Assembly (NCBI GenBank): GCA_965249275.1
Contig: CBDFLQ010000007.1
Coordinates: forward strand, 416,001-480,000
Source of the DNA: Dehalococcoidia bacterium
Lineage (GTDB): Bacteria > Chloroflexota > Dehalococcoidia > Plut-88900
DNA: 64,000 nt
Direction of reading: 5' to 3'
Below the pieces are notes generated by a model. The model saw nothing but the letters and a program-made list of their open reading frames with translations. It ran no database searches and was not told the DNA's origin. Position numbers and translations under genes: made by a program. Shown here in pieces: positions 1 through 64,000 of this stretch (position 1 is the stretch's first letter; each line of letters opens with the position of its first letter).

Positions 1-85
1 GGGATGAGAGAACGGTGATTTCCTCTTTGACCTGTCGATCAAGGGCCTGAGTGACTCTATCTGTCGTAGAGGCCGTTGGCGTCAT
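1..85 (-). CDS. 5' portion of a possible CDS running off the left edge (MTPTASTTDRVTQALDRQVKEEITVLSS...)
   Basis: ATG at 85 on the minus strand with an open frame to the window edge, same orientation as the upstream operon; too short to assign a function. Confidence 0.3.
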   Translation of the reverse strand, partial: MTPTASTTDRVTQALDRQVKEEITVLSS

Positions 86-163
86 GTGAGGTAGTGTCTG
101 CTCGAAGTGTGAGGCTGCGACCTATTATGCCCTACACGCGCTTGCCGTTCAAGCGGGGCAAGC

Positions 164-1486
164 CTATCCGCTCCGGTCCTCCAGCACCAGATTGGCAATC
201 CGCTGTCCCAGGCGCACGGAGTAGTTGGTGCCTCGGTCCTCAGGGTAGATCTGGGTAGTGTTCGCGAGGTAGAGGTCTTTAATAGGAGTGCGGTGCGCCG
301 GTATCTTCTCGCCGTAGTTCGTCGTCACTATGGGCTGCGCCGCCTCCTCACGGTGGTAGTAGTATTCCTCTATCCACGACTCTTCAAATTCGGGGTTGAG
401 GCGTTTCAGGTGAGGCAGGTACTCGGCCATCAGCTCTTCCCGGCTCATCGAGTACATCGGGCTTTCCTTGCCCAGGTAGTTGCTCAGATAGACGAGGTGC
501 TTATCGCCATAGTGTGACTTGTCGATGAAGTTAGTGTGCTCGATCACTGCGAGGAAGGGTGTCTTGTATCCGCTGATGTTCATCCAATATATGCGGGAGA
601 GGGAATGCTTCAGCACCATAACGACCAGGATCGCGGCGTGGTATTTGATCCTCTGCAACGTCTCCGTATATTCCTCCGGGAGCTCGGGGACGAGCCTCGG
701 GAACACGTAAGAAGGCGTAGTCGAGATAACCAGATCGAACTCCTCGTATGCCTCCTCGCCCCCCGGCTGCCGGATCTCCAGCCCCGTGGCTCGGTTGTCC
801 TTTACCCTCACACGGGTCACAGGTGTAGAGATGTGCACTTCCCCTCCCATCCCCTCAATACGCTCCGTGAGCACTTCGAACACTTCTCCGAAGCTGCCCA
901 TCGGGTAGCCCAGCCTCTCCTTCTGCATGCTCTTATCCCGGGAGGCGACCCTCAGGTAGATCTTGCCCCACAGCCAGGCCATGCTGACGTCGTCGGCGCT
1001 CGCCCCGAACTTTCCGCGTAAGAGAGGGCCCCAGACCACATCGTAGGCCTGCTGACCGGCCCACTTCACTATCCACTCCTTGGCCGTGACCCCTTCGAAT
1101 TTCTTCCAGTTGGACGTCTTCTGAAGATAGAGGGTTACAAGCCCCAGCCGGATGCGATTGATGAGGCTCAAGGGCTTGAACTTGAGCAGATCGAAGGGAG
1201 TGACGAAGTTGTAGATGGTGCCGTCGTGGTAAAAACCGACTTTGGACTCTATCCAGGCCAGCTTCTCTCCGAGGCCCAGCTCGTGGATCAGGTCCACCAT
1301 GTGGGTGTCGCTCTTGAACAGATGATGGTAGCCGCGCTCCAGGCGGCCGTTGCCAACGTCGAAGGTCGCGGCCTGGCCCCCTACAAAAGGAGCCGCTTCA
1401 TAGACCTTCACCGAGTGGCCCTTCTTAAGCAGCTCGTATGCTGCGGCGAGGCCAGCCGCCCCGGCCCCTATTACACCTATTTTCAA
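164..1486 (-). CDS. NAD(P)/FAD-dependent oxidoreductase (protoporphyrinogen oxidase/amine oxidase-like family)
   Basis: N-terminal GxGxxG (IGAGAAG) and GGQAAT; C-terminal 'IYPEDRGTNYSV' motif typical of the family found in glycosylation clusters. Confidence 0.8.
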   Translation of the reverse strand: MKIGVIGAGAAGLAAAYELLKKGHSVKVYEAAPFVGGQAATFDVGNGRLERGYHHLFKSDTHMVDLIHELGLGEKLAWIESKVGFYHDGTIYNFVTPFDLLKFKPLSLINRIRLGLVTLYLQKTSNWKKFEGVTAKEWIVKWAGQQAYDVVWGPLLRGKFGASADDVSMAWLWGKIYLRVASRDKSMQKERLGYPMGSFGEVFEVLTERIEGMGGEVHISTPVTRVRVKDNRATGLEIRQPGGEEAYEEFDLVISTTPSYVFPRLVPELPEEYTETLQRIKYHAAILVVMVLKHSLSRIYWMNISGYKTPFLAVIEHTNFIDKSHYGDKHLVYLSNYLGKESPMYSMSREELMAEYLPHLKRLNPEFEESWIEEYYYHREEAAQPIVTTNYGEKIPAHRTPIKDLYLANTTQIYPEDRGTNYSVRLGQRIANLVLEDRSG

Positions 1487-2556
1487 TCCTCGGGATCTCC
1501 TTCAATAGATATCGGCCCCCCAGCGCCTGCGCCCGCAGTGGCAGGCCCCCCTCGCACCAGTTCCATCAGAGAGCGGTGTTCAAACCACAGATACATTATG
1601 CCCGCTACGACAACCGGAAGCCACAGCACCACGTGAAGCGTAGCCGCGTACGCCACAGAAACCTCGGGGCTGTACCCGAAGGACACTAGGGTGATCTTTA
1701 TTGCCCATTCGAATGTGCCGACGTTGCCGGGTGCGGCTGGAAGTGCTCCCACGAGGTTCGAGGTAGCCGTCACCACCATAGCCAGCGCGAAGGATACGTC
1801 GAAGTCGTTCCCGAAGGACAGCGTGATCAGGTAGTACATCAAGGATTCCATGATCCACACGGGCAGCGACATTATGAAGATGACCAGCACCTTCTTGGCG
1901 CTGTCCAGGGAACCCAGCCCTTCAATAAAGGTCTCCGCCAACCCCCGGACCCCGACCCTGAACCGGGCCGGCACGAATACCAGAAGCAGTTCTATCGCCC
2001 GATTCGTCAGGCTGGGTCTCACCGTAAGGGCTACGAATACCACTATCGCCCCAACGAACACCACCAGCACCGCGGCGCTTCCCGCAACCCGTTCCCATGA
2101 CCACTCTCCGGCGTCGTTCTTCAGCAGGTCGGCCAGGGGCAGGAAAGGCCAAACTACCAGGATGAAGAATATGAGGGTTAGCCCATCGAATACCCGGTCC
2201 ACCCCCACGGTTCCCAGCGCCGAGCTGGCGCTCATTCGCTCGCGTGTCGACAGGTAGTACGACCGCGCCACCTCTCCGAGTCGCACAGGCATGATATTGT
2301 TGGCCATGTACCCGACTATCGTCACTGGGTAGAGCCGGGATATCGAGACATCGGCCAGGTGTTTCATCAGGTATTGCCAACGAAGTGTCCTGAACCACAA
2401 CGACCCGAAATAGACCACGATGGCCGGAGCTACGTACAGATAGTTCGCGCCCCTAAGGGCGTCAAACGTTTCCGAGTAGTCGATGCGGAAGAGGAAGAGG
2501 GCGAGGAAAAGGGCGCTTACGGCCAGCCCCAGCCAGACCTTTTTAGACCTTAGCAA
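1483..2556 (-). CDS. Lysylphosphatidylglycerol synthase-like TM domain protein (UPF0104 flippase-like)
   Basis: Multi-TM; motifs RTLRW, GYMANNIMPVRLGEVAR, DRVFD, PAAPGNVGTFE. Confidence 0.85.
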   Translation of the reverse strand: MLRSKKVWLGLAVSALFLALFLFRIDYSETFDALRGANYLYVAPAIVVYFGSLWFRTLRWQYLMKHLADVSISRLYPVTIVGYMANNIMPVRLGEVARSYYLSTRERMSASSALGTVGVDRVFDGLTLIFFILVVWPFLPLADLLKNDAGEWSWERVAGSAAVLVVFVGAIVVFVALTVRPSLTNRAIELLLVFVPARFRVGVRGLAETFIEGLGSLDSAKKVLVIFIMSLPVWIMESLMYYLITLSFGNDFDVSFALAMVVTATSNLVGALPAAPGNVGTFEWAIKITLVSFGYSPEVSVAYAATLHVVLWLPVVVAGIMYLWFEHRSLMELVRGGPATAGAGAGGPISIEGDPED

Positions 2557-2651
2557 TGACTGGTACGCCTTGAGTTGGAAGTGATTTCATAGTCGACGGG
2601 CGTGCCCCTAGGCCAGCCCTGTTAAAACGATGTGATGACAATGTTGCTTCA

Positions 2652-2680
2652 ATTATAGGAAGGCCGTCTCTTGTGGGCAA
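2652..2680 (-). promoter_or_regulatory. sigma70-type promoter for the flippase/oxidoreductase pair
   Basis: Minus strand TTGCCC-N17-TATAAT. Confidence 0.5.
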
Positions 2681-2701
2681 CTTGCAGGCATAGACACCTG
2701 T

Positions 2702-5443
2702 CTATTGCTCTTCTTCCGATTCAAACGGTACAGGCCCCAGACGGAAGAAGACTATGGAATCTTCCGAGCCCACGGGCTTGTCCTCTGTCAGTTCCCGATA
2801 CAGGAAGAAGTCCCACCACTGCCGCCAAGCATCGCCGCTGCCCAGTGCCCCGACGAAGTTATCAAGGGGTAAGGGGTCCGACCCGCTCTTGTAGGTGGCG
2901 AACTCGGGGAACCACGCCCGATGACCAATCCGTTCACCTTCACCGAAAGCGTCCAGGAACTCCGCCGAGGCTGCCTCGTTCCTGTAGTGCATCACTATGA
3001 CCTCGGCTTCGGGCTCGGCGTTCAGGGATGCACAAGTGGAATCGGAGGTGTTGGCGTCATAGCACGGCCAATGCACCTTTTCGTAGTCGCGCAGATACCA
3101 TCTCCACGGGTAACCGAACCCACTGGTCCTGTCGATGATGATGGGCAAGTCATAGCCTAGCCCCGTCTCAATTGCTCTCTCCTCGATGTTGGCCATAGTC
3201 CGCGTTATGTCGGGTGTGGTCTGGGTGTAGACCAGCATCTCGATGGGATAGTCACCCGTCCCCGGCCTACCCACCCCATACGCCGCCTCCACCCCCACCC
3301 GCACCGAATGGAACCCGACCAACCCCACCGCCAATACCGCCACAACAGCCACCGTCAACCGTGCATCGAAGCGCGGCTTCCAATCGACTCGGGCCAACGC
3401 CTTGCCCACAAACCTAGCCGCGACCAGTGTGATGGGCAGTGCAGTGTGCACCATCAGCCACGGCATCTTCTCCCCCGCCGCCGAGTACAGGACCAGCGTC
3501 GAAGCGAGCCAATAGATCAGGAAGACGTCAATCTTGTTCTCGGGGGTCAAGGACTTGTATGCGATCACTGAAAGGGCTGCGAAGAGTACGAGGGCATTAA
3601 GCGGCTCCTGAGCCGCCGCTATCGAGTTGAAGAAATCGACGCTCGTAGCGTCGAACAGCCGCGGAGCCGCCCAGTTGAACGCAAGCAGAAGAAGAGCGGC
3701 CACGTTGGCTATCAACAACCTGCTCCGCAGAAACCCCTTGTCGAAGATTGCTCCGTACGTAACCAGGACAAACGCAGCCCCAAGCAGCATCATCGCCCCG
3801 ATGATAAACCGGGTATCCGGATTCTCCGGCATCCAGTAGGTGTACAGGACCAGGCCCCCGGCAATTGCCCAGAATATTCCCTGGTAGAGCAGCAAGCCCG
3901 GCTTCAGCGCCGCCTTCTGCCTCAAGAGCAGCCACCCCCCACCTATAAGCACGATTACGAGGGCCAGAAACTCATAGGTCGCGGTCATAATCAGGTAGTA
4001 ATACCAGGGCTGTGCTCCCCGCCTCACCTCTTGCTGCGCTACCCAGTACCCCAACGACTGCCACAGCCCGCTCCCCAGCCCCTGGCCCGTGTTCGTAAAG
4101 AATGTCGTGAACAGGACTGCAAATATCGACCAGAAGATGACGCTGGATATCAGGAACTTCTTGCGGTCCCACTTTAGCCCTATGAATATGCTCGCTGCGA
4201 AGAGATAGATAACGATGCCCACCGCTATCGCCAGGCTCACGTTGCCGGAGGGCGCTCCGTCGGGGATGCCCGGCACATGGCCTTCGCTCCCGCCGCCAAA
4301 TCCGTTTGGGTTGGCGAGGGTAAGGCCGAGAGGCTCCTGAAGAATACCCGCCGCCGCACCCATCAGGGGCAGTGCGAGCAGGACAGGCAACAGCCACGGT
4401 GTTCTTCGGAGGTCCCCCATCAACCTCGTGGTATCGATAAACCGTCCAAAGTCCAACCATCGATTAAGTCGGGACCTTTGCAGCATCCACAACCAGGGCA
4501 GGACTCCCACGTAGACCCCTATAACCACGCCCAGGGAAACAAGGCTGAAGGTCGGGTTTACCCTGCCGAAAACGTCGTATATGTCGAAGGACCATAGGAT
4601 GGCAGCTACAACCCAGGCCGAAGCGAGGGTGAAGACCAGCGGGTAGGGCGCAATCCGAGGCCAGAGCCATCTTGCCGCGTCGGAAACTCCATTGAGGGTT
4701 TGCCGGAGTATCCGTGGGCGCCACTCTCTGCCTCTCTCATTCTCAGACTCTTTCTCGGTTTCCCACCCCTCGCGCCCTGCCTTTAACGACAGCAGGAGAA
4801 AGAATCCACCCATGATGACCATCAGGATGAACGTGCTCTCCTTGGTTGCGAATGCCATGCCAAACAGAGCAGCAGCACCGTACAGATACCTGGCCTTTCG
4901 ACCCGAGGTGTACTTCCAGAGGCAGATGGCCAAGCCGAGGGTCCAGACGGCCATGTAGGCGTCGTTACGGGCGAACCGGGTGAAATACAGGATGGAAGGG
5001 GAGAGGAGGAGCATGAGGCTCGCAATCATGCAGGCCCAGCGGCCCAAAAAGCTCCGCAGGAAAAATGGCAGCCCAACGAGCACGACTCCGAACACCGCCG
5101 CCAACCCCCGAGCCGTTACCTCGCTCTCTCCGAACAGGTTGAAGAACAGGTTAAGGCCGAAGAACTGGAACGGGCCGTGGGTCAGAGGGTTGTGCTGGTA
5201 CGCGTTCAAAAAGCCCAACGCGAAGAAGGCGTGGATGCTCTCATCGTGGTGTATGGCCCGGGTGCCGAGATCCCAGAACCTCGTCAAAACCGCCAGTGCC
5301 ACTACCCCGACATAAAAGGCGACTTCCCAACCTGGGAGTCCCTTAAGCCACATCCCCAGGCGCGCACTCATCGCGGTCAGGCGACTTCTCGGCTCATCGG
5401 CGGACATGACGGCGTTCGCTTCTACCTGGCTTGGCCCAGTCAA
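2702..5443 (-). CDS. TIGR03663-family (Agl23-like) GT-C-fold membrane glycosyltransferase-like protein
   Basis: HHDESIH, YQHNPLTHGPFQF, RFARND, AFATKE, QPWYYY, GEKMPWL, EMLVYTQT, YPWRWYLRDY motifs; many TM helices. Confidence 0.8.
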   Translation of the reverse strand: MTGPSQVEANAVMSADEPRSRLTAMSARLGMWLKGLPGWEVAFYVGVVALAVLTRFWDLGTRAIHHDESIHAFFALGFLNAYQHNPLTHGPFQFFGLNLFFNLFGESEVTARGLAAVFGVVLVGLPFFLRSFLGRWACMIASLMLLLSPSILYFTRFARNDAYMAVWTLGLAICLWKYTSGRKARYLYGAAALFGMAFATKESTFILMVIMGGFFLLLSLKAGREGWETEKESENERGREWRPRILRQTLNGVSDAARWLWPRIAPYPLVFTLASAWVVAAILWSFDIYDVFGRVNPTFSLVSLGVVIGVYVGVLPWLWMLQRSRLNRWLDFGRFIDTTRLMGDLRRTPWLLPVLLALPLMGAAAGILQEPLGLTLANPNGFGGGSEGHVPGIPDGAPSGNVSLAIAVGIVIYLFAASIFIGLKWDRKKFLISSVIFWSIFAVLFTTFFTNTGQGLGSGLWQSLGYWVAQQEVRRGAQPWYYYLIMTATYEFLALVIVLIGGGWLLLRQKAALKPGLLLYQGIFWAIAGGLVLYTYWMPENPDTRFIIGAMMLLGAAFVLVTYGAIFDKGFLRSRLLIANVAALLLLAFNWAAPRLFDATSVDFFNSIAAAQEPLNALVLFAALSVIAYKSLTPENKIDVFLIYWLASTLVLYSAAGEKMPWLMVHTALPITLVAARFVGKALARVDWKPRFDARLTVAVVAVLAVGLVGFHSVRVGVEAAYGVGRPGTGDYPIEMLVYTQTTPDITRTMANIEERAIETGLGYDLPIIIDRTSGFGYPWRWYLRDYEKVHWPCYDANTSDSTCASLNAEPEAEVIVMHYRNEAASAEFLDAFGEGERIGHRAWFPEFATYKSGSDPLPLDNFVGALGSGDAWRQWWDFFLYRELTEDKPVGSEDSIVFFRLGPVPFESEEEQ

Positions 5444-7833
5444 TTCTCTCTCACTTTGTATATGGTGATTTGCCCGCTCTCGAATACGCGGTCCATAAAC
5501 TCGTCGAAGGTGGCTGTCGTGTCCAGGCCATACAAGTCACGCTCCAACCTGCCCACGTAGACGTATTCGACGCCGTATTTCTCGAGCAACCCCTCAACCA
5601 CCGAGACATCGGCCTCCGTATAGATCGCTCTCACGTCCTCGGCCCTCTCCCGGAACCCGCGCCGGCTCCCTCGCCACTGTTCCTCGTGCCCTGCCCAACC
5701 GAGAACTGCCGGCACACCGGTGCGCCCCGAGATTCGCGCATAGTCGAGCCTGTAGTCTCCGCCGGGAGTGCCCCGGTCATCGACGGCCACGGCCTCTACC
5801 ATCACCGACTCCGGACCCGAATCTTCTGAAATGAACACCAGGGCTCGGGTCTCCGGGGACTCGGGGCCGCCGAGGAACGCCAGACCGTTAAGAGTCGGCT
5901 CTGCCGAAAAGGAGTTCGTCTTGTTGTTCAAAGCACCCAAAGTAAACATCGCCGATGCAACGATCAACAATCCTACCAGCACCGTCGCTGTCGTGCCCAC
6001 CACCGCTTTGCTGATTCTCGACCAGTCCCATCCCGAGGCCAAGTAGTAGACGCCAAACGCCGACGCCGCGGCTAGCAGTATCCAAGCCTGGTAGTAGAAC
6101 TTGAACACCGTGTTCATCCTGTTGCCGAAAACGTCCACGATTCGAAAAAGTTCCGGGCCGAGTGTCGCAAGCAGGCCCGCGAATAACAGGATGAGGGCAA
6201 AGGTAGTTGCGGCCCGGTTCTCGTTCTTAGCGTTCAGTCCGAGCCTGAGAATCAGCCAAAGGGCCAACCCTAGAATCAACAGAAGAGGAAATGTCCCAAG
6301 GATCCGTGCCCCGATCTCGTCCAGACTTCCCAAGACATCTCCCTCCACAAGGCTTTTTGACAGTACGATTGCCGCCCAAATCGCAAAGGGGGCCAGCACC
6401 AGCAACGTCCCGGAGTGCCACACTCGTCCAGTGTCGGACCTGGAACGGAGGTAGCGGAAGGTCAAGGCCAGCAGGAATGGAACGCTTATGAGCAGGAAGA
6501 GCCCCACAACCAGGAAGTAATGGATGTATCGGGTGTGGACTCCCTCCACGGGGAGCACCCAGGGGAAGAGGGGCGAGGGCCTGTCTCCGAGATAGAAGGG
6601 CAGGTACAGGACTACCACCGCAGCCACCAAGGCCCCGGCGAACAACCCCCAGCTCTTCATCTGTTCGCGACCCCACCCCACCCCCGACCAGTGATTCGCG
6701 ATCAACGTAGTCCCCAGGAACAACCCGAGTCCCAGCGGTAAATCCCAGCTGTTCAGGAATCCCAACCCTCCGATACAGAGCGCTATTACCGCGAACCCAA
6801 CCTTATTGTCCCGTACCCATCGCAGTCCAAACGTCTCTCCCGATGCGAGGGTTCGCAGACCCAGGCCCAACGCGAGAATCAGGAACGGCAGCGACATCAC
6901 GTGCGGGTGGAGGTCTCCGAGGATGAAGCTGAAGCTTGGAAACTCCGTGATCGCGGGCGTCGAGCCGCCTTCTGCGGCCTGGATGACCCGAGTCGTGCGC
7001 CACCACCACCAAAAGTCTCGGGAAAACCATGAGGAGGTCTCCGGCGCCGTCGTCGCCCCCTCCACCCCGATCCATGACCACACACCCTCGCCCCCCACCC
7101 CCCATGCCCGTACCATCTCCGCCACCGACTGCAGGTTCCCTATCCCCACAACCAGCAACGCTGCCAGCAGCCCGACGGCTACCGGTATCTCGCGCCCATC
7201 CCCATTTTTCCGTCGATGTATCCCTACCATCTCCGACACCAGTCCAAACGCCCCGACCGCCGATAGAGAGAACAGCAGGGCAATCGCAAGGTTGTACGCC
7301 ACCGCCGCCTCGACGCCCGTTACTTTGGCCAATACTCCGTGCATAACGTAGCCAAAGTAGTAGTAGCTCACCGAGTGTCCGCTCAGCCACGGGTCTTGTG
7401 GGGGCATGGACTCGGCCCTGATAACCGAGTTGAGCAGGGCAAAGTCCATCGGCTGTTCCGTGTGGCTGATTGCGGGGTCGTAGGCCCGAGCGGCGGCCCA
7501 CCCGGCGAAAGCCGCCAGGAACAGCACGTCCACGATGACTATCGTCCATCGCTGCTCTCGCACGTATTGCCGGAACTCGTCGAGTCTCCGGCAAACAACC
7601 AGGAACGAGGCCACCGCCAGGACTATCGCCAACCCCGACACCCAATAGCGGTTGAGAGGGATTATCCCAGTGAACCCCACCATCCACACCAGGAAGCTGA
7701 AAAGCAGTATCCCTACTGCTTTGGAGAAGGCATAACCGCCGTAGGGCAGGCGGGAGAACAGGACGAAGGTGACCGGCAGGGCAATGAGACCCAGGGCCTC
7801 GACTGCGAGCGCCCAGGAAATGAAGTCGATCAT
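5440..7833 (-). CDS. DUF2298 / Chlor_Arch_YYY (TIGR03662-like) membrane protein
   Basis: EQPMDF, PPQDPWLSG..SYYYFGY, ITEFPSFSFILGDLHPH, NSWD, RMNTVFKFYYQ, GWAGHEEQWRG motifs. Confidence 0.85.
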   Translation of the reverse strand: MIDFISWALAVEALGLIALPVTFVLFSRLPYGGYAFSKAVGILLFSFLVWMVGFTGIIPLNRYWVSGLAIVLAVASFLVVCRRLDEFRQYVREQRWTIVIVDVLFLAAFAGWAAARAYDPAISHTEQPMDFALLNSVIRAESMPPQDPWLSGHSVSYYYFGYVMHGVLAKVTGVEAAVAYNLAIALLFSLSAVGAFGLVSEMVGIHRRKNGDGREIPVAVGLLAALLVVGIGNLQSVAEMVRAWGVGGEGVWSWIGVEGATTAPETSSWFSRDFWWWWRTTRVIQAAEGGSTPAITEFPSFSFILGDLHPHVMSLPFLILALGLGLRTLASGETFGLRWVRDNKVGFAVIALCIGGLGFLNSWDLPLGLGLFLGTTLIANHWSGVGWGREQMKSWGLFAGALVAAVVVLYLPFYLGDRPSPLFPWVLPVEGVHTRYIHYFLVVGLFLLISVPFLLALTFRYLRSRSDTGRVWHSGTLLVLAPFAIWAAIVLSKSLVEGDVLGSLDEIGARILGTFPLLLILGLALWLILRLGLNAKNENRAATTFALILLFAGLLATLGPELFRIVDVFGNRMNTVFKFYYQAWILLAAASAFGVYYLASGWDWSRISKAVVGTTATVLVGLLIVASAMFTLGALNNKTNSFSAEPTLNGLAFLGGPESPETRALVFISEDSGPESVMVEAVAVDDRGTPGGDYRLDYARISGRTGVPAVLGWAGHEEQWRGSRRGFRERAEDVRAIYTEADVSVVEGLLEKYGVEYVYVGRLERDLYGLDTTATFDEFMDRVFESGQITIYKVREN

Positions 7834-7875
7834 GTCGGGCTAACCACGGTCATGGAATGCACACCCATATTATCC

Positions 7876-7918
7876 ATAAAGCCGATGCGTCCGCCTGAGG
7901 CGGACGCATCGGCTTTAT
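7876..7918. repeat. Perfect 20-bp inverted repeat (REP-like; may act as ftsY terminator)
   Basis: ATAAAGCCGATGCGTCCGCC-TGA-GGCGGACGCATCGGCTTTAT just downstream of ftsY. Confidence 0.7.
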
Positions 7919-7950
7919 ATAGCCCGTTGTCGGGCGCCGGGGGCAAGTCT

Positions 7951-8886
7951 CTATCCCAGCAAGGCCGACACAAATTCTTCCGCGTCAAAGGGGGCCATAT
8001 CGTCGAGGCCTTCGCCGGTGCCTATAAACCTGATGGGAATGCCCAGCTCGTCGCAGATGCTAAGGACTACGCCACCCTTCGCGGACCCATCCAGCTTGGC
8101 TAGGAAGATTCCCGTCACACCCGCCGCCTCGATGAACTGTCGGGCCTGGGCCACCGCATTCTGCCCGATCACCGCATCCAATACGAGCACCACTTCATGG
8201 GGTGCGGATGGGTCGAACCGGCTGATGACTCTCTTGATCTTCTGTAGCTCTTGCATCAGGTTGTACTTGGTGTGCAGCCGACCCGCGGTGTCCACTAGTA
8301 CAAGGTCGGCCTTACGGTTTCGGGCGCTGCTCAGCGCGTCGAAAGCCACCGCCCCAGGGTCCGACCCCTGCTGGTGAGCGACGACGTGGGCCCCCGACCT
8401 TTCACCCCACACCTCCAACTGCTCGATGGCCGCGGCCCGGAACGTGTCAGCCGCTGCAAGCACCACACTTTGCCCCTCGGAACAGTAGGCGTGGGCCATC
8501 TTGCCTATTGAAGTCGTCTTCCCGCCTCCGTTCACCCCGACCACCAACACCACACCCGGCCCACCGTTAACGGAGGATAGAAACTCTCGGTCGCCTGTGG
8601 CCTTGGACAGGATGGCCGCCATCTCCTCTCGCAGCGCAGCCCGGATATCGTCCGGATTGCCCAGTCTCTCGCTCTTGACCCGTTCCCGCAGGGTCTTGGA
8701 GATCCGGGTGGATGTCTTGACGCCTACGTCGGCCGATATCAGAGTCTCTTCGAGGTTCTCCCAGAACTCCTCGTCTATCTTGGGCGTGTTAAATACGCCG
8801 ACAATTCGCCGGAAAAAACCCTGCTTCGTACGCTTGAGGCTTTCCTCGGTCTTCTTTTCACGTCTTCTGAGTCTAAAAAATGGCAT
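7951..8886 (-). CDS. ftsY: SRP receptor FtsY
   Basis: GVNGGGKTT P-loop, DTFRAAA, DTAGR, AKLDGSAKGG, GTGE. Confidence 0.97.
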   Translation of the reverse strand: MPFFRLRRREKKTEESLKRTKQGFFRRIVGVFNTPKIDEEFWENLEETLISADVGVKTSTRISKTLRERVKSERLGNPDDIRAALREEMAAILSKATGDREFLSSVNGGPGVVLVVGVNGGGKTTSIGKMAHAYCSEGQSVVLAAADTFRAAAIEQLEVWGERSGAHVVAHQQGSDPGAVAFDALSSARNRKADLVLVDTAGRLHTKYNLMQELQKIKRVISRFDPSAPHEVVLVLDAVIGQNAVAQARQFIEAAGVTGIFLAKLDGSAKGGVVLSICDELGIPIRFIGTGEGLDDMAPFDAEEFVSALLG

Positions 8887-8946
8887 GTCTGCTCCTGAAT
8901 CGATGTTAACACTCGCTAAAAAACACGGTCAACATTTGCCCCCGAA

Positions 8947-8975
8947 TTGACACTCCCTTCCCCCGTTCTTATCCT
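8947..8975 (+). promoter_or_regulatory. sigma70-type promoter
   Basis: TTGACA-N17-TATCCT upstream of the 9010 gene. Confidence 0.5.
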
Positions 8976-9009
8976 TCCCTCAATCAGTCCCTCCCCCTAG
9001 GAGTTTGCC

Positions 9010-10134
9010 ATGCCCGAACCCACCCTCTGGACACCCTTATGCGATATGCTCGGAATCCGGTTCCCGGTACTACAGGCCGGCATGGTGCCGGGCGGCTCCC
9101 CCGAACTCGCCGCGGCCGTTTCCAACGCCGGGGGCCTTGGTGTGCTGGGTGCGTCCGGCTGGGAGCCCGAGGACATCCGCCAGAAGATTCGCTGGATCCG
9201 AAACCACACCAACAACCCATTCGGCGTCGATCTGCAGCTCCCCGTGTCCATGGCCGATGTCGACGACAACCGGGAAGAGGTCAAGGCCACTCTCCATTTC
9301 GACTATCCGAACCACGTCGCCTGGGTCAAGGACGCCGTCCAAAGGCACTCCGTCCCCGAGGCCAAGGCAGGAAAATCATTTGCATATAATCCCGCCTTCA
9401 TCCGACGTCAGGTCGAGGTGATTCTGGAAGAAGAAGTACCCGTGTTCGTCTCGGCCCTGGGGCCGCCCGGCTGGATGACCGAGGACGCTCATAAGCTCGG
9501 CATGAAGGTCATAGGCATGGCCGGCAGCCCACGGCACGCCCGCCGTCACGTCGATGCCGGAGTCGACATCGTAGTAGCCCAGGGCAACGAGGCAGGGGGA
9601 CACACTGGAAGAATCGCCACGATGGTGCTCGTGCCACAGGTCGTCGATGCTATATCTCCCGTCCCGGTGGTCGCCGCCGGGGGGATCGGGGATGGGCGGG
9701 GAATTGCCGCCGCTCTTTCTCTCGGGGCCCAGGGCGTCTGGTGCGGCACCCTATTCCTCTCTTCCGACGAAGCAGCCGTCCCCGACATCCACAAGCGCCG
9801 CATAGTCGAAGGCCGCTCCGAGGACTGGGTAATCAGCCGTCTCAGCTCCGGCAAGACGGCCCGCTATTTCAACAACGTCCTGGTCCAGGAATGGGCCGAC
9901 TCCGGCCTGCAGGCCCTCCCCATGCCACTGCAGGGCATGCTCATCGAAGACATGGAGCAGGGTGTGGTTGAAGGACATTTGGAGGAGTTGGAACTGAATT
10001 CCGGCGGACAGGTCGGGGGGCTGATCGGAAAGCGAAGGCCCGCGGCCCGCATAGTGGAAGACCTGGTGAGTGAGGCGTCCGAGGCCTTGGCCCGACTTAC
10101 CCGCTATTTCATCGGAGCAGAGGCCAGGAACTAA
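9010..10134 (+). CDS. Nitronate monooxygenase / FabK-like flavoprotein
   Basis: AAAVSNAGGLG, QGNEAGGH, AAGGIGDGRG motifs. Confidence 0.9.
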   Translation: MPEPTLWTPLCDMLGIRFPVLQAGMVPGGSPELAAAVSNAGGLGVLGASGWEPEDIRQKIRWIRNHTNNPFGVDLQLPVSMADVDDNREEVKATLHFDYPNHVAWVKDAVQRHSVPEAKAGKSFAYNPAFIRRQVEVILEEEVPVFVSALGPPGWMTEDAHKLGMKVIGMAGSPRHARRHVDAGVDIVVAQGNEAGGHTGRIATMVLVPQVVDAISPVPVVAAGGIGDGRGIAAALSLGAQGVWCGTLFLSSDEAAVPDIHKRRIVEGRSEDWVISRLSSGKTARYFNNVLVQEWADSGLQALPMPLQGMLIEDMEQGVVEGHLEELELNSGGQVGGLIGKRRPAARIVEDLVSEASEALARLTRYFIGAEARN

Positions 10135-10160
10135 GACCTCGATCCACGGAGAGTCCTAAC

Positions 10161-10793
10161 ATGTACGTGCCCAAGCTCTATGCCGTAACAGACAAACAAC
10201 GCAGCTACGACTTCATACGGGACAACGGTTTCGGCATTCTATTTTCGCACCAGGGCGCGGGCCCCGTGGCTTCCCACCTGCCCTTCGTCCTTTCCGAGGA
10301 GCCCGACGGTCAAGACTTTCTCCTGGGTCACATGGCAAGGGCAAACGACCACTGGCGTCACGCCGACGGCAATGAGGTCATGGTGGTCTTTCACGGGCCT
10401 CACGCTTACATTTCCCCCACCTGGTACCGGGAATCCGACACCGTCCCTACATGGAACTATGCCGTTGTACACGTATACGGCACCTTCGAGGCACTGCACG
10501 ACAGAGAGGACACCGTGGATGTCGTTCAACAGGTGGTCGACTACTACGAGTCCTTCCTGCCGCAGCCCTGGAAAGCCGACTTCGATTCCCCCTACAACCG
10601 TAAAATGATCAAAGGGGTCACCGCCTTCAGGATCAGGATAGATCGAGTGGTGGGCAAGTGGAAGTTGGGTCAGAACCGTCCAGAATACATCCGACGCCGC
10701 GCCATCGACGCCTTAAGGACTTTCCCCGGCGACTATGAGCGCAACATCGCCGATATGATGGAGTCAGAGATAGACGCCAACGACAAGGGTTAA
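10161..10793 (+). CDS. paiB: PaiB-like FMN-binding protein
   Basis: MYVP start, ASHLPF, GHMARAN, GPHAYISPTWY, VPTWNY, GKWKLGQN. Confidence 0.85.
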   Translation: MYVPKLYAVTDKQRSYDFIRDNGFGILFSHQGAGPVASHLPFVLSEEPDGQDFLLGHMARANDHWRHADGNEVMVVFHGPHAYISPTWYRESDTVPTWNYAVVHVYGTFEALHDREDTVDVVQQVVDYYESFLPQPWKADFDSPYNRKMIKGVTAFRIRIDRVVGKWKLGQNRPEYIRRRAIDALRTFPGDYERNIADMMESEIDANDKG

Positions 10794-10876
10794 GCCCCGA
10801 CTTAAGATCGCCGCTCAGCAGCTACTTAAGCACCACTTCGGATCCTCAGAATATTCTCGCTATTCGGGTTCGTCCC

Positions 10877-11611
10877 TTACAACTTTTCTATAATGTAATC
10901 GTCTGTCAAGTAGGTAATTGTGTTGTAATCGGGACCCGGTGGTTCATCTAACCGCACGTTGTAAGAAATCTTCCAGGGGGCATCTACAATAGTTCCAACC
11001 GCCTCTGAGCGACCCTTCAGGTCGAAGACCTTGGTGTCGGTAGTAAGTCTAACCTTGACCCGATCTCCCAATTGGTATTTCTGTGCCGGTCGTTCACTAA
11101 ATGGCGTAGGAGCAAGTCCGGCTAATTTACACAATACCTCAGTTAACGACCAGAGTAGTTGGCTTCGAGCCCCTTCGTATAGAACCCCCGTACGTTTCTC
11201 AATGGACCGGCCTTCCTGCAACAATTCCGGATGCCACTTCAAGGTCTCAATCTCATGAAACGATGAGATTCGGTCCTTGAAAGTTTCATCGCCCAAGCTA
11301 AACGATCCTTCCGTATTGAGGTGGGCCGCGTCGTTTCTCATTCTTCCGACAATCTTCAGATCTTCCCAAAGATCACTATCTATGAAGTCCAAAGCACGGC
11401 ACATTTCTACTCGTTTACTGTAATCAGACAATGCATGACCGATATCGAAGATTGACAGTTCATCTAAGCACTTCAGCTTAGCTTCCAACACGTTCCTATG
11501 AGCACGATCGATCAGGGCCTGACCGATTATCAGTAATTCAAAGTCTGTGCCGTTACATATAGTCTCGAACGCAGATAGATGGAAGTTCATATCGTATCTT
11601 GACTTTGTCAT
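10877..11611 (-). CDS. Low-GC hypothetical protein: MtlR/HEPN-like N-terminal domain plus C-terminal SH3/KOW-like domain
   Basis: RNDAAH (Rx4H) motif after an MtlR-like helical segment; C-terminal 'YQLGDRVKV...VGTIVD...YNVRLD'; visibly AT-richer than neighbours; alternative TTG start at 11623. Confidence 0.55.
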   Translation of the reverse strand: MTKSRYDMNFHLSAFETICNGTDFELLIIGQALIDRAHRNVLEAKLKCLDELSIFDIGHALSDYSKRVEMCRALDFIDSDLWEDLKIVGRMRNDAAHLNTEGSFSLGDETFKDRISSFHEIETLKWHPELLQEGRSIEKRTGVLYEGARSQLLWSLTEVLCKLAGLAPTPFSERPAQKYQLGDRVKVRLTTDTKVFDLKGRSEAVGTIVDAPWKISYNVRLDEPPGPDYNTITYLTDDYIIEKL

Positions 11612-11629
11612 ATGAACTTCCAAGTAAGC

Positions 11630-12322
11630 CTACGACTCGGCGAAACGGTCCAGGGCTTGTTTGGCGGCTCTCCGTTGCGCTACCCGCTTGGATGTCCCCG
11701 TGCCCCTGCCCATTGAACGCCCACCGATGATCACCTTAGTGGCGAAAATCGGGTCACCGGTCTCTGACAACTGCTGTGTCGTCTCGTACCGGGGCTGGAC
11801 TTGAAGCCGCGCCTGGGTGAGCTCCTGAAGACGCGACTTATAGTCGGTCTCTCCGCCACCGTCGGATACGGTTTTAATCCTGGCCTTAAGCGCCTGGACG
11901 ACGAAACTGCGAGCCGCATCCAGACCGGCATCCAGCCAGACAGCGCCTATTATCGCTTCCAGGGCCCCTGCCAGGTTGCGCCGCTTAGTCCTCCCCCCCG
12001 ACTTCTCCTCCCCCCGCCCCAGCCGCAAATGCTTGCCGAGGTCCATCGCTTCCGCTGCCGAGGCCAGGGCCTGGGTCGAGACCAACTGGGCGCGCAGGAC
12101 CGTCATTTCACCTTCGGTGAGTTGCGGCCATTGTCCATACAGATCATCAGCAATTATGAACCCGAGGACGGAATCGCCCAGGAATTCCAAACGTTCGTTG
12201 GATTCCTGGGTGGCTTCCGGGTGCTCGTGTATGTAGGACGAGTGGGTCAGGGCCTGGACCAGCAGGTACTCATCGGCCAATGCCACTACTATGTCTGGTT
12301 CGACACCGTTGTTCGGGGACAT
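11630..12322 (-). CDS. rnc: Ribonuclease III
   Basis: ALTHSS, NERLEFLGDSVL signature, C-terminal dsRBD (DYKSRLQE...GTGTSKRVAQ). Confidence 0.97.
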   Translation of the reverse strand: MSPNNGVEPDIVVALADEYLLVQALTHSSYIHEHPEATQESNERLEFLGDSVLGFIIADDLYGQWPQLTEGEMTVLRAQLVSTQALASAAEAMDLGKHLRLGRGEEKSGGRTKRRNLAGALEAIIGAVWLDAGLDAARSFVVQALKARIKTVSDGGGETDYKSRLQELTQARLQVQPRYETTQQLSETGDPIFATKVIIGGRSMGRGTGTSKRVAQRRAAKQALDRFAES

Positions 12323-12339
12323 ATTCTTCGGGTGGTGGG

Positions 12340-12960
12340 TTAGTCCCCGGGAGGAGTTGGACGCTTGATTTCCTGGAGGTTGGGCACGCCGTTGACAACG
12401 CCGAGCACGCTTTCAAACACCTCTCGGGCCTGCTCAGCCGGCGGGGGAGGCATCATCTTGACGAAAGCCGAGGCGCCAGTGTCGGTGAACATGGTGGGAA
12501 CACCGAAGACGCCGTAGTTGGCCTTGGCTTCCTCGTAGTCGGAGGCAATGGTCTTCAGGGCCTGGGGGTCGTTGATGTCCTCGAGGAACTTGTCGATGTC
12601 CAGCCCAGCGTCCTTCGCCACGGCCGTCAGGATTTCTAGCTTGTCTATAGCCTTCCGTTCCATGTGACGGGCATTGAGTAGGGCCACGTGGAACTTTCCG
12701 AATTTCTCGGCGCCCTGCTTCTTGGCGGCTTCTCCGGCCTTCAGGGCAAGGAGACCTTTGCTGGGGTAGGACTCATCCTGTTCCCACAATTTCCAGTCGG
12801 GGCCTTCCTTGGAGTTAACCTGCTCCAACGGGAAATTCTTCCACGTTATGTTGAGATCGTCTCCGTACGCCTTCTTTACGTCTTGCAGCCAAACTGCCGC
12901 AACCCGAACGTAGGGTCAGAGATAGTCGTAGAACACCGTGAGATTAACTTTTTCAGACAT
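12340..12960 (-). CDS. DsbA/Rv2466c-like thioredoxin-fold protein with in-frame UGA (probable selenocysteine at codon 15)
   Basis: ATG at 12960 with SD-like AAAGGTGG reads MSEKVNLTVFYDYL-TGA-PYVRVAAVWL..., in frame with ORF 12340..12828; GVPT cis-Pro motif; SECIS-like hairpin after the UGA. Confidence 0.8.
12877..12912 (-). promoter_or_regulatory. Putative bacterial SECIS element
   Basis: TACGTT/GACGTA lower stem, CGGG bulge, TTGCGGC/GCTGCAA upper stem, G-containing loop AGTTTG about 20 nt 3' of the UGA (12916-12918). Confidence 0.6.
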
Positions 12961-13030
12961 GACGCCCCACCTTTCAGACTAGAATCAAGACCATTTTAAC
13001 ATCCGGCCACCCTATAATACACCCCAGATC

Positions 13031-14275
13031 ATGGACTACCTGAAGGCACTGCAATACCGGACCAGCCCCGACCTCTGGACCCTCATCACGCGCCTCGCCG
13101 TTCTGGCTGCGGACCGAGCGAGCCCCCTCTACATCGTCGGCGGCCGAGTCCGGGACCTCCTCCTTGAACGTCCCGCCTCGGACTTAGACCTGGTCGTCGA
13201 AGGCGATGCTCCGGAACTCGTGCGCGCCCTGGCCTTCGACCAGGGCGGTGAGGCCGTCGTGCACCCGAGATTTGGCACGGCTACCTACCGTAACGGCACA
13301 CTGCGATTCGACCTGGCCACCGCCCGCACCGAAACCTACCCGCGACCCGGCGTCCTACCCGACATCCGCCCCGGCCCCATAGAAGAGGACTTGGTGCGTC
13401 GGGACTTCACCGTCAACGCCATGGCCCTGCGCCTCAGCCCCCCCGATGCGGGAACGCTCCTGGACAGGTTTGGAAGTAGGCAGGACGTGGAAGACAGCCT
13501 GATCCGCGTCCTCCACCTTGGCAGCTTTGTAGACGACCCGACACGCATAATGCGCGCCATCAGATATGAACAGCGGCTCGGGTTCCAGATCGAATCCTCC
13601 ACCCTCGCCCTCCTGTCGAGGGACCTCCACCTGCTCCCGTCCGTCGGTGTCGACCGACTTCGCCGAGAGCTCGATCTATTCCTCATGGAACCCACCCCCG
13701 AGCTTCCTCTCCTGCGCGCCAACTCCCTCGGCGTTCTCCGCACCATCGATCCCGCCCTGCAGCCCGATGCCAGTCTCTCAGAGGTTTTTCAGTCGGCCCG
13801 CCGTCAGCTGGAGCAGGTTGAGCCCGCCATTTATGTCGCACTGCTCCTCTACCCAATCGAAACTGGTGAGGCCATGCAATTCCTTGACCGATACCGCTTT
13901 CCCAAGGAGTCGATTGGGGTGGTGAAGAGCACACTGACCCTGAGGGACTCGGAGGCAGGAATCTCGGTAGAGGGACTCAGGGACAGCCAGGTGTACGCTC
14001 ACTTCAAGGGATTCGACAGCGACTCCGTTAGTGCTTTTGGAATCGCTGCCGAGCATGAAATTGCCAGGGCCCGGGCCGCCGACTACCTCTCCCGGCTCGC
14101 CGACGTTCGGCCCGAGCTCACCGGCAAAGACCTGATCAACTTGGGCGTGCCTCGCGGTCCTAAGATAGGTCAGGTTCTGAATCGGCTGCTTGATGCTCGG
14201 CTGGACGGCCTGGCAGCTTCCAAGGAGGATGAGACCACCCTGGTCAAGAATTGGTTGACGGGGGAGAGGCGCTAG
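13031..14275 (+). CDS. CCA-adding / poly(A) polymerase family tRNA nucleotidyltransferase
   Basis: YIVGGRVRD, DLDLVV, ATARTETY, EDLVRRDFTVNAMA, DDPTRIMRAIRY. Confidence 0.9.
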   Translation: MDYLKALQYRTSPDLWTLITRLAVLAADRASPLYIVGGRVRDLLLERPASDLDLVVEGDAPELVRALAFDQGGEAVVHPRFGTATYRNGTLRFDLATARTETYPRPGVLPDIRPGPIEEDLVRRDFTVNAMALRLSPPDAGTLLDRFGSRQDVEDSLIRVLHLGSFVDDPTRIMRAIRYEQRLGFQIESSTLALLSRDLHLLPSVGVDRLRRELDLFLMEPTPELPLLRANSLGVLRTIDPALQPDASLSEVFQSARRQLEQVEPAIYVALLLYPIETGEAMQFLDRYRFPKESIGVVKSTLTLRDSEAGISVEGLRDSQVYAHFKGFDSDSVSAFGIAAEHEIARARAADYLSRLADVRPELTGKDLINLGVPRGPKIGQVLNRLLDARLDGLAASKEDETTLVKNWLTGERR

Positions 14276-15119
14276 CTGACTTCTTCTCCAGCCTGCGCCC
14301 TTGGAAGAGGTACTGCTGGGCGTACCCCGCGTGCACCCCAAAATAGTCCAGGGCCCAGGTCCGGATCGCATCGTAAGAAGGGTTCTCTCCCACCGAATAC
14401 CACTCCTCCACTGCCCTCCTGACCCACCTGTCTATGGGAAAAGAGTCCAGCTTTTCCAGGGAGAATAGCAATACGCAGTCGGCGACCTTGTCCCCCACCC
14501 CGAACAGCGTCATCAGGTCCTTCTTTGCGTCATCGTAGTTGAGTTCCCGCAAGCCCTCCAGGTCGTAGACACCCCGACCGATCCGATCAGCAGTTTCGGC
14601 CAAGTACGGCGCTCTGAACCCCATTCCCATCAGCCTCAGGCCCGTCTCACCGAGTTCCATCACTTTCTCGGGGCCCGGGAAGGAGAACCGGACGTGGCCG
14701 TCCATCTCCAGTCGGTCCCCCATCTTGCCGCACAGCGACTCTATTGACTGGCTTATCCGGGGGATGTTCGAGGATATGGAGCAGATGAAGGAGACCAGGC
14801 ACTCCCACGGCTCCTGCCTCAGAAGCCGCAGCCCGAAGTACTGGGCGATAGCGTGGCGCATCCTGTCGTCTCGCCCTATGACCCGGTAGATCTCCGGCAG
14901 ATCATCGTCCAGTCTCAAATAGTAGGCCAGCCGGTTGACGATCTCCTCTTCGGGCAAAGGATAGCTGTTGAACTCGACGCCCAGGAGCGTCTGTCGAATC
15001 TTCAGGATGTTGCCGTAAATGACCCCGTAGTACCAATCGCCCTCGCGCCTCCACCTGAAGGCTTGACCGCACTCCAGCGTGTGGGTGAGATTGAATGGCT
15101 GGTCGATGGGGATCAGCAT
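14244..15119 (-). CDS. 8-oxoguanine DNA glycosylase (Ogg1-like, HhH-GPD)
   Basis: TLECGQAFRW, GLRLLRQEPWECLVSFICS, GVGDKVADCVLLF, FPID, AGYAQQYLF; start at 15119 preferred; 32-bp convergent overlap with the nucleotidyltransferase gene. Confidence 0.88.
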   Translation of the reverse strand: MLIPIDQPFNLTHTLECGQAFRWRREGDWYYGVIYGNILKIRQTLLGVEFNSYPLPEEEIVNRLAYYLRLDDDLPEIYRVIGRDDRMRHAIAQYFGLRLLRQEPWECLVSFICSISSNIPRISQSIESLCGKMGDRLEMDGHVRFSFPGPEKVMELGETGLRLMGMGFRAPYLAETADRIGRGVYDLEGLRELNYDDAKKDLMTLFGVGDKVADCVLLFSLEKLDSFPIDRWVRRAVEEWYSVGENPSYDAIRTWALDYFGVHAGYAQQYLFQGRRLEKKSASASPPSTNS

Positions 15120-15173
15120 AAGGTGGAATTGTTGGGCCTTCCCGACCGTCCCCACCCCCGACCCCTCCCCAGG

Positions 15174-15851
15174 CTAGACGGGGTTGTAGATGGAAAGGGA
15201 CCCTTGCCTGAGCCCCGTGCCCGGACGGTAACGCCCCGCCCTGAGCTCGACGAGAAGGTCCTCGTCGGTGTGAATGTCCCGTTCGAAGACCGTCACGTTG
15301 CACCCAACTCCGTGATGGGAGTGGGCATCGCTACCTGCAGTGCAAGGCTTGCCCAGCATCTGGGCGACTCGGTAGGCGGTCTCGTTCTCTCTCTCGTTGT
15401 TACCGCCATTGAGCGCCTCGATTGCATCAACATATTCGAAGACGCTGTGGCGGCTCTTCCCTTCCAGAGACTCGGGCTTGGTGCCGTTGGGCCAAAGCAG
15501 GCTGCCTCGGTGGTCGTAGAAGCGGCGGAACGGGTGCATCGATACCATGTACCCACCGACCTCGTTGATCACCTCCCGCAGCTTGGCAACTTTGTGCATT
15601 CCGCTCACATAGTGGTGCAGACCGAAAGAGCCGATGTGCCCCATTTCGGTTTCGACTTCCAGAGCGTGAAAAACCACGATCTCCTGCGTGGCTGCGAATT
15701 CACGGAACTTAGACCATTCCCAGTTCGCACCATGCTCCGTGAAGCAGATCCCGTCCAGCCCCTGCTTTTTCGCCTCAAGGACCAGGTCCTGAGGTGAAAT
15801 GCTGCTGTCGCTTCCCCCGATCATCGTATGGGAATGTAGGTCTACAAGCAC
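15174..15851 (-). CDS. PHP-domain metal-dependent phosphoesterase
   Basis: DLHSHT, FTEH, HP, AGSDAH metal-ligand motifs. Confidence 0.85.
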   Translation of the reverse strand: MLVDLHSHTMIGGSDSSISPQDLVLEAKKQGLDGICFTEHGANWEWSKFREFAATQEIVVFHALEVETEMGHIGSFGLHHYVSGMHKVAKLREVINEVGGYMVSMHPFRRFYDHRGSLLWPNGTKPESLEGKSRHSVFEYVDAIEALNGGNNERENETAYRVAQMLGKPCTAGSDAHSHHGVGCNVTVFERDIHTDEDLLVELRAGRYRPGTGLRQGSLSIYNPV

Positions 15852-15943
15852 TTGGGCAGTTTTCTCAAATCCTCGCGCCCTGGCTCGGACGCAAACTGTG
15901 AATTATGGAACAAAGCCGCAGTCATTTTATCAGCCCGCCACGT

Positions 15944-16375
15944 TCACGACAACAGAAGCGGCATCAACCAGCCAAACATCCCCGCAAAGGCCAGGCCCAG
16001 TATGTACCCGTCTCGCCAGATCCATTTACGCGTCCACAAAGCCCCGAGCACGACTGCATTCAGAGTGAATGCACAAATCCCGATGGAAAAGGCCATGTTG
16101 GGACTACCTATCCCCGAGCCCGGTACCAACGCCTCCGCCCCGATGTACAGCGCCCCTATCATCCCACCCCCTAGTCCCCACGCTCCCATTACCACCAGCG
16201 GAAGCAGCGCCGAGGCCGGGATGGTGCCCGGCACCTTGCTCAAGGAACCGAACAAGGCGCTGGGTTTGTGGCCCGGCGCCGTGATGTTGATCGCCCAGAG
16301 CATGGTGAACAGGGTGCCGATGAAGAACCCGCACGCTGTGCCAATCAGTAAGGCCACGGTGTCAGCACGCCTCAC
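15944..16375 (-). CDS. Hypothetical membrane protein (about 4 TM)
   Basis: Hydrophobic segments; GTGA overlap with the ispE stop. Confidence 0.65.
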   Translation of the reverse strand: MRRADTVALLIGTACGFFIGTLFTMLWAINITAPGHKPSALFGSLSKVPGTIPASALLPLVVMGAWGLGGGMIGALYIGAEALVPGSGIGSPNMAFSIGICAFTLNAVVLGALWTRKWIWRDGYILGLAFAGMFGWLMPLLLS

Positions 16376-17265
16376 TCATCTATCGATATTAGGGGCCCTT
16401 CACCCGGAGCCAAGGTCCTGACCAGGCGAGAGTCCAGTCCCTTTGCGTCGCATTCTCTGACAACCCTCTCACCCTCATAAGGCCCGTCAACCCGACAAAA
16501 CAGCGTTGGGCCCGCCCCCGAAAGATGGACCGGCCCGCCGGATGCCTCCTCCAGAATCGACCAGGACCCGTCGATGCCCGGGAAGATCTGATCAGCGACT
16601 CTATCGAAGACGTTGAAGAATGAGTCGTGACTTATTTCGGCGCCGGCCTCTATTCGTTTCACCAGATCGGCGGTCCTGCGGCCATCGGTGTGGTCGGTGT
16701 GGCTCAAGGTCTTGTAGGCGGTGGCGGTCTTGTTTTCGAGTCGATGGTCCGGGAAAGCGAGCACGAGCCAAAGGGTCGGAGGCGTCTTTACATTCGACAC
16801 CCGTTCTCCCCTCCCTTCCACCAAGGCTGTCCCCCCAGTTAAGAAAAACGGCACGTCCGACCCCAGTTGTGCCGCCAACTCTTTCAGTTCTTCTTCACCA
16901 AGCCCGAGGCTCCATAAACGGTCGAGACCCAGGAGAGTGGCCGCCGCGTCGCTGCTTCCGCCGCCCAGCCCCGCCGCCAAGGGAATCTGCTTATCGAGAT
17001 GGATCTCCGCCCCCGCCGAAACTCCCGAAGTCTCCCTGAGCAGCATGCCCGCTCGATAGACCAGGTTGTCCTGCGTCCCCAAGGCTTCTATTTCAGCCAA
17101 CACCTTGATTTCGTCAGAGGGGAGAAAGGTGAGCGTGTCGAAGAGGCTGATTGCTTGCATCACCGACGCAATTTCGTGGTAGCCGTCCGGCCGTTTGCCC
17201 AACACTTCAAGTGTCAGGTTTACCTTTGCCGGAGCCTGAACAGTAACCTTCGCCACTCCCGTCAC
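16372..17265 (-). CDS. ispE: 4-diphosphocytidyl-2-C-methyl-D-erythritol kinase
   Basis: APAKVNL, DGYHE, IPLAAGLGGGSSDAA, GSDVPFF, LSGAG; GTG start overlapping the rsmA stop. Confidence 0.95.
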   Translation of the reverse strand: MTGVAKVTVQAPAKVNLTLEVLGKRPDGYHEIASVMQAISLFDTLTFLPSDEIKVLAEIEALGTQDNLVYRAGMLLRETSGVSAGAEIHLDKQIPLAAGLGGGSSDAAATLLGLDRLWSLGLGEEELKELAAQLGSDVPFFLTGGTALVEGRGERVSNVKTPPTLWLVLAFPDHRLENKTATAYKTLSHTDHTDGRRTADLVKRIEAGAEISHDSFFNVFDRVADQIFPGIDGSWSILEEASGGPVHLSGAGPTLFCRVDGPYEGERVVRECDAKGLDSRLVRTLAPGEGPLISIDE

Positions 17266-18104
17266 CCCAACTCCTCCGACAATCTGTCCCACTCTTCAAT
17301 CGTGAGTGTCGAGGGTCTTCTTCGTCCATTGATGCCCACCCGCTCCAAGGCATCTTTCACGAAATCGCCCTCAGCATTCAGTCCTTTGACCAGGGAGTTA
17401 TGCAGCTGCTTCCTCGGGGCCCGGAACCCGGCTTTTGCAACTCTGAAGAAGCGGTCCGGGTCCGACACCAAAGGCTCGGGGTGAACGTCGATAGCCACCA
17501 CCACCGAGTCCACTTTCGGTTTGGGATGAAACTTGCCAGCCGGAATGTGTGCCACTATTCTCGGGGCGCCGTACACCTGCACAGCCAGGCTCAGCAGGCC
17601 TATCTTCCCGGGCTCCGCGACCATGCTTTCCCCGACCTCCCGCTGCACGGTAACTACCATCTTCACGGGCTTGTGGTCGGATTCCAGGAAGTGCCGGATT
17701 ATGGGCGAGGCGACGTAGTACGGCAGGTTCCCGGCAACCTTGTAACTGCCATCCTCACCCACCAGATCGCTCCCGTGCTCCCTGAGCAACTGCTCGGGTG
17801 TAAAGTCCCGGACATCGCCTAGTACAGTCCGTACGTTTGGGAATTCAGTCAACTCGGTCTGGAGGAGGGAGGCAAGGTGAGAGTCGATCTCTACGGCGAT
17901 GACCCGACCAAACCTCCGGGCCAAGGCTCTAGTCAGGACTCCCGTGCCCGGCCCGACCTCTATGACTACTTCGTCGGGGCTCGGGTCTGCGGCGTCTACG
18001 ATTTCCTCGATTATTGCCGCGTCTTTGAGAAAATGTTGGCCCAGGGACTTTTTTGCCCGCACACCGGTCACTTGAGCCCGTTTTCCCATCGCAGAAACCG
18101 ACAT
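17262..18104 (-). CDS. rsmA: 16S rRNA adenine dimethyltransferase KsgA/RsmA
   Basis: KKSLGQHFL, EVGPGTGVLT, GNLPYY, PKPKVDS. Confidence 0.95.
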   Translation of the reverse strand: MSVSAMGKRAQVTGVRAKKSLGQHFLKDAAIIEEIVDAADPSPDEVVIEVGPGTGVLTRALARRFGRVIAVEIDSHLASLLQTELTEFPNVRTVLGDVRDFTPEQLLREHGSDLVGEDGSYKVAGNLPYYVASPIIRHFLESDHKPVKMVVTVQREVGESMVAEPGKIGLLSLAVQVYGAPRIVAHIPAGKFHPKPKVDSVVVAIDVHPEPLVSDPDRFFRVAKAGFRAPRKQLHNSLVKGLNAEGDFVKDALERVGINGRRRPSTLTIEEWDRLSEELG

Positions 18105-18189
18105 GGCCTCACACTATACCGAAGCCAAGCCACTGTCTAATCAATCGTTGATGGTGAGCCCGAAAAATGGGAATGGGAGGGTGTCAACT

Positions 18190-18630
18190 CTACAAGTTCA
18201 GCGGAAGTACGCCCAACTGCTTGTAGATGTTCACGTTGTCCCGGTAAGCGCGGAGGGCCCGGAGCTTGCCATCCTTGAACTCGGCGATCTCCATGAACGT
18301 CCAGCCGACGCTCTTGCCGGTGCCCGGGATGCCCTTGAAGTCTCCCTGGTGAGTACCGGTCACCGTGGCCTCGGCGGCAGCCCAGTTCCCGGACGCTATT
18401 ATCATTTTCCCCGTAATCTGTGAGTCCGGGAATGCCTTCCACCATTCTTTCAGCGCCGCCACGAACAGGTCCCTGCCCTCCACGGGCGACGGTTTGGAAG
18501 CATCGTGGAACTGGAAGTCATCGGAGCAGAAGGCGCGGAATTTTGCGGGATCGTGGCTGTTAAAGCAGACGAAAACGTTTTCCAGAAGGGCTACGGTCTC
18601 AGCATCTCCGACAGACGGTACGTTACTCAA
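18190..18630 (-). CDS. SnoaL-like ester cyclase family protein
   Basis: AFPD, GTHQGDFKGIPGTGK, EFKDGKL, KQLG motifs; SD GGAGA before TTG. Confidence 0.8.
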   Translation of the reverse strand: MSNVPSVGDAETVALLENVFVCFNSHDPAKFRAFCSDDFQFHDASKPSPVEGRDLFVAALKEWWKAFPDSQITGKMIIASGNWAAAEATVTGTHQGDFKGIPGTGKSVGWTFMEIAEFKDGKLRALRAYRDNVNIYKQLGVLPLNL

Positions 18631-18656
18631 GGTTATCTCCGTTCATTTAGGCAGGG

Positions 18657-19496
18657 CTACATGCCCAGCACTTTCTTGGCATTCTCCAGCATAATCAAGG
18701 GTCGGGCTTCATCCCAGAAGGGCGCTCCCTCGAAGTCCCGGACCCATCGCTCGGGGGTGAGGGCCGGGTAGTCCGACCCGAACAATACCTTGTGCTTTAT
18801 CAGTGTGCTGGCATACTGGATGAGAAGCGGGTTGAAGTACTTGGGTGACCAACCTGAGATGTCCATATATACGTTCGGTTTGTGCACCAGCACCGCCAAC
18901 TGCTCCTCCACCCAGGGGAAAGCCTGGTGGGCCATTACTATGGTCAACTCCGGCAAGTCGGCGGCTACGTCGTCGATGTATGGAATGGGCTTGGTGTATT
19001 TCAGGTGGACGCCCCCGCCCCCCGGCAGCCCAGCCCCGACTCCCGTGGTCCCGGTATGAAACATGGCTATCATACCCAACTCAGCAATTTTTTCGTAAAT
19101 CGGGTAGAACCTGCGGTCGTTGGGGTAGAACTCCTGGGTCATGGGTATGAACTTGATGCCCTTCATGCCCAGTTCCTTGCCCGCCCGCTCGACTTCCTTT
19201 ACCGCAAGCTTGCCCATCCACGGGTCGACCGATCCGAACCCGATGAATGTATCGGGGTATCGCCGGCTGATCGATGCAACCCAGTCGTTACTGTCCCATG
19301 CGTCACCCTGGGCTGTGCGGTCGTCGTTGGCCAGGACCACGGCCATGTAGTCCAGCTCCTTGTACTTGGCCGCCAGCTCTTCGAGCGTAAGCTCCGGGGG
19401 CGACTTGAAATACGTGGCCATTGCCGTGTGGAACCGAGTCGGCGGCGTCCCGGGCTCCTTGGGGGGATGGATGTGGAAGTCTATAGCTTTGGGCAC
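18657..19496 (-). CDS. Amidohydrolase_2 family protein
   Basis: IDFHIH, FHTGTTGVGAGLPGGGG, MAH, DISGWSPKYF, LFGSDYP. Confidence 0.88.
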   Translation of the reverse strand: MPKAIDFHIHPPKEPGTPPTRFHTAMATYFKSPPELTLEELAAKYKELDYMAVVLANDDRTAQGDAWDSNDWVASISRRYPDTFIGFGSVDPWMGKLAVKEVERAGKELGMKGIKFIPMTQEFYPNDRRFYPIYEKIAELGMIAMFHTGTTGVGAGLPGGGGVHLKYTKPIPYIDDVAADLPELTIVMAHQAFPWVEEQLAVLVHKPNVYMDISGWSPKYFNPLLIQYASTLIKHKVLFGSDYPALTPERWVRDFEGAPFWDEARPLIMLENAKKVLGM

Positions 19497-19523
19497 GGGC
19501 GGCCTCCTGGGGAGAAATTTAGA

Positions 19524-19790
19524 TCGTGCACCCCCCGTCGATCGAGTCCCCTCGGCCTGTTGTCCGCCGCCGAGCTCGGACCAGGCTACCCTACGGCACC
19601 CAGAATTGACCGCTTACCGTTGCTTCCTTCCGGACCTGGCGGGGTTCACAGTTTTCTGCCGCGTAGGACCCAATCTTCAGCGCCCGCCGAACGGGTACAG
19701 CGTCCAAAGGTCCAGGACCTCTAGGGGGAATTCAGTCCCGCTATAGCGGATTGCGGGTTCAGGGCACCGCTAGCTCCCCACCTAGCACGA
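19524..19790 (-). ncRNA. ffs: Large (Alu-domain, Bacillus-type) SRP RNA
   Basis: Minus strand GTGCTAGGTGGGGAGCTAGCGGTGCCCTGAACCCGCAATCCGCTATAGCGGG... and helix 8 GCCAGGTCCGGAAGGAAGCAACGGT; complementary ends GATCGTGC/GCACGATC. Confidence 0.92.
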
Positions 19791-19799
19791 TCTGGATAC

Positions 19800-19828
19800 A
19801 TGTTATTTGACCCCCATTCCGGTGTCAA
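19800..19828 (-). promoter_or_regulatory. sigma70 promoter of SRP RNA
   Basis: TTGACA-N17-TAACAT about 7-10 nt upstream of the RNA 5' end. Confidence 0.65.
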
Positions 19829-20088
19829 TTAAAGGATGGATATATGAGAGCGGATACCGCGGTGGCTAAGCACTCCCCCAAAATTGAGCCGGAGTCCCAT
19901 TTGTGATAACCTAGCGCCCGTCGGGGCTTGGAACCATTGGCCCGGGAAAGCGATGTCGGACAAGCAATACTACGGTTATTTCCTCGCAATCCCTCCTCCA
20001 TACGGACCTTACCCGACAGGCGAAAGCCATCTACAGCTGAATCCGGCGTTGCGCCAGGTTCAGACTCATATCGTGATGGGGTAAGGCA

Positions 20089-21162
20089 TTGGCTAAGGCC
20101 GGAAGGCTAGCCGGTAGCGTCATAGGCGCAATAGTGGCCGCCCTCCTGGGGCTGGGCATCGGCCTTTCTCTTTCAAAAGCCGGCATCCTCGAAGGCTGGA
20201 ACACTTGGATAACCCTGGGCTCGAGCGTTCTGGGGTTCGGGTTCGGACTACTCGCCACCGCTCTTGTCATCATACCTGGAGTGCAAAAGATCGCCGGGCG
20301 CCTCTCATCCCTTAGGCCGGAAGTTGCCTTCTCGGGGACCGTAGGTGCCCTGGTCGGAGTAGTCCTCTCAGGCGTCTTGATCTACGCCTTTGCCGTAGCC
20401 TCTCTTGCCTACCCCTGGAATGCCATAACCCCCGTCCTTTTGGTGCTCACACTGACGGGCCTCGGGGGCTGGGCCGGTGCATCCAGGGCCACACAGGTGA
20501 TCTCCATGCTGGCCCGAGGCACAATCCCGGAAAGGGCGGCCGCCCCGGCTTCCGTTAACGGGGCCCAGAACGGGCGCTGCATCCTTGTCGACACGTCCGC
20601 GATCATCGATGGACGCATCGCCGAGATCACCCATACCGGTTTCGTAGACGGCGATCTTCTCATCCCCCGATTCGTTCTGGAAGAACTCCAGTACGTCGCA
20701 GATTCGCCAGACAGCCTCAAGCGCAATAGAGGCCGCAGGGGGCTCGACGTCCTCAACCGGCTCCAGAAAGACAGCAACGTGGAGGTCCAGATTACCGAGA
20801 TCGACGTCCCCGACCAGGACGGCGTCGACAGCAAGCTCGTGAGCCTGGCAAAACGCTCCGACTACTCACTCCTCACCACCGACTTCAACCTGAACAAGGT
20901 CGCCGAACTTCAGGGCATTAGGGTCCTCAACATCAACGACCTTGCCAACTCCCTTAAACCGACGCTCATACCCGGCGAGGAACTGAACCTCCACATTACC
21001 CAGGAGGGCAAGGAGGAGACCCAGGGAGTCGGGTTCCTGGACGACGGTACCATGGTAGTCGTCGAGGGAGGTCACAAATACCTGAACTCCCAGCTGCCGG
21101 TGGTAATCACGCGGGTGCTGCAGACCTCGGCGGGCCGGATAATCTTCGCCCACTTGAAATAG
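20089..21162 (+). CDS. PIN/TRAM domain membrane protein (YacL-like)
   Basis: N-terminal TMs, DTSAIIDGRI, RGRRGLDVL, NLNKVAELQG, GFLDDGTMVVVE; usual position before ispD. Confidence 0.92.
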   Translation: MAKAGRLAGSVIGAIVAALLGLGIGLSLSKAGILEGWNTWITLGSSVLGFGFGLLATALVIIPGVQKIAGRLSSLRPEVAFSGTVGALVGVVLSGVLIYAFAVASLAYPWNAITPVLLVLTLTGLGGWAGASRATQVISMLARGTIPERAAAPASVNGAQNGRCILVDTSAIIDGRIAEITHTGFVDGDLLIPRFVLEELQYVADSPDSLKRNRGRRGLDVLNRLQKDSNVEVQITEIDVPDQDGVDSKLVSLAKRSDYSLLTTDFNLNKVAELQGIRVLNINDLANSLKPTLIPGEELNLHITQEGKEETQGVGFLDDGTMVVVEGGHKYLNSQLPVVITRVLQTSAGRIIFAHLK

Positions 21163-21167
21163 GGGCT

Positions 21168-21887
21168 GTGGTAGACCAGGAGCGGCACCCGGCACCCGAC
21201 CAGTCCGTCGGCGCTTTGGTCCTCGCAGCGGGGCGCAGCCAGCGAATGCAGGGTATCGACAAGACATTCGCCTCCATCTTGGGTAAGCCACTCATCCTCC
21301 ACACTATTTGCGTTTTTCTCGATTGCCCCGAAATTCGGAGAGTTGTACTTGTCCTGCCCGAGTCAAATATCGAAAAGGCCTGCGCCCTGCTTGAAGGACT
21401 CGATAATTCCGGGAAGCTCACCCTATGCGCCGGGGGTGAAAGGCGTCAGGATTCCGCGACCAAGGGCCTCGACGCCCTCGGCCCGTGTGGCTGGGTCGCC
21501 GTTCACGATGGCGCACGCCCCTGCCTTTCCCCTGACATTCTCCAGAACGCACTAGCCGATGCCCGACTGTACGGCAGCGCCGTCGTCGCCGTTCCAGTGA
21601 CCGACACCGTAAAGCGCGCCGATTCCGACACCTTCATATCTGCCACCGTGCCCCGCGAAGGTCTCTGGGCCGTGCAGACTCCCCAGGTATTCCCCTTCGC
21701 CGTGTTGCAGCGCGCCTACCGGGAAGTTAGCGAGAACGTTACCGACGACGCCTCGATGGTCGAGCATCTAGGCGTTAAGATAAAGCTCACCCCCGGTTCG
21801 CCGACCAACTTGAAAGTAACCAACCCCGAAGACCTGAAACTCGCTGAGATGATCCTCGCGTCCCGAGTCCCGGAATCTGACAAGTAG
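21168..21887 (+). CDS. ispD: 2-C-methyl-D-erythritol 4-phosphate cytidylyltransferase
   Basis: LAAGRSQRM, GGERRQDS, VHDGARP, VQTPQVF, TDDAS, NLKVT. Confidence 0.95.
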   Translation: MVDQERHPAPDQSVGALVLAAGRSQRMQGIDKTFASILGKPLILHTICVFLDCPEIRRVVLVLPESNIEKACALLEGLDNSGKLTLCAGGERRQDSATKGLDALGPCGWVAVHDGARPCLSPDILQNALADARLYGSAVVAVPVTDTVKRADSDTFISATVPREGLWAVQTPQVFPFAVLQRAYREVSENVTDDASMVEHLGVKIKLTPGSPTNLKVTNPEDLKLAEMILASRVPESDK

Positions 21888-21901
21888 ACAGCTAGAGAAC
21901 T

Positions 21902-22390
21902 ATGCGCATAGGAATGGGAATCGATGTTCACGCCCTTGTCGAAGGCCGACCCCTCATTCTGGGGGGCGTCACCGTACCGCATTCTCTCGGCCTGTCCGGC
22001 CACAGCGATGGAGACGCTCTCACTCACGCCGTGGTTGATGCTCTCCTGGGGGCGGCGGGGATGGGGGATATCGGGGGCCGGTTCCCGTCCTCCGACAACA
22101 CCTACAAGGACGCCGACAGCCTGACTTTCCTCTCCGCCATTGCCCCGGAACTCCTTGGGGCAGGTTGGAGCATCGAAAACGTGGATGCTACAATAATCGC
22201 CCAGCGGCCCGCCCTTTCCCCATTCGTCAAGGAGATGGCAGCAAACATGGCTCGGGCCCTGGCCATAGACCCAAACCAGATCAACGTAAAGGCCACAACC
22301 AGCGACCGGCTGGGAATAGCCGGCAGAGAAGAAGGGATAGCAGCTTTCGCCGTGGCTCTCCTGGAACAGCAGCAGCCCCCCGACCGGTAA
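21902..22390 (+). CDS. ispF: 2-C-methyl-D-erythritol 2,4-cyclodiphosphate synthase
   Basis: MRIGMGIDVH, GHSDGD, GDIG, NVKATT. Confidence 0.96.
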   Translation: MRIGMGIDVHALVEGRPLILGGVTVPHSLGLSGHSDGDALTHAVVDALLGAAGMGDIGGRFPSSDNTYKDADSLTFLSAIAPELLGAGWSIENVDATIIAQRPALSPFVKEMAANMARALAIDPNQINVKATTSDRLGIAGREEGIAAFAVALLEQQQPPDR

Positions 22391-22395
22391 CGCCA

Positions 22396-23874
22396 ATGCA
22401 AATCTACAACACCCTGACCCGGACCAAAGAGGAGTTCGTCCCCCTGGGCGATCCCGTCAAGATGTACGTCTGCGGCATCACCCCCTACTCGGCCTCCCAC
22501 GTAGGCCATGCCATGAGCTACATCACCTTCGACGTGGTCCGCCGCTACCTTGAGTGGCGCGGCTACAATGTGCTTCACATCCAGAACTTCACAGACGTCG
22601 ACGACAAGATAATTGATCGTTCCGCATCCATCGGGTCTTCACCGAAGGACCTTGCCGAGGGCCTGATCCAGGACTATTTCAACGAGATGGATGCCCTTAA
22701 CATCAAGCGCGCCCACATCTACCCCCGCGCAACCGAGGAGATCGCCAAGATCCTCGAGATGACCGAGGGCTTGGTGGAAAACGGCGCCGCATACGCTGTT
22801 GACGGAGACGTCTACTACCGGATCAGCAGCTACTCAGACTATGGCAAGCTCAGCCACCGCACCCTCGAAGGCATGATGTCCGGGGCACGGATAGAGGTCG
22901 ACAACCGCAAAGAGCACCCGATGGACTTCGCCCTCTGGAAGTCCGCCAAACCCGGCGAACCTTCCTGGGACAGCCCCTGGGGCCCGGGCCGACCCGGCTG
23001 GCACATGGAATGCAGCGCCATGTCCCTCAAATACCTCGGGGAGAGATTTGACATCCACGGCGGCGGCCTTGACTTGATATTCCCACACCACGAAAACGAG
23101 ATAGCTCAAACCGAGGCCTTCACCGGAGTCTCCCCTTCCGTCCAGTACTGGCTCCACAATGGCCTTCTCCAACTGGATGATGAGAAGATGAGCAAGTCCC
23201 TCGGGAACCTGGTAACCGTCAATGAGGTCCTGGACGGTCATTCCGCCGACGCCCTACGCCTCTTCTTCCTCGGTTCCCACTACCGCAGCCCCCTCAGCTT
23301 CAGCGAGCGCGGTCTCGAAGCGATGGAGCGGGGCGCAACCCGCCTCCGGAACGCCGCACAGCAGGCCGACACAGGGCTAAGCAATGGAGTCCAGGTCTCC
23401 ACAGACGGCTACCGTGAGCGATTCATCGAGGCTATGGACGACGATTTCGGCACTTCCCAGGCCCTCGCCGCACTGTATGACCTAGCCCGCGACATAAATC
23501 GCGGCGCCGACTCCAGCTCGAACGTGGCAGATGCCGTAGCAATGCTTCGGGAGTTAGCCGGTGTCCTGGGGCTAACCCTCGAAGGCCAAACCGCCGGGTC
23601 CGGGGCAGATGACAAGAACTTGGCGGACCTGGTCGAGCAGGTGTCCTCCAATTTAATTGATGCCGGTCAGACAGAGATTGCAGGACAGCTTTCGGGTGCC
23701 GTGTCGGGCGAGAGCTCGGGGCCCGACGATTACGTCAAAGCCCTGATAGACGTGCGCGAAAAGCTCCGCAAGAGCCGGGAATTCTCGCTTGCAGACCAGA
23801 TTCGGGACTCCCTAACCGAGCGGGGCGTTGCCCTCAAAGACTCACCTACCGGCACCACCTGGGAGTTTGTCTAA
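22396..23874 (+). CDS. cysS: Cysteine--tRNA ligase
   Basis: MQIYNTL start at 22396, [32 protein letters not shown]. Confidence 0.97.
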
Positions 23875-23922
23875 CCGGAGCCCTTGGCCCGCTGACCACT
23901 ACCAACGCCACTCCATTATTCC

Positions 23923-24369
23923 ATGTACAGGGAAATAGAAGTTCCACCCAAGGTCACCCCGACCGACGACTCCGGCTATTTCGAAGAACTGACCAAGGCC
24001 ATCTTCCGCTCAGGATTCTCGTGGCGCGTGGTACGCAATAAATGGGCCAATTTCCGGGCGGGCTTCGACGATTTCCACATCTTCAAGGTCGCCGCCTACG
24101 GAATTGAGGACATGGAGCGCCTCTTCCAGGACGAGGGGATCGTCCGCAACCGCCGCAAGATCATCGCCACGGTGGAAAACGCCCGGAAGTGTCGGGTCAT
24201 AATCGCGGACCACGGCTCCTTCTACAACTACCTGCGGTCCATGGACGAGTTGGACTACCGGGCCAAGGTCAAAGCTCTCACCAAAGAGTTCTGGGGTCTC
24301 GGCAACACGGGCGCTTTCGTCTTCCTGCATTGCGTTAACGAAGACACCCCGACCTGGGAAGAGCGTTAG
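23923..24369 (+). CDS. DNA-3-methyladenine glycosylase I-like protein
   Basis: FRSGFSW, GIVRNRRKI.ATVENA motif of the Tag family. Confidence 0.8.
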   Translation: MYREIEVPPKVTPTDDSGYFEELTKAIFRSGFSWRVVRNKWANFRAGFDDFHIFKVAAYGIEDMERLFQDEGIVRNRRKIIATVENARKCRVIIADHGSFYNYLRSMDELDYRAKVKALTKEFWGLGNTGAFVFLHCVNEDTPTWEER

Positions 24370-24388
24370 CTTCTCAACTCCCAAAAAG

Positions 24389-24433
24389 AATCGGGCGGCT
24401 GGACAAACCAACCGCCCGATGATTCTCTCTTTT
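24389..24433. terminator. Intrinsic terminator between convergent genes
   Basis: ATCGGGCGGCTGG-ACAAA-CCAACCGCCCGAT hairpin with A-rich and T-rich flanks. Confidence 0.6.
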
Positions 24434-24444
24434 GCTCGCTACGG

Positions 24445-25554
24445 CTATGTGCCATCCAGCTTATCCCTCACCCACTGGTTAAACCGGAGCACGTGAGGCT
24501 CCGCCGGCCCGAGCACTCCCTGCTTGTGGGCCCTTGAGCGTATACCCTGGTGGGCAAGCTCACACACCCCGAAGTCCTGTTTGTTGAACAGGTCCCAGAA
24601 GTCGATAGTGTCGCTGCCATCGAAGCCGGGACTGTCCACCTGCTCCGCATCGAAGAAGAACTCGTTGGTTATTTTCGTTCTGTTCGGCCCATCCGGCCAC
24701 ATCACTATGGTCACCACGGATTCAGGCTGGAATGCCAGGACCACATTCGGATACAGGGATATGCTCCTGAAAAGTCCCATGTCCTCTTCCAAAAGTCCCT
24801 TTAGCATCGGACGTTTCGTCCTGCCATCGGCAGTCATGGTCGCCCTTTCATCCAGGAACCGCGTTCCCATTATTGAGTCCCGGCCCGTCAAGCCGGTCTT
24901 GTATATCGGCACCACTTCGCACAGTTCAGGATGAACGCTCGGGCAGTGGCCGCACTCGCTGGCGTTCTCCCAGATCTCTTTCCAGTTGGACTTTACGTCG
25001 TAGTGAAACACGTGCCCCGACTTGAGGCTCCCCAACCCATACCTGGGCAGAATAGGGTTGAGGTCTTCAAAATCTGCAATAAAGGGCTCGGGTTTGGGGT
25101 CCAGGTTGATGAAAATCAGTCCCTGCCAGACCTCGACCGGCACACGGTAGAGGGGGTAATTCTCCTTGGGCAGGTCGTCCATATACATCTCTTTCGGAAT
25201 CGCGACAAGGTCCCCGTTCATGCCGTAGGTCCAGCCGTGGTATCCGCAGGTCAGCGCCCCACCCGGCGCCCGACCCGCATCCTTGGTGCAAAGCCTCGAT
25301 CCCCGGTGCCGGCAGACGTTGTAGAAGGCATGGACCTGCATGTCCTGGTCCCGGGTAATGACTATGCTCTCGTCGCAGACGGTGCGGACAACATAGTCGC
25401 CGGGTTCCGGGAGGTTGCTGTCGTGGGCCACAAAGAGCCACGACTTGTAGAAGATGCGTTCCTTCTCAAGCTCATAGATCTCGGGATCCCAGTAGTAGCG
25501 GCTTGGAAGGGTCTTCCCTATCTCGGACGATTCCCTGACGATTTGACCTACCAT
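24445..25554 (-). CDS. Rieske non-heme iron oxygenase alpha subunit (GbcA/CntA-like group)
   Basis: CRHRG...CGYHGW Rieske motif; NWK..WEN..ECGHC..VHPE mononuclear iron motif. Confidence 0.9.
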   Translation of the reverse strand: MVGQIVRESSEIGKTLPSRYYWDPEIYELEKERIFYKSWLFVAHDSNLPEPGDYVVRTVCDESIVITRDQDMQVHAFYNVCRHRGSRLCTKDAGRAPGGALTCGYHGWTYGMNGDLVAIPKEMYMDDLPKENYPLYRVPVEVWQGLIFINLDPKPEPFIADFEDLNPILPRYGLGSLKSGHVFHYDVKSNWKEIWENASECGHCPSVHPELCEVVPIYKTGLTGRDSIMGTRFLDERATMTADGRTKRPMLKGLLEEDMGLFRSISLYPNVVLAFQPESVVTIVMWPDGPNRTKITNEFFFDAEQVDSPGFDGSDTIDFWDLFNKQDFGVCELAHQGIRSRAHKQGVLGPAEPHVLRFNQWVRDKLDGT

Positions 25555-25579
25555 AGCGATTCCTCCATGTGAAACTGGT

Positions 25580-26419
25580 TCACAGTAAAATTCGCTCCAG
25601 GACTACATCGCTGCCCACCCGGGCCCCGGTCCGGGCCGCCGCATTGCCGTTGCGCTCCGCTATTTCCACGTATCCGGCGCTGCCTATTATAGGGAATAGG
25701 TCTTCTCCCTCGGCAAAAGTGCGTGCTAGCGCATTGATGGGACATTCATCAACCATGCCTCTCACCGTGCCTTCAGGCACTTGGTCAGCGCGTATGCTCG
25801 TTATCAGGTTCCCGAACCTGTCCACATGCATTACTTTGGCCACAATCCTACCCTGTTCGTCAACTTTTGCCGAAGGACGAGGATAAGCCAGCACCGACGT
25901 AATCGGCTCACCCATGTCTGCAAGCTCAACGTCCGGCAGTTGGGACGCGACCGGTGCGAATATGTCCCGACCGTGGAAGGTGTTGCTCACTTCCAGAAGC
26001 CAGTAGCGTGAATCCGTCAGCCGGACACCCTCGAATCCCTCCGGGAGGAGACACGGGTTGGCTTCTTCGTCTTCTTTGGACTCAGGTGCCTCGTCTTCAG
26101 TCCAGACATCGGCGAGTACGTGGCTGAAGACACCGTTGTCGGGGCCGACGAAGAACTGGCCCATCCCGCTCAGGCACAGTGCATTTCGCTCAGTCCCGAC
26201 CCCCGGGTCAACCACCACGAGATGGACCGTGTCCTTGGGAAAGTACTTGTACGACATCCCCAGCACAAAAGCCGCACTCTTTACGTTGCCGGGCTCAATT
26301 TCGTGGGTTATGTCTACTATTTGGACCTGCGGGCTGATCGCCAGCAAAACGCCCTTCATCATGCCGACGTAACCGTCGCTCTGCCCGAAGTCCGTGATAA
26401 GCGTTACTATCGAGGCCAA
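25580..26419 (-). CDS. SAM hydrolase / SAM-dependent halogenase family (DUF62)
   Basis: TLITDFG, VVVDPGVG, GPDNG, SNTFHGRDIFAP, VDRFGN. Confidence 0.92.
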   Translation of the reverse strand: MASIVTLITDFGQSDGYVGMMKGVLLAISPQVQIVDITHEIEPGNVKSAAFVLGMSYKYFPKDTVHLVVVDPGVGTERNALCLSGMGQFFVGPDNGVFSHVLADVWTEDEAPESKEDEEANPCLLPEGFEGVRLTDSRYWLLEVSNTFHGRDIFAPVASQLPDVELADMGEPITSVLAYPRPSAKVDEQGRIVAKVMHVDRFGNLITSIRADQVPEGTVRGMVDECPINALARTFAEGEDLFPIIGSAGYVEIAERNGNAAARTGARVGSDVVLERILL

Positions 26420-26474
26420 TTGATTAGCGCAGTTACTGCTCGATGACTAGTTCGGGCCGAGGGACGCAGGCCTG

Positions 26475-26690
26475 TCAGGAAAAGCGTACGCTGAGGAATG
26501 AGATGAGGATAAATACGGCGATCAGGCCGATGGTAACCTGAAAAAGGGTTTTCTCAAGCCCGCGGCGTGTGCGGAAACCCGTGCTGGCCCCGCCGAACAC
26601 CCCGCCCATCCCCTGCCCCTTCACCTGGAGCAGGATCACCGCAACCAGGGCCACCGAAATAATTATCTGGACTACGTTTAGCAATGACAT
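26475..26690 (-). CDS. secG: Preprotein translocase subunit SecG
   Basis: Two TMs flanking LLQ..G.GMGGVFGG...RTRRGLEK. Confidence 0.9.
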   Translation of the reverse strand: MSLLNVVQIIISVALVAVILLQVKGQGMGGVFGGASTGFRTRRGLEKTLFQVTIGLIAVFILISFLSVRFS

Positions 26691-26725
26691 ATGGATTACG
26701 CCTTACGATCTCGCCCATTCGCGGG

Positions 26726-28237
26726 CTATTTCATACGCTCCCTGAGAAGCTCGTTCACCTTTGCCGGGTTCGCTTTGCCCCGGGTCGCCTTCATAACCTG
26801 GCCAACCAGGAACCCAATGGCCCGGGCGTTGCCTGCAGCGAAGTCGGACACTGCGTTCGGATTCTGGCTCAACACCTCTTCCACTACCGTGGCTATCTCC
26901 CCGGAATCCGTGATCTGCACCAGTCCTCTATCCTTAACGATGTCCGAAGCGGCCTTGCCGGTCTCGTACATCTCCTGGAATACGTCCTTGGCCATCTTCC
27001 CGGAAAGGGTGTTGTCATCTACCAGGTCGATTAGCTGGGAAAGGCCCGAGGTAGAAATCTTGGCTTGGCCTATGTCTTCTCCGGCTGAGTTAAGGTGCTG
27101 TGAGAAGTCTCCCAGCAGCCACACGCCCACCGACCTCGCCCTCTTCTCCGCTTTGCCGTTCTTGCTTTCGTTACTGCATCCGACAGCCTCTTCGAAAAAG
27201 TCAGCCATCGCCTTGTTGTTGACCAGGGTGTCGGCATCCTTGGGCTGGAGGCCAAATTCAGAAATGAATCTCTCGACTCGGGCGTCCGGCAGTTCGGGAA
27301 GCCGAGCCCTGATCTCATCGACCCATGCAGGGTCGATTTTCATTGCAGGTAGATCGGGTTCCGGAAAATACCTGTAGTCGTGGGCGTATTCCTTGCTCCG
27401 CTGGGACACCGTAATTCCCTTGTCTTCCACCCAGCCCCGGGTCTCCTGGTGAATCGGCAGCCCTTCCGAAGTGGCCCGCACTTGCCGCTCGAACTCGTAT
27501 CTGAGAGCCCGATACACGGCGCGGAAACTGTTCATGTTCTTAACTTCGACCTTCGATTGAAGGTCGGTCGAGCCTCGGGGCCTTATGCTGATGTTGGCAT
27601 CACAGCGGAAGCTGCCTTCTTCCATGTTGCCCGTCGAAACGCCCAGATATTGCAAAATGGTGCGCAGCTTTACGAGGTACTGACGCGCTTCCTCCGCTGA
27701 ACGCAGGTCGGGCTCCCCGACTATCTCCATGAGCGGCGTGCCTGACCGGTTCACGTCCACCCGAGACCAGCGCTCCCCGCCATCCCCGTCCACGTGAATT
27801 AGCTTCGCCGTGTCTTCTTCCAGGTGCACCCTGGTCAGCCTCGCGTTCCTGATTCCATCCTCAGTCTCCACGGAGAGCCAGCCCCCCCCGCAAAGAGGCA
27901 TGTCGAACTGGGAAATCTGGTATCCCTTCATCAGGTCCGGGTAAGGGTAGTTCTTCCGATCGAACTTCGTGTGCTCGGCAATGGTGCTGTTGAGTGCAAG
28001 GCCGGTCTTGATGGCGTATTCCACCGCCTTGCGATTGATGACAGGAAGGGTCCCCGGCATCCCGAGGCATACAGGGCAGACCCGGGAGTTGGGATCAGTG
28101 TCCGTGTAGGCTGACGCGCAGCCACAGAACATCTTGCTCCGGGTCTTGAGCTGAGAGTGTACTTCCAGTCCGATGACTGCCTCGAATTCGTCGAGAGGCA
28201 GTTCGTTGGTCGAGACAGCAGTTTTGGTAGTAGTCAA
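26726..28237 (-). CDS. gatB: Asp/Glu-tRNA amidotransferase subunit B
   Basis: VIGLEVH, FDRKNY.YPD, HLEED, EEGSFRCDAN, YRYFPEPDLP. Confidence 0.97.
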   Translation of the reverse strand: MTTTKTAVSTNELPLDEFEAVIGLEVHSQLKTRSKMFCGCASAYTDTDPNSRVCPVCLGMPGTLPVINRKAVEYAIKTGLALNSTIAEHTKFDRKNYPYPDLMKGYQISQFDMPLCGGGWLSVETEDGIRNARLTRVHLEEDTAKLIHVDGDGGERWSRVDVNRSGTPLMEIVGEPDLRSAEEARQYLVKLRTILQYLGVSTGNMEEGSFRCDANISIRPRGSTDLQSKVEVKNMNSFRAVYRALRYEFERQVRATSEGLPIHQETRGWVEDKGITVSQRSKEYAHDYRYFPEPDLPAMKIDPAWVDEIRARLPELPDARVERFISEFGLQPKDADTLVNNKAMADFFEEAVGCSNESKNGKAEKRARSVGVWLLGDFSQHLNSAGEDIGQAKISTSGLSQLIDLVDDNTLSGKMAKDVFQEMYETGKAASDIVKDRGLVQITDSGEIATVVEEVLSQNPNAVSDFAAGNARAIGFLVGQVMKATRGKANPAKVNELLRERMK

Positions 28238-28332
28238 CGTCTATCGCGGGGTAGAAACCTTGTTAATTCAGTATAGCATCGGCCCCCGACCCTAACAACG
28301 CGCACAGTCCCGCACCCTACCTGGGACTGACC

Positions 28333-28995
28333 TCAGCTCTTCCACGCCCCGTCTCCGATAAGCGGGACGAAACGGCACTGTGCCAGCCCCTTGACCCTCG
28401 GCTTGCCCTTTCGCCTTTCGATGAGTTTCAGGTCCTGCATGTCCCTGTCCCCTACGGGGAGCACCATCTTCCCGCCCACCACTAGCTGATCCATCAGCAC
28501 ATCAGGTATCCGCGGTGCCGCTGCCGACACCACAATCGCATCATACGGCGCAAGCTCCGGGTATCCCAATTGCTCCTCCACCGACTCCACCCGAACGTTC
28601 CTGAACCCAAGTTGGTCCAATCGCCCCTGGGCATCCCGCGCCAGTTCCGGTACTCGCTCCACGGTCACCACTCTAGCCGACAGCTGTGCCAGCAGGGCCG
28701 TCTGGTACCCGCTCCCCGTCCCAACCTCCAGCACTGACTCGCTTCCATTTAGGGACAATGCTTGCAGCATCAGGGCCACTATGTATGGCTGGGATATGGT
28801 CTGACCGAAGCCTATAGGCAGCGGGTGGTCCCTATAGACAAATTCCCGCGAGACCATCGGTACGAATGCCTCCCGGGGAGTGCGGGCAAAGGCGTCGAGG
28901 ACTCTACGGTCTTTTATTCTGGAGGCAAGGTCGTTCATCATCCCTTGTTGGGCGATGTCCAATGCACCCCAGTCCCCATTTTGAGCCACGTTCAC
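28333..28995 (-). CDS. pcm: Protein-L-isoaspartate O-methyltransferase
   Basis: GQTISQPYIVA, LEVGTGSGYQ, APYDAI, RFVPL. Confidence 0.93.
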   Translation of the reverse strand: MNVAQNGDWGALDIAQQGMMNDLASRIKDRRVLDAFARTPREAFVPMVSREFVYRDHPLPIGFGQTISQPYIVALMLQALSLNGSESVLEVGTGSGYQTALLAQLSARVVTVERVPELARDAQGRLDQLGFRNVRVESVEEQLGYPELAPYDAIVVSAAAPRIPDVLMDQLVVGGKMVLPVGDRDMQDLKLIERRKGKPRVKGLAQCRFVPLIGDGAWKS

Positions 28996-29061
28996 CTCAC
29001 CCCCTGGCCCGAGTCAGCGATTCAATTAGAGTGTACCAACGCAGGTCGGTATCCGCACCGG

Positions 29062-29094
29062 TGCTATAATCTCTCAACCAATCCCGTGCAGGAG
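29062..29094 (+). promoter_or_regulatory. Extended -10 promoter and SD for larB
   Basis: TGCTATAAT at 29062-29070; AGGAG at 29090-29094. Confidence 0.55.
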
Positions 29095-29101
29095 CGTCGA
29101 T

Positions 29102-29854
29102 ATCGAGCCGGAGAGAATTAGGTCCATCCTGGAGCAGGTTAAGGGCGGGTCCCTGAGCGTTGACGAAGCGTTCGAGGGGCTCCGATTCCTGCCCTATCAG
29201 GACTTGGGATTTGCCAAGATAGACCATCATCGGAGCCTACGCAAAGGCGTCCCGGAAGTGGTCTTTGGCGAGGGTAAAACCGTCCCGCAGATCACGGCCA
29301 TCACCAAGGAGCTCGCCGACCAGGCTGGCCGGTTCATGGTTACCCGCACCTCAACCGAAGCCTTCGAGGCCGTATCCAAGCAAGTACCCGACGCCCGATA
29401 CAACGAGCCTGCAAGGATAATCTGGCTGGACCGCCGAGAGAACCTAGTCCTTAAACATGGCGTGACTATCGTCACCGCCGGCACCGCCGACCTCCCCGTC
29501 GCAGAAGAGGCGGCCGTCACCTGCCGGATCATGGGCCACGACCCTCTCACCCTCTACGACGTCGGTATAGCCGGCATTCACCGGTTGCTGTCTAACGTTG
29601 AGGTCTTGCAGAAAGCCAACGTCATCGTGGCGGTTGCGGGAATGGAGGGCGCGCTTCCTAGCGTTGTCGGCGGCCTGGTCCAGGCCCCTGTTATCGCAGT
29701 CCCGACAAGCGTGGGCTACGGCGTCGGCATTGGCGGCCTGGGCGCGCTGATGACAATGCTCAACAGCTGCTCCCAAGGCGTGGCCGTGGTCAATATCGAC
29801 AACGGATTCGGGGCCGGGTACCTGGCCGCGATTATCAACCAGACCCGGTCCTGA
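29102..29854 (+). CDS. larB: Nickel pincer cofactor biosynthesis protein LarB (PurE-like); apparent ATC start
   Basis: FAKIDHHR..RKGVPEVVFGEGK, AGTADLPVAEEA, DVGIAGIHRL, AGMEGALPSV, PTSVGYG, VNIDNGFGAG; LarB-like N-terminus extends to ATC at 29102. Confidence 0.9.
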   Translation: MEPERIRSILEQVKGGSLSVDEAFEGLRFLPYQDLGFAKIDHHRSLRKGVPEVVFGEGKTVPQITAITKELADQAGRFMVTRTSTEAFEAVSKQVPDARYNEPARIIWLDRRENLVLKHGVTIVTAGTADLPVAEEAAVTCRIMGHDPLTLYDVGIAGIHRLLSNVEVLQKANVIVAVAGMEGALPSVVGGLVQAPVIAVPTSVGYGVGIGGLGALMTMLNSCSQGVAVVNIDNGFGAGYLAAIINQTRS

Positions 29855-29944
29855 TCACGGCGCTCCCCCCAAGGGACTCAACCAGGACCGCTTTCAGATT
29901 CGGTTTTCCCTGAACAGTAATGCGACCGGCGCTTGAGCGCCTCG

Positions 29945-30172
29945 TTATCCGGCCTTGCGGACTTCGAGTACTTCTCCCGGCGCCAAGGCCACGCGTCGTA
30001 CGTTAACGCCAAACTTCAGTAACCAGTACCACAGTGTGCCCTTGTTGACTTCCATGTCCTCCGCCATACCGGGCAGCCCCATGCGGTTGTACATCTCCGG
30101 CAGCAGTTCCTCCAGCGGCCGGTTGTAGCGTTCCTCGACGCGGCGCATCAGTTTACTCTTACGAGTAGCCAA
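29945..30172 (-). CDS. Small hypothetical protein with HTH-like segment
   Basis: Strong SD (GGGAGG) before TTG; 'GLPGMAEDMEVNKGTLWYWL' resembles an HTH. Confidence 0.7.
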   Translation of the reverse strand: MATRKSKLMRRVEERYNRPLEELLPEMYNRMGLPGMAEDMEVNKGTLWYWLLKFGVNVRRVALAPGEVLEVRKAG

Positions 30173-30289
30173 AATAACCTCCCACCTCCTGAGGTTGGCT
30201 TCACTCTAGCATCGCTTTAGAACCTGGTCAAGATTTAGTCACAAAAGGTCTAGGTCAGTTACAGTACTGGCTATAGAAACATTCAGAAC

Positions 30290-30916
30290 TTGATTGAAGC
30301 TAAATCCGGGCAGGCTTGTTTATCATCCGACGTCCATGGCAGAATACCCCCGAGCGGCGACCCATTCTACCGATTACCCAACTATCCCAAGCCCAACGAG
30401 CATCGAAGAGTGCTGAACAAACAACCGCCTAACCCCATCCTGGCCACCCGCCAGAACCACGCCCTGGAGCACGCTACAATCGCCATTCTCCTCCAGCGCA
30501 GCGGCGTCAATACAAGGATCGCGGGTCGCGCGTCCGCAGGAGGGTTCCACCTTTACGGGAACCTGTCCACCCACGTGGTCGAGGATGCGGCCCGGGAGGC
30601 CCTCCGACGCCTGAAGAACGGCGAGGCAGAATTGGCCCTTTCGCCCTTCTGCGGCACTAACATCGCTGTCGCGGGGATATTGGCCGGAGTGGCTTCCATC
30701 CTGGCTATGGGCTCCGGAAACAGGTTTCTCAACCTGCCCCGAGTCATCCTTGCCACTATGGTCGCGGTGCTGGCCGCCCAGCCGTTGGGCAAGCTGGTGC
30801 AGAAGAGGCTGACCACTCACACGGACCTGAGCAGTATGGCAATCACCGCCGTGTCCAAGTCGGGCCTGGGCCCCTGGTCTTCCCACAGAATAGACACCGC
30901 TTTTACGTTAGAATAG
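30290..30916 (+). CDS. DUF6391-like protein (start may be GTG 30410)
   Basis: RQNHALEHATI, LALSPFCGTN, two TM segments. Confidence 0.7.
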   Translation: MIEAKSGQACLSSDVHGRIPPSGDPFYRLPNYPKPNEHRRVLNKQPPNPILATRQNHALEHATIAILLQRSGVNTRIAGRASAGGFHLYGNLSTHVVEDAAREALRRLKNGEAELALSPFCGTNIAVAGILAGVASILAMGSGNRFLNLPRVILATMVAVLAAQPLGKLVQKRLTTHTDLSSMAITAVSKSGLGPWSSHRIDTAFTLE

Positions 30917-30953
30917 GCCCGGGCGCCGAGTACCGGGCCACGAGACTGAGTCC

Positions 30954-31029
<76 letters not shown>

Positions 31030-31099
31030 GCCCCCAGCCCGCGCCATCCGTGTATAAAGCCCAATCTAGTCCAGAGTGAGACGAACAAGGAGTGTACTT

Positions 31100-31423
31100 A
31101 TGATCTACGAACTCAGGTCCTACTACGCGGCTCCCGGCAAGATGGACGCCCTTAACAGCAGGTTCCGGGACCACACTTGCGAAATCTTCGAAAGGCACGG
31201 CATGACGGTCGTGGGCTTCTGGACGCCCGAGGGCAAAGAGCAGGAGCTCCTGGTCTACATGCTTGGCTTTGAAGACGCCGAGCACATGAAGAAGTGCTGG
31301 GCATCCTTCGGTGCAGACGAAGAGTGGATTAAAGTCCGCGCCGACAGCGAGGTAGACGGCGAGCTCGTATCCAGCCTCGAAAGCTCGGTTTTCATACCCA
31401 CCGACTACTCGGCAATCAAATAG
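31100..31423 (+). CDS. NIPSNAP family protein
   Basis: MIYELRSY..PGK, FERHGM.VVGFW, LVYML, W.SF..D.EW, PTDYS; SD AGGAG. Confidence 0.9.
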   Translation: MIYELRSYYAAPGKMDALNSRFRDHTCEIFERHGMTVVGFWTPEGKEQELLVYMLGFEDAEHMKKCWASFGADEEWIKVRADSEVDGELVSSLESSVFIPTDYSAIK

Positions 31424-31448
31424 CCCACCGACCGAACAGCGCTAAAGC

Positions 31449-31484
31449 AAGAGAGGGGAACGGCAGAGCCGCTCCCCTCTCTTT
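31449..31484. terminator. Intrinsic (probably bidirectional) terminator
   Basis: AAGAGAGGGGAACGGC-AGA-GCCGCTCCCCTCTCTT followed by T run, between convergent genes. Confidence 0.75.
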
Positions 31485-31535
31485 TATCCCGTCCGGCAAT
31501 GGGCCCCGGTCGGGTCTAGTTTCGTCTCTTGTTTC

Positions 31536-32900
31536 CTACTGGATGTCAGCGAGGAATGTTTCCATTCTCTCAGCCAGGGCGTCCAGGTTGCTACCCAGCC
31601 AAATCTCGTCAACCACGACGGCCTTTTCAAGCGCGTTGGGGGACGTGGGGAGGTTGTCCAAGAGAGTCTGGTCAACTCCCTCGAGGTCTGTGGTGACCAA
31701 CGGCAGGGCCTGAAGGTTCAGGGGTCCGTAGGTGATGTACTTGATCATCTCTACGTTGATGTGCGGCTCGGCCGACCAGGAGATGAACAGCTCTGCGAGT
31801 TCCTTGTTGGGAGAACCCTTCGGAATGTAGAACACGTCGGTCTGCATCAGGTGTCCGCAATCGAAGCAGTATTCGACGTTGTCGCCACCCTCTTCGATCT
31901 GGACGTTCCAGATGCGGCCATTCCAGGCTGTGCACATGTCCGCTTCGTCGTTTAGCAGGGCCGCCGGGCAGTCGGTGCCGGCAGTCCACCAGAACTGGAT
32001 GTCATCCTTGATCTTTTCCAGCTCTTCGAAGGACTGGTCAACCTGCTCAGGGGTGAGCTTGGATATGGCGTTCCGTCCTTCTACGGTTTCCAGGATCTCA
32101 GGGGTACGGTTGAAGTGAGCGAAGAAGATGTTCTCGTTCACCCTGCGACCCATCCACCTGACTCCGGGGAAGTTCTCGGTGTCCCAGAGGGCTGTCCAGT
32201 CGGTGGGGGCTACTCCGCCCCAAAGCTCGTCGACCTTGTTCTTCTGGTAGGCGAGACCCGTGGACCAGAGAACTCCGCCGCCGCCGCTCCACGGGGTAAT
32301 GGCCACCTCGGGGAAGAAGGGGAGGTAACGGTTGTGGATAGCCGGGGTCAGCTCTTCAAGGTCACCCGTCGGGCCAAGCTGGTAAACGGCCCTGGTGCCC
32401 GAGTCGACTACGTCCCAGGTCACGTTTCCGGTTTCCACCATGGAACGGATCTTCGCGTACTCAACGGGGCTGTCTTCAATTAGATTGATGTTGAATTTAT
32501 CCGCGAATGGTATGAAGTAGGCCTGCCTCTGGGCCGCCTGGTATGCGCCGCCCCAGGAAGTTACGTTGAGGCTCTGGCCGCTGTAGTTCGCCAGCTCCGC
32601 CTCGATTTCTTCGAAGGTACCCGGCGCATCAGCGGTCCAGTCGGCCATGGCCCGGAGTTCGGGGGGTGCAGGCTCGGGTTCGGGGGTAGCTGTAACTACG
32701 CCAGCAGGTACTGCCGTAGCCGTGGCCTCCTCCATCGCCGGCTCAGCCGTTGGCTCTTCCATCGCTGGCTCGGGGGTTGCCGTGGCGGCTTCGCCACAGG
32801 CAGCGACCACGAGCATGAGGGCCAGGACCAGTCCCAGCGCTCCGACGATGGCCCGGCGCCTGCCCAGGCTCATCTTGATTCGTTTCTTTCCTAATTGCAT
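31536..32900 (-). CDS. PotD/PotF-like ABC substrate-binding lipoprotein
   Basis: Lipobox-like VAAC, TATPEP linker, SWGGAYQAAQ, GNVTWDVVD, AWNGRI, IPKGSPNKE. Confidence 0.85.
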   Translation of the reverse strand: MQLGKKRIKMSLGRRRAIVGALGLVLALMLVVAACGEAATATPEPAMEEPTAEPAMEEATATAVPAGVVTATPEPEPAPPELRAMADWTADAPGTFEEIEAELANYSGQSLNVTSWGGAYQAAQRQAYFIPFADKFNINLIEDSPVEYAKIRSMVETGNVTWDVVDSGTRAVYQLGPTGDLEELTPAIHNRYLPFFPEVAITPWSGGGGVLWSTGLAYQKNKVDELWGGVAPTDWTALWDTENFPGVRWMGRRVNENIFFAHFNRTPEILETVEGRNAISKLTPEQVDQSFEELEKIKDDIQFWWTAGTDCPAALLNDEADMCTAWNGRIWNVQIEEGGDNVEYCFDCGHLMQTDVFYIPKGSPNKELAELFISWSAEPHINVEMIKYITYGPLNLQALPLVTTDLEGVDQTLLDNLPTSPNALEKAVVVDEIWLGSNLDALAERMETFLADIQ

Positions 32901-33112
32901 AAGCTCTCCTATCTAAAAGTACTTACGCGTCTCACTTTAGTCGACGCGTCCATCTTCATATGCCGGGGTCCCGTTAGTTCCATAGGCGTTCTCCTCAAGG
33001 TTAGGTCTGTTTGTCGTATTACTTCGATAATACAGCTAATTTTGTCTTTGAACCTTTGCCGGTCTCTCAAATTATGAAGGCAGGTAAAGGATACCACCTA
33101 CCGGTTCTAATC

Positions 33113-33154
33113 GGATGGAGGCGGAAGAGGTCTGAGCCTCCCCCGCCTCTATCC
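33113..33154 (-). terminator. Stem-loop downstream of the second binding protein
   Basis: GGATGGAGGCGGAAGAGG/CCTCCCCCGCCTCTATCC imperfect inverted repeat. Confidence 0.45.
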
Positions 33155-33213
33155 TGATTGCTGATTTCTCGTTTTTCTGTCAAGTTAAGGCCTACTCCGC
33201 AGTTAATCGTCAG

Positions 33214-34527
33214 CTACTCCTGCAGCAGTTCCTGGAATTGTTCGATCAGCATTTGACCGTCATCCAGGTTGGTGCCCAGCCAGTACTCATCCATGAGCAC
33301 GACCTTCTCCAACGCGATGGGGGAAGTCGGCAGGGCATCCACAATCTCCGGAGCGAGCACCGAGGGCGCCAGGGCGACCGCGTCCGCGTGCAGGGGCCCG
33401 TAGGTGATGTAGTTGGAAACCTGGACGGCATTCTCCGGGAATCCCATCCACGCCAGGTACAACTCCGATAGTTCTTTGTTGGGGGAGCCCTTAACTATCG
33501 AGTAGACGCCGGTCTGGTTGATGTGTCCACACTCGTAGCAGTAGTAGAGCGGGGAATTCTCATCCTCTTGCTGGGCGTTCCAGATCCTGCCGTTCCAGGC
33601 GGAGCATGTGTCGAAGTCCCCTGCTATCAGTCCCTGGGGGCAATCGGTGCCGGTGTGCCACCAGTTGATCAGGTCGTCTTTTATCACCCTAAGGTGCTGG
33701 AAGGACTCTTCCACCTGTGCGTCGTCCAGGCTGCTTATGCTCTGTCTGCCCTCAACCGTTTCCAACAGCTCCGGATGGAGCGCCATCTGGGCAAAGATCA
33801 CGTTCTCGTTGGGCCGGTCACCCAGAGACCTGTATCCGGGAACGCCTTCGACATCCCAGAAGTCGACCCAACTCGTGGGAGCGCCCTCGTGATTGGGGTA
33901 GGCGTCGAAACTGTAGGCCAGACCGGTTGACCACATGATGCCGGCGCCGCCGCTCCAAGGCGTGACGGTAATGGCAGGATACCCGTCCAGGTAGCCCTTG
34001 TGGATCGCCGGATCCAGTTCTTCCAGGTAGCCGGGAATGCCGAGGGTGTAGACCCACCTGGTGCCGAAGTCGACGACGTCCCAGGTCACGTTGCCCGTTT
34101 CCGCCATCGCCTTTATCTTGGCCAGCTCGACTGGGCTGTCTTCAACTATCCCAATCCCGAACTTATCCGCGAAGGGGATCATGTGGCCCTGTCTGACGGC
34201 CGCCTGCCAGCCGCCGCCCCAGCTGGTCTGGTTTAAGCTCTGGCCGCGGTATTTGGTCAGCTCCGCCTCGATCTCAGCCAACGTGGCCGGATTCTCTTCG
34301 GTCCACTCCGACCGGGGTCTGACGTGGCTCACCATCGCATCCCCATCGTCCATGGCATCGTCATCGGTTTCCATGGTCGTGTCCGGTTCCTCGGGTTCGG
34401 GGGTCGCGGTCGCAGACTCGCCGCACGCTGCGCCTACTAGCAACGCCATCGCCAGGACGCTAAGTACGGCAAGCAAGGTCCACTTCTCGGTCAATCTTCG
34501 TCTCAAGGTCGTAGATATTTGTCTCAT
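33214..34527 (-). CDS. PotD/PotF-like ABC substrate-binding lipoprotein (paralog of 31536..32900)
   Basis: GAAC lipobox, SWGGGWQAA, GNVTWDVVD, AWNGRIWN, KGSPNKE. Confidence 0.85.
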   Translation of the reverse strand: MRQISTTLRRRLTEKWTLLAVLSVLAMALLVGAACGESATATPEPEEPDTTMETDDDAMDDGDAMVSHVRPRSEWTEENPATLAEIEAELTKYRGQSLNQTSWGGGWQAAVRQGHMIPFADKFGIGIVEDSPVELAKIKAMAETGNVTWDVVDFGTRWVYTLGIPGYLEELDPAIHKGYLDGYPAITVTPWSGGAGIMWSTGLAYSFDAYPNHEGAPTSWVDFWDVEGVPGYRSLGDRPNENVIFAQMALHPELLETVEGRQSISSLDDAQVEESFQHLRVIKDDLINWWHTGTDCPQGLIAGDFDTCSAWNGRIWNAQQEDENSPLYYCYECGHINQTGVYSIVKGSPNKELSELYLAWMGFPENAVQVSNYITYGPLHADAVALAPSVLAPEIVDALPTSPIALEKVVLMDEYWLGTNLDDGQMLIEQFQELLQE

Positions 34528-34785
34528 ATTCCCTCCTTCACCGAGTTGTTCATCCGTGTCTGGATGGCTTCCATTGGTCTAATGTCAGCCCGTTTTAACG
34601 GTTTTGCCTGAAGGTAAAAGGGTAACCTCCCCCCTTATAGAGATTAGGGGATTCTATAGACGGGCCACTCCATTTGTCAAATTTTGCCCATCCCAGCACC
34701 TTGTCAGACGGCCTCTCAATAGCATCTAACTACTCGTAAAGTACTGATGGTATACTCACGCCACCCAACCCCGAGAGGTAAACCG

Positions 34786-35940
34786 TTGCAACAAAACCCT
34801 AATCTTCCCTTCACAGCCGACGAATATCGTATACGGGTCGAAAAGACCCTTGAAGCCATGAATAGTAAAGGCCTCGACGGCCTGATGATTCACTCACCTG
34901 AAAACATCTACTATCTAACCGGCTACCACAGCGTCGGCTATTTCACCTATACCGCACTTATTCTTACTTCAAAGGGTGTGACCATAGTGGCGAGAAGCCT
35001 GCTATCCAGCATGGTAAAGCACACTTCCTGGGTTGATGACTTCCAAGGCTGGACCGACACCCAGGACCCCATCGCCACTACCAAGATCGCCCTCGACTCC
35101 GCCGGTCTTATCGGCAAAAACGTCGGCTATGACGAGCAGGCATGGTTCTATAACATCGGGCACCACAATGCACTTGTTGCCAGTTGCGGCGCCACGAATT
35201 TTGTAGAGACGGCGGGCCTCGTAGAAGTTGTCCGCCGATTCAAGTCGCCCCAGGAGGTCGCATACATCCGGGAAGCAGCGCGAACTTGCAAGGCCGCCAT
35301 GCAGGGCTGTATCGACGCTATAGAAGAAGGCGCCACCGAGAATGACGCCGCTGCCGCCGCATATTACGAATCTATCAAGGCGGGCAGCGAGTACCTGGGC
35401 CACGCTATGCTCGTGGCTACCGGCGCCCGGGGTGGCATCGGATTCACCACCTGGGAGCGGACCCCCATAAATCGCGGCGACCTTCTCTTCCTGGAAATGG
35501 GCGGGACCTACAAGCGCTACAACGCCGCCATGTCCCGCGGTGTGGTTGTCGGCGAGCCCTCCGATCTAGCCAAACGCCTGGCCGAAGCTTCGAGAGGCGC
35601 CCTCGAACGGGCCATAGAAGCGATGCAGCCCGGCGCGACTTCCGCTTCCGTAGACAGGGCCGCTCGAGGCTACATGGAAGAAAAGGGCCTCGGCGAGCAC
35701 TTCCAACACCGCTGCGGCTACCTCATCGGCATCGGTTTTCCCCCCGACTGGGGCGAGGGCCGCTTGATGAGCATCATCGAGAACGACGAGACTCCCTTGG
35801 AACCCGGCCTTGTCTTCCACCTGGTCCCCGACGTCAAAATCGACGGCGAGATCGGCGTAATCTACTCCGATACCATCCTCGTAACCGACTCGGGCCCCGA
35901 GGTCCTGACCGACTTCCCCAGAGACCTCGTAGTAAAATAA
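34786..35940 (+). CDS. M24 (Xaa-Pro peptidase / creatinase / DoeA-like) hydrolase
   Basis: PENIYYLTGY, KSPQE, HRCGY.IG..FPPDWGEG, SDTILVT; TTG start after GAGAGGT (alternative ATG 34747). Confidence 0.85.
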   Translation: MQQNPNLPFTADEYRIRVEKTLEAMNSKGLDGLMIHSPENIYYLTGYHSVGYFTYTALILTSKGVTIVARSLLSSMVKHTSWVDDFQGWTDTQDPIATTKIALDSAGLIGKNVGYDEQAWFYNIGHHNALVASCGATNFVETAGLVEVVRRFKSPQEVAYIREAARTCKAAMQGCIDAIEEGATENDAAAAAYYESIKAGSEYLGHAMLVATGARGGIGFTTWERTPINRGDLLFLEMGGTYKRYNAAMSRGVVVGEPSDLAKRLAEASRGALERAIEAMQPGATSASVDRAARGYMEEKGLGEHFQHRCGYLIGIGFPPDWGEGRLMSIIENDETPLEPGLVFHLVPDVKIDGEIGVIYSDTILVTDSGPEVLTDFPRDLVVK

Positions 35941-35989
35941 GACCGCTCCCAAGAACCTCCCCCCATCCCTTTCTCTCATGCCATTCCGC

Positions 35990-36060
35990 GGGGTAGGGCC
36001 GCTCACCCTGAGCACCGTCGAAGGGTCGAGCGGGGGTGGCCCATGTACAGCCAATCCGTC
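35990..36060 (+). repeat. REP-like module, copy 1
   Basis: GGGCCGCTCACCCTGAGCACCGTCGAAGGGTCGAGCGGGGG...GCCAATCCGTC, near-identical to 43371-43441. Confidence 0.85.
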
Positions 36061-36104
36061 ACGCCCGCCTTCATCCCAACCCAGCTTCTTTACACTGTCA
36101 TTCC

Positions 36105-37160
36105 TGTAAGTGTTAGGTAATTCGTTGACAGATTGGTATAAGAGGCCAACACCAATCTGGAGGCGAGAATGCGAGACAATAGCAAGGATCTCACCCTTGA
36201 ACGGAACTACATTCAGAAGTGGCGGTTCCTCATCCATGAGTATCAACTGGTCAAGGCAGGGAAGCATCCCCGTTTCCGCTTCGCCCAGGACTTCTACTCC
36301 TTCCACGGCACCAGCCGTCAGACCTTTGCCAAGTACTACAACCGATTCCTCCTCTCCCCCTCCGACAACGCCTTCCTCCCCCGTAAGCGGGGTCCCGGGT
36401 GGAAGTCCCGCCGCACCCTGCCCTACATTGAGCAGAAGGTCATCAACGAGCGCCTTAACGGTACCAACCGTTACGAGATCTATGCCATACTCAAACCCAT
36501 CCTTAAACACAACACCCCTAAGCCCTCCACCATCTACGCCATCACCAGACGCCACGGTTTCAATAGGCTCACAAAGCCGATGCAGCAATCGAAGCGCAAG
36601 ATCATCAAGACCCGGGCAGGAGAGCTGGGCCACCTGGACAGCCACTACCTCAGCCGGGATACCATCGTGGGCACCAAGCACCGCTACTACCTGGTGGGCC
36701 TCATCGACGCCTACACCCGTCTGGCCTGGGCCGAAGTGGTCGGAGACATCAAGAGTCTCTCCGTTATGTTTGCTGTATTGAAGTCCATCAACTTCCTCAA
36801 TGCGGAGTACGGCATCCAATTCGAGGCTATCCTCACCGACAACGGCCCCGAGATGGCCTCCCCAAGGAACACCGAGGGCCACCCCATGGAACGGATGCTC
36901 AATGAGCTGGGCATAAAGCACCGCTACACCCGCCCTTATAGGCCCCAGACCAACGGGAAGATAGAGCGGTTCTGGAGAACCTTGAACGAGGACCTGCTGG
37001 AGGGGACAACCTTCGAATCGGTCTCGGAACTGAAGGACGAGCTTCAGCAATACCTGATCTACTACAATACTCAGAGACCCCACCAGGCAATGGACGGAAA
37101 GACCCCTTTGCAAACCCTTAAATCTCTCTAATTCTGTCAACGAATTACCTGACATCTACA
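36105..37160 (+). mobile_element. IS481-family insertion sequence (1056 bp)
   Basis: IRs TGTAAGTGTTAGGTAATTCGTTGACAGA / TCTGTCAACGAATTACCTGACATCTACA; ATTCC duplicated at 36100-36104 and 37161-37165. Confidence 0.92.
36169..37131 (+). CDS. IS481-family DDE transposase
   Basis: GHLD, LTDNGPE, PYRPQTNGKIERFWRTL, YN..RPH. Confidence 0.93.
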   Translation: MRDNSKDLTLERNYIQKWRFLIHEYQLVKAGKHPRFRFAQDFYSFHGTSRQTFAKYYNRFLLSPSDNAFLPRKRGPGWKSRRTLPYIEQKVINERLNGTNRYEIYAILKPILKHNTPKPSTIYAITRRHGFNRLTKPMQQSKRKIIKTRAGELGHLDSHYLSRDTIVGTKHRYYLVGLIDAYTRLAWAEVVGDIKSLSVMFAVLKSINFLNAEYGIQFEAILTDNGPEMASPRNTEGHPMERMLNELGIKHRYTRPYRPQTNGKIERFWRTLNEDLLEGTTFESVSELKDELQQYLIYYNTQRPHQAMDGKTPLQTLKSL

Positions 37161-37214
37161 ATTCCGAGGCTCCGCGAGGAATCTGGGGCGGGGCCTCCCT
37201 CCCCCCTAGGTAAC

Positions 37215-37255
37215 GACATATGAGCCATGCTGCTCCGCAGCATGGCTCATATGTC
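37215..37255. repeat. Perfect 19-bp inverted repeat
   Basis: GACATATGAGCCATGCTGC-TCC-GCAGCATGGCTCATATGTC. Confidence 0.85.
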
Positions 37256-37350
37256 AATAAAACAGGGGGGCGGGGCGGGGTCCTGTCCCCTCTCCCTCTG
37301 ACGGGAGAGGGCTAGGGTGAGGGTGATTCCCCAAAAGTGACACGATCCCC

Positions 37351-37380
37351 TTGACTAAATCAAAACACATGTACTATATT
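37351..37380 (+). promoter_or_regulatory. sigma70 promoter with overlapping LexA-like box, copy A
   Basis: TTGACT-N18-TATATT with AAAC-ACAT-GTAC abutting the -10; same geometry at 44858-44887. Confidence 0.6.
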
Positions 37381-38188
37381 GCTGCCCAGGCCCGACTTCC
37401 TATGTCGGCCCTATCCAAGGAAAAGGATTAAAAGAGTCCCATGAGTCGCACAAGCCTTCATAGGCCCCGTCCTCCCCGTGCGGTATGGCTCCGCCCGGCC
37501 ACAGGCACGCGCCTCTTTCCCTGCCCCTTTCCACCCATCGTCCCCCTTCACACCCCCCACTACAAGCGCTGCCCAAAGGCCCATCGCCTCCGCCTCCGCA
37601 GCGATCAATCACTGTCCCCCCCGGTCCACGTGACCGGCTATGGAAGGTTCCCGGACAAAAAACGGCTTGCCCTTTCCAAGGGCTCCTGCCAAGTGCGCGC
37701 TGCACTCAACCGGCGCAACACCCTCGCCCTCTCGGGCGGCGCCCACGAGCACGGCGTCAAGTTGCTCAACAGGGCCATCGTGCCCGGAGACTCCACCGTC
37801 GTTGCCCTCGGAGAGGCCATGCCACACGGCGACGGCAGAGAGTCCACGCCCCCATATCTCCGTATGGCTGGGCACTTCTGGTGGCCGAGACTGCCCCACA
37901 CCGAGATTCCCTCGCGTCTCTTCCACATCCTCTCAGAAGCACGGGGCTGTCGCAAAGCCGGCGTCGATGTGGAACATCCGCTGTGGCGGACAACACTCAT
38001 CGGTACAGGCGTCGCCGTCTTCCTGCGCAACCGTCCGGGACCTTCCATCCCCTCCCTCTCCCTCTCTATCTGTCCCCTCCCCCGTAGGGGCGACCGGCTG
38101 GTCGCTCTGGGGTGGGGCTCGCCTATTGTCCCCCCGCCACCCACGAAAGGAGCCCGCCTACCCGCCAACGCCCACAACTGAATAACCG
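37381..38188 (+). other. Uncharacterised C-rich element body A (homologous to 44888-45516); low-complexity ORFs in all three forward frames
   Basis: Co-linear matches to copy B (ATGGAAGGT, TCCA(A)GGGC.CCTGCC, GGACCTTCCATC, AACTGAATAACCG). Confidence 0.55.
38084..38118 (+). repeat. GTAG-type REP
   Basis: GTAGGGGCGACCGGCTGGTCGCTC...; second copy at 45526-45559. Confidence 0.75.
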
Positions 38189-38230
38189 CCGCCCCTACAT
38201 TCAGGCGTATTTACCGGTCAAAGGCCGGGG

Positions 38231-39205
38231 TTAACGGGTCTCCCGCCGCGCTACCCACCTGGGCTGGTCGCAGATGTCGCCCAGGAACTCCATCACCGTG
38301 TGGGCCGCCAGGTAGGAGGTCACCCCCGTCCCGACGTCCAGCTGCGGATTAACCTCGCACAGGTCAAACCCTATGATGTCGGCGTGCTCGGCCAGCACCT
38401 TCAGGGTCTTCTGGAGTTCCGCGTACATCATCCCGTTCGGCTCCGCCGAGACGCAGCCCGGGACCAGGCTCATATCCAGCACGTCTATGTCTATGGACAC
38501 GTAGCACCTGGCATTCGATGGCAGCTCCTCCACCAGGTCCTTATGCCCCCTGTCCCGGAACTCTTCCATGCTTATTACGTGATTCCCGTCACGGAACGAG
38601 TCATCGATGTTCTCCTTGATATTACGCAGGCTGCGGATTCCAACCTGATATATCGACTCTACGTTCTGCATTGCGTTGATGTGCCGAAAGGCATGACCAT
38701 TGGTGTATTCAAACCCGTGCATAAACGGCGCGTAGTCTATGTGGGCGTCGAAGTGGAAGACGTACAGCGGGTCTTCGTAGGCCCGGACCACGGGGAAGGT
38801 GATCGCGTGGTCCCCGCCCAGAACGACGGGCATGGCGCCCCTCTCCAGAACCTTCTTTGTCATGGCGGTGATGTTGTAGAAGGAGTCCTCGGCGTTGGTC
38901 GGTATTATCGGTGCGTCACCGACATCCGCGATACGCCCGTTCTTCATCTCGTATTCCAGGTATTCCTTGTCCTCGGAGAAGTTGTAGAACCCCTCCTGTC
39001 CGAAGCGCAGCGAGTGCTGCCTGATGCTCTGGGGCGCGAACCGTGCGCCGCCCATGAACGGCGAGCCTTCGTCCGTCGGGGCGCCCATGACCGCGATGTC
39101 GGCCTCCAGCTGGTCCAGGTCCGTCACGATCCTCGACCTCAAGAACGAAGGAATCCCGCTGAACGGCCAGACTTTCGCGCCACGGTACATGTCATGTTGC
39201 TGCAT
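38231..39205 (-). CDS. Agmatinase/arginase-family ureohydrolase
   Basis: GARFAP, GGDHAIT, DAHID, SIDID metal-ligand motifs. Confidence 0.9.
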   Translation of the reverse strand: MQQHDMYRGAKVWPFSGIPSFLRSRIVTDLDQLEADIAVMGAPTDEGSPFMGGARFAPQSIRQHSLRFGQEGFYNFSEDKEYLEYEMKNGRIADVGDAPIIPTNAEDSFYNITAMTKKVLERGAMPVVLGGDHAITFPVVRAYEDPLYVFHFDAHIDYAPFMHGFEYTNGHAFRHINAMQNVESIYQVGIRSLRNIKENIDDSFRDGNHVISMEEFRDRGHKDLVEELPSNARCYVSIDIDVLDMSLVPGCVSAEPNGMMYAELQKTLKVLAEHADIIGFDLCEVNPQLDVGTGVTSYLAAHTVMEFLGDICDQPRWVARRETR

Positions 39206-39302
39206 TTCTTAGTCCTTTATGTAAATTGAGGCCGCTTTATGTAAATCCTGCCTCGTGTCCCTCGCCAGTCTAGGGGGTTAGGGTGAGGATAAACTTGGCC
39301 CC

Positions 39303-40382
39303 TTAATTCGCGCTGAACCCGTACAAGGAAGCGGCGTTTGAGCTGACTATCTGCTGCTTGTGGTCCTCCTGCACGCCCTCGAACTGCCTCTCTATCGCCT
39401 CCCGGGACTTGGGCCACGTGCCCTCGTGGTGCGGGTAGTCGTTGCCCCAGAGCAGGCACCCGGCGCCCGTGAACGAGATGTTAGACAACCCCACCGCATC
39501 CTCCCCGAAGGTCGCATATCCCTGCCTTCGGAAATAATCGCTGGGCTTCATGTCCAGCTTGGGCCTAACATACATGTGGTGCTTGTCCGCTCCTTCATCC
39601 ATCGCGAGCATGTTCCAGGCAATCCACCCTATCCCCGACTCCACGATCACGAACTTCATCTTCGGGTGATTCATCAGTACCCCCGAGGAGCACAGGTACG
39701 TCGTTACGTCTATCCCGTCGACCAGAGCGCCCATCACGTAGTTAATGATCGCCCCACCCGGCCCCCTCTCAATGCGCGGGTCACGGCCGCTGCTTATGTG
39801 AAAGTTCGCCGGCAGCCCCACTTCCTCTATTGCACTCCAGAGGGGGTCGTACTCGGGTCTGTTGTAGGGGAGGGGCTGCTTGCTGGGCAGGAACATCGAC
39901 CCCATCCCCATCTTCGCGGTCCGGTAGACCTCTTCAACCGCGCCCTGGATATCGATCACCGGAATAAGAGCCGCCAATGCGAACCTCTCCCTGTGTGCTC
40001 CAAAGAGCTCAGCAGCCCAGTCATTGTAGGTCCGTGCCGCGGCCAGCTGGAAACCCGGGTCCGGCGACGCCGTCAATTCCAGCCCGTAGTTCGGGTAGAT
40101 CACCTCTGCCGCTACACCGTCCGTTTTCTGTGCCTCAAGCCGGACGTTGACATTCCATCCACCCAAGACCGCTTCCTCTCGTAATAGGTCATCCTTCCCC
40201 ATCTCTTCCGTGCCCAGCTCGACCTTCCTCGGGCGCAGGCCATCCCTGATTTCCAGCAGCTTCCCATCAACTACCTTCCTGTGGGGCGCCTTCGCCCGGT
40301 ACTCCGTCGGCATCCTCTCCTGCCACATGCTCAGCGGTTCGTCCACGTGAGAGTCCGCCGATATCAGTTTGTAGTCCATCAT
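39303..40382 (-). CDS. Amidohydrolase_2 family protein
   Basis: ISADSHV, YDPLWSA, FH, VESGIGW, PSDYFRRQ, WGNDYPH.EGTWP. Confidence 0.88.
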   Translation of the reverse strand: MMDYKLISADSHVDEPLSMWQERMPTEYRAKAPHRKVVDGKLLEIRDGLRPRKVELGTEEMGKDDLLREEAVLGGWNVNVRLEAQKTDGVAAEVIYPNYGLELTASPDPGFQLAAARTYNDWAAELFGAHRERFALAALIPVIDIQGAVEEVYRTAKMGMGSMFLPSKQPLPYNRPEYDPLWSAIEEVGLPANFHISSGRDPRIERGPGGAIINYVMGALVDGIDVTTYLCSSGVLMNHPKMKFVIVESGIGWIAWNMLAMDEGADKHHMYVRPKLDMKPSDYFRRQGYATFGEDAVGLSNISFTGAGCLLWGNDYPHHEGTWPKSREAIERQFEGVQEDHKQQIVSSNAASLYGFSAN

Positions 40383-40440
40383 GCCACCACTCCTTTCAGG
40401 TCGTGCTCACCCGAATATTATCCACGGCTAGGCGTCCAGT

Positions 40441-41649
40441 TTAGCCGAATGCCCCGTCTTCCTTCAAACGGGCAAACTCCTCAGCGCTGAACCCCCCGAC
40501 ACCCGTCATCACCTCTTCGTTATGCTCTCCGAGGCCCGGCGCCGCTGCCACTCTGCCCACGGGGGTCCCGGAAAAGGCCAGGGGAACACCCGCGGCGGGT
40601 ATCCTGCCCCGCGTGGGGTGGTCTATGTCCGTGACGTAGTTGTTGGCGCGGGCCTGGGGGTCCGCCGCCAGTTCCGCCATCGAGTTGACCGGCGAGTACG
40701 CCATCCCCAACCCTGCCTCCTCAAGCGTATTCACCCACTCGGCCAGCGTTTTCCTGGCGAATATCTCGTCGAGTTGGCCCATCAGCCCTGCCCACCCCTC
40801 ATCCTGCGGAGACGTCGCCGCCAGTTCCCCAGCCCCGATTGCGCTGCAAAACTCCTCCCACCATCGGTCGGGGTCCGGTTCGCAGAACATTAGCCACCGG
40901 CCGTCGGCGCACTGGTACCAGTTGTATAGCAAACTTGTGGATTGCGACCTGTCATTCCTGGCGTGTAAAGGAGAACCTTCGCCCGGCGGCAAGTTCAAGT
41001 CCGGGAATCTCTCCGACCACAAAGCATAGTTAACCGCGCCATGCTGGAAGTGCATCGCGCTCCCCAGCAGCGACCCCTGCACCATCTGCCCGTGCCCCGT
41101 CCGCTCCCGATTCACCAGTGCCGCAAGGATTCCATATGTCATTACCGTGCCCGTGTTCTGGTCGAAAAGGCCGCCCTCCAAAAGAAGCGGCTCGGCCTCC
41201 AGGCCTCCACTTATCATTGCGGTGAAACCGCTCCGCGCCTGGACCAGCGCCTCGAAGGCCCTCCGGTCCTTGTCCTTACCCAGAGGTCCCCAGGCTCCAA
41301 CGTGCCCGTAAACGAGCCTGCTGTTTATCCCGGAGAGAGTCTCGTAGTCTGCACCCAGGCGCTCCAGCAAAGCCGTATGGAAATTCGATACGAAGACATC
41401 CGCCCTGCCGACCAAACGATACAGCGCTTCCCTCCCCGACTCCTTCTTCAGGTCAAGCGTCACGCTCTTCTTGTTCCGGTTCACGGCGTCGAACCAGAAG
41501 GTGCCCTTGGACCGGGTCGGGTCTCCGCCGTCGGGGCGTTCTATCTTGAGCACCTCGGCCCCCAGGTCTCCCAATATGTAACCGATGGGAGGCCCAACGT
41601 GTATAACCGCCATCTCCACGACTCTTATTCCATCTAATGGTCCCGGCAT
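40441..41649 (-). CDS. CaiB/BaiF class III CoA transferase
   Basis: GPLDGIRVVE, LGAEVLKIE, NRNKKSVTLDL, APGLGEHN. Confidence 0.9.
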   Translation of the reverse strand: MPGPLDGIRVVEMAVIHVGPPIGYILGDLGAEVLKIERPDGGDPTRSKGTFWFDAVNRNKKSVTLDLKKESGREALYRLVGRADVFVSNFHTALLERLGADYETLSGINSRLVYGHVGAWGPLGKDKDRRAFEALVQARSGFTAMISGGLEAEPLLLEGGLFDQNTGTVMTYGILAALVNRERTGHGQMVQGSLLGSAMHFQHGAVNYALWSERFPDLNLPPGEGSPLHARNDRSQSTSLLYNWYQCADGRWLMFCEPDPDRWWEEFCSAIGAGELAATSPQDEGWAGLMGQLDEIFARKTLAEWVNTLEEAGLGMAYSPVNSMAELAADPQARANNYVTDIDHPTRGRIPAAGVPLAFSGTPVGRVAAAPGLGEHNEEVMTGVGGFSAEEFARLKEDGAFG

Positions 41650-41716
41650 AGCTCCTCCTCAGTCGAGCGATTGGGTTTTCTTCTATATTGGCGGGGCATT
41701 ATGTTAAGAAGTCCAA

Positions 41717-43120
41717 CTAGTTCTTCGCAATCTCGGGAATGAATCCCGCCCAGGGCCGAGCCCGCTCCAAAGCCGCCGAGGCCCGCAGAACGGTCATCTC
41801 GTCCCCCCACCTCCCCACCACCTGCAGTCCTATCGGCAGCCCGTCCGTCGAGAATCCGCAGGGCACGTTGGCCCCGGGGTTTCCGGCTATGTTGAAACTT
41901 GCGGTGAAAGGCGCTGCTCCCCACAGCTTACTGACCTCCTGCCCGGCAATCTCCCGTGGCCGAGCCCCGATGGGATATGCAGGCACGGCGGTCGTGGGAG
42001 TCAGGAGCAGGTCATACTTCTCAAAAAAGTCTTCCATCCGGGCCCGGAATTTCCACAGCTTCGACATGGCCCGAGCGTAGTCAGTACCCATTGCCCGCTT
42101 CCCGGCCTCCAGGGTCGACTTCACGTAGTTCATCAACTGGTCTCCGTGGCTTTCCAGCAGTGACCCATTGTTTGCGTACTCTTCCACTATGACTATGGGA
42201 CCAAATATCCCGAATGGCGCCCCCGACTCCGGCGTCGCATCCTCCAGTGAGCATCCCATCCCCTCTAAAATCTCTGCCGTCTGCCGTGTCTTAATCAACA
42301 CCTCCTCGTCCACCACCCCATACCCCAAATCCGAGCTCCACGCTACTCTCAAACCCTTGACCTCGCCGTCCAGAGCTTCAAGAAAGTCCGGCGGCGCCGA
42401 GCGTATTGCCAGGCTGTCCCGGGAATCGTGGCCCGAGATCTGGTTCAGCATCAGTGCCGCATCCCTCACGCTCCGGCTCATCGGCCCGCTGTCCGAAAAC
42501 AGCGCCCAACCACCGTCCTTTGACGGGACCCTGCCGTGCGTCGGCTTGATCCCGTACACACCACAGAATGATGCAGGCACCCTGATCGAGCCTCCGCCGT
42601 CGCTTCCCGTAGCCAGTGGGCAGATGTATGCGGCAAGCGCAGCCCCCGACCCGCCACTCGAACCGCCGCTTGTCCGACCCGTGTCCCAGGGGTTCCGGCA
42701 GTCGTCTCCCAGCCGGTTCTCGGTGCTCGTAGACTGCCCAAATTCTGGGGTGTTCGTCTTCCCGAGAACTATTGCCCCGGCTTTCCTCATCCTCTCCACG
42801 ATTATGGAGTCTTCAGCGGGCACGTTGTCCTTGAATGCCAGCGAGCCAAATGTCGTCCTGATCCCTTTCGTTGCCTCCAGGTCCTTCACGGCCAATGGAA
42901 TGCCGTGGAGGGGCGGCATATCCGGCCCTGCGCTCTTCTCCGCCTCCCTCGCCGACTCCATAGCCTCGTCACCGCACACCGTGAGAAAAGCGTTGAGAGT
43001 CGGGTTCAGGGTCTCGATCCTCCGCAGGCAGGCCTCGGTTAGTTCCACCGGCGACACCTGACGGGACGATATCAGGCCGGCCAGTTCTGTCGTGTCTTTC
43101 CTGATTAGATCATCGGTCAC
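41717..43120 (-). CDS. Amidase-signature family amidase
   Basis: LHGIPLAVKD, GKTNTPEFG, GGSSGGS, GSDGGGSIRVPA. Confidence 0.92.
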   Translation of the reverse strand: MTDDLIRKDTTELAGLISSRQVSPVELTEACLRRIETLNPTLNAFLTVCGDEAMESAREAEKSAGPDMPPLHGIPLAVKDLEATKGIRTTFGSLAFKDNVPAEDSIIVERMRKAGAIVLGKTNTPEFGQSTSTENRLGDDCRNPWDTGRTSGGSSGGSGAALAAYICPLATGSDGGGSIRVPASFCGVYGIKPTHGRVPSKDGGWALFSDSGPMSRSVRDAALMLNQISGHDSRDSLAIRSAPPDFLEALDGEVKGLRVAWSSDLGYGVVDEEVLIKTRQTAEILEGMGCSLEDATPESGAPFGIFGPIVIVEEYANNGSLLESHGDQLMNYVKSTLEAGKRAMGTDYARAMSKLWKFRARMEDFFEKYDLLLTPTTAVPAYPIGARPREIAGQEVSKLWGAAPFTASFNIAGNPGANVPCGFSTDGLPIGLQVVGRWGDEMTVLRASAALERARPWAGFIPEIAKN

Positions 43121-43370
43121 AGATCGGGTTCCTCCGGTGCAAGGTTCGGCCTAGCAGGTTCATTCGATAAACTGGACACGGAAAATGAGCGAAAGCGGGT
43201 CGGCCCGATTATAGGAATCGCCCGACAACACGGTCAAGGTTGACGCCCCTTCTACCCCACCCCCCTGCTGAGGGGAGCCTGTCCGCCTAAGGCGGAGCAT
43301 TCCGGCAACCAACCCCTCGTCGTTCCTGCGCAGGTCGCAGATGCGCCGAGGCGTGCAGGGCCTCATCCCC

Positions 43371-43441
43371 AGGGTGGGGCCGCTCACCCTGAGCACCGTC
43401 GAAGGGTCGAGCGGGGGGAGGCCCCGCACTGCCAATCCGTC
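43371..43441 (+). repeat. REP-like module, copy 2
   Basis: Near-identical to 35990-36060. Confidence 0.85.
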
Positions 43442-43517
43442 GTGTCCCCCCAACCCCAGAGGCGGCCAGGGCGGGGCGTCCTGTCCCCTCTCCCTCGATG
43501 GGAGAGGGGACTGGCCC

Positions 43518-44818
43518 GGTACAGACCGGGCAGAAAGGTAACACATAAACCGGGGACATGGGTAACACATCGTGGGATTGTATTAGGCAATCCCAGAGGA
43601 GGAAGATGTGTTGCCTTGGAAAGACACGAGCATAGAATCGGAGCGGTTGCAGTTCATCGAGCGTCACACTGCGGGAGAGGAGACTATTGCTGAGCTGTGC
43701 CGCCGGTCCGGGATCAGCCGCAAGACGGGCTACAAGATAATCGGCCGATACGAGGCGTATGGTGAGGACGGTCTACTTGACCTAAGCCGGGCTCCTCACA
43801 GCCATCCCAACGCCACTTCCATAGAGGTGGCTAAGCGTATCATCGAGGCGAAGCGCACCCATCCCACATGGGGCCCGAAGAAGATCGTCGCCTGGTTGCA
43901 TTCCATCGAGCCCTACGTGCCCTGGCCTTCCTCCAGTACTGCGGGCGCCATACTGGACCGTGTGGGTCTGGTGAGGCGGCGCAAGCGGCGGCGCAGGGCT
44001 ACACGCTGGGGCGAGCCCTTCGCCCACGCCCGGCACCCCAATGACGTGTGGGCCATCGACCTGAAGGGCTGGTTCCGCACGGATGACGGAATGCGGATAG
44101 ACCCCCTTACAGCCCAGGACGCCATGTCCCGCTACTTACTGGTATGCGACCCTCTCGACCGCCCTGCCGGCCCGGAAGTCAAGCGCTCTCTGGAGAGAAC
44201 CTTCCGAGAGTACGGCATCCCTCGGGCCATACGCACCGACAATGGTCCGCCCTTCGCCAGTGTGGGTCTGGGCAGCCTCTCACCACTCTCAGCATGGTGG
44301 GTCAAGCTCGGGATCGTACCCGAACGCATAGAGCCCGGTCACCCCGAACAGAATGGACGCATCGAGCGCCTTCACCGGACCCTCAAGGCCGAGACCGCAA
44401 CACCTCCAAAGGCCAACTGGAGACGACAACGCAGAGCCCTCGAACGCTTCAGACACACCTACAACTTCGAGAGGCCACATGAGGCCCTGGGGCAGCAACC
44501 ACCAAGCCGGCTGTACACGCCCTCGATCAGACCCTATCCCACACGTATCAGCTCGCCCGAGTACAACGCCGGTGTCACCGTACGTAGTGTCCGCAGCAAC
44601 GGACAGATCAAGTGGAAGGGAGATATGCTCTACGTGAGCGAGTCCCTCAAGGGCGAACCCATCGGCCTGGTCCAGATAGACGAACGAACCTGGTCCATAC
44701 AGTTCGGGCCACTCATCATCGGACTCCTTGATGACCCCACCAGAAGGGTCGACAAAACCCCAGTCAAAGTGTTACCTATGTCCTCGGTCTAACTGTTACC
44801 CATGTCCCCGGTCGTACA
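43518..44818 (+). mobile_element. IS481-family insertion sequence (~1.3 kb)
   Basis: Ends with tandem ACCGGGGACATGGGTAACA-type repeats in inverted orientation; right end ...GTACA; left end reads GGTAC; no clear target duplication. Confidence 0.85.
43608..44792 (+). CDS. IS481-family DDE transposase
   Basis: MPWK-type start, HTH (ELCRRSGISRKTGYK), WAIDLKG, RTDNGPPF, NGRIERLHRTLK, YNFERPHEAL. Confidence 0.93.
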   Translation: MLPWKDTSIESERLQFIERHTAGEETIAELCRRSGISRKTGYKIIGRYEAYGEDGLLDLSRAPHSHPNATSIEVAKRIIEAKRTHPTWGPKKIVAWLHSIEPYVPWPSSSTAGAILDRVGLVRRRKRRRRATRWGEPFAHARHPNDVWAIDLKGWFRTDDGMRIDPLTAQDAMSRYLLVCDPLDRPAGPEVKRSLERTFREYGIPRAIRTDNGPPFASVGLGSLSPLSAWWVKLGIVPERIEPGHPEQNGRIERLHRTLKAETATPPKANWRRQRRALERFRHTYNFERPHEALGQQPPSRLYTPSIRPYPTRISSPEYNAGVTVRSVRSNGQIKWKGDMLYVSESLKGEPIGLVQIDERTWSIQFGPLIIGLLDDPTRRVDKTPVKVLPMSSV

Positions 44819-44857
44819 GTGAGGGTGATCCTTCTTGGCAAAAGTGACACGAACCCC

Positions 44858-44887
44858 TTGACCAGACTTGTACACATGTACTATATT
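44858..44887 (+). promoter_or_regulatory. sigma70 promoter with overlapping LexA-like box, copy B
   Basis: TTGACC-N18-TATATT containing GTAC-ACAT-GTAC. Confidence 0.6.
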
Positions 44888-45516
44888 CACCCCCGACTAG
44901 CTCGTCACTCACCCTAAACCCAAGGAGGAACCACAACCCAGGGGGAACCACAGCCCCGGCCCACACGAGGACTCAACGTCTAAGCCCATCCCAAAGGGCG
45001 GCCCACACGCCGCCCCACGGCTCAAGCGAACGCCGCCATCTCCTCATACCAAGGGCCCCGGCTCACCCCTCCCCCCACCACCCAGGCGATGGAAGGTCCA
45101 CAGACTATGCTCGGCAGGCCCCGTCCAGGGCCCCTGCCGATTCAACGCTTCCCATTACCGGATGCGTTTACTCCGGCCCATTGCGCGCCGGTTTCCCGGG
45201 TAGGTCAACCGACCCCCGGTTTAGCAAGGCCCTCGTGTCCTTGTTTGTCCCGCCGTCCCCGCCATCCGTCTACCCGGCGGATGCACCGGGACGCCGGTTA
45301 TGAAAGTCCGCCTCAGGCGGCATGTTCCCCGTCAGCGGTCCGGTCAAGTGCCGCTCACGGAGGGATCGGCCCCACACAACCCTGACTGCAGCCGAGAACA
45401 TGTGGGGATAATCCAGCCCGGCGCCGACGGCTCGGCAACAACCTCCGGCCTGGATCCTAGTCTCGGACCTTCCATCGCCTGCCCCCCCAACAAACCAAAC
45501 AAAAACTGAATAACCG
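44888..45516 (+). other. Uncharacterised C-rich element body B (homologous to 37381-38188)
   Basis: Same co-linear motifs; AAGGAGG without a suitably spaced start codon; only short ORFs. Confidence 0.55.
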
Positions 45517-45525
45517 TCCTCCCCT

Positions 45526-45559
45526 GTAGGGGCGACCGGCCGGTCGCCCGGGGTCGGGC
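45526..45559 (+). repeat. GTAG-type REP
   Basis: GTAGGGGCGACCGGCCGGTCGCCC palindrome. Confidence 0.75.
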
Positions 45560-45682
45560 GGGCTGCTCAGCCTGTACGCCTGAAAGTCCGCCTGCGTAGG
45601 ATTGAAGGTACACTAGAACGGAATGGGGGCTGCGCACAAGATTGTAAGCCCACGAACAGGAGCACTATAATTGGAACCCGAC

Positions 45683-46420
45683 ATGCCCGAACGCAAGACC
45701 CGCGCCTCCATTTTCATAACCTGCCTCGTGGACCAGTTCTATCCCCAGGTTGGCGAGGCTATGGTAAAGGTGCTGAGGGAGCAGGGCGTGCAGCTTACCT
45801 TTCCCCAAGCCCAGACCTGCTGTGGCCAGCCCGCCTTTAACTCGGGCTTCCAGTCCGAGGCCCGAGACCTCGCCAAACGCTTCATCTCCATATTCGAAGG
45901 CGACGACTATATCGTGGCACCTTCCGGTTCATGCACTTCAATGGTCCGGGTCTACTATCCCGATCTCTTCAAAGATGACCCCAAGATGCTCGAAAAGGCC
46001 CGCAATCTCGAGGCCCGTACTTTTGAATTCTCCGAGTTCCTCGTCAAGGTTCTCGGCGTCGAGGATGTCAATGCAACACATGAGGGCTCGGTGACCTATC
46101 ACCCTTCCTGCCACCTCCTCAGAGAGCTCAAAGTCCGTAACGAGCCACCGCAGCTTCTAAGCAAGGTGAAGGGCATAGAAATCAAGGACCTCCCCGATGC
46201 CGAGCAGTGCTGCGGGTTCGGAGGCTCCTTTGCAGTCAAGTATCCTCACATATCGGGCTCCATCCTTCAGCGCAAGCTCGACTGCATCCGCAAGTCGGGC
46301 GCCGACACCCTCGTCGCCAACGATGCCGGATGCCTGATGCACATGGCCGGCGGACTCAAACGTCAAAACGTGCCCGTCCACCCTCGTCACATCGCCGAGA
46401 TTCTAGCATCCAGGGAATAG
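45683..46420 (+). CDS. lutA: Lactate utilization Fe-S protein LutA/LldE
   Basis: FITCLVD, QTCCGQPAFNSG, PSGSC, YHPSCH, CCGFGG, DAGCLMH. Confidence 0.92.
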   Translation: MPERKTRASIFITCLVDQFYPQVGEAMVKVLREQGVQLTFPQAQTCCGQPAFNSGFQSEARDLAKRFISIFEGDDYIVAPSGSCTSMVRVYYPDLFKDDPKMLEKARNLEARTFEFSEFLVKVLGVEDVNATHEGSVTYHPSCHLLRELKVRNEPPQLLSKVKGIEIKDLPDAEQCCGFGGSFAVKYPHISGSILQRKLDCIRKSGADTLVANDAGCLMHMAGGLKRQNVPVHPRHIAEILASRE

Positions 46421-46442
46421 CGTTCCGCCTTTTCGATAGAAC

Positions 46443-47891
46443 ATGGAGATCAAGACCAAAGACTTCAACGCAGGCTCCCGACGCGCCGTTAAGAACGTGC
46501 GAGTCCAGGAGGCCGCCCGACGCGCCACCGGCAACCTCCTCCGGGAGCGCAACAACGCCGCGGCCAACCTTCCCGAATGGGAAGACCTCCGCGACCGCGC
46601 ACGGGAGATCAAGGCTCACACCATCGAAAGACTGGACGACTACCTCTCCCTGTTTGCCGACTCCGTTGAGAAGGCTGGAGGCAAGGTGGTCTGGGCAAGC
46701 ACCGCCCAGGAGGCCGCCGAGTACGTCGTCTCCCTCGCCAGGGAGAAGGGTGTCCGCACCGTGGTCAAGGGCAAGTCCATGGCCACCGAGGAGATAGACC
46801 TCAATCACAAGCTTGAAGAGGTGGGCGTCGAGGCCATAGAGACCGACCTCGGTGAATACATGATCCAGCTCGCCGGCGAGACTCCCTACCACATCATCGC
46901 CCCAGCTATTCACAAGACTCGGCAGGACTTCGGCCAACTATTCTCAGAGCACCTATCCATCCCCTACGAGGAAGACCCCCAGCGCCTGACCCAGATCGCC
47001 CGGCACGCCCTCCGGGAGAAGTTCAGCCAGGCCGACATGGGCGTCACGGGCGCAAACTTCGGCATCGCCGAAACCGGGACCATCGTCCTGGTAGAAAACG
47101 AAGGCAATCAGCGCCTCTCCACATCCCTTCCTCCCATCCATGTCTCCGTAATGGGTATGGAGAAGGTCATACCCACCCTACAGGACCTGTCCGTCTTTCT
47201 TGCCCTTCTTCCTCGCAGCGCTACGGGCCAACAGGCAAGCTCTTACGTATCCATGATCACCGGGCCCCGAGCCCCGGGTGAGGTCGACGGCCCCGAAGAG
47301 TTCCACATGGTCATCCTGGACAATGGGCGCAGCCGTATCCTCGCCGACCCCGCCATGCGCGAGTCTCTGTATTGCATCCGTTGTGCTGCCTGCCTGAACA
47401 TATGCCCCGTATACAACTCTGTCGGGGGTCACGCCTACGGGTGGGTCTACTCAGGCCCCATCGGCTCGATTATCACACCGGAGATAGTCGGGATTGGGGA
47501 GGCCAAGGACCTGCCCGCCGCATCGACTCTGTGCGGAGCGTGCAGGGACGTCTGCCCCATCAAAATCGACATCCCCCACATGCTCCTCAACCTCCGGCAC
47601 AAGGCCGCTCAACCGAAACCGAGCAATCCCGTTACAAATGGCGTCGGGGCCCCCGTCCTGGAAAAATGGGTCATGCGTGCCTGGGCAGCGACTATGAAAA
47701 GCAAGATGGCCTACTCCGCTGCAACCGGCCTCGCCCGACTCGCCCAGAAACCCCTTTCGAGAAACGGATATCTCAGATGGCTCCCACCCTTCCTTAAGGG
47801 ATGGACCGACCACCGGGAGTTCCCCGCCCTCGCCCCCCGCTCATTTGCGCAGTTATGGAACGAAAGGCTATCCAAAGATGCCTCCGACTAG
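46443..47891 (+). CDS. lutB: Lactate utilization Fe-S protein LutB/LldF
   Basis: KGKSM..EE, ETDLGE, ENEGN, RSATGQ, CIRCAACLNICP, LCGAC.DVCP. Confidence 0.94.
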   Translation: MEIKTKDFNAGSRRAVKNVRVQEAARRATGNLLRERNNAAANLPEWEDLRDRAREIKAHTIERLDDYLSLFADSVEKAGGKVVWASTAQEAAEYVVSLAREKGVRTVVKGKSMATEEIDLNHKLEEVGVEAIETDLGEYMIQLAGETPYHIIAPAIHKTRQDFGQLFSEHLSIPYEEDPQRLTQIARHALREKFSQADMGVTGANFGIAETGTIVLVENEGNQRLSTSLPPIHVSVMGMEKVIPTLQDLSVFLALLPRSATGQQASSYVSMITGPRAPGEVDGPEEFHMVILDNGRSRILADPAMRESLYCIRCAACLNICPVYNSVGGHAYGWVYSGPIGSIITPEIVGIGEAKDLPAASTLCGACRDVCPIKIDIPHMLLNLRHKAAQPKPSNPVTNGVGAPVLEKWVMRAWAATMKSKMAYSAATGLARLAQKPLSRNGYLRWLPPFLKGWTDHREFPALAPRSFAQLWNERLSKDASD

Positions 47892-48585
47892 CCGGGAAGC
47901 CTTCCTCACAACCGTCCGGCGGAGCCTCGGCAGGGCCGGGACCACTGCGCCCCCATCAAACGGAGTTACCCACGCTGAAACCGACAGTTCGATTCCTCCA
48001 AAAACTCCCGCTATCGACCGTGAACAGCTGATCTCACGCTTCGCAGAAGAGGTGAAGAAGGTACATGGCATCGTGACACGGGTGTCGGGGCAGGACGAGC
48101 TATCCGCACTTTTGGGCGCTCTCATTGAGGAGAAGGGGATACGTGAGATAGTCAGGTGGGATACATCAGCCCTCTCAAGCCTCGACCCTGCCCTCACCAG
48201 CGCTGGCGCAAAGGTTATCCCTATCAATCTGAACGAAGACGAAGCCTCTCGTTCCGAACTGAGGAACGCCCTCATCGACGCCGATATGGGACTCACCGAG
48301 GTCGATTACGCCATCGCAGATATCGGCTCCCTGGTACTACGAGCCTCCGGCCCGCAGAGCCGGCTTTCATCCGTTCTCCCCCCAATCCACGTAGCGATTG
48401 TCGCTTCCGATAGGATCGTCGCTTCCCTGGCACATCTCTTGCCCCTGCTCAATTCTTCGGAGAAACTCCCGTCCGCCGTGGCCCTGGTCACGGGCCCTTC
48501 CCGCACCGCCGACATCGAGACCATCCGCACAGTCGGGATCCACGGGCCGGTCGAGCTCCACGTGGTCATCCTGGACGTAGAGTGA
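47878..48585 (+). CDS. lutC: Lactate utilization protein LutC/LldG
   Basis: AIADIGS, SVLPPIH, TGPSRTADIE..GIHGP. Confidence 0.9.
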   Translation: MPPTSREAFLTTVRRSLGRAGTTAPPSNGVTHAETDSSIPPKTPAIDREQLISRFAEEVKKVHGIVTRVSGQDELSALLGALIEEKGIREIVRWDTSALSSLDPALTSAGAKVIPINLNEDEASRSELRNALIDADMGLTEVDYAIADIGSLVLRASGPQSRLSSVLPPIHVAIVASDRIVASLAHLLPLLNSSEKLPSAVALVTGPSRTADIETIRTVGIHGPVELHVVILDVE

Positions 48586-48636
48586 TCCTAATTATCTTGT
48601 CGACAACAGCTGTTCTTGACTAGCTAACGTTTGTTA

Positions 48637-48748
48637 TTGACTAACTACCTCTGTATCGCTATATTGCAGCTTACAGTCCCGTCCTGCGACCCGGCCCGGT
48701 GGGTATGGGATCAGTTGTAAGGAGGGTGTGTATGAGAGTTCAGAAGAA
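48637..48748 (+). promoter_or_regulatory. Promoter and leader of ABC operon copy 1
   Basis: TTGACT-N17-TATATT; leader nearly identical to 52631-52719; SD TAAGGAGG. Confidence 0.65.
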
Positions 48749-49880
48749 ACCATTGACAGTGCTGCTTGGCCTGCTCGCGGTCCTAGCGATCGTTGGACTT
48801 GCCTGCGGCGGGGGAGATGACGAGTCTATCACCATAGGCGTAATCCAATCCCTGACAGGGCCCGGCGAGACCTATGGGAATGTGGCCCTGAACGGTATTC
48901 AGCTTGCAGTAGACGAAGTTAATGAAGCGGGCGGTGTTCTCGGCAAACAGATTGAGATTGTTGCCGAAGACGGGAAATGTAACGGTACCGATGCCCTGAC
49001 TGCGTACACTAAGTTAGTGGATGTAGATGAGGTCTCCATCATCCTGGGCCCCTCTTGCAGTGGGGAAATGTTGGGCTTTGCCTCGCGGGTTGATGACGAC
49101 GAGGTTGTCGTTTTTTCTGGGCTGACCTCTAACCCAGCCATTTCGACAGCTGGAGACTACATTTTCCGAAATGTCTTTAGCGACGCCGACGTCGGAAAGC
49201 GCCTGGCAGAAGTCATCATCGGCAAGGACTTCCGCGAAGTTGGGCTTATAGGCGAGGCCACGGACTACATCGAAGGAGTCCGCACCGAATTCGCCAACAA
49301 CTATGAAACCTTGGGTGGGGCCATCTTATCCGCCGAAAGGTACACTTCCGAAGAGACCGATTTCAGTGCCGCACTCACCAGAGTACTGGCCGATGACCCT
49401 CCTGCTCTAGTAGTTCTAGCCCAATCGGAATTCGCTTATGGCACCCTATACAAGCAGGCCCGGGAGCTTGGCTACGAAGGCCAGATGTTCTCGGTGGAGC
49501 CTGGGCTTGCCAGCAAGGTGCTCGAGATAGCCGGGGACGCGGCTGAAGGTGTGATAGGCGTGCTGGTGCCGCAGGACATTGAATACAATCCTGCCGGTGC
49601 GGAGCTAACCCAGAAGTACGTCGACAAGCACGGCTCCATCTCGCTCCACTACTACATCGGGTCCTCTTACGACTCGGTACACATCATTGCTGGTTGCATA
49701 GAGGATGTCGGCAGCGCAACCGACACCGCTGGAATCAGGGACTGCCTATACGGCGTCAACAGGGACAACCAGTACACCGGGGCCATTGGCACATATGGCT
49801 TCGACTCCAACGGTGACATGGACCCCAGCGTCTTCGTGGTCTACCAGTTGATCGATGGAGAATCGGTCATACAGCAGTAG
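48732..49880 (+). CDS. Branched-chain amino acid-type (HAAT) ABC substrate-binding lipoprotein, copy 1
   Basis: LAC lipobox, SLTG...YG, EVNEAGG, EDGKC, YIFR, YDSV. Confidence 0.88.
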   Translation: MRVQKKPLTVLLGLLAVLAIVGLACGGGDDESITIGVIQSLTGPGETYGNVALNGIQLAVDEVNEAGGVLGKQIEIVAEDGKCNGTDALTAYTKLVDVDEVSIILGPSCSGEMLGFASRVDDDEVVVFSGLTSNPAISTAGDYIFRNVFSDADVGKRLAEVIIGKDFREVGLIGEATDYIEGVRTEFANNYETLGGAILSAERYTSEETDFSAALTRVLADDPPALVVLAQSEFAYGTLYKQARELGYEGQMFSVEPGLASKVLEIAGDAAEGVIGVLVPQDIEYNPAGAELTQKYVDKHGSISLHYYIGSSYDSVHIIAGCIEDVGSATDTAGIRDCLYGVNRDNQYTGAIGTYGFDSNGDMDPSVFVVYQLIDGESVIQQ

Positions 49881-49929
49881 AATTCTCTGAGATGCCGATT
49901 GAGCACTTGGCCGGATAGAAAACGAGGAA

Positions 49930-49960
49930 AAGGGCTGGCTTTCCATAGGAAGGCCAGCCC
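49930..49960 (+). terminator. Stem-loop after the binding-protein gene
   Basis: AGGGCTGGCTTTCC-ATA-GGAAGGCCAGCCCT. Confidence 0.55.
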
Positions 49961-50015
49961 TAGCTTGTTGTAAACAGACACAGTCCCGAGCCATATCTAT
50001 GCGAAGCCTGATACC

Positions 50016-51419
50016 GTGCTGAAATATCTAAAAGCGGTCACGTCGAGCCTAGAGGTCCCATCTCCCAGCGGGGCGGCGACTCCGAAAGGGGTCGCGGTCT
50101 CGGGTGGGGTAATCATAGTAATTGCCCTCCTGGCTCTAATGCTGGCCCTTGACCCGGGCCGCTTTGGCCAGACCTTCCTCAACGGACTAACGTCGGCGTC
50201 CATATACGGGATCATGGCTATCGGGTTTTCTCTTCAATATTCGACTGTCTGGTACTTCGACCTCTCCTACGCGGCTATGTCCACCACCGCCGCGTACACC
50301 ATTCTGCATTTCCACTCCTCCAGCACGCGAGACCCGAGCCTTGTATTCAGCAGCTTGATAGGGCTTCTGATTGCGGTAGTCGTCATCTGGACTCTGTATG
50401 CATGGGTCTATCCCAGATTCCGGCATCGACTGCCTAAACGGGCGGCCTTACCCCTCGGGACGGTGATCTCCGTGGCGTTGGGGATTTACACGGGCATTAT
50501 GTTTGCCAACCCCGAAGAGTTGAACGTGTTTATCAGCCCACTGATCGGGGCCTTGACGGCCGGTGCCGTCATTGCGCTGCTTACGGGTTTGCTATATTCA
50601 CGGGTAAGCGAGCGAAAGTCGACCGTATTAAATTCCGCTTTTGTGCTTGTCACTGCCATAGTCGCTGCAGTTCTTGGCGTAGTGGCCGGCTGGATCTTGT
50701 CAGGGACTCCCGAAGCTAACCTCACTCTTAGCGCAGCACTGGGCATATTCGTGGTCGGGTGCATGAGCCTGGTACTCTATCGGGGGATTTTCTTCTATCT
50801 GCGGAGGCGTGCACGCTCCCCGATGATCATGCTGGTGGCATCTCTAGGCGTCATGATTACGCTGATCGCCCTGGTGGTTATACTGTTCACCGCCCAGGCC
50901 CACGACTTGCCGGATCCCCTCGGGACGGCACCAATCCAAATGCTCGGTGGCTACGTAAAAGGCTTCCGAATTTTCATGTGGGGCGCAGTCCTAGCAGTAT
51001 TTGCCGTGGTCTCTCTACTGGTGAACAAGACCAAATGGGGCAAGACCGTTCGCGCAATCAGCGATGACGAGGAAGTCGCTATGGTGGTGGGGATAAACAC
51101 GTCTCTGGTAATAGCCAGCGTCTTTTTCCTGGGGGCCGCCATCTTTGGATTTTCGGGAGTACTCATGGGCCTCGATACTGCTATCAGGCCTACGATGGGT
51201 TTCATAGCTCTCCTAAAAGGTTGGATCGCGGCTACTATCGGAGGGTTGGGCAATCTCAAAGGGGCTATAGTGGGCGCGTTGTTCCTTGGGATGATCGAGA
51301 ACTTCGGCGTGTGGTGGATTGCGTCTGACTGGAAAGACGCCGTCGCATTTATCGTGCTGATACTGTTCCTGTTGTACCGGCCAGGTGGCCTTCTGAAAAG
51401 CAAGCAGGGCAGAACATGA
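50016..51419 (+). CDS. livH: HAAT ABC permease, LivH-like with extra TM insertion, copy 1
   Basis: NGL...IYGIMAIGFSL, TKWGKTVRAISDD, IGGLGNLKGA, RPGGL. Confidence 0.85.
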   Translation: MLKYLKAVTSSLEVPSPSGAATPKGVAVSGGVIIVIALLALMLALDPGRFGQTFLNGLTSASIYGIMAIGFSLQYSTVWYFDLSYAAMSTTAAYTILHFHSSSTRDPSLVFSSLIGLLIAVVVIWTLYAWVYPRFRHRLPKRAALPLGTVISVALGIYTGIMFANPEELNVFISPLIGALTAGAVIALLTGLLYSRVSERKSTVLNSAFVLVTAIVAAVLGVVAGWILSGTPEANLTLSAALGIFVVGCMSLVLYRGIFFYLRRRARSPMIMLVASLGVMITLIALVVILFTAQAHDLPDPLGTAPIQMLGGYVKGFRIFMWGAVLAVFAVVSLLVNKTKWGKTVRAISDDEEVAMVVGINTSLVIASVFFLGAAIFGFSGVLMGLDTAIRPTMGFIALLKGWIAATIGGLGNLKGAIVGALFLGMIENFGVWWIASDWKDAVAFIVLILFLLYRPGGLLKSKQGRT

Positions 51420-52423
51420 CACCGGCTACTAAGTTTCTAAAAGAGAATTTCGAGATGGTGATCACGCTCGTCATAATCGGCGCAGCGATCGCCTTCATGC
51501 TTTCCCAGGGGGTCCGGTTCACTATCGTAACGGGGACAATCATTGGCATTTTCGCCATCCTGGGGGTCGGTCTTAATCTCGTCATCGGATACACCGGGCT
51601 CTTGTCGGTGGCACACATAGGGTTCTTCGGAATCGGGGCCTATATAATCGCGATATTGACCACTAACCCAAACATCGAGCCCCCGAAGTCAATAGGCGTC
51701 ATTCCGTCCATTGGGCTGAGTTGGTTTGTGGCTTTGCCAGTGGCGATAATCCTCACGGGGATCGTGGCTCTGCTGGCGGGATTCGTGCTGAACCGGTTCC
51801 GGGACGACATATTTACGTTAACTTCTTTCGGGTTTGCCGTAATTGCACTCGGGGTGTTTAGGAATTGGCTTCCCGTCACCCGGGGCCCTTTCGGAATCAG
51901 GGAGATTGCCAAACCGTCCATCGGGATCTGGGAGTTTAACGAGCCATGGGAATATCTGGTGATTGTGGGATTCTTCTTGGCCGTCGTCCTTGCCATATGC
52001 TGGCTCATTGTCAACTCATCATTCGGTAGGGTCCTTACGGCGATCCGCGAAGACGAGCAGGCTATCGAGGTGTTTGGCTACAAGGCTACTTACTACAAGC
52101 TGGCCGTTTGGGTAATATCCGCTATGATTGCCGCTCTGGCGGGGGCTCTATTAGCAGGTCTCATCGAGTTCATAGAGCCTCCTTCATTCACCCTGTTGGA
52201 CTCAATCCTGATCGTTTCCATCGTAATAATCGGGGGGCTGGCCAGTTTATGGGGGTCGGTGCTGGGAGCGACCGTATTTGTCCTATTGGAAGAGGGCATG
52301 CGATTCGTACCGGGGCTGCCGGTAGGCATTGAAGGTCAAGCCCGTTGGGCGTTCTTGGGCCTCTTACTGATCGTACTGATGCTCTTCAGACCCCAGGGTC
52401 TGGTTGGGAGATATAAGCTTTGA
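51416..52423 (+). CDS. livM: HAAT ABC permease, LivM-like, copy 1
   Basis: LNLVIGYTGLLSVAHIGFFGIGAY, SSFGRVLTAIREDE, RPQGL. Confidence 0.9.
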   Translation: MTPATKFLKENFEMVITLVIIGAAIAFMLSQGVRFTIVTGTIIGIFAILGVGLNLVIGYTGLLSVAHIGFFGIGAYIIAILTTNPNIEPPKSIGVIPSIGLSWFVALPVAIILTGIVALLAGFVLNRFRDDIFTLTSFGFAVIALGVFRNWLPVTRGPFGIREIAKPSIGIWEFNEPWEYLVIVGFFLAVVLAICWLIVNSSFGRVLTAIREDEQAIEVFGYKATYYKLAVWVISAMIAALAGALLAGLIEFIEPPSFTLLDSILIVSIVIIGGLASLWGSVLGATVFVLLEEGMRFVPGLPVGIEGQARWAFLGLLLIVLMLFRPQGLVGRYKL

Positions 52424-52581
52424 CTACTTCCATCCCAGATACCCGCGGCCACGACACGCTGGCAACCGACCAGCTTTCCAAGCACTTCGGTGTTGCCCGC
52501 ACCGCCGACATCGAGACCATCCGCACTGTCGGGATCCACGGGCCAGTCGAGCTCCACGTGGTCATCCTGGACGAGGCCTAA
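52420..52581 (+). pseudogene. Duplication-junction chimera: livG 5' fragment fused in frame to lutC 3' fragment (53 aa)
   Basis: 52420-52495 resembles the livG start at 56476; 52496-52573 matches lutC 48500-48577 at 76/78 nt. Confidence 0.8.
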
Positions 52582-52612
52582 TACCCACCATATTTCTCAG
52601 GTCAATTAGTAT

Positions 52613-52719
52613 TTGACTAGTCAGGGCTGAATCGCTATATTGCAGCTTACAGTCCCGTCCTGCGACCCGGTGGGTATAGGATCAGTTGTAAGGAGGGTGT
52701 GTATGCGAGTTCAGAAGAA
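52613..52719 (+). promoter_or_regulatory. Promoter and leader of ABC operon copy 2
   Basis: TTGACT-N17-TATATT, TGACTAGTCA palindrome over the -35, leader shared with copy 1. Confidence 0.65.
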
Positions 52720-53893
52720 GACCTTGCTGTTCCTGCTGGGACTGTTGACAGTCCTGGCTGTCGTGGCCCTGGCATGTGGAGGTGGTGATGGGGAGGACGA
52801 CGAGGGCCCCTTCAGGGTTGGCGTCATGGAATCCGTTACGGGTGCCGGCGAAACCTACGGCGTGATGGCCGTGCAGGCCAAGCAGATGGCCGTCGACGAG
52901 ATCAACGAGGCCGGCGGCATCAACGGCCGCATGCTCGAGATCATCGTCGAGGACGAAAAGTGCAACGCCCAGGACTCCATCACCGCCTATAAAAAACTCA
53001 CCGAAGTTGATGGCGTGAAGATTATCCTGGGCACCTCTTGCAGCGGAGCAATGCTCGGCGCAGCCCCATTGGCCGAAGAGGATGGCGTCGTCATATTCTC
53101 CGGCCTGGCCACCAACCCCGATATCGCCGACGCCGGGGACTACATCTTCAGGACCTCTTTGAACGACGCCCTGGTCGGCATCGACACCGGCAATGCGATG
53201 TGGGTGGACGGCCACCGTACAATGGCCACCATTACCGAGAACACTGACTACGCAGAAGGCGTGCGACGCACGACCGTGGACAGGTTCGAGGAGCTTGGCG
53301 GCTCCGTCGTTGCGGAGGAGCACTACGCCTCCGACGTAACCGACTTCAGGACCCAGTTGACTAAAATTATCGGCGAGGAACCCGACGCCCTGCATGTCTC
53401 CGCTCAGTCCGAGTTCACCGGCGGCACCATAATCAAGCAGGTCCGGGAGCTTGGCTGGGAAGGCCCCATCTATGCCGAGATCGTGGCCGTCGGCCCCACC
53501 GCCCAGGAGATCGCAGGTGATGCGATCACCGGAGCAAAGGGCATAGCCGCCGCGGGCTTGGACCCGTCCAACACCAAGGCCGTGGAAGTCCTCCAGAACT
53601 TCCAGGAGCGCTACGAATACATCGTCTTCCCCTGGTATCTCGGATCCGCCTACGACGACGTCTACATCACCGCCGAGTGCCTCAAGCAGACCAATGACGA
53701 CCAGGACGCCGACGGTTTCAGGGACTGCCTCTACGACATCACCTGGAGCGGCACCATCGGAGAAAACTACAGCTTCGACGAAAAGGGCGAAGTCGAGGGC
53801 CTCTCTAACGTCGTCGTTGAAATCCTGCCCGTGAGCGAGAGGACGACGGACAACCAGGGCTTCAAAATCCTCGGTCCTGCGCCCATTCCCTAG
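52703..53893 (+). CDS. HAAT ABC substrate-binding lipoprotein, copy 2
   Basis: LAC lipobox, EINEAGGINGR, EDEKC, YIFRT, AYDD. Confidence 0.88.
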   Translation: MRVQKKTLLFLLGLLTVLAVVALACGGGDGEDDEGPFRVGVMESVTGAGETYGVMAVQAKQMAVDEINEAGGINGRMLEIIVEDEKCNAQDSITAYKKLTEVDGVKIILGTSCSGAMLGAAPLAEEDGVVIFSGLATNPDIADAGDYIFRTSLNDALVGIDTGNAMWVDGHRTMATITENTDYAEGVRRTTVDRFEELGGSVVAEEHYASDVTDFRTQLTKIIGEEPDALHVSAQSEFTGGTIIKQVRELGWEGPIYAEIVAVGPTAQEIAGDAITGAKGIAAAGLDPSNTKAVEVLQNFQERYEYIVFPWYLGSAYDDVYITAECLKQTNDDQDADGFRDCLYDITWSGTIGENYSFDEKGEVEGLSNVVVEILPVSERTTDNQGFKILGPAPIP

Positions 53894-54022
53894 ACCCGAA
53901 CAAGACTTAGCGTTGGGTGGTCGGCCCAAACCGGGCCGGCCGCCCGTCCCAACATAGTCCCTGGCCCTGCTCCCCTGGCCCTCCGTGGTAGGGAGATTCT
54001 CAATTGATCAGCAGGTGAAAAA

Positions 54023-55408
54023 TTGATCAGGCAACGCGAAGGCGAGTCCCGGCTTCCCAGGCTCTCCCAGTACTCCGGCAGCCAGATCCTCGCCGTAGTT
54101 CTTACCGTTGTCCTCATAGGCTACATCAGCTGGAAGATCAGCGAATCGGCTGACCAGGCCCTGCAATTCGCATTCAACGGCGCATCCGTGGGCGCCATAT
54201 ATGCTCTCCTCGCCATCGGCTTCACCCTCGTCTATAGCACAGTCTGGTTTTTCGATCTCTATTACGGCGCTGCCGCTGCCATCGGCGCATACGGCGTTTT
54301 CTACCTTAGGTCCAAAGACGCCCTCCAGGTCGGGCAGTTCGAAGTCAACGATATGTACGTTAACGTCGTATTCGCCCTCGTGGTGGCCGGCGTGGCCGGA
54401 TGGGGCTTCCAGGCAGGCCTCAGGCAGCACATCGCTGCCCGCATAGGTCGGAGGGGTGGACTTATAGTCCTGGCCTTGACCGCCGCGGCGGCCGGCAGCT
54501 ATGCCGGCTTCATCCTCAACAATCCGGACGAATTGAACGTCGTCGTAAGCCCCGCCGTCGGGGCCCTGACCGGCATCGTTGCTTTCTGGGCCGCCAACAG
54601 TGTCATCGGAAGCCGCGTCCCGGAAGGCTCCCGGATGCCCTTCATCGTCCTTGCCGCAATAGGCTCGGCTGCTCTGAGTGCATACTGCGGCCTTCTCACG
54701 TCTCAGGCCTCCGGTTCAAGCCTGTATCTCAGCTGGGGCGTCTCCTGCCTGCTAGCCGGATCGGTCAGCTTGGCCCTGTATCGCGGCCTATACTTATACA
54801 TGCGCCGCCGAGCCCGGTCTCCATTGATAATGCTGGTGGCATCCCTGGGTGTACTGCTCGCTCTAACTGCATTCACAACCATCATCTTTCAGTCCGCTCC
54901 CCGCCCCCTCCCCGAGGCTTTTGGCAGCACTCCATGGCAGATCTTCGGCGCATACATCAAACCCTTCAACGTCTTCTCCATCGGTGTCGCCATCGTTGGA
55001 TTTATGGCGCTGATCCTCTTTCTTAGGAAGACCTCTTTCGGAAAGGCCGTGCGGGCCATAGGTGACGACGAAGAGGTGTCCAAAGTTGTTGGGATAAACA
55101 CCACCGTCGTCATCGCTATCGTATTCTTCATTGGGGCTATGTATGCCTCGCTGGCCGGCATACTGAATGGCCATGACACGGCAATACAGCCTCGCATGGG
55201 TCTGCTCCTGCTCCTGAAGGGCTGGATCGCATCCGTAATCGGCGGCATCGGCAACTTGTACGGGGCAATTGTCGGCGGTTTCGTCCTGGGTATGATCGAA
55301 CAGTTCGGCATCTGGGACCTCGCCGGCGAGTGGAAAGACGCCATTTCTTTCATTCTTCTCATCCTGTTCCTGGCCTTCTGGCCCAAGGGCCTAATCCCCA
55401 GGAAATAA
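54023..55408 (+). CDS. livH: HAAT ABC permease, LivH-like with extra TM insertion, copy 2
   Basis: NGASVGAIYALLAIGFTLVY, TSFGKAVRA, IGGIGNLYGA, PKGL. Confidence 0.87.
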   Translation: MIRQREGESRLPRLSQYSGSQILAVVLTVVLIGYISWKISESADQALQFAFNGASVGAIYALLAIGFTLVYSTVWFFDLYYGAAAAIGAYGVFYLRSKDALQVGQFEVNDMYVNVVFALVVAGVAGWGFQAGLRQHIAARIGRRGGLIVLALTAAAAGSYAGFILNNPDELNVVVSPAVGALTGIVAFWAANSVIGSRVPEGSRMPFIVLAAIGSAALSAYCGLLTSQASGSSLYLSWGVSCLLAGSVSLALYRGLYLYMRRRARSPLIMLVASLGVLLALTAFTTIIFQSAPRPLPEAFGSTPWQIFGAYIKPFNVFSIGVAIVGFMALILFLRKTSFGKAVRAIGDDEEVSKVVGINTTVVIAIVFFIGAMYASLAGILNGHDTAIQPRMGLLLLLKGWIASVIGGIGNLYGAIVGGFVLGMIEQFGIWDLAGEWKDAISFILLILFLAFWPKGLIPRK

Positions 55409-55411
55409 CTC

Positions 55412-56479
55412 ATGGCTATGGAGTTACAGGCAGAATCTGAAGTCCGCATCGGCGTCGCCGATGTGCTCCGCGACCCTAGACTGCTCATTCGCGGAGCCAG
55501 GTCTAACCTCGAGATCTGGGCCAACCTGATCGTAATACTCTGGGCCGTCGCGTTCATGCTCTGGCAGGGGACCGGCTTCGCCGTCACCATCGCTACTGTT
55601 TTTGCCATCTGGGCGATACTCGCCGTTAGCCTTAATCTGGTGGTCGGGTTTGCAGGTCTCCTTTCGGTGGCCCACATCGGGTTCTTCGGCATCGGCGCCT
55701 ACACTGTAGCCATCCTGACCTCGGACCAGGATTACGAGCAGCTCCGCACCCAGACGCTTCCTACTTTCGATTTCCCCTTCTTTGCAGCTCTCCCCATCGC
55801 TGTGGTTATCGCGGGTCTCGTTGCAATCATTGTCGGAACGGTATTCAACCGCTTCCGAGACGACATTTTCGTTCTCGTGTCCTTTGGCTTCGCCATCATC
55901 GCCTTCAACGTGTTTCTCAACTTGCGCCCCGTGACCCGAGGCGCATTCGGAATCCACCAAATCGCCCGGCCCGCCATCGGAGGCTGGGTTTTCGACGGCG
56001 ATTTCGAATTCCTGCTTCTATCTCTTGTAATACTGGCCCTCGTCATGCTCGTCTCCTGGTTCATCGTCTCCTCATCCTTCGGACGCGTTTTGACCGCCAT
56101 CCGCGAGGATCAACAGGCCATCGAAGTATTCGGCTATCGCGTCACCTTCTACAAGCTGGCAATCTGGGTCATCTCCGCCATGATGGCGGCCCTCGCCGGC
56201 GGCCTGTTCTCAAGCTGGACAAGCTTCATCGACCCCAACTCCTTCATACTCCTTGAGTCGATCCTCATGGTATCCATCGTCATTCTCGGCGGCTTGGCCA
56301 CCATCTGGGGGTCCCTGCTGGGCGCAATGGTCTTCGTCCTACTTGAAGAGGGCATGCGATTCCTTCCCTTCCTCCCCACCGAGTACATAGGTCAGGCCCG
56401 ACAGATCGTCCTGGGAGTCCTTCTCGTTCTCCTAATGCTCTTCAGGCCACAGGGCCTGGTTGGGAGATACAAGCTTTGA
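55412..56479 (+). CDS. livM: HAAT ABC permease, LivM-like, copy 2
   Basis: SLNLVVGFAGLLSVAHIGFFGIGAY, FGRVLTAIRED, RPQGL. Confidence 0.9.
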   Translation: MAMELQAESEVRIGVADVLRDPRLLIRGARSNLEIWANLIVILWAVAFMLWQGTGFAVTIATVFAIWAILAVSLNLVVGFAGLLSVAHIGFFGIGAYTVAILTSDQDYEQLRTQTLPTFDFPFFAALPIAVVIAGLVAIIVGTVFNRFRDDIFVLVSFGFAIIAFNVFLNLRPVTRGAFGIHQIARPAIGGWVFDGDFEFLLLSLVILALVMLVSWFIVSSSFGRVLTAIREDQQAIEVFGYRVTFYKLAIWVISAMMAALAGGLFSSWTSFIDPNSFILLESILMVSIVILGGLATIWGSLLGAMVFVLLEEGMRFLPFLPTEYIGQARQIVLGVLLVLLMLFRPQGLVGRYKL

Positions 56480-57237
56480 CCACATCCACGCCTGAAGCTC
56501 AAGAACCGTCCATCCTGGCAACCGATGAGGTTTCCAAGCACTTCGGTGCTGTCCGGGCCGTCGACAGGCTATCCATATCCATCCCAGGCACGGGCGTGAC
56601 CAGTATCGTAGGGCCCAACGGCTCGGGGAAGTCCACCCTCGTTAATCTCCTCTCCGGCACCCTCCCCCTCGACGGCGGCATGGTCATTATCGATGGCAAG
56701 GGCCTCAAAGTCGTTCACGCCTTCGAGACTCCTGACCACGGTCTTACCCGCACTTTCCAGGAAGTTCGCCTCTTCGACCAGATCACCGTTTGGGACAACA
56801 TCATGGTCGTCATGACCAGCCGGCCCTGGCTGCCCGCCTTATTCGAACGTGCCAAGCCTGACTATAAGAAGAAGGCCCAGCAGATACTCGAAAATGTCGG
56901 CATGTGGGAGAAGCGCCGCGCCCTCGCTATGAACCTCTCCTACGGCCAGCGCAAACTCCTGGAAATCGGCCGCGCCATGGCCATGGACGTCAAGGTCTAC
57001 CTCTTCGACGAGCCCTTCGCCGGCCTCTTCCCCCAAATGCTCGAACGGGTGAAGGAGATCATGAAGCAGATGCGGGACCAGGACCACACAATTGTCTTCA
57101 TCTCCCATAACATGGACATCGTACGCGAGCTCTCAGACCACATTTTCGTCCTGGACAGCGGCACCCTTTTAGCCGAAGGGGAGGTCGAGGACGTCCTGAA
57201 CCGCCCCGAGGTTATAGAGGCTTACCTGGGTGACTAA
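56476..57237 (+). CDS. livG: HAAT ABC ATPase LivG-like
   Basis: GPNGSGKST, RTFQ, LSYGQRKLLE, DEP, HNM, VIEAYLG. Confidence 0.93.
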   Translation: MTTSTPEAQEPSILATDEVSKHFGAVRAVDRLSISIPGTGVTSIVGPNGSGKSTLVNLLSGTLPLDGGMVIIDGKGLKVVHAFETPDHGLTRTFQEVRLFDQITVWDNIMVVMTSRPWLPALFERAKPDYKKKAQQILENVGMWEKRRALAMNLSYGQRKLLEIGRAMAMDVKVYLFDEPFAGLFPQMLERVKEIMKQMRDQDHTIVFISHNMDIVRELSDHIFVLDSGTLLAEGEVEDVLNRPEVIEAYLGD

Positions 57238-57258
57238 CCCCGTGAGGATAATGCCCTG

Positions 57259-57999
57259 ATGGAAGCGAAAAACGGCAACGGCGAAATGAGGCTTCTGGAG
57301 CTCGTGGACATCTCCGTCCACTATGGCGCCGTCATAGCCCTGGACCAGGCATCCCTCGGCGTAGAGAGAGGCGAAGTCGTAGCTGTCATGGGCCCCAACG
57401 GCGCAGGGAAATCGACCGTACTGCGCGCCATCATGGGTCTGGCGCCCGTGGTCGGAGGGAAGGTTTACTGGCAGCAAAGCCTCCTCCAGGCCGAGACCCA
57501 TGAGATCGTCAAAGAGGGTATCGCCTTCGTACCCCAGGGCCGGCGGGTCTTCACTCACCTCACCATTGAAGAAAACCTCGAAATGGGCTGCCTCTATCTC
57601 AACAGCAGCGCCGAGAAACGCCGCCGTATCGACGGGGTAATGGAGTTATTCCCGATTCTCCACGAGAAGCGCAAGGACTATGCCAGCCAGATGTCGGGAG
57701 GTCAGCAGCAGATGCTGGCCCTCGGCCGGGGCCTCATGGCCGACCCCGAAGTCCTCCTCTTGGACGAGCCGACCCTCGGCCTCGCTCCCATCGTAGTCAA
57801 AGAGGTCTTCCAGAAGGTCTCCGAGATCAGCGAAAAGCTCGGCACCACGATATTTGTCGTTGAGCACAACATCAAGGGAGTTCTGGACATCGTGAACCGG
57901 GCCTATGTCCTCGACAAGGGCCAGGTCGTCCACGATGGCACACCGCAGTCGGTGCGAGACACGGACATCCTGACCAAGGTCTTCTTGGGCGCAGCGTAG
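57259..57999 (+). CDS. livF: HAAT ABC ATPase LivF-like
   Basis: GPNGAGKST, VPQGRRVF, MSGGQQQMLA, LLLDEPTLGLAP. Confidence 0.94.
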   Translation: MEAKNGNGEMRLLELVDISVHYGAVIALDQASLGVERGEVVAVMGPNGAGKSTVLRAIMGLAPVVGGKVYWQQSLLQAETHEIVKEGIAFVPQGRRVFTHLTIEENLEMGCLYLNSSAEKRRRIDGVMELFPILHEKRKDYASQMSGGQQQMLALGRGLMADPEVLLLDEPTLGLAPIVVKEVFQKVSEISEKLGTTIFVVEHNIKGVLDIVNRAYVLDKGQVVHDGTPQSVRDTDILTKVFLGAA

Positions 58000-58165
58000 C
58001 CTGATATTTAGAGAAGTACTCAAGCTGCCATCCAGTTTCCCTAGTTCCGAGCGTCTGATTGCACACACTCTTTCGAGTAGATAGGTCTCGCAACACGACC
58101 TATTTACCTGAGCACGAGATTGTGCTTATCTACTTGCTACCCCCTACACAGGCAGAAGGCTAATC

Positions 58166-58954
58166 ATGCCCGCGTTCGCTCTCGTGGTTAACAATACGGA
58201 CGAGATTCTCCTGATTCAACGTGCCGACGGCAAAAATAGAGGGCTATGGAGTCTTCCAGGGGGGAAAAGGGACGCAGGCGAGAACTTAAGGGAGACTGCG
58301 GTCAGGGAAACCTTTGAGGAAACAGGTATTAGAATAGCTATAGTCGGTCTGTACCATAGCAGTAAGAGATATAACTTTGAGATATGGCGTGGTAGACCTA
58401 TAGGTGGTCGCTTGAAAGTTCAGGAAAAAGAATGCCTTGATGCCAAGTGGATCCCCAAAGACATGCTTCCACACGACGATAATCTCGCATTTGGCCCAGA
58501 CAAAAGAGCCTTAGGGAAATGGGCAGCCGAGCATACGGGTAGTCGACGGGTTTACTATCCTGGCTTAAAAATGGTTCGATCAGGATTCACCCTTATAACA
58601 AATCTCCAGAATGAGGTGTTACTTATTCAACGCAGGGCGGGCAAAAGAGCAGGCAAATGGAGCCTACCGGGGGGTAACGCCGGACACGGACGAACTCGAC
58701 TAACGGCTGCCATAGGGGAGACCAAGAAGGCCATTGGAGCCGTATTTTTGCCGGACCGTCTGTACTACAGGAATAGGCACCGAGTCAAAATATGGCTGGG
58801 GAAAATCCAGCCACCCGTTCCAAAGCACCTAAATGGCAGTTGGTTTCCTTTAGACCAGTTGCCTGACGATGACAGTTTAGGTTTCGCGATCGATGTCAGG
58901 ACTATAGAGAAGTGGGCATCTGAGAACGACGGAAGCGGCCGCGCTTACTACTAG
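58166..58954 (+). CDS. Tandem Nudix-domain protein
   Basis: Nudix box GG..DAGE...TAVRETFEETG in domain 1; degenerate repeat in domain 2; AT-richer than neighbours. Confidence 0.8.
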   Translation: MPAFALVVNNTDEILLIQRADGKNRGLWSLPGGKRDAGENLRETAVRETFEETGIRIAIVGLYHSSKRYNFEIWRGRPIGGRLKVQEKECLDAKWIPKDMLPHDDNLAFGPDKRALGKWAAEHTGSRRVYYPGLKMVRSGFTLITNLQNEVLLIQRRAGKRAGKWSLPGGNAGHGRTRLTAAIGETKKAIGAVFLPDRLYYRNRHRVKIWLGKIQPPVPKHLNGSWFPLDQLPDDDSLGFAIDVRTIEKWASENDGSGRAYY

Positions 58955-59014
58955 TAGTATTTGGGCTTATGAGCTTGTACAACTCGCGCCCTGTCTAATG
59001 CCGTCTAGTTCCCC

Positions 59015-60079
59015 TTATTTCTTCGCCTTCTCCAACGCCAGACCGGCCATCAGGTACATGATCACGTACACGATCACCCGGTAAATCACCGCCGACCCCG
59101 GCGGTATGCAGATGAACGACATCCCGCTCAGCCCCCGCCGCCCGACCTCGTGGGCAATCCTGATGACCTCGTAGTCCGTCAGGCCGATAGGCTCGGCAAG
59201 CTCGCCCATTATGTCGCCCGACGCGGGCCCCGCACCCCCCAGCACATCCATGTCGAAGTGTACGTAGACCCCGTCGGTGCCCTGGTAGGCTCGGTCAAGC
59301 TCCTTGATCACACCCTCGATGCCCAGGCTCCGCACTTCCCATGAGGAGATGAACCGCGCCCCATCCCTCAGGTAGCGCCGCACGATGTCCTTCTTCTCCA
59401 GCATGCCCCGCTCCCCGATCTCGACCAGGGTGCTCGGGTGCATGTTCTCAAGGAACTCGTACATCTTATGCTTCCAACTGCCGCTCCCTGCGATGCGAGG
59501 GTCGTTGGTCATCCGGTCAATCTTCGCTGCGTCCCAGTGGGTGTCCAGGCTGACGCACCCTACCTGCCCCGCCGTGTGCTCCGAGATCGACTTGGCAATG
59601 GCAAAAGACCCCAACGGCGAGTTCTGGCCTATCACAATCGGAATGCCCCCGGCTTCAAGCACGTCGCCGACCTTCTCCTCCACCGACGCCTGCGCCTTGA
59701 GAATGTTCTCCGGCGTCTGGGAAACGTTGACCTCTTCCGGGATGTCGGCGTCTCCGTAGTCCACAACGTTCAGGTGCTCGAATACGTCGATGTCGAAGTC
59801 CTGAATGTATCCCGAGCCGTACCTCACCGACTGCTGCCTCACCCTCTTGGGCCCCGATATCCACTCCCACTTGTCCACGCCCGCATACTTGTCCGTAGCC
59901 GTCGCAACGTAGGGCGCCCCGATTATCACGACGTCCTGTCCCTTGAGTTCGTCCTTAGAAGTGACGTGGGGAACGCCCAGGAAGGTGGGCAGTTCGTCGG
60001 CTATCAAGGGGAACTTCCGGCGGCCTGCGAAACTGTTGGCCATGAAGTCTTCCCAGTCGGGGTATTTCATAGAGCACAT
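59015..60079 (-). CDS. Arginase/agmatinase-family protein with atypical metal motifs
   Basis: PTFLG, GP..VR..S, DYGD, LDTHWD, HFDMDVL; GGDH replaced by GQNS. Confidence 0.8.
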   Translation of the reverse strand: MCSMKYPDWEDFMANSFAGRRKFPLIADELPTFLGVPHVTSKDELKGQDVVIIGAPYVATATDKYAGVDKWEWISGPKRVRQQSVRYGSGYIQDFDIDVFEHLNVVDYGDADIPEEVNVSQTPENILKAQASVEEKVGDVLEAGGIPIVIGQNSPLGSFAIAKSISEHTAGQVGCVSLDTHWDAAKIDRMTNDPRIAGSGSWKHKMYEFLENMHPSTLVEIGERGMLEKKDIVRRYLRDGARFISSWEVRSLGIEGVIKELDRAYQGTDGVYVHFDMDVLGGAGPASGDIMGELAEPIGLTDYEVIRIAHEVGRRGLSGMSFICIPPGSAVIYRVIVYVIMYLMAGLALEKAKK

Positions 60080-60127
60080 ATTGGTCCTCCTGAGGGTCTT
60101 GGTTGGTTGGGAATCCGGGCGGGCCCG

Positions 60128-61297
60128 TCACCCCATTACTTTGGAAGCATAGTCAACTCTATTCAGGGCATCGTCCCCAAACCGGGACATGCCGAGACTC
60201 GAAATGTCTATAGTCGTAGCCTCACCATCCACAATCATCTCCGCAACGAGCATCCCCACCGCCGGCGACTCCTTGAACCCATGGCCGTTGAACCCCGTGC
60301 AGATGTAGAGTCCTTCTATTCCCTCCATCTTGTCGATTATCGGGTGGCCGTCCGGTGTGTTGGTGTACAGGCCCGCGTAGCCAGTGAAATACTCCGCCTC
60401 CCCCAGCCCCGGGACCCGTTTAGCCACCCGGCCCCACATCGTTTCGATGTAGTCCATCCCCGGCTTCTGGTCGTAATTGTCGGGGTTGGCCTCTATCTCC
60501 AGCTCCACGTCACCCACAAGGGTCAGGTCGGGGCTTTCCGGCCTCATGTACGCCATGGTCACCAGGTCCCCGATCACCGGGTGCTCAGGTATAACGTTCA
60601 TCGGGCGTTTCAGGAAGAACACCTCGTGCCGAGTCGCAGTCAGAGGCATGTCCATCCCGAGCCCCTTCATCACCCTCACCGACCACGGCCCCGCAGCAAC
60701 CACCGCAGTATCCGTCTCAATACGACCCTCTCTGGTCTCAACAGCGACAACCCTGTCATTCACAATCTCTACGTCGAGTGCCGGGTTGTCCAGCAAAACC
60801 TGCGCCCCCATGCCCCGCGCCGCCGACGCAAAGCCCTGTCCCACACTCGGAGGATCGGCATATCCTGACTGTGGCTCGAAGCAGATGGCATCCGACTCAT
60901 CAAATGCGACGTGCGGCGCAACCTCTCGGGCCTGCTTCATGTCCAGGACTCGGGTATCGATCCCCAGCGACTGCTGCATAGCTATGTTGCGCTTGAACGA
61001 CTCCTCAGCCCCCGGCGGTGCGATGAACATGGCCCCTACGTTCACGAACCCCGAGTCTCCACCCACAATCTGGTCGAAGTCCCGGATCGTCTCCAGGCTA
61101 GTCATCGCCAACCGGGCATTAACCTCGCTGGAGTAGTGCATCCGCACAATCCCCGACGACCTGCCGGTCGACCCAGCGCCCAGCGATTCCTTCTCGACCA
61201 GCACCGTATCCGTCACCCCGCGCCGCGCCAGGTTGAACAAGATACTGCACCCCATCACCCCGCCGCCAATGATTACAACGTCAGCCTTGGATTTCAT
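60128..61297 (-). CDS. FAD-dependent oxidoreductase (DAO / sarcosine oxidase beta-like)
   Basis: IIGGGVMG, GSTGRSSG, GLY..TPDGHPII, GFNGHGFKESP. Confidence 0.9.
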   Translation of the reverse strand: MKSKADVVIIGGGVMGCSILFNLARRGVTDTVLVEKESLGAGSTGRSSGIVRMHYSSEVNARLAMTSLETIRDFDQIVGGDSGFVNVGAMFIAPPGAEESFKRNIAMQQSLGIDTRVLDMKQAREVAPHVAFDESDAICFEPQSGYADPPSVGQGFASAARGMGAQVLLDNPALDVEIVNDRVVAVETREGRIETDTAVVAAGPWSVRVMKGLGMDMPLTATRHEVFFLKRPMNVIPEHPVIGDLVTMAYMRPESPDLTLVGDVELEIEANPDNYDQKPGMDYIETMWGRVAKRVPGLGEAEYFTGYAGLYTNTPDGHPIIDKMEGIEGLYICTGFNGHGFKESPAVGMLVAEMIVDGEATTIDISSLGMSRFGDDALNRVDYASKVMG

Positions 61298-61431
61298 GTC
61301 TCCCTCAACGGCTCCTCAATCTCTGAATGCCAACTCGAATCATATTGTCCGAAGCACCCCCAGTCAATCAATCCATTCCCAACCCTCATGCTACAATATG
61401 CCCACTTCCGAGACCGAAAGAAAGGCCCTCG

Positions 61432-62637
61432 ATGCTGCCTCTCGACGGTATCCGCGTCATAGACCTATCCCAAGGCGTCGCCGGTCCATTCTCTACCCGA
61501 CTCCTCGCCGACCAGGGCGCCGACGTAATCAAGGTCGAATCCCCCACTCTTGGAGACCCCGCCCGACGCCTCGCTCCCTTCGCCAACACTCTCCCTGGCT
61601 CCCAGGCAGGCGGCACGTTCCAATACGTAAACCTCGGCAAGCGCGGCATTACCCTCAACATAGCCAGCGATAGCGGCAGAAGGGTTCTCCGAGAATTAGC
61701 CGCCGGGGCCCATATTCTCGTTGAGAGCTTCGAACCCGGTCTTATTGACACTTTGGGTCTCGGTTTTCGCGAATTGTCGAAGTTCAACCCGGGCCTTGTG
61801 ATGACGTCAGTCACCAATTTCGGGCAGACGGGCCCCTACCGCCAATTCAAGTCCGACGAGATAACCCAGTACGGGATGGGCGGACCCATGTCAGTCACAG
61901 GCTCACCCGACCATCCGCCTCTCAATCTCGCCGACGGAATAGTCTTCCATCAAGCAGGCACCGCCGCAGCACTGGCGACGATGATCGCATTCTTCGAAAC
62001 AGAGGTGACGGGGGTCGGGGAGCATCTCGACATGTCCATCATGGAGATTCAGGCAGGCAATATAGACCGACGCAGCCTGACCTTTCTCTCCTACCAATAC
62101 ACGGGTGAAAGAGGCGGTCGGCTGCCCGCTGGAGCGAGCGCGGTAAGTGGAGTCATCCCTACCAGTAACGGCTACATTGCCTTCGACGCGGGCACCCCGG
62201 CTGCCATGGGGCAACTTCCCACGCTGATAGATGCTCCCGAACTGGCCCAGGACCCTCGCTTTACAGACCCGGACGCCCGCCAAGAACCCGAGAACTCGGA
62301 GATGCTCCAGTTACGCATCTTGGAGTGGGCGTTGAACCAGGATAATCAGACGGCGTGGCAAAAGGCGCAGGCCCATCGTTCAATGGCCGCGCCCATCAAC
62401 AGCGCTGCCGACCTCCTCTCCGACCCGCACTATGCCTATCGAGGCTTCTGGGACCGTATCGAAAGCGCTACGGGGATCACGGCATATCCCGGATCGCCTC
62501 TAACTATGGCCGGGGCCCGAGTCTCGGTCAGACGACCGGCGCCAAGGCTCGGGGAGCACAATGGCGAAATTCTCGGAGGGGAACTGGGGTTCAGCCGGGA
62601 AGAGCTAGGTAAGCTCAGGCAAGCGGGGGTGATTTAG
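61432..62637 (+). CDS. CaiB/BaiF class III CoA transferase
   Basis: PLDGIRVIDL, GADVIKVE, NLGKRGITL, APRLGEHN; start 61432 preferred. Confidence 0.9.
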   Translation: MLPLDGIRVIDLSQGVAGPFSTRLLADQGADVIKVESPTLGDPARRLAPFANTLPGSQAGGTFQYVNLGKRGITLNIASDSGRRVLRELAAGAHILVESFEPGLIDTLGLGFRELSKFNPGLVMTSVTNFGQTGPYRQFKSDEITQYGMGGPMSVTGSPDHPPLNLADGIVFHQAGTAAALATMIAFFETEVTGVGEHLDMSIMEIQAGNIDRRSLTFLSYQYTGERGGRLPAGASAVSGVIPTSNGYIAFDAGTPAAMGQLPTLIDAPELAQDPRFTDPDARQEPENSEMLQLRILEWALNQDNQTAWQKAQAHRSMAAPINSAADLLSDPHYAYRGFWDRIESATGITAYPGSPLTMAGARVSVRRPAPRLGEHNGEILGGELGFSREELGKLRQAGVI

Positions 62638-62640
62638 TCG

Positions 62641-63933
62641 ATGACTCGTCTGCCTCTGGAAGGAATCCGAGTCCTGGACATCACGCAGATCTGGGCGGGA
62701 CCCTACACCACTCAGCTGCTAGCTGACTGGGGCGCCGAGGTCATCCGCATCGAGTCAACGCAGATTGCGCCAATATCTACTCGGGTGTGGTCTCTGGAAA
62801 GGATAGACCCTCCCCCTGGTTTATGGTGGCTCGGCTACCCTGACGGGGAGTTGGGCGAAAATCGAGCTAACCGGTGGGCGCTCTTCAACGTTCACGCCCG
62901 CAACAAGCAAAGCGCTACTATGGACCTCACCCGGCCCGAAGGGCGGGCCGTTCTGGATAACCTTCTCCAAATCAGCGACGTACTTGTCGAAAACAACACC
63001 CCCACTACACTGGCAAAGCTCGAAATCGACTACGAGTCCGTACGCAAGCAGCGTCCCGACATCATCATGGTGCGAATGCCGGGATTCGGTCTTGACGGGC
63101 CATACACAAACTACAGGTCCATGGGCAACCACGGCGAGGCCGTATCGGGGCACACGTGGCTGCGCAACTATACGGACACGGATTTCTCGGAAATCAGCAC
63201 GACTACCGTCGGAGACGGAGTAGCTGGCCTCTACGCAGCATTCGCCGCCATGAGCGCGCTGCGGGCTCGGCGGCACACCGGTAAAGGCTGTCTCATAGAG
63301 CTTGCACAGTGCGAATCTATGGCTTCCTTCATGCCTCGGCAAATCCTGGAATACGCCGTCAACCGCCGCATCCCCAAGGCTATAGGCAACCGACACTGGT
63401 CACTGGCTCCCCACGACTGTTTCCCCTGCAAGGGAGAAGACCAGTGGGTCACCCTCGCCATCGGGACCGACGATGAGTGGGAGGCATTCGTTCGTGCGCT
63501 TGGAAGTCCGGAGTGGGCCACCGACCGCCGTTTCGCCACGGTAACCGGCCGCTACAACAACCAGGATGAGATCGGCGATCATATCACCCGCTGGACCCTC
63601 GAGCGGGAGCCTTACGAAGTCGCCACTCTCCTACAGGCTCACGGGGTAGCCGCCGGACCCGTCATCTACAACGAGGACGCCTTCTCCGATCCTCAATACG
63701 AGGCCCGGGGCTTCTTCGAAACCATCACCCAAGAGGACTGCGGAACACATCTGCACCCCGGAATCATGTGGAAAGCCTCGGGGCATCCAAACGAGATTCG
63801 AATGCCACCCTGCCAACTCGGTGAACACAACCCATACATCTACTCGGATCTTCTCGGCTACGGAGAAGACGACTACGCTCGAATGGAAACCGAGGGCCAT
63901 ATCGGCACGACTTACATTGTCGACAACCCGTAG
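62641..63933 (+). CDS. CaiB/BaiF class III CoA transferase (likely partner subunit of the preceding gene)
   Basis: PLEGIRVLD, WAGP, GAEVIRIES, RNKQS, LGEHN; 3-bp gap after the preceding gene. Confidence 0.9.
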   Translation: MTRLPLEGIRVLDITQIWAGPYTTQLLADWGAEVIRIESTQIAPISTRVWSLERIDPPPGLWWLGYPDGELGENRANRWALFNVHARNKQSATMDLTRPEGRAVLDNLLQISDVLVENNTPTTLAKLEIDYESVRKQRPDIIMVRMPGFGLDGPYTNYRSMGNHGEAVSGHTWLRNYTDTDFSEISTTTVGDGVAGLYAAFAAMSALRARRHTGKGCLIELAQCESMASFMPRQILEYAVNRRIPKAIGNRHWSLAPHDCFPCKGEDQWVTLAIGTDDEWEAFVRALGSPEWATDRRFATVTGRYNNQDEIGDHITRWTLEREPYEVATLLQAHGVAAGPVIYNEDAFSDPQYEARGFFETITQEDCGTHLHPGIMWKASGHPNEIRMPPCQLGEHNPYIYSDLLGYGEDDYARMETEGHIGTTYIVDNP

Positions 63934-64000
63934 ACTAAACATCCCATCCAAGAAACCACTTGAGCTATGGGGCAGAAAACATCGTGAATTCATGCATTCG

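Follow-up and report, generated by a model that had tools for sequence, protein, structure and literature searches.

A genus-wide family of promoter-bearing repeats, probably derived from a terminase cassette, in sponge-associated bacteria

Two intergenic loci, A (35990-38188) and B (43371-45559), share a series of motifs in the same order within the window, the whole 64,000-nucleotide stretch of DNA analysed here, raising the question of what kind of element they represent. The original prediction described two copies of a promoter-bearing element with a frame-free body that could not be assigned to a named family. Our analysis indicates that A and B are probably one member each of a genus-wide family of terminase-derived, promoter-bearing repeats. 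A phage DNA-packaging gene would be an unusual source for a bacterial repeat.

Composite structure of the two loci

The motifs shared by A and B are real and far beyond chance, as judged from the genome counts of the promoter block (17 exact occurrences and 33 at ≤2 mismatches; 63 matches in a search of the genome) and of GGACCTTCCATC (43 exact occurrences). GCTCACCCTGAGCACCGTCGAAGGG and ACACATGTACTATATT are present in both loci, together with the promoter block AAAAGTGACACGA.CCCC plus TTGAC (37333-37356 and 44840-44863), ATGGAAGGT (37640 and 45089), AACTGAATAACCG (38176 and 45504) and the REP GTAGGGGCGACCGGC.GGTCGC (38084 and 45526). GGACCTTCCATC had been placed correctly at 38038, but its second copy lies at 45465 rather than 45464. 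Both loci are composites, in which one repeat copy of the 0.65-0.85 kb length typical of the family lies alongside REP mosaics and a secondarily inserted IS481-type element. The insertion sequences, whose ORFs carry rve/HTH domains, had been overlooked in both loci, as had the relationship between ATGGAAGG... and ...CCTTCCAT, which are the complementary arms of a single long-range inverted repeat. The features are as follows (TerL, terminase large subunit).

Locus A
35963..36104, no strand: left REP mosaic, including GCTCACCCTGAGCACCGTCGAAGGG, within the segment that relatives with an empty site lack (empty-site sequences read)
36105..37160, + strand: IS481-type insertion sequence, secondary and outside the family unit; transposase ORF 36169-37131 with rve_3/rve/rve_2 domains
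37161..37332, no strand: REP mosaic and CCCCTCTCCC..GGGAGAGGG..GTGAGGGTGA palindromes upstream of the promoter; this upstream sequence varies among family copies
37333..37380, + strand: copy A promoter, with GTGACAC upstream block, -35 TTGACT (37351-37356), operator-like AAACACATGTAC (37363-37374) and -10 TATATT (37375-37380)
37441..38181, + strand: copy A open frame, 246 aa, with SD-ATG start and a stop formed by TGA within AACTGAATAA; probably derived in part from TerL nuclease-domain coding sequence
37640..37654, + strand: 5' arm (ATGGAAGGTTCCCGG) of the long-range inverted repeat, base-paired to its 3' partner in the predicted fold; counterpart of TerL codons ..TGKGRF..
38035..38048, + strand: 3' arm of the inverted repeat, CCGGGACCTTCCAT; counterpart of TerL codons ..GPSI..
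38084..38105, no strand: REP GTAGGGGCGACCGGCTGGTCGC, an insertion within the copy A tail; the tail of the G005 ortholog is broken by different REPs
38176..38188, + strand: terminal motif AACTGAATAACCG, at which both copy A and the segment missing from empty sites end on the right; full-length cassettes have the TerL stop codon at this position (GGCTATGAATAA)

Locus B
43371..43570, no strand: REP mosaic, with the GCTCACCCTGAGC... module and the left half of the CCCCTCTCCC..GGGAGAGGG palindrome
43571..44768, + strand: second IS481-type insertion sequence, secondary; transposase ORF 43608-44792 with rve, HTH and LZ_Tnp_IS481 domains
44840..44887, + strand: copy B promoter, with GTGACAC block, -35 TTGACC (44858-44863), dyad GTACACATGTAC (44870-44881) and -10 TATATT (44882-44887)
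44888..45082, + strand: copy B leader, with 5' hairpin, invariant AAGGAGGAA followed by no start codon, and conserved GAGGACTCAACG...CCATCTCCTC block
45083..45481, + strand: copy B core, closed by a 17-bp inverted repeat, CAGGCGATGGAAGGTCC / GGACCTTCCATCGCCTG
45482..45516, + strand: CA-rich tail of copy B, ending in AACTGAATAACCG (45504-45516)
45526..45547, no strand: REP GTAGGGGCGACCGGCCGGTCGC directly past copy B, outside the unit; flanks vary among copies

Comparison of orthologous sites revealed gains or losses of copies between species. At locus A, an element is present in G000 (the genome carrying the window), G002 and G005, whereas G001, G003 and G008 have an empty site; the flanks abut at query 1216|3443 in G001 and G003. 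Because the segment missing at the empty site includes approximately 320 nt of REPs, the insertion at A is composite. Locus B is filled in five species with differing cores; the G008 site yielded no element. Such presence and absence is what one option in the original prediction, a non-autonomous mobile element, leads one to expect. The IS481-type element of locus A, which has many near-identical copies in G002 and G003, is lacking from the orthologous locus in both G002 and G005, and that of locus B is absent at the orthologous loci of G001, G002, G003 and G005; a contig from one RNA library (run X18) links 43570 to 44769, leaving out 1198 nt.

Family members and their terminase parent

Instead of two copies, the genome-wide search yielded approximately 70 members in the 2.9 Mb genome. 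A covariance model of the leader found 54 copies in this genome and 23-69 in each of the nine genus genomes, bearing out the idea of a dispersed family, and returned 0 copies from three sister genera of the same taxonomic family; nhmmer with the B-type leader also gave 54. The host range of the family is one group of sponge-associated bacteria. Each unit begins with a sigma-70-type promoter bearing a lexA-operator-like dyad, followed by a leader and by a core of 300-540 nt that an 11-17 bp inverted repeat closes; a CA-rich tail then leads to the end ...CTGAATAA. The promoter and the terminal motif are conserved parts of the unit, as had been proposed. Flanking sequence is unlike from copy to copy, and exchange of modules between copies was observed. 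The family has two forms, an A-type with one long, neutrally evolving open frame (13 copies in G000) and a frameless B-type with a conserved 165-nt leader.

The apparent parent is a cassette of approximately 2 kb (G000:C7:110675-112617) comprising the family promoter, a 137-aa ORF and a 462-aa ORF. The 462-aa protein matched PHROG terminase large-subunit families (E 2.6e-6, 3.8e-6 and 2.5e-4), and the best PDB matches of its structural model were the large terminases of T4 (gp17), D6E, HK97, Sf6 and T7 (E 3e-11 to 6e-6), in alignments of approximately 470-530 columns. It is therefore predicted to be TerL, with the terminase fold along its whole length. At the DNA level, the three A-type copies tested are 81-87% identical to the cassette promoter and 68-90% identical to TerL nt 111818-112320, while a fourth aligns to TerL alone. 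A-type ORFs share 47-75% identity with TerL aa 194-373 (copy A, 49% with aa 194-365), and the promoters of copies A and B are 81% (54 nt) and 85% (48 nt) identical, respectively, to that of the full-length cassette. The arms of the inverted repeat map to TerL nuclease-domain codons and the end motif to the TerL stop codon. A terminase origin of the family is well supported, and the earlier failure to assign the element is superseded by its descent from a cassette in which a promoter and a small ORF precede the gene for the terminase large subunit. For the B-type, the case for descent from the cassette is thin, with weak matches to TerL confined to a single core cluster (E 1.5e-7 and 7.3e-7) and no homology detected between the B leader and the cassette.

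TerL was found in 52 of the 81 Dehalococcoidia genomes sampled, nearly all with one match. Outside the genus it is mostly single-copy and is accompanied by a portal gene in a packaging module; the portal gene, of SPP1 type, follows TerL on the same strand in both G011 and G025, the two being separated by one small HTH ORF in G011 and by an opposite-strand gene in G025. In the genus, full-length cassettes number two in G000 and four in G007, and their common sequence begins precisely at the promoter block and finishes at the TerL stop. In G007, 760 nt separate one copy from the portal gene, which has the same orientation, and the remaining copies are located elsewhere; a G000 copy sits among housekeeping genes. 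These dispersed full-length copies, with sharp common boundaries and unrelated flanks, would suit a system of autonomous and non-autonomous transposons. In it, the TerL-type ATPase-nuclease and the 137-aa protein would cut and move the DNA, and the A- and B-types would be MITE-like non-autonomous derivatives whose recognition signals are the end motif, the promoter-proximal block and the unvarying inverted repeat. The graded series from full-length through A-type to B-type copies, the filled and empty sites that differ between species, the many public homologs on 1.5-4 kb contigs, suggestive of repeat-like behaviour, and the invariance of the outer 11 bp of the inverted repeat also favour this reading. 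We nevertheless consider it unlikely. The gene is part of a packaging module outside the genus, the family copies showed neither a target-site duplication nor a convincingly long terminal inverted repeat, no transposase was identified for them, and the differing cores at one locus fit recombination among copies as well as re-insertion; to our knowledge, no terminase acts as a transposase.

Many phages have a pac-like recognition site within the terminase region. The copies could accordingly be packaging-initiation seeds that distribute such a site over the chromosome, letting a conserved, phage-derived machine of the gene transfer agent (GTA) type begin to package host DNA from many positions after an SOS response. 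The conserved, mostly single-copy TerL-portal module, the portal gene being single-copy in all eight other genus genomes, the same TerL-internal segment and invariant 11-bp inverted repeat kept in all derivatives, and the promoter with its lexA-operator-like dyad are compatible with this model, but it needs neither promoter retention nor an open A frame, and we regard it as very improbable.

Open frames, RNA structure and the promoter

The body of the element had been called frame-free. This holds for B, which lacks a conserved frame, but not for A, where the 246-aa ORF is open in 14/14 A-type copies. Frame +1 of these copies contains 0 stops, compared with 46.9±6.7 expected from composition, the lengths equal 2 mod 3 in all 14, and 35 of the 38 indels are multiples of 3. 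With a median dN/dS of 0.85, the frame appears to evolve close to neutrally, though kept open, which does not agree with the proposed hypervariable ORFs; the product of copy A is predicted to be without secondary structure (pLDDT 51). Simple decay fails to account for an open frame with such a ratio. The ratio and the non-folding product would nonetheless be expected of plain pseudogene debris, that is, functionless, decaying duplicates of the terminase cassette dispersed by REP-mediated ectopic recombination. The loss of the frame in B (53/71 core indels are not multiples of 3), the swapping of modules between copies and the position of about half of the 30 GCTCACCCTGAGC REP copies directly upstream of an element, by inspection, point the same way. 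However, debris would hardly keep the A frame free of stops with almost all indels in-frame, retain promoters and dyad, lengthen the inverted repeat to 11-17 bp from 6-7 bp in the parent gene, or persist throughout the genus, making this explanation rather improbable.

We also considered a cellular multi-copy structured non-coding RNA, whose copies are kept for the RNA's own work, its terminase origin being incidental. Acting as a sponge or decoy, such an RNA could titrate a protein that binds C-rich RNA, Rho being one example, or a regulator of the terminase operon. The B leader, conserved genus-wide, has 22 consensus pairs with compensatory changes in 7, and its invariant AAGGAGGAA precedes no start codon. 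Copy B folds with z = -5.9, A-type copies contain 37-41% C vs 24-26% G (14 copies), and the tails are CA-rich. Contigs from 4/4 RNA libraries (two studies) cover the B leader and core, although for a multi-copy repeat DNA carry-over is possible. On the other side, copy A folds no better than shuffled sequences (z = -0.95), and covariation within the B core is weak, with compensatory change in 4/108 predicted pairs and an unfavourable covariation term (+1.51). The cores of 138 unique copies form at least 11 unrelated-looking clusters, and therefore there is no single conserved fold. An Rfam search gave no match at gathering or at E≤10, and no complementarity to other genes was found. Taken together, a cellular RNA seems somewhat unlikely. 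The closing stem itself covaries in its inner part, and its invariant outer 11 bp fit a protein-recognised DNA site equally with an RNA helix; G.U vs A.C mismatches in the invariant stem number 32:9, a count that overstates independent events because the underlying copies are related.

The RNA-library contigs, the fold of copy B, the inner-stem covariation and the mismatch count also speak for the terminase-derived reading proposed below. The pattern [GA][AT]AC-N4-GT[ATG]C occurs in 51 of the 79 family-type promoters (0.15 in shuffles), at one fixed offset in 49 of the 51, and promoter and operator-like dyad are conserved over 30 dyad sequence variants, which likewise suits a cellular RNA. The promoter of the lexA gene itself carries GAACGCCCGTTC. 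From its sequence, the family dyad is plausibly a LexA box.

We propose that the family members arose by deletion from a phage-type packaging cassette, leaving units of 0.65-0.85 kb that would retain the promoter, a TerL nuclease-domain fragment and the TerL stop-codon position. Two segments of the fragment may have been lengthened into the 11-17 bp repeat that closes the core, and the stop-codon position may have become the ...CTGAATAA end motif. Every copy would drive its own transcription, its promoter probably being de-repressed as part of the SOS response, and the resulting C-rich RNA would contain a stem formed by the inverted repeat. Copies would spread and be lost as DNA and would often swap modules with one another.

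Comparison with known systems

Mobile elements and prophages under SOS (LexA) control exist, and the family resembles them in its GAAC-N4-GTTC-type dyad between -35 and -10, which is also similar to the lexA operator of this organism; it differs in that many copies have GTAC or AAAC half-sites. Like REPs and REPINs mobilised by RAYT transposases, the family is dispersed, intergenic and palindrome-rich, and it is interleaved with REPs at A and B. However, REPs are tens of bases long without a promoter or gene fragment, and those at A and B are neighbours or insertions rather than the family unit.

OLE, GOLLD and ROOL are large ornate bacterial non-coding RNAs present in Rfam. The family is comparable in its length of approximately 600 nt, its predicted many-helix fold under a long closing stem and its frameless B-types, whereas it has no Rfam match, occurs in tens of copies per genome, varies in its core across subfamilies and appears to derive from a protein-coding gene. 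With the packaging modules of phages, prophages and GTAs it shares a parent protein of 462 aa with a predicted terminase fold along its length, whose gene in other genera precedes a same-strand portal gene of SPP1 type. In the family's genus, by contrast, the promoter-to-TerL unit is duplicated off the portal and accompanied by dozens of truncated copies, an arrangement of which our literature searches found no report.

MITEs and internally deleted IS derivatives likewise consist of many short copies of a longer coding parent with both ends kept, and the family resembles them further in its subfamilies, intergenic sites and presence or absence between related genomes. In contrast to MITEs, its parent encodes a terminase large subunit and no recognised transposase, its inverted repeat is internal rather than terminal, no target-site duplication is seen, and every copy has a complete promoter.

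Loci A and B within a dispersed repeat family

The original prediction held that two intergenic loci, A (35990-38188) and B (43371-45559), carry look-alike copies of one unexplained element, and this finding is real. All of the motifs listed for the two loci are present, each at or within one base of the position assigned to it, and direct alignment of the two bodies shows a near-identical promoter block and scattered conserved blocks. Rather than forming a two-copy pair, the loci are members of a large family with roughly 70 A- and B-type copies per genome, which accounts for about 1.5% of the genome; its dispersed nature, also anticipated, was confirmed by genome-wide and cross-genome searches. 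Two further features had been missed. First, ATGGAAGG... and ...CCTTCCAT together form a single long-range inverted repeat, of which they are the arms; in B it is a perfect 17 bp, and in A it measures 14-15 nt and contains one bulge. Second, each locus contains an IS481-type insertion sequence upstream of the family copy, and neither insertion is present at the orthologous loci of relatives. The insertions are listed here together with two ordinary RNA genes of the window.

Features located in the window
36105-37160 (ORF 36169-37131): IS481-type insertion sequence, locus A, with rve and HTH domains
43571-44768 (ORF 43608-44792): IS481-type insertion sequence, locus B, with rve and HTH domains
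19524-19790, minus strand: large bacterial SRP RNA (188 bits), an ordinary gene
30954-31029, plus strand: tRNA-Arg(TCT), an ordinary gene

One contig of an RNA library (run X18) joins 43570 to 44769, skipping the 1198-nt element at locus B. The two insertions differ from each other, and each lies just upstream of a family promoter, within REP palindromes. The same IS end is found upstream of a third family copy as well (G000:C7:522211), which suggests that these IS481-type elements target REP mosaics. The GCTCACCCTGAGC..TCGAAGGG REP (window 35990-36040 and 43371-43420) has 30 genome copies when up to 2 mismatches are allowed; inspection places roughly half of them upstream of a family promoter, at a distance of no more than a few hundred bases.

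The repeat unit starts just upstream of the -35 box and consists of a promoter with a lexA-operator-like dyad, a leader, a core closed by the inverted repeat, and a CA-rich tail followed by the end motif ...CCCACAACTGAATAA, into which a small hairpin is inserted in a variant ending. A-type copies contain a long open frame, as in window copy A, and B-type copies have a conserved leader and no frame, as in window copy B. In the genome of the window (2.9 Mb, 7 contigs, 59% G+C), exact matches to the promoter block number 17, rising to 33 at up to 2 mismatches, its 19-nt core has 63 sites at up to 3 mismatches, and a less stringent pattern picks out 79 promoters of the family type. With a B-type leader profile 54 copies were detected, and the A-type leader plus ATG gave 13 further ones, to which are added two full-length cassettes and one copy with the small cassette ORF alone. 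Both stem arms are present in 62 of 63 copies (54 B-type and 9 A-type), the exception being located at a contig start. When the cores that this genome contributes to a set of 138 unique copies were compared with the rest of the genome by BLAST, only further partial copies and small REP insertions were found and no antisense targets, and the orientation of the elements showed no clear link with replication direction as judged by GC skew. The cores of 138 unique copies fall into at least 11 clusters.

An extra 30-nt 3' module, GGTGTGTCACTAATCTACCGAACGAGTACA, is attached to 24 copies in this genome; a TTG follows it at a fixed distance in 16 of these, and a complete -35/-10 arrangement in 13. At the B locus of genus member G003 the module adjoins a host promoter, which is also there in G008, where no element was found. 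On some copies the module ends 4-5 nt short of the -35 box belonging to the following host gene, which in two cases is a tRNA gene. The module could be an upstream promoter element or the mark of a preferred insertion point.

As far as searched, the repeat family is restricted to one Dehalococcoidia genus. A covariance model of the leader found 23-69 copies per genome in 9/9 genus genomes, 421 hits in all, and none in three other genera of the family-level group. BLAST with copy B detected the family in 9 of 31 relatives, all of them genus members, and scanning one genome per species for an exact pattern yielded at least 82 stretches, with all records among the matches listed titled 'MAG: Dehalococcoidia bacterium'.

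Deletion derivatives of a terminase cassette

Searching all six frames with the A-type product gave matches to two long open frames. One of them belongs to the parent of the family, a cassette of about 2 kb whose promoter reads CCCAAAAAGTGACACGAACCCATTGAC, then GTACACATATTC, then TATATT.

Parent cassette in the genome of the window
G000:C7:110675-112617: family promoter, 137-aa ORF, 462-aa ORF

The sequence profile of the 462-aa protein against the PDB was weak (E 0.34-0.45), so a fold search was used instead. The AlphaFold model (pLDDT 61) gave T4 gp17, D6E, HK97, Sf6 and T7, all large terminases, as the best PDB matches in Foldseek, with E values from 3e-11 to 6e-6 over about 470-530 aligned columns. 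PHROG terminase families also match the protein (E 2.6e-6 to 2.5e-4), and some of its homologs contain PF17289 (Terminase_6C); the Pfam search of the protein from the window's genome itself had no match. Judged by its modeled fold, the 462-aa protein is a terminase large subunit (TerL) with a predicted N-terminal ASCE ATPase and a predicted C-terminal RNase H-like nuclease.

TerL is associated with a portal gene. In two relatives outside the genus, G011 and G025, an SPP1_portal gene lies downstream of TerL on the same strand (E 2.7e-16 and 4.1e-32, respectively), with one small HTH ORF between them in G011 and an opposite-strand gene in G025. Genus member G007 has four full-length promoter-to-TerL units, one of which is 760 nt from a portal gene on the same strand. 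The portal gene is single-copy in 8/8 other genus genomes and was not found in the genome of the window, which is 87% complete and has one TerL copy at a contig end. The cassette there sits among the housekeeping genes UbiA, YidC and Jag. In full-length units the shared sequence is bounded precisely by the promoter block and the stop codon, and the flanks are unrelated.

Of 81 genomes sampled from the class, 52 have the TerL gene, almost always as a single copy. A module of a TerL-like gene and an SPP1-type portal gene with small upstream ORFs is seen in G011 (L167:6351-9656) and G025 (L166:4138-10196), and across these 52 of 81 Dehalococcoidia genomes the module is mostly single-copy with about 45-57% protein identity. 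It looks like a long-retained, phage-derived packaging module, possibly a candidate gene transfer agent. A third kind of truncated cassette is found at G000:C6:411198-411650 (L154:244-651), where the family promoter is followed only by a homolog (135 aa) of the cassette's small ORF, with unrelated genes next to it on the other strand.

The dispersed copies are promoter-bearing deletion derivatives of this cassette. Three A-type copies tested align with the cassette promoter at 81-87% and with TerL nucleotides 111818-112320 at 68-90%, and a fourth gave the TerL alignment only; A-type products align to TerL residues 194-373. Of the arms of the inverted repeat, the 5' one corresponds to the TerL codons that encode TGKGRF and the 3' one to those that encode GPSI. 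These segments are complementary over 6-7 bases in the parent gene versus 11-17 in the derivatives. The end motif CTGAATAA occupies the place of TATGAATAA in the parent, which comprises the last TerL codons and the stop. The B-type copies share the promoter and both arms with the cassette line, and their cores are more remote, one cluster matching the A-type product at an E value of about 1e-7. A profile of the B leader (nhmmer) against the full-length cassettes gave nothing better than E 0.18, and the A and B leaders could not be convincingly aligned with each other.

The literature searched contains no report of a dispersed bacterial repeat family from a phage terminase, and passages of PMC11109978 hold nothing on such a repeat family. 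As far as this literature goes, the present family would be the first one traceable to a phage terminase gene. It illustrates how a repeat is born: within a single symbiont genus, a conserved, mostly single-copy, phage-derived packaging module can produce promoter-bearing derivatives by the dozen.

Coding status, RNA structure and promoter control

Both bodies had been described as frame-free, which holds for B but not for A, where an open frame occupies 37441-38181. All 15 A-type copies found have a Shine-Dalgarno sequence, an ATG and a frame of 216-409 codons that continues past the 3' arm, one of them running off its locus. For the 14 copies that have both arms, a first-order Markov model predicts 46.9 ± 6.7 stops in frame +1, and none is observed; the remaining sense frames contain 53 and 46. 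All 14 also have an ATG-to-3'-arm length of 2 mod 3. Among the indels in pairwise alignments, 35 of 38 are multiples of three. The A-type frame is held open against both stops and frameshifts.

The amino acid sequence is treated differently. Substitutions are distributed over the codon positions as 836/942/783, and the A-type product has no match in Pfam or PHROGs. Neither purifying selection on the amino acids nor a foldable product was found, with a median dN/dS of 0.85 over 91 pairs and an AlphaFold model at pLDDT 51.5 that has almost no secondary structure apart from one 4-residue helix. Because stops are absent, indels keep the frame and dN/dS is 0.85, window copy A is an open yet almost neutral frame; together with 13 paralogous frames, it appears to be under selection for openness, not for sequence. 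Why the frame is kept open while its sequence is not is a question that the family raises. Gene conversion from intact terminase genes is one idea, and another is that translation is needed as such, for example against Rho. In public data, gene callers have predicted at least 379 related proteins, and neutrally evolving A-type frames account for at least that number of 'hypothetical proteins' in public metagenomes.

A coding function of the B-type copies was ruled out. Segment lengths among 135 copies are uniform mod 3; in 117 of the 135, each of the three frames is interrupted by a stop, and the stop counts per frame (374, 425 and 388) show depletion in none. A set of 13 close copies has 71 indels, 53 of them of a length not divisible by three, its variable columns number 73/70/67 by phase, and the ORF from the stem ATG ranges from 4 to more than 200 codons.

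At the RNA level, copy B folds far better than its shuffles (z = -5.9), whereas copy A does no better than its own (z = -0.95). The leader has 22 consensus pairs, 7 of them with compensatory changes, and the inner part of the closing stem covaries between the GGTCC/GGACC and GACGC/GCGTC types across subfamilies. In the B core just 4 of 108 pairs show a compensatory change (covariation term +1.51), which counts against an RNA, as do the fold of A and the clustering of the cores. Over 138 unique copies, mismatches in the invariant stretch of the stem are of the G.U type 32 times and of the A.C type 9 times, and this bias, taken from copies that are related to each other, points to selection on a sense-strand RNA. 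Rfam 15 assigned nothing to the elements at the gathering score, and relaxed searches (E up to 10 or 0.5) of both window copies and 18 others gave chance-level matches only.

Contigs on the leader and core of B come from four RNA libraries of two studies, and two of the libraries carry the label sponge metagenome. One contig of 505 nt spans 45014-45479, and the summed contig depth peaks over 44760-45127. These contigs represent a multi-copy repeat for which DNA carry-over is possible, and stretches of the flanking genes are without contig cover in some runs, which says nothing on their expression. We infer that the copies are transcribed from their own promoters and that the closing stem has a role in the RNA.

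The dyad [GA][AT]AC-N4-GT[ATG]C is present in 51 of 79 family promoters, of which 49 have it at one fixed offset (7), versus 0.15 in shuffles. It occurs in 30 sequence variants, 37 dyads having G at the first position, and examples include GTACACATGTAC, GAACACCCGTGC and AAACACATGTAC. The organism has both lexA and recA. The former carries GAACGCCCGTTC just past its -10 and the latter GAACACATATCC in the promoter spacer, close to the GTACACATATTC of the cassette. Because the dyad sits at a fixed offset far above shuffles and resembles the lexA and recA operators, putative LexA control of the family promoters, and with it of the copies, is a reasonable reading.

Mobility and comparison with known elements

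Comparison of empty and filled sites, as had been proposed, showed the A locus to be empty in 3 of 5 relatives and the B locus to be without an element in 1 of 5. Window segment 35963-38188 is missing in G001, G003 and G008, all genus members, where convergent M24 peptidase and arginase-family genes have only a hairpin between them; in G002 and G005 the locus is occupied by an A-type copy that lacks the IS. On its right, the segment missing from G001, G003 and G008 ends exactly with the final base of AACTGAATAACCG, and on its left it takes in about 320 nt of REPs, so the event at this locus was composite. At the B locus, just upstream of the conserved promoter of a CCG-domain gene, the window's genome and G001, G002, G003 and G005 each have a copy, and their cores differ. 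The G008 site has no element and a possible remnant, TTGAATAAT, which makes loss and non-insertion indistinguishable there. The different cores at this locus, together with the mosaics of modules, point to frequent exchange between copies. Cores in G005 change by duplication as well as deletion: a GGTAGGTC.ACCG.CCCCCGG segment is doubled in tandem in the core of the B copy (L059), and a block of about 120 aa is repeated in the frame of the A copy (L057).

We also considered an inverton, an invertible DNA switch. This was rejected: among the 138 unique copies, core comparisons gave 2680 same-strand and 24 opposite-strand HSPs, and all 24 came from one false detection. With no inverted cores, the inverted repeat is not a switch.

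An unlikely possibility, which we put forward tentatively, is that promoter, 137-aa ORF and TerL together make up, as a 2 kb unit, a self-propagating element of a new kind, with a phage terminase, an ATPase plus an RNase H-like nuclease, as its 'transposase'. The A- and B-type copies would then be non-autonomous derivatives, mobilised after SOS induction via the invariant inverted repeat and the end motif. Two questions that the family raises are whether a terminase moves DNA within a genome and whether the SOS response switches on about 70 extra promoters.

Among known systems, the family can be compared with MITEs and other non-autonomous transposons. These have terminal inverted repeats and target-site duplications, which set them apart from the present family: its sole long inverted repeat is internal, an 8-bp match between the promoter block and the 3' extension (AGTGACAC/GTGTCACT) is confined to the 24 copies with the extension, and the empty and filled sites at the A locus show no clear target-site duplication. 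In two other respects, however, the family behaves as such elements do, being a deletion derivative of a longer coding element in the same genome and showing presence/absence polymorphism at orthologous sites.
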